DNA from: Ignavibacteria bacterium
GTDB taxonomy: Bacteria > Elusimicrobiota > Endomicrobiia > PHAN01
Length of the DNA: 14,428 nucleotides
Direction of reading: 5' to 3'
Assembly: GCA_041694835.1 (NCBI GenBank)
Contig: JBGFRZ010000074.1
Location: 1 to 14,428 of the forward strand
Below, piece after piece: positions 1 through 14,428 of the stretch (positions are counted from its first letter, which is position 1; each line of letters begins with the position of its first letter). The translations under genes and the position numbers were made by a program. Below the pieces are notes generated by a model that had not been told where the DNA came from, ran no database searches, and worked only from the letters and a program-made list of their open reading frames with translations.

Positions 1-106
1 AAAAGTTTGAGAGAAAATTCAGAAATTGAAAGAACTGTCAGCAATTTTTCAAACATAAATTGCTAAACCTACCGGCTAAATGGCGCTGGCTTTGCTAAAT
101 ACTGAC

Positions 107-121
107 TTTTTCAACACTCTC
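107..121. mobile_element. Terminal inverted repeat (right end) of an IS/MITE whose other end lies outside the window
   Basis: TTTTTCAACACTCTC is identical to 13198-13212, the right end of the 176-bp MITE, and both copies are followed by RTAAT (19/20 match over 107-126 vs 13198-13217). Confidence 0.55.
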
Positions 122-210
122 GTAATAAAAAAACGCTTTATAAAAAGAGGCGTATAAAAGACAAACAGTCGGGTAATAATGTTACGATTTATAGTTTGCA
201 AACATATTCA

Positions 211-1092
211 ATGTGCAAAGATGATTTTATTAACAAAATAATTTGCGGTGATTCACTAAAACTTATCAAAGAAATGCCGGAAAATTTTGTCAACTTAATT
301 ATAACAAGTCCACCATATTTTGGTTGCAGAGTTTATGGAACAGAAACCCTCGGGAGAGAAAAAAATCCTTTAGAATATGTCGATAATTTGTTGAAATATA
401 CCGATGAGATCAGGAGAATTTTACATAAGAATGGCTCGTTTTACTTAAATATAGGAGATGTTTATTTCGGGACGAAAGGATTTATTAGAAATAAGGGAAG
501 ATATGCAAGAAAAACGGACAGACACTATGGTGAGCATAAAATTGTAAAACCAGATGGAAAATATCTACAATACAAACAACTCTTAATGCTACCAGAAAGA
601 GTCGCTATCGGCATGCAAGAGCAAGGTTGGATTTTGCGCAATAAAATAATTTGGGAAAAACCCAATCCAGTTCCTTCTTATTCGCCAGATAGAAGGTATC
701 CTGTCTATGAGCACGTTTTTCATTTTGTGAAATCCCGGAAATATTATTTTGACCTAAACATTGCCAAGAAACTTGGCCAACATAGAGATATAATTAAATG
801 CAAAATAGAACCCTTCGGAGAGCATCAGGCATCTTTTCCCTTGTCCTTAATAAAACCTTTAATTTTAACCACCTCGAAGGAAAACGATATTGTTTTGGAC
901 CCCTATATGGGCAGTGGCACAGTTGCTGTTGCCTGTGTGGAATCAAATAGAAATTATATTGGATTTGAAATAAATGAGAAGTTTTGTAAATTGGCGGAAG
1001 AAAGATTGTTGAATTCAAAAAAAGCAATTGGAAACCAGTTGCCATTCAGGGAGATTTACAAAGGTGGAATTCATCACATTACAGACCGATAA
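211..1092 (+). CDS. Site-specific DNA methyltransferase, beta class, probably N4-cytosine
   Basis: Catalytic motif IV 'LIITSPPYF' lies N-terminal to SAM-binding motif I 'VLDPYMGSGT', with 'YIGFEIN' downstream and 'GWILRNKIIWEKPNP' in between. SPPY is typical of m4C MTases. The first ATG is at 211; the ORF track starts at TTG 196. Confidence 0.92.
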   Translation: MCKDDFINKIICGDSLKLIKEMPENFVNLIITSPPYFGCRVYGTETLGREKNPLEYVDNLLKYTDEIRRILHKNGSFYLNIGDVYFGTKGFIRNKGRYARKTDRHYGEHKIVKPDGKYLQYKQLLMLPERVAIGMQEQGWILRNKIIWEKPNPVPSYSPDRRYPVYEHVFHFVKSRKYYFDLNIAKKLGQHRDIIKCKIEPFGEHQASFPLSLIKPLILTTSKENDIVLDPYMGSGTVAVACVESNRNYIGFEINEKFCKLAEERLLNSKKAIGNQLPFREIYKGGIHHITDR

Positions 1093-2209
1093 TTCAAAAA
1101 AACTTTATTTTAACTACTTAAAAGCGGTGTGCTCATTGTCTAAATTATTTAGTGATAGTAAAATTCCATATCTATATTATAGAGCGGCGGAAAATATATT
1201 TTGTAAATCTTTCAATGCACAAAATCTTTCAAGAGATGATTTGGCATATGATGCTAAAAAAGATAATATCGGTTTTGGATTAAAAACTTTTACAGAAAAA
1301 GGTAAATATGCAACAGAAAAGATAGCGGAGTTTAATGCGTTCAGTAGAGAATTGAGAACTTTATCTGATAGAGCGATGGTCTTGCGACTTGCTAAATTAA
1401 GAAATGAAAGAATAGAATTCGCAAACAGAATTTATGGAATTGAAAAAAGCATCTACCATTGTATTGCTCGTGCGCCAAAGACGTTAAAAATATTTGAAAC
1501 TGGGTATGAACCAATTAATGGCAATGAAATAAAAAGTATAAAATCTTCAAATGCAGGTATACAATTTAAAGATAATAAAAATGAGTATTCTTTTAATTTT
1601 TCAAAGAGCACGTTATTTAAAAAGTTTGAAATTCCATCGACTTCCATTGATTTGCCGATAGGGATTATTGAAAACCCATATGAGTTAATTTTAACATTGT
1701 TTGAAAAAGGCGTTATAAAACAACCTGCTTTAGAGACCACGGGCAGAGATTTTATAATTCTGCCACTGTATTCAGTGAGAGAAAGTGAAAAAGGTAAAAA
1801 AGTAGTTGCCCGGAAGAGCGGTTTAAATCAATGGAATGCAGGTGGTAGAAAAAGAGATGTTGGCGAAGTTTATATTCCGATACCGATACAAATTCACAAA
1901 AACTTTCCTGATTTTTTACCGCCAAGAGAAAAACCATTTAATTTACATATTCCTACCGGTGAGATTTTAAATGCGAAAGTATGTCAAGAAAATTCAAAGG
2001 CGCTGATGACAAATCCCAATAGTGCTCTTTCAGATTGGTTGTTGCGAAAAGTGTTAAAATTGAAAGAAGGCGAAGTATTGACATATAAACGATTAAAACT
2101 TTTAGGCGTTGATAGTGTAAGATTGACAAGAATAGATGAGGGTAATTTTAAAATTGATTTCGCTAAAATTGACAGTTACGATAATTTCATTAGAGGCACG
2201 GGAGATTAA
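1064..2209 (+). CDS. Putative type II restriction endonuclease (N-terminal PD-(D/E)xK-like region, C-terminal NgoFVII/B3-like DNA-binding domain)
   Basis: Overlaps the MTase 3' end. GTG at 1064 is in frame and preceded by AGGGAG (1048-1053). 'AYDAKKDNIGFGLKTF' resembles a variant catalytic motif. The C-terminal 'KSGLNQWNAGGRKR..EVYIPIP...AKVCQENSKALMT...LSDWL' resembles, from memory, the C-terminal domain of NgoFVII/NgoAVII-type enzymes. Confidence 0.75.
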   Translation: MEFITLQTDNSKKLYFNYLKAVCSLSKLFSDSKIPYLYYRAAENIFCKSFNAQNLSRDDLAYDAKKDNIGFGLKTFTEKGKYATEKIAEFNAFSRELRTLSDRAMVLRLAKLRNERIEFANRIYGIEKSIYHCIARAPKTLKIFETGYEPINGNEIKSIKSSNAGIQFKDNKNEYSFNFSKSTLFKKFEIPSTSIDLPIGIIENPYELILTLFEKGVIKQPALETTGRDFIILPLYSVRESEKGKKVVARKSGLNQWNAGGRKRDVGEVYIPIPIQIHKNFPDFLPPREKPFNLHIPTGEILNAKVCQENSKALMTNPNSALSDWLLRKVLKLKEGEVLTYKRLKLLGVDSVRLTRIDEGNFKIDFAKIDSYDNFIRGTGD

Positions 2210-2302
2210 ATTGAAGATAGAGAAGTTTAGGGTGGGTTTTGATATTTTATCGTCGCAGGATTGACAGAAAAATTTGTGGTTTCGCAATCAATCGGAGATA
2301 CT

Positions 2303-3172
2303 ATGAAGATATTTCTTGACGGAAAATTTGTCGAAAAAGAAGAAGCGAAATTGTCTGTTTTCGACCATGGATTACTTTACGGCGACGGAGTCTTTGAGGG
2401 AATCCGCGCTTATCACGGCAGAGTTTTTAAACTTAGAGAACATATAGACCGCTTGTTTAACTCCGCTCGCGCAATAACACTTTCAATACCTTTAAGCAAG
2501 GAAGAAATAGAAAAATTAGTTTTGGAAACTTTGAGGATTAATAAACTCAAGGACGCCTATATAAGACTTGTCGTCACAAGGGGCGTCGGAGATCTTGGAT
2601 TGGATCCGAACAAATGTTCGAAGCCGACGATTTTCATAATAGCCGACAAAATAAAGCTCTATCCCGAAGAGTTTTATAAAAAGGGGCTTGAGATAGTAAT
2701 AGTTTCGACGAGAAGAAACATCCCCACCGCTATAAATCCGTGCATAAAATCGCTGAATTACTTAAACAACATTCTCGGAAAGATTGAAGCGAATAGAGCG
2801 GGAGTGCCTGAAGCCATAATGTTGAACTCAGAAGGATATGTGGCGGAATGCACAGGCGATAACATATTCATTCTGAAGGAACATACACTTCTGACACCCC
2901 CTGCATGGGCCGGAGCGCTCGATGGAATAACGCGACTGACTGTTATGGGACTTGCCAAAAACAAACTGAAACTTTTCGTAAAAGAGGATCTGATAACGCC
3001 TTATCATCTATACACCGCCGACGAATGTTTTCTTACGGGCACCGCCGCCGAAGTTATTCCCGTTACGAAGATAGATTCGCGAATGATAGGCGACGGTCTC
3101 CCCGGGAAAGTGACTTTGAATTTGATAAAAGAGTTTCACGAGTTAACCAAAACGACCGGTGTTCCGATATAA
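2303..3172 (+). CDS. ilvE: Branched-chain amino acid aminotransferase (PLP fold type IV)
   Basis: Motifs 'FDHGLLYGDGVFEGIRAY', 'IKSLNYLNN' (PLP lysine), 'EGYVAECTGDNIF', 'LDGITR' and 'ADECFLTGTAAEVIPV'. ATG 2303 is preceded by GGAG at 2294-2297. Confidence 0.95.
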   Translation: MKIFLDGKFVEKEEAKLSVFDHGLLYGDGVFEGIRAYHGRVFKLREHIDRLFNSARAITLSIPLSKEEIEKLVLETLRINKLKDAYIRLVVTRGVGDLGLDPNKCSKPTIFIIADKIKLYPEEFYKKGLEIVIVSTRRNIPTAINPCIKSLNYLNNILGKIEANRAGVPEAIMLNSEGYVAECTGDNIFILKEHTLLTPPAWAGALDGITRLTVMGLAKNKLKLFVKEDLITPYHLYTADECFLTGTAAEVIPVTKIDSRMIGDGLPGKVTLNLIKEFHELTKTTGVPI

Positions 3173-3174
3173 AT

Positions 3175-3579
3175 ATGCTGTGTGAGAGATGTAAGAAAAA
3201 CGAAGCGTCCGTTTTCATAGATGCCGAGATAAACGGCGATAAGATGAAATTTTCTCTCTGCCATGGGTGTGCGTTGAAGGATTTAAACATTAAAGTGTTT
3301 TTTGAGCACGCCATGCCGCTTCCTCCGAATGTTGATATTATATGCCCCGGATGTGGAATGTCTTATGCCAAAATCAGGAAACTAATGAGATTCGGATGCG
3401 CCCGATGCTACGACCTATTAGGCGATTACATACTTGAAAAACAAGATGCCGCAACGGATTCAACTACGCCACCTGACGACTACGAAGAATTGAAGAAGAA
3501 ACTTTCTTTGGCTGTCAAAAAAGAGGATTATGAGGAGGCGGCCAGGCTCCGCGACGAGATCACAAAATTAAAAAAATGA
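3175..3579 (+). CDS. mcsA: McsA, activator of the protein-arginine kinase (CxxC zinc motifs plus UVR domain), 134 aa
   Basis: True start 'MLCERCKKNEAS' is 2 nt after the ilvE stop. Four CxxC motifs (CERC, CHGC, CPGC, CARC) and a C-terminal UVR motif 'AVKKEDYEEAARLRDEI'. Directly upstream of mcsB. Confidence 0.88.
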   Translation: MLCERCKKNEASVFIDAEINGDKMKFSLCHGCALKDLNIKVFFEHAMPLPPNVDIICPGCGMSYAKIRKLMRFGCARCYDLLGDYILEKQDAATDSTTPPDDYEELKKKLSLAVKKEDYEEAARLRDEITKLKK

Positions 3580-4655
3580 AAATGTCGGAAAGCGTCCATG
3601 ATTTTGTTCTTAAAAACAAAGCCGTTTCGCGTAGTTCCAGAATACTCGTAGATACACGACTTAGGTATGCTCGCAATTTTAGCGAATATCCGTTCCCCTC
3701 GGCTATCGATAAAGCCCATGCCGAATCCGTCTGGTGTGTTGTTTCCGACGCTCTCGGCTCGTTCGATGTTTTTAAGAATGGCTACAAGTTTTATCTGCCG
3801 GATCTCGGGAGGACCGAGAGGATATTGCTTATAGAAAGAAGGGCGATTTCACCCGATATGCTTAAGTCGCGAATTCCGTCCGGAGCGATTTTGTCGGGCG
3901 ATGAAAGAATGTCCGCCCTTATCAACGAAGAGGACCATCTCAGATTAAGTGTTTTCGGCTCGGACGTCTTGTCTGAAGAAGGATTGTGCGCGAGCATCGA
4001 AGAGCTGAATTCCGTTGAAGCGCGATTGTCCGGGAGTTTTGATTTTGCCTATAGAAAAAAATACGGTTATCTGACTTCTTGCCCCACGAATCTCGGGAGC
4101 GGTTTAAGAATATCCGGGCTTTTCCATCTGGCTGGTCTAGTGCTCACAAAAAAGATAAATAAGTTTTTGGAAACCCTTGAGTCACGCGGGGTTGTCATAA
4201 GAGGATACTACGGCGAAAAAAGCAGATTTTTGGGAGATGTGTTTCAGATATCAAGCGGCGCCTCTGTCGATGAGAAAGAATCTTCGTCCCGGATGTCGGT
4301 TTTGTTTAGAAAAATCGAGAGTGAGGAGTTGAAAGCGAGGGAAGAGTTGAGCGCTCCCAAAAACAAGACCCGATGTGAGGATATAATTTACAGGAGCTTC
4401 GGGATACTTGAAAATGCCAGAATAATTTCGTTCGCGGAGGCTGTCTCGGTATTTTCACTTGTTCTATTGGGGAAACATCTTGGACTTGATATTCCTCTCG
4501 ACGAAGAAAATATACATCGCATGATGAGAAACACGCAGCCAGCCCACATTCAAATGTTCGCTGGAAAAGAGTTGAACTCAAAGATGAGGGATGAGTTCAG
4601 AGCGGAATATATTAGAAAGAGTTTAGGGGCGAGAGACGATAGCACAAGAGCATAA
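3576..4655 (+). CDS. mcsB: Protein-arginine kinase McsB
   Basis: ATP:guanido phosphotransferase motifs 'RLRYARNF', 'INEEDHLR' and 'YLTSCPTNLGSGLR', plus 'QPAHIQ' and the C-terminal RDxxRA motif ('RDEFRA'). ATGA overlap with mcsA. Confidence 0.92.
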   Translation: MKMSESVHDFVLKNKAVSRSSRILVDTRLRYARNFSEYPFPSAIDKAHAESVWCVVSDALGSFDVFKNGYKFYLPDLGRTERILLIERRAISPDMLKSRIPSGAILSGDERMSALINEEDHLRLSVFGSDVLSEEGLCASIEELNSVEARLSGSFDFAYRKKYGYLTSCPTNLGSGLRISGLFHLAGLVLTKKINKFLETLESRGVVIRGYYGEKSRFLGDVFQISSGASVDEKESSSRMSVLFRKIESEELKAREELSAPKNKTRCEDIIYRSFGILENARIISFAEAVSVFSLVLLGKHLGLDIPLDEENIHRMMRNTQPAHIQMFAGKELNSKMRDEFRAEYIRKSLGARDDSTRA

Positions 4656-4745
4656 GTGCATAAGTCACCTGTCATCCATCATTTCACTATTCACTATTTG
4701 CTATTTGCTATTCGCTGTCCTCCATTCTCTATCCGCTATTCTCTA
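4641..4745 (+). repeat. Composite short tandem repeat: 3 x 8-mer (WGCAYAAG) followed by ~9 x 7-mer (CTATTCN)
   Basis: AGCACAAG AGCATAAG TGCATAAG at 4641-4664. Then CATTTCA CTATTCA CTATTTG CTATTTG CTATTCG CTGTCCT CCATTCT CTATCCG CTATTCT CTA at 4680-4745. Confidence 0.85.
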
Positions 4746-4766
4746 AACTAAAAATTGGAGATAAAA

Positions 4767-7217
4767 ATGTCGCACAGATTTACGGAAAGAGCTCAAAAAG
4801 TGGTAAGCGCCGCTCAGTCCGAGGCCAGAAGATTGAATCACGACTATGTTGGAACTGAGCACCTTTTGTTGGCGCTTGTTTCCCTTGAAGACAGCGTTTC
4901 CGCAAGAGTTCTTACGAATCTCGACATCGACAGAAAGAGGGTAAAAAACGAGATAGAAAAGATAGTAGGAACCGGCGACAATGTGATGCTTATAGGAGAA
5001 ATCCCATTTAGCCCGCGCTCCAAGAAAGTACTTGAGTATGCCGTCGATGAGGCTCAGAAGATGAACCATACTTTTGTGGGCACGGAGCACATACTCCTCG
5101 GGATTTTGCGCGAGGGCGACGGCGTCGGAGCGAGGGTTCTTGAAACACTCGGGGCTAACCTTAATGATGTAAGGGAGGAAATAATTAATCTTATAGGAGG
5201 CGAGGAACAGGCAGAAACGCTTTACGGCGCAAAAAAACCAACCCAGAAGTCCAAAAGTCCGATACTAGAATCTTTTAGTCGTGATTTGACGCGCCTTGCG
5301 CGCGAAGACAAACTTGACCCCGTCATAGGAAGGACGAATGAAATAGAGCGTCTTGTCCAGATACTTTCCAGAAGGACGAAGAACAACCCTGTTTTGATTG
5401 GCGACCCCGGTGTCGGAAAAACAGCGATAGTCGAGGGCCTCGCCCAGATGATAGCCAACGGCGATGTCCCGGAGATTTTGATGGAAAAAAGGGTAATGAC
5501 ACTGGATCTCTCGGCGATAGTCGCTGGAACGAAGTATAGAGGGGAGTTCGAGCAGCGATTAAAAAGCATCATGGAGGAGATAAGACGCTCTAAGCAGAAC
5601 ATAATACTTTTTATCGACGAACTCCACACGGTTATAGGTGCTGGCGCGGCGGAGGGTTCGATAGATGCCTCTAACATGCTCAAGCCGGCGCTAGCTCGCG
5701 GAGAGCTTCAGTGCATAGGCGCGACGACCCTTGACGAATATCGTCGGCACATAGAGCACGATGCCGCCCTCGAAAGGAGGTTTCAGCCAATCGTTGTCGA
5801 CCCTCCTTCAGTCGAAGAGACGATAAGGATTCTGAAAGGCCTCAAGGATAAATACGAAAGTCATCACAAAGTAAAATACACTGACGACGCTCTGACTTCA
5901 GCCGCGGAACTTTCCGAAAGATACATATCCGACAGATACCTTCCCGATAAGGCCATAGATCTCATAGATGAGGCGGGGGCGAAGGCGCGTCTCAGTTCAA
6001 CGAATATTCCGGAGGAGTTGAAGAAGCTTGAGACCGTTCTTGAGGGAATCACGAAAGAAAAAGAGCTCAACATCGCATCTCAGAACTTTGAGGGTGCAGC
6101 GAAACTCAGGGACACGGAAAGGGAGCTCAAAAAAAATATAGAAGAAGAAAAAAAGAAATGGCGTCAGTCGAGAGATGAGATGAGGCCGTCGGTCTCATCC
6201 GACGACATAGCGTCGATTGTATCCAAATGGACGAACATCCCGGTTACGCGTCTCACCGAAAAAGAGCAGGAACTCCTTTTAAATCTCGAGGAGGAGATAC
6301 ATAAAAGGGTGATAGGCCAGGACGAGGCCGTAAAGGCGATATCTCGCGCGCTCAGGAGATCAAGGACCGGTCTCAAGGATCCTTACAAACCGATTGGGTC
6401 ATTCATGTTTTTGGGTCCAACGGGCGTTGGAAAGACTGAGCTCGCCAAGGCTCTGGCTTACGTTTTGTTCGGCGACGAAACCGCTCTTATAAGAATAGAT
6501 ATGTCGGAGTTTTCCGAAAAGTTTACCGTTTCACGACTCATAGGCGCTCCGCCGGGATATGTGGGGTACGATGAGGGCGGTCAGCTTACGGAGCAGGTGA
6601 GGAGGAGGCCGTATTCCGTAGTGCTTCTTGATGAGATAGAGAAATCTCACGCTGATGTTTTCAACATGCTTTTGCAGATTATGGATGCCGGCGCTCTCTC
6701 GGACAACCTCGGACACAGGGTCAACTTCAAAAACACGGTCATAATAATGACATCTAACGTCGGGGTGAAGCATCTTTTCAGCGGCAAATCGCTCGGGTTT
6801 TTGGTTCAGGAAAGCCATATTGACCAGAGCGTGATGAAAGAGACGATAACTGACGAGCTAAAAAAAGTTTTCAACCCTGAGTTTTTAAACAGGCTCGATG
6901 AAATAATAATATTCCATCCTTTGAGTAAATCCGATATAAGGAAAATTCTCGAGCTTCTCATCGACAAGGTCGACGACAGGATGAAAAAGATGAAGATAAA
7001 CCTGAAATTCACAAATAACGCCCTGGATTTTCTAATGGAAAAGGGCTTCGACCCGCAGTATGGAGCGCGCCCTCTGGCGAGAGTGATTCAGAGGTATCTC
7101 GAAGATCCGCTGGCAGATGAAATGCTCAAAAAAAACATCTCAATAAGCACGAAAGAAACGGCTGATGTTGTTGTGGATTACTCTGTCGAGGACAAAAAGC
7201 TAACTTTGAGAATTTGA
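4767..7217 (+). CDS. clpC: ATP-dependent Clp protease ATP-binding subunit ClpC
   Basis: Two Clp-N repeats ('YVGTEHLLL', 'FVGTEHILL'), two AAA+ modules (GDPGVGKT/LFIDE and GPTGVGKT/LLDE), a UVR-type middle domain ('FEGAAKLRD'), pore loop 'PPGYVG' and ClpP-docking 'LGF'. ATG 4767 follows GGAG. Confidence 0.96.
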   Translation: MSHRFTERAQKVVSAAQSEARRLNHDYVGTEHLLLALVSLEDSVSARVLTNLDIDRKRVKNEIEKIVGTGDNVMLIGEIPFSPRSKKVLEYAVDEAQKMNHTFVGTEHILLGILREGDGVGARVLETLGANLNDVREEIINLIGGEEQAETLYGAKKPTQKSKSPILESFSRDLTRLAREDKLDPVIGRTNEIERLVQILSRRTKNNPVLIGDPGVGKTAIVEGLAQMIANGDVPEILMEKRVMTLDLSAIVAGTKYRGEFEQRLKSIMEEIRRSKQNIILFIDELHTVIGAGAAEGSIDASNMLKPALARGELQCIGATTLDEYRRHIEHDAALERRFQPIVVDPPSVEETIRILKGLKDKYESHHKVKYTDDALTSAAELSERYISDRYLPDKAIDLIDEAGAKARLSSTNIPEELKKLETVLEGITKEKELNIASQNFEGAAKLRDTERELKKNIEEEKKKWRQSRDEMRPSVSSDDIASIVSKWTNIPVTRLTEKEQELLLNLEEEIHKRVIGQDEAVKAISRALRRSRTGLKDPYKPIGSFMFLGPTGVGKTELAKALAYVLFGDETALIRIDMSEFSEKFTVSRLIGAPPGYVGYDEGGQLTEQVRRRPYSVVLLDEIEKSHADVFNMLLQIMDAGALSDNLGHRVNFKNTVIIMTSNVGVKHLFSGKSLGFLVQESHIDQSVMKETITDELKKVFNPEFLNRLDEIIIFHPLSKSDIRKILELLIDKVDDRMKKMKINLKFTNNALDFLMEKGFDPQYGARPLARVIQRYLEDPLADEMLKKNISISTKETADVVVDYSVEDKKLTLRI

Positions 7218-7429
7218 AACAAATGAAAAAGAAAAAGGAAGAATCGTTATCAGAAAAATTGCCGGCAGAACATCCGAAGGAAACCAATCTTATAGAGGCT
7301 TACTTCAAAAGGTATGGTGTTTATTTTCCGAAGGACGTGATTAAAAAAGTCAGCGGGCACATAACTCTCACGCTCAGGGAAATATACAACACCATCAGAG
7401 GGGACAATTCTAAAGGCAAAAATGAGTAA
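7214..7429 (+). CDS. Small hypothetical protein (68-71 aa)
   Basis: Fills the clpC-tamB gap exactly: its TTG overlaps the clpC stop and its own stop overlaps the tamB start by 8 nt (alternative ATG at 7223). No motif recognised. Confidence 0.55.
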   Translation: MKQMKKKKEESLSEKLPAEHPKETNLIEAYFKRYGVYFPKDVIKKVSGHITLTLREIYNTIRGDNSKGKNE

Positions 7430-10400
7430 AAAGTTCCTCGTCGCATCGCTCCTGATTTGTGCGGCGTTTGTTTTTTTCTTTTTTTTTTCGGTTAGAGCCG
7501 ACTTTCTTAAAAATCACATAAGAAAAAACGCTGAAAAATCCGGCTTCAAAGTTTCTATAGAAGCCGCTTACTGGCGACTGCCGTTTAAGATACATCTTAA
7601 AAAGGTCTCTCTGGAAAGCGAAGAATTTACATTTTCTTCCGATGATACCACACTTTCAATCTCTCCATTAAAATATCTCCTTAAAAAACCGTTCCTGGGG
7701 GTTTTTCTAAAATTTCCGTCGATAATGATAAAAAACATTCCCGAAGTTGCGCCCGGCCGCGCCGCGGTCCTGCCGATAAGCGGAGTGAGTGTTGAAGGGG
7801 GAACTATCAGCCATGGCGCCGTCTTTTTCGAAAACATAAACGGCAATGTCGGTTTCGATAATGACAGAGTCAACGGATTTGTTAAGGCGACGGTGAAAAA
7901 ATCGAAGATATTTTTAAGAGCAAGAACTGTCGACAAAGATATTCTCGTCGATACGATAATAGACAATGTAGATTTATCGGATTACACCGGACTGAATCTG
8001 CCCTACGTAGGCAAGATAATCGTTAAAAATCGGATTTCGAAAGGCGTTTTGTCGGCAAAAATAAAAGGAAACATCTCGGATTTCGTTTTTACCGGCGAAG
8101 GTAGCTACGAGAAAAAGAAGGATTACTCGTTAAAGATTGACTGGAAAAAACAATCCGGAGGGAGTTTTTCAGAGGGGAGTTTCGATTTGTCGGGGCAGAA
8201 CGGGGGCTTTGATTTCGACGCAACATCGGGTGAGTCTTATTTGTCGGGCTCTGGAGAAGTCATAGGCGGCGAAATACGTCTGAGTGTCTCCACTTCAACC
8301 ATAAAAATTCCGGAGATAAAGAGTTCTTTTTATCTGCGCCTTAATGCTGCGTTCGGCACGGATAAAAAAAGACTCTCGGCCGATATTACAAGTGAGACGG
8401 ATTATGATAAGAAATATAGGGCGACCTCAAACATTCTATTGGCGGACGGGACTCTGTTTTTTTCAGGCAAGATCGCTCCAAAAGATACGACTTTCGATAT
8501 AAGGATAAAAAATTTCCGCGAAATAAGCGGCGAAATCTCGGGGAGCAAAAAATCCAGAATAACTCTCATGGGTAACTTATCGCCTGTAAGGATATTCGTG
8601 AAAGCTTCCGGGTGGGAAATTTCGGAAACCCCGTTTTTCGCATCCCCATCCATGGGAAAGATTTTTTCTGACGGAGAGTTTTCCATGAGCGCAGGCGAAT
8701 GGCTTTTCAAGTCGCAGACGTCGCTTAAAAACATACGGTGGGATGGCAGAAAATTCGACGATGTGTCCGCCAGATTATTGGTCAGCAGAACTTTGATTTC
8801 CGTAAGCGATATCGACTATTCATACGGAAAAATCACGGGCAGCTATAAAAATGTCTACGGAGCAAGGAAGGAAATTTCATTTAGGGCATCCGGCGCTCCC
8901 ATTGAACCACTATCGCTTTTTATCGGACGCCCTATCTCGGGGACGTTGAAAGGAGAGTTCGCTCTGACATCTGAAAATGGCGTCTCCGCTGGCAAGATGG
9001 ATATAGACGCGAAAAAAATAACTGTGAAAAACGCTGACATAGGAGACATAAAGGCTTTTGTAAAATTCGAAGGTAACACCGCTTCTTTTGAAAGAATTCT
9101 TATCAAAAATGACTTCGGCCGAATTGCGGGCGGGGTGGCCTCAATAGATAAAAGAGTGGGGGGAATGTTGAACTTTGTTTCTTATTCTTTCGACGGCAAA
9201 ACACCGCTCTCGGGCAGATTGCATTTATCGGGCGAATTCGGGAATTTCAATGATTTTTCGATTAAATTGAACTCCGAAAATTTTACTTTTGGAAAATTAT
9301 TTCGGAACGTCCCTTTGAGCTTCGCGTTTAAGTCGGAAAAGGAGAGCGTGAAAATATCAGGTTTTCGCTTTGGCGAAGTCAGAGATGCGCATCTCAGGGT
9401 CGAAAAGACTCCGTCGCGCAGGATTTCCGGCGCGATAAATGTGGACAACTTTGATTTGGGCAGGATATCCACTGATTTATCCGGTAGTTTGAACTCGGAC
9501 ATCAATCTCTATGGCGACATGGAAAATCCCATGATTTCTGCACTTTACGAAGTCAAAAATCTGTGCTGGCGAAAAAGTTCAAGCGGGAGTCTCAAGGGGA
9601 AGGCAAGAATAGAAAAAGGTGTTGTCAGAATATACGAAACTTCGGGTGATTTTGAAGGAACAAACGTTAAAGTAAGTGGAACTGTAAGCGACAAAATCGA
9701 TATAAGAGCCGAGGTCTTATCCGTCGATGTTTCAAAGATAATACTCTCCAGAGCCATTAAATCCGGCTCGCTTAAATCGGAGATATCGCTGACCGGCAAG
9801 GTCTCTTCTCCTTATTTAATCGCCAAAGGCGAGCTCGGAGGATTGGATATTTCGGGAATGCGGTTTGAAAAAGTCGTTTTTGAGGGAGCATACTCTGACG
9901 GTGCAGCTGAGCTTAAAAAAGCGTCTGTTATATTCAATGGCAATGAACTCGCCATAGAAGAAAAAAGCCGAATCGATTTCGTCAAAAGAATCTTTGATAT
10001 CAATTTTTTGTCGAGAAATTTTAAAGTCGGGTTCTTAAGCGTTTTGGGTAGGGCGAAGATTAAAGGAAGCTACCGCCTTGCCCCCGCTGGTTTTGAGGGA
10101 CGGATCGAACTTTCCGATTTTTGGATAGGCGAGAAGAAGTTTGCGCGGGAGGTCTTGTATTTTTCGGCGGATGATAAAAATCTGACGATGGACATCGCCG
10201 AAAATAAGGAAAAATTTGTTTTTTCCGTCGATTACTCGACCGCCGAAAAAGTTTTCAAGTTGGATTATTCGCAAAGAGATGGCGGAACGCTTTCGGCGAG
10301 CGGCTCTTATAGAGCACCCGAGATTAGGCTTGATATAAAAGCGGTGTCTTTGAAAACCGGCGCCTTGTCCTCCATGCTTGATATGCCGTTTGAGTTAAAC

Positions 10401-12071
10401 GGTTTGGGCGATATAAAAGGCTCGCTTACAGGAGTTCTATCGAACCCTTACGGAGATTTGAGTTTGACAATTAAAAACGGCTCTCTCGGCGGAGTAGCGT
10501 ATGACGAAATATCCTGTGATATCTCACTCAGGGAGAGCATCGTTACGGTCGAGAGGTTTTCTATTTCAAAAGCCGGTAAATACAGGGTTTACGCAAACGG
10601 CTATGTGCCGGTTTTGCTTGATCCGGGCACCGCCCCAAAAATAGCCGCTCTTCCGAACAACCTTACGGCAACGCTCGAGGGGGGAGAGCTCGGCTTTCTG
10701 GCGGGAATTTCCGTATTCAAAAACGCCGAAGGGCCCGTGGCTGGCAAACTCGAGCTTAAAGGCACTCACTCATCCCCAAAACTTGCTGGTTTTTTAAGGA
10801 TAGAAAATGCGAATTTCGGCCTGACAACTTATCTCGCCAAGGTAGAGAACTTCAATCTATCCGCCAGATTGAAAGACAACGTTCTTACGCTCGAAAATTT
10901 TTCGGGTCGCTCCGGCGCCGGCCGCTTTATGTTGAAAGGGAGAGCCCTTATGGAGAACTTCTTACCTGCTGCAATGGATTTTTCGTTTGAAAGCACGACA
11001 GCGAGCGGCGTCGACATATTTGTCCCGGAACTTCCCATGCCAGTCCCATTTTCGAGGGAAACAGGGGTAAAATTCGCAACGTCAGCTTCTTACGGGAAGC
11101 CGAGGTTCAAGCTCTCTTTTTTGGGTGACGCTCGAAAAAAATTGCTTCTGGCCGGATGGATTGAACTTGATAATACATATTTTTCCTACCCACCCCCCCA
11201 TATGACTGCCGTTGAGGACCCTTTAAGGGAGTTCTTGAAAAACGTCGAGTTGGATCTCATGCTTAAAACCGGAGAAAACACATGGTATGAAAACGAACTG
11301 GCATCGGTCAACATAGATGGTTCTCTGAATGTTAAAGGAAACTGGTACGCTCCGTCAGTCTCTGGCGCGGTTGAGACGAAAAGGGGATATATATCTTATA
11401 TTGGCACCGAGTTTAAGGTAAAGATGGCTCGCCTTGAGGTTGTTGGCGATGAGCCGCATTTGGAAGGCTTGGCCGAAAAAAATATCCCCTCCGAAAAGGG
11501 TTACGACACAATTCAGCTCATTATCGACAAATCTCCCGTAGGGAAAATACAGCCGAGATTTGTTTCGGCCGACAACCCGACTCTCTCTTCGGAAAAGGTC
11601 TTGGCGAGGGTAATCGGCATAGATCTTGAAAGGACATCGCCCGTCGAGAGGGAGCTGATGCTAAGACAGGGACTGATAAGGCTTATCGACTCTTCGCTAG
11701 CGACTCCTCTCGCCAGGAACCTCTTGAGAAAAAGTGGGATAGTCGATTTGATGAAAGTAAGTTATGAGCCGCCGCCGATTTCGGAATCTCCAAGGGCGGA
11801 ACATCCTGCGACAATACCAGAGTTGTTAAAAGGCACGAAATACTCTTTTGAGAAGTATGTGACCGACACCATGCTGCTGGGCTACAGCGTTACTCTCGAC
11901 GAGTATCTCAGTAAACTGGATTTGAAGCATGAACTTGAAATCGCCTACAGACTAAGAGGCTCTGTATTTGTGCGCGGACTTTACGAGATAGACACTCAAT
12001 CTCTTATCAGGCCGCCCGAAAGAAGGATAACTGTTGAAAAACATTGGCGTTTTGGTTGGCCGAAAAAATAG
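7422..12071 (+). CDS. TamB/AsmA-like translocation and assembly module protein (1549 aa)
   Basis: N-terminal hydrophobic anchor, long Gly-rich amphipathic beta-strand repeats (e.g. 'LTGKVSSP', 'LKGTHSSPKLAG', 'GSLNVKGNWYAPSVSGAV') and C-terminal beta strands ending '..EKHWRFGW', as in DUF490/TamB. Confidence 0.85.
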   Translation: MSKKFLVASLLICAAFVFFFFFSVRADFLKNHIRKNAEKSGFKVSIEAAYWRLPFKIHLKKVSLESEEFTFSSDDTTLSISPLKYLLKKPFLGVFLKFPSIMIKNIPEVAPGRAAVLPISGVSVEGGTISHGAVFFENINGNVGFDNDRVNGFVKATVKKSKIFLRARTVDKDILVDTIIDNVDLSDYTGLNLPYVGKIIVKNRISKGVLSAKIKGNISDFVFTGEGSYEKKKDYSLKIDWKKQSGGSFSEGSFDLSGQNGGFDFDATSGESYLSGSGEVIGGEIRLSVSTSTIKIPEIKSSFYLRLNAAFGTDKKRLSADITSETDYDKKYRATSNILLADGTLFFSGKIAPKDTTFDIRIKNFREISGEISGSKKSRITLMGNLSPVRIFVKASGWEISETPFFASPSMGKIFSDGEFSMSAGEWLFKSQTSLKNIRWDGRKFDDVSARLLVSRTLISVSDIDYSYGKITGSYKNVYGARKEISFRASGAPIEPLSLFIGRPISGTLKGEFALTSENGVSAGKMDIDAKKITVKNADIGDIKAFVKFEGNTASFERILIKNDFGRIAGGVASIDKRVGGMLNFVSYSFDGKTPLSGRLHLSGEFGNFNDFSIKLNSENFTFGKLFRNVPLSFAFKSEKESVKISGFRFGEVRDAHLRVEKTPSRRISGAINVDNFDLGRISTDLSGSLNSDINLYGDMENPMISALYEVKNLCWRKSSSGSLKGKARIEKGVVRIYETSGDFEGTNVKVSGTVSDKIDIRAEVLSVDVSKIILSRAIKSGSLKSEISLTGKVSSPYLIAKGELGGLDISGMRFEKVVFEGAYSDGAAELKKASVIFNGNELAIEEKSRIDFVKRIFDINFLSRNFKVGFLSVLGRAKIKGSYRLAPAGFEGRIELSDFWIGEKKFAREVLYFSADDKNLTMDIAENKEKFVFSVDYSTAEKVFKLDYSQRDGGTLSASGSYRAPEIRLDIKAVSLKTGALSSMLDMPFELNGLGDIKGSLTGVLSNPYGDLSLTIKNGSLGGVAYDEISCDISLRESIVTVERFSISKAGKYRVYANGYVPVLLDPGTAPKIAALPNNLTATLEGGELGFLAGISVFKNAEGPVAGKLELKGTHSSPKLAGFLRIENANFGLTTYLAKVENFNLSARLKDNVLTLENFSGRSGAGRFMLKGRALMENFLPAAMDFSFESTTASGVDIFVPELPMPVPFSRETGVKFATSASYGKPRFKLSFLGDARKKLLLAGWIELDNTYFSYPPPHMTAVEDPLREFLKNVELDLMLKTGENTWYENELASVNIDGSLNVKGNWYAPSVSGAVETKRGYISYIGTEFKVKMARLEVVGDEPHLEGLAEKNIPSEKGYDTIQLIIDKSPVGKIQPRFVSADNPTLSSEKVLARVIGIDLERTSPVERELMLRQGLIRLIDSSLATPLARNLLRKSGIVDLMKVSYEPPPISESPRAEHPATIPELLKGTKYSFEKYVTDTMLLGYSVTLDEYLSKLDLKHELEIAYRLRGSVFVRGLYEIDTQSLIRPPERRITVEKHWRFGWPKK

Positions 12072-12316
12072 CAGGAATGAGAAGTTAAAAATACAGCAAA
12101 GTCGATAAATCTCGCCGTGCTCTTGATGTTGTGACGGATGTTAGAATTTTGAAGATGTGCGTTTAACTATACTGGAAGACAACTATGGCTTACTGAAAAA
12201 TGCTAAAAATTCAAGCAACTACGACGGAAATTAAACAACTGAAACTATAAAAACAACGCTCAAAGTGCACGATTTTTTGCTATTCTTATGTAAAAACCTT
12301 GCCACGAAGTAGAAAT

Positions 12317-12770
12317 AGGACGCGGACCTTCGCAGATGAGTTTATAGTTGTTTTAATCTGCGTTTATCAAAGTTGTTTCTGCGTTCATCTGCGTTCAATT
12401 ATTTTTTAGGACGCAGATTTACAGGATTATCGCAGATTAAAAACTTTACCGCGAAATCACGAAAATTAGAAATCACAAAATTCTTTACAAGTATTTTCGT
12501 GTTTTCGCGCTTTCGTGGTTCAAATCTTTTTTCATCTGCGTCTATCTGCGTTCAACTATTTTTCAGGACGCAGATTTTCGCAGATTCAATGGATTTCAAA
12601 AACATCTGCGTCAATCTTCTTGTCAAATCTGCGTTCATCTGCGTTCAATTATTTTTTAGGACGTGGATTTTCGCAGATGAGTTTATAGTTGCTTTAATCT
12701 GCGTTTATCAAAGTTGTTTCCGCTTTCATCTGCGTTCAATTATTTTTTAGGATGCGGACTTTCGCAGATT
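12317..12770. repeat. Array of 4 complete plus 1 partial palindromic units built from 10-mer arms
   Basis: Units start with AGGAYGYRGA at 12317, 12408, 12565, 12658 and 12749 (lengths 91, 157, 93, 91) and end in ATCTGCGTTCAAYTATTTTTY. Units 1 and 4 differ at 6 of 91 positions. Confidence 0.92.
12448..12519. repeat. Nested inverted-repeat element with 8-mer-period arms (CRCGAAA / TTTCGYG)
   Basis: Left arm ACCGCGAAATCACGAAAA; right arm TTTTCGTGTTTTCGCGCTTTCGTGGT (12494-12519). Its 72 bp roughly account for the extra length of array unit 2. Confidence 0.8.
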
Positions 12771-12783
12771 TGGTAGATATTAA

Positions 12784-12985
12784 GGGTCTTCTCCATTTTT
12801 TGTTGTGCGTACAAAAACAAAGTGTTTGAGCGGGTTTAATCAAGTGTAAACGCTTGATTGCCCCAGTCCCGATTTATCGGGACGAGAATGAGCGAAAATA
12901 CATAGTCAGACAATTAACCCCACACACATCATAGCGGTATTGCAAAATCTCTACCCACTGTTACAACAACATTTGGAGAAGAGCC
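12784..12985. mobile_element. MITE-like element with ISL3-like termini (202 bp)
   Basis: Left end GGGTCTTCTCCATTTTTTGTTGT vs reverse complement of right end GGCTCTTCTCCAAATGTTGTTGT: 19/23 match. Internal hairpins at 12838-12859 and 12866-12883. No ORF and no clean target duplication. Confidence 0.6.
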
Positions 12986-13008
12986 GAAATTTTTAAGTCG
13001 CATAAATT

Positions 13009-13036
13009 TTGATTTCTTACGGCATTTTTATATAAT
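13009..13036 (+). promoter_or_regulatory. Candidate sigma70-type promoter upstream of the MITE/HNH gene
   Basis: TTGATT (13009-13014), 16-nt spacer, TATAAT (13031-13036). Confidence 0.45.
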
Positions 13037-13212
13037 GAGCTCGTTGAAAAACCTTAATCTTTTGAACGATTTGGCAGTTTCAGGTTAAAAGTTGAAATCG
13101 TTTAGACCGCAATGTCTGACGAGCAAAGCGAGGAGTTTTGCGGTCTGATTGAAACTTTTAACCGTTAAGAAACTGCCCTTTAAGTGAAAAAGATGGGTTT
13201 TTCAACACTCTC
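13037..13212. mobile_element. 176-bp palindromic MITE with 5-bp target-site duplication
   Basis: Termini GAGCTCGTTGAAAAACC / GGTTTTTCAACACTCTC, flanked by ATAAT at 13032-13036 and 13213-13217. Nested perfect stems: GGCAGTTTC/GAAACTGCC (13073-81/13169-77), GGTTAAAAGTT/AACTTTTAACC (13083-93/13153-63), AGACCGCAA/TTGCGGTCT (13104-12/13138-46). Confidence 0.8.
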
Positions 13213-13225
13213 ATAATTTCAAAGT

Positions 13226-13825
13226 ATGTCAGAAGTGCTTGTTTTAAACAAAAATTTCTACGCTATACAAATAACCTCATGGAGGCGCGCCATCGGACTT
13301 CTCTACATAGAACATGCCGATGTCGTTGATCAGGAATACCGCACTTACAACTTCTCCGACTGGTGCGAGATGTCGAGATACGTTAAAGAACATCCGTCGG
13401 GCTTCATAAGAACACCGACGTTCAGGTTTGTTTTTCCCGAAGTGATTGCCCTGAAATTTTATGACAAACTTCCCGCTGCGGAGGTAAAGTTTACAAGAAA
13501 AAACATCTATGAACACTATCGACACAGGTGCTGCTATTGTGGCAAAAAACTCCCCACTTCCGAGCTAAATCTCGACCATGTAGTACCCAGAAGCCGTGGC
13601 GGGAAAACTACATGGGACAACATAATTACTTCATGTGTTAAATGCAACATAAAAAAAGGCAACAAGCTTCCATCCGAAGCGGGTATGAAGCTGTTAATAG
13701 TCCCCTCCCGGCCAAGATGGTCGGGAGCTTTTTCTCTCGCTTTGAGAGCGAATATAAGGATGAAATCATCATGGCAGAAGTTTATAGACAGCGTCTACTG
13801 GAATATAGAACTTGACAGCGAATAG
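13226..13825 (+). CDS. HNH endonuclease (McrA-like, zinc-binding), 199 aa
   Basis: 'CCYCG...LNLDHVVPRSRGGKTTWDNIITSCVKCNIKKGNK' is a CxxC-DH-N-CxxCN HNH motif. The N-terminal 'VLVLN...SWRRAI.LL' and 'PEVIAL' are typical of a widespread standalone HNH family. Confidence 0.93.
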   Translation: MSEVLVLNKNFYAIQITSWRRAIGLLYIEHADVVDQEYRTYNFSDWCEMSRYVKEHPSGFIRTPTFRFVFPEVIALKFYDKLPAAEVKFTRKNIYEHYRHRCCYCGKKLPTSELNLDHVVPRSRGGKTTWDNIITSCVKCNIKKGNKLPSEAGMKLLIVPSRPRWSGAFSLALRANIRMKSSWQKFIDSVYWNIELDSE

Positions 13826-13886
13826 TAAAAAGTGCATAATGAATGACGAATAACGAATAACTTGTGCACTTGTGCTCTTGTGCACT
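13814..13886 (-). repeat. Second copy of the composite 8-mer/7-mer repeat, in inverted orientation
   Basis: The minus strand reads AG TGCACAAG AGCACAAG TGCACAAG TTATTCG TTATTCG TCATTCA TTATGCA CTTTTTA CTATTCG CTGTC. Confidence 0.8.
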
Positions 13887-13898
13887 AAGGAGAAAAAT

Positions 13899-14428
13899 AT
13901 GACTGAAACAAAAATTCTGCTCAACGAATCACAGCTTCCCAAAGAGTGGTACAACATACAGGCAGATTTACCGGAGCCTTTGCCTCCGGTTCTTCATCCC
14001 GCCACGAAAAAACCGGTCGGCCCAGCCGATTTGTCCCCGCTTTTTCCGATGGCTTTGATCGAGCAGGAGGTAACAAGGGAAAGATGGATAAAAATCCCCG
14101 ACGAAATTACGGATTACTATAAGCTCTGGCGTCCCGCACCGCTCTACAGGGCTTTCAAACTCGAAAAATTTCTGGACACACCCGCAAGGATATATTACAA
14201 ATATGAAGGAGTTAGTCCGTCGGGGAGTCACAAGCTCAACACCGCGCTGGTTCAGGCGTATTACAACAAGAAAGAAGGTGTCAGTCGCATCTCTACGGAA
14301 ACCGGTGCGGGGCAGTGGGGGACGGCATTGAGCATAGCGTGCAAATTTTTTGGTTTAAAGTGCACGGTTTACATGGTGAAGGTTTCTTTCAATCAAAAGC
14401 CATACAGAAAGATAATGATGCAGACATA
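13899..14428 (+). CDS. trpB2: TrpB-like PLP enzyme (tryptophan synthase beta chain type 2), 3'-truncated by the window edge
   Basis: Not in the ORF track; translated by hand as [25 protein letters not shown]...[19 protein letters not shown]...[18 protein letters not shown] at 13887-13892. Confidence 0.93.

Follow-up and report, generated by a model that had tools for sequence, protein, structure and literature searches.

The repeat array between the tamB-like gene and the HNH-domain gene was real, and it was a variant of intergenic mosaic repeats built from an apparently undescribed cassette family. The window, that is, the whole stretch of DNA that was analysed, was 14,428 nt long and comprised the entire contig C38 of a 1.9-Mb genome in 89 contigs. 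The best reading, to which a probability of roughly two in three was given, was that the units are non-autonomous, gene-less cassette remnants, partly inside transposon-end shells, and that recombination at the arms they have in common both multiplied and rearranged them. The array looks like selfish non-coding repeat DNA between genes and not like a conserved functional RNA.

The interval between the end of tamB (12071) and the start of HNH (13226) contained four units in full and the beginning of a fifth, with 12-nt linkers joining them (Table 1). The units followed the order A-B-C-A' and then the truncated fifth unit (module D). Each unit opened with an arm in which two or three words followed each other at intervals of about 10 bases, and it closed with the complementary arm. 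The palindromic units, inverted arms and conserved linkers of the preliminary description were indeed present where it had placed them, with a word density far above chance. The 7-base core word or its complement occurred in 16 exact copies within 440 nt; genome-wide, 618 core words were counted against 154-201 in five shuffles, and 134 two-word blocks against 0-1. The close spacings of core words were exactly 10 in 73 of 146 cases. The succession of interiors A, B, C and A was confirmed, and A1 and A2 differed at 6 of 79 positions. The start-to-start spacings of the units were 91, 157, 93 and 91, so the proposed unit size of ~91 bp held for three spacings but not for B. The element nested in B matched the upstream arm of a GxxExxY gene (L151) at 18 of 19 nt. 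An ORF of 125 aa at 12373-12750, which was without a Pfam match, was taken as spurious.

Table 1. Coordinates of the array, its units and the neighbouring features in the window, with the contigs of one related subfamily.
Feature	Position	Strand	Length	Description
tamB-like gene	7422..12071	+		Upstream host gene, outside the element; ORF, Pfam PF04357; orthologues beside HNH in G001 and G002
Repeat P	12184..12317	+		Left end and inner flank of the transposon-end-like shell carrying the array; right end missing here
Unit A1	12318-12396		79 nt	Commonest module; 26 typed A units genome-wide, 25 aligned gap-free
Linker	12397-12408, 12554-12565, 12647-12658, 12738-12749		12 nt	Most frequent internal linker, with 27 exact copies in the linker list
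Unit B	12409-12553		145 nt	24 typed B units in the genome; fold z -6.7
Nested inverted-arm element inside B	12448-12519			Second word family; at other loci also without the outer arms
Unit C	12566-12646		81 nt	4 typed C units, plus variants carrying an insert
Unit A2	12659-12737		79 nt	Nearest copy on contig C89 (2 differences)
Unit D, left part	12750-12783		34 nt	First 34 nt, cut by element Q; whole D found at other loci
Repeat Q	12784-12985		~200 nt	Separate miniature element with inverted ends, inserted into D; about 33 other loci
Promoter-like -35/-10 pair	13009..13036	+		Probably the native HNH promoter; 1 found against 3.2 expected by chance
Repeat R	13037-13212		176 nt	Separate miniature element with inverted ends; about 43 other loci
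HNH-domain gene	13226..13825	+		Downstream host gene (Pfam), outside the element, vertically conserved
Shine-Dalgarno-bounded subfamily	Contigs C10, C18, C39, C52, C64 and C71 of this genome (G000); one end at C65 and C55

The modules of this array recurred throughout the genome. The genome parse gave 186 candidate left arms, of which 96 were typed into 12 modules at 53 loci; of the 90 untyped arms, which included many right arms read on the opposite strand, only those within a typed locus were kept, and the parse divided some arrays. Single units made up 24 of the 53 loci, and the other 29 held two to five units. These 29 arrays showed 26 different module orders, and 27 of them were mixed and only 2 of one type. 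The units of any one array shared one orientation, both by construction of the parse and by inspection. Copies of A inside the same array had 1, 6 and 6 differences, compared with a between-locus mean of 4.0; because they differ as much within an array as between loci, array neighbours are not closer kin. In chimeric units, an internal arm word marked the junction between the left part of B and the right part of A or C. Furthermore, one linker type consisted of the right inner flank of the shell joined to its left inner flank, as expected from tandem duplication. Tandem junctions were seen at 30 of the 53 loci here and at 3 of the 241 loci listed from other genomes and metagenomes, one of which was clearly real. 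The shared modules, mixed orders, chimeras, flank-to-flank linker and rarity elsewhere fit recombination or gene conversion at shared sequence and not local slippage, and recombination was probably the shuffling mechanism. Hence, the proposal that units were duplicated or shuffled as modules stood insofar as modules common to many loci had been reshuffled, but exchange sometimes ignored the unit boundaries, as in the chimeras. Other palindromic repeats, which by eye resembled CGTC/dRS3-type hairpins, lay just inside the left arm of several units (C39:18707-19107, C61:35495, C63:9370 and C64:21001).

The constant junction, the variable interiors, the single polarity and the preferred A-then-B order (11 of the adjacencies counted) would also be expected of an integron- or CRISPR-like store, in which the arms serve a dedicated recombinase for adding, removing and ordering cassettes, and the interiors are stored information. 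This explanation was considered highly improbable. The interiors came from about a dozen types reused across loci and were not unique spacers, crossovers also occurred inside units, and the arrays were short (at most 5 units) and scattered. None of the 53 loci carried a gene, and no ORF cargo was found among the 36 facing arm pairs within 300 nt in this genome, where the longest ORF was 44 aa, unlike integron cassettes, which carry ORFs between their sites; the suggested analogy with attC arrays as cargo stores was therefore not supported. The Pfam scan of the 10 ORFs in the window revealed no integron integrase.

The unit order could in principle be an artefact of short-read metagenome assembly. 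The contig overlaps indicated k = 121, the segment 12352-12517 (166 nt) was identical to another locus, and several contigs ended in arrays. However, the adjacencies counted included the B-C junction and the C-A junction only once each, and any exact shared sequence spanning them was shorter than 121 nt. Moreover, the copies carried private differences, and tamB and HNH were neighbours in relatives, hence the contig joins the right genes. An artefact was the least probable of the explanations considered.

The array was the middle of a larger repeat composite, and positions 12184-13217 were nearly all multicopy. Repeat P had matches at about 8-9 other loci. A P-type left end was combined with an array and a similar inverted right end on contigs C56, C67 and C68, and with a different arm-bounded cargo on contig C46. 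The terminal inverted repeats of shell P were thus present, with similar inverted ends bracketing both arrays (C56, C67 and C68) and other cargo, and the shells may have moved by transposition. Contigs C6 and C64 likewise had D interrupted by Q, and there its second half was retained. Bacterial MITEs are non-autonomous, multicopy elements with inverted ends that originate by internal deletion. The units are likewise non-autonomous, multicopy and inverted-ended, and the shells P, Q and R fit the description of MITEs; the units' own ends differ in that they consist of arrayed words and are linked to a gene of a non-DDE type. Three Pfam queries revealed no intact DDE transposase for the shells in this assembly, which was 97% complete and in which repeats are often unassembled. 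The DDE_Tnp_1 query of the assembly returned one sub-threshold fragment, and the queries for the PF00078 reverse transcriptase, DUF772 and the ISL3 transposase had no match in it. The shell-end motif had 31 matches in viral contigs.

In the probable HNH promoter, repeat R lay exactly at the -10 box, the last five bases of which were present on both sides of the repeat. The -35/-10 match is weak taken alone, given the number expected by chance (Table 1). In two relatives (G001 and G002), a -10 hexamer lay 8 nt before the HNH start (L419 2580-2620; L420 2575-2625), and this distance from the start codon suggests that the HNH transcript may be leaderless. Orthologues of HNH with 57-76% identity were found in 15 of 30 relatives. 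HNH was also considered as the mobiliser and was rejected because it was a conserved single-copy neighbour of tamB. An end copy of the R type lay at 107-126, just upstream of a DNA methylase gene (PF01555) that overlapped an NgoFVII-like restriction nuclease gene at the start of the contig (196-2209). A UVR-domain gene, an arginine-kinase-like gene and a ClpC-like ATPase gene followed consecutively at 2905-7217 (Pfam), and we take this row to resemble the mcsA-mcsB-clpC operon.

The arrays were compared with the corresponding sites in relatives. The array was absent from the tamB-HNH interval of two same-family genomes (G001 and G002), in which the gap was about 40-45 nt, compared with 1,154 nt here. 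The gap at the apt array site was less than 60 nt in all five relatives, compared with 302 here, and that at the C80 array site was near zero in the one relative having the gene pair, compared with 330 here; at the ROK-gene array site, the upstream partner was not conserved in any of four relatives. The short gaps at the tamB-HNH site and at two of the three further sites indicated that the arrays were lineage-specific insertions. No match of array length was found among 30 relatives, and of 200 other genomes in the phylum, 3 had the 20-nt arm pattern. The core of module A had 0 matches in metagenome contigs, a set outside which near-identical records possibly lie, and the left arm had 0 matches in viral contigs.

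These comparisons also bear on the explanation that the array is a functional structured RNA or a regulatory switch, with unit-length hairpins released by processing or with a two-fold toggle controlling HNH. The folds were stable: the fold of 12300-12790, computed as DNA, had z = -6.9. Both alternative pairings that had been proposed could be computed, with -24.7 kcal/mol (z -4.2) within unit C and -20.9 kcal/mol (z -6.5) across the linker. Moreover, the array lies between co-oriented genes and may be transcribed. However, the cross-linker fold was a by-product, since 24 of the 53 loci were single units, and the probable HNH promoter was downstream of the array. Only five weak Rfam matches were obtained, all far below the gathering cut-off. 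Relative to the flanking genes, the loci were oriented 18 in the same and 20 in the opposite direction, and the wobble-strand test on arm substitutions gave 18 against 18 changes, hence no strand preference. Array gaps were not enriched for co-oriented genes (38 of 42; among all gaps of at least 100 nt, the count was 505 of 571). A functional RNA was thus very unlikely, in view also of the empty orthologous gap in G001 and G002 and the lack of an array-length match in the 30 relatives, and the processed RNA suggested in the preliminary description was not upheld in conserved form.

The arms were also found around genes for a small nuclease-like protein. GxxExxY genes were identified by Pfam PF13366, which we take to be TIGR04256/GxxExxY, and the GxxExxY motif was visible in the translation of the PF13366 gene of this genome. 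The association of the arms with such genes, which the preliminary description had put forward, held. This genome had one GxxExxY gene, which lay on contig C61 and was intact and flanked by related arms. In L150, from the same phylum, identical arm letters enclosed a whole GxxExxY gene, and the arm letters also adjoined the gene in L207 and L293. In L207, the left arm of the array at 12318-12783 abutted the stop of the gene on the other strand. The left arm and the 3' end of the gene were tandemly duplicated in L207, and an empty unit followed the gene; this locus is a possible intermediate in array building. Complementary flanks (at least 4 shared 7-mers) were found for 26 of 40 full-length GxxExxY genes, compared with 5 of 152 shifted controls; mismatched flank pairs were complementary in 166 of 1,560 cases. 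The 40 genes were those with enough flank, among the best matches listed from the phylum, one archaeal class and one further genome. The arm words differed from gene to gene and remained complementary within each gene, and 14 of the 40 genes were without clear arms. Hence, arm letters or arm design were shared by the units and 26 of the 40 genes, and the units here differed in being empty and arrayed. In L329 (G203:C103) and L074, the GxxExxY gene lay between outward-facing arms, which is the position of the linker between two units. Two genomes of the archaeal class sample, G300 and G272, had 13 and 7 PF13366 matches, mostly fragments, which suggests that many copies may be decaying within one genome.

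The units in this genome may descend from gene-bearing cassettes. Among the arm-picked loci listed, 5 of 120 from GTDB and 6 of 121 from metagenomes had a GxxExxY match, many of these loci having only 300 nt of flank, and short empty units numbered 36 of 120 and 63 of 121, respectively. The DNA directly inside the arm scored as the N-terminal codons of the gene at 11 of 112 metagenome loci, two of which were gene-bearing or part-gene, compared with 1 of 112 in each of two controls. Some gene-less units elsewhere thus keep the first codons of the gene, and internal deletion is a route to empty units. No coding remnant was found in the modules of this genome, in which the best profile matches were arm words. 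The 3' half of module A and the downstream arm of the genome's own GxxExxY gene matched in 32 of 40 columns; this match ranked first (score 36, followed by 34) for a single variant of A, and it did not rank first for A1.

A generic repeat-making process was weighed against this descent. Slippage and template switching would write inverted arms of 7- to 10-base words at gene junctions, the GxxExxY and four-helix-bundle genes would be passengers, and the units would never have carried a gene. This genome had 15 four-helix-bundle (PF05635) matches (L003-L017), most of which were framed by inverted tandem arms of heptamer-type words that differed in sequence from the unit arms and also between loci; inverted word arms are therefore not exclusive to the nuclease. 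The lack of a coding remnant in the modules here agrees with such a process, as do the arms elsewhere, most of which were gene-less or unpaired, many having no facing partner at all. However, identical copies of the 20-nt arm occurred in unrelated phyla as well as next to the nuclease gene, empty units elsewhere kept the first codons of the gene, and the interiors were copied whole between loci, which is impossible for local slippage. The generic process was accordingly judged unlikely, and descent from gene-bearing cassettes was preferred. Several of the PF05635 genes had near-identical ends in common. In the window, heptamer-word arms like those around the four-helix-bundle genes lay between genes at 4642-4719 and 13814-13883.

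The structure of the GxxExxY protein was predicted with a pLDDT of 92 from 44 sequences. The model was nearest to the Cas4 protein SSO0001 (E 7.6e-5, TM 0.57), with other PD-(D/E)XK nucleases behind it, and the acidic and lysine residues of the PD-(D/E)XK motif were conserved; a search of the PDB with the nuclease sequence gave nothing significant. The predicted nuclease may have a role in moving or cutting the hairpins. In the available part of one paper, PF13366 was tabulated as of unknown function with multiple transfers (PMC3424549), and the family is also mentioned in the part available of 10.1101/2021.01.26.428298. No description of arms around GxxExxY genes was found in the literature searched, which covered few subscription papers, excluded supplements and included no query with the motif letters.

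A subfamily of the arrays lay at ribosome-binding sites. Six loci had both outer flanks in common around different units (114-316 nt), with a Shine-Dalgarno pentamer on both sides and a mismatch in one left copy. All 7 right ends of this type lay 5-9 nt before the ATG of a host gene. Insertion at the site accompanied by a short duplication could explain these flanks, as could selection of copies that provide a site. The array at 12318-12783 was outside this subfamily.

The array architecture was closest, by analogy, to the NIME arrays of Neisseria, which are described in the available sections of PMC1797815 as dRS3 repeats flanking RS elements. According to these sections, new NIME variants are thought to come from recombination, the array length varies between strains at syntenic sites, and such arrays were stated in 2007 to be unseen outside Neisseria. 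The two systems share conserved inverted ends around many families of short interiors (50-200 nt in NIME) and arrays of different interiors with other repeats inserted, namely Q in D and hairpins inside arms here and also IS elements in NIME (PMC1797815, sections available). The ends here differ in being 20-nt arms of 10-base-spaced words that are not self-palindromic and that pair across the unit, and the arm, compared by eye with the 20-bp self-palindromic dRS3 consensus, was not the same repeat. Moreover, the arms here elsewhere frame a nuclease gene, the arrays are short, and no link to a phage recombinase was seen.

The analogy with REP and BIME clusters, which the preliminary description had also drawn, applied to the architecture only. 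As far as the available parts of PMC3333891 and PMC3733652 describe the REP/BIME/REPIN-RAYT systems, the units here share with them an intergenic position, inverted pairs and linkers, copies in tandem, chimeras, and a small gene that is flanked by the same repeats and is the candidate mobiliser. By the definition given there, a REP or REPIN has a palindrome of 20-40 nt, a GTAG or CGTC tag and a stem of 8-9 bp; here, in contrast, arm pairs with arm across the unit, and there is no short tagged stem-loop. Tandem BIME copies at one locus are well conserved according to the same parts of these papers, and neighbours here were mostly of different types. Furthermore, the arm-flanked gene here encodes a protein of predicted PD-(D/E)XK fold and not an HUH Y1 transposase, and the one Y1 (PF01797) gene of this genome had no arms in the ~170 nt upstream or in the post-domain stretch examined (partly intragenic). 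The units are a member of neither NIME nor REP/BIME-RAYT because their sequence and their candidate enzyme differ from both. The heptamer arrays of Xanthomonas, Nostoc and Beggiatoaceae are likewise intergenic tandem repeats of short words near gene starts (available parts of PMC4692102 and PMC4679880); the period there is 7, whereas here it is 10, an arm comprises two or three words, and different loci share copies of whole units.

A probable course of events can be outlined. Each unit would have arisen, without the gene, from a small cassette that consisted of a GxxExxY (PF13366) nuclease gene between two complementary arms, with the arm words at 10-base spacing. A dozen empty units with different interiors would have become founders in this lineage and would have been joined head to tail. 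Recombination or gene conversion would then have increased their number and changed their order from locus to locus, acting at the shared arm-linker-arm junctions and occasionally at arm words inside units. Some of the arrays lie inside miniature transposon-end shells, and other miniature elements landed in the arrays later. A bolder proposal, which is tentative and for now rather doubtful, is that GxxExxY is the mobiliser of widespread, undescribed hairpin-bounded elements and a Cas4-like counterpart to RAYT/REPIN. The nuclease would cut the extruded arms, and host repair would copy filled or empty units into gene junctions, and in one subfamily ribosome-binding sites would serve as anchors. 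On this view, the genome would be a snapshot of an active bloom, in which one intact nuclease gene drives about a hundred empty units into NIME-like arrays outside Neisseria.

Arrays of the NIME type have been described as a speciality of Neisseria and their origin has been left open, whereas the ends here could be traced to a specific small nuclease cassette, which provides a testable origin and a candidate enzyme. The kit in this one genome is complete: the gene is intact, one module has 25 alignable copies, and there are chimeras as well as orthologous sites without an array. Should the nuclease turn out to move the units, this would be a new kind of non-autonomous element system; otherwise, the arrays would still be a clear example of shuffled repeats by which the operon gaps of one lineage have grown about 25-fold.
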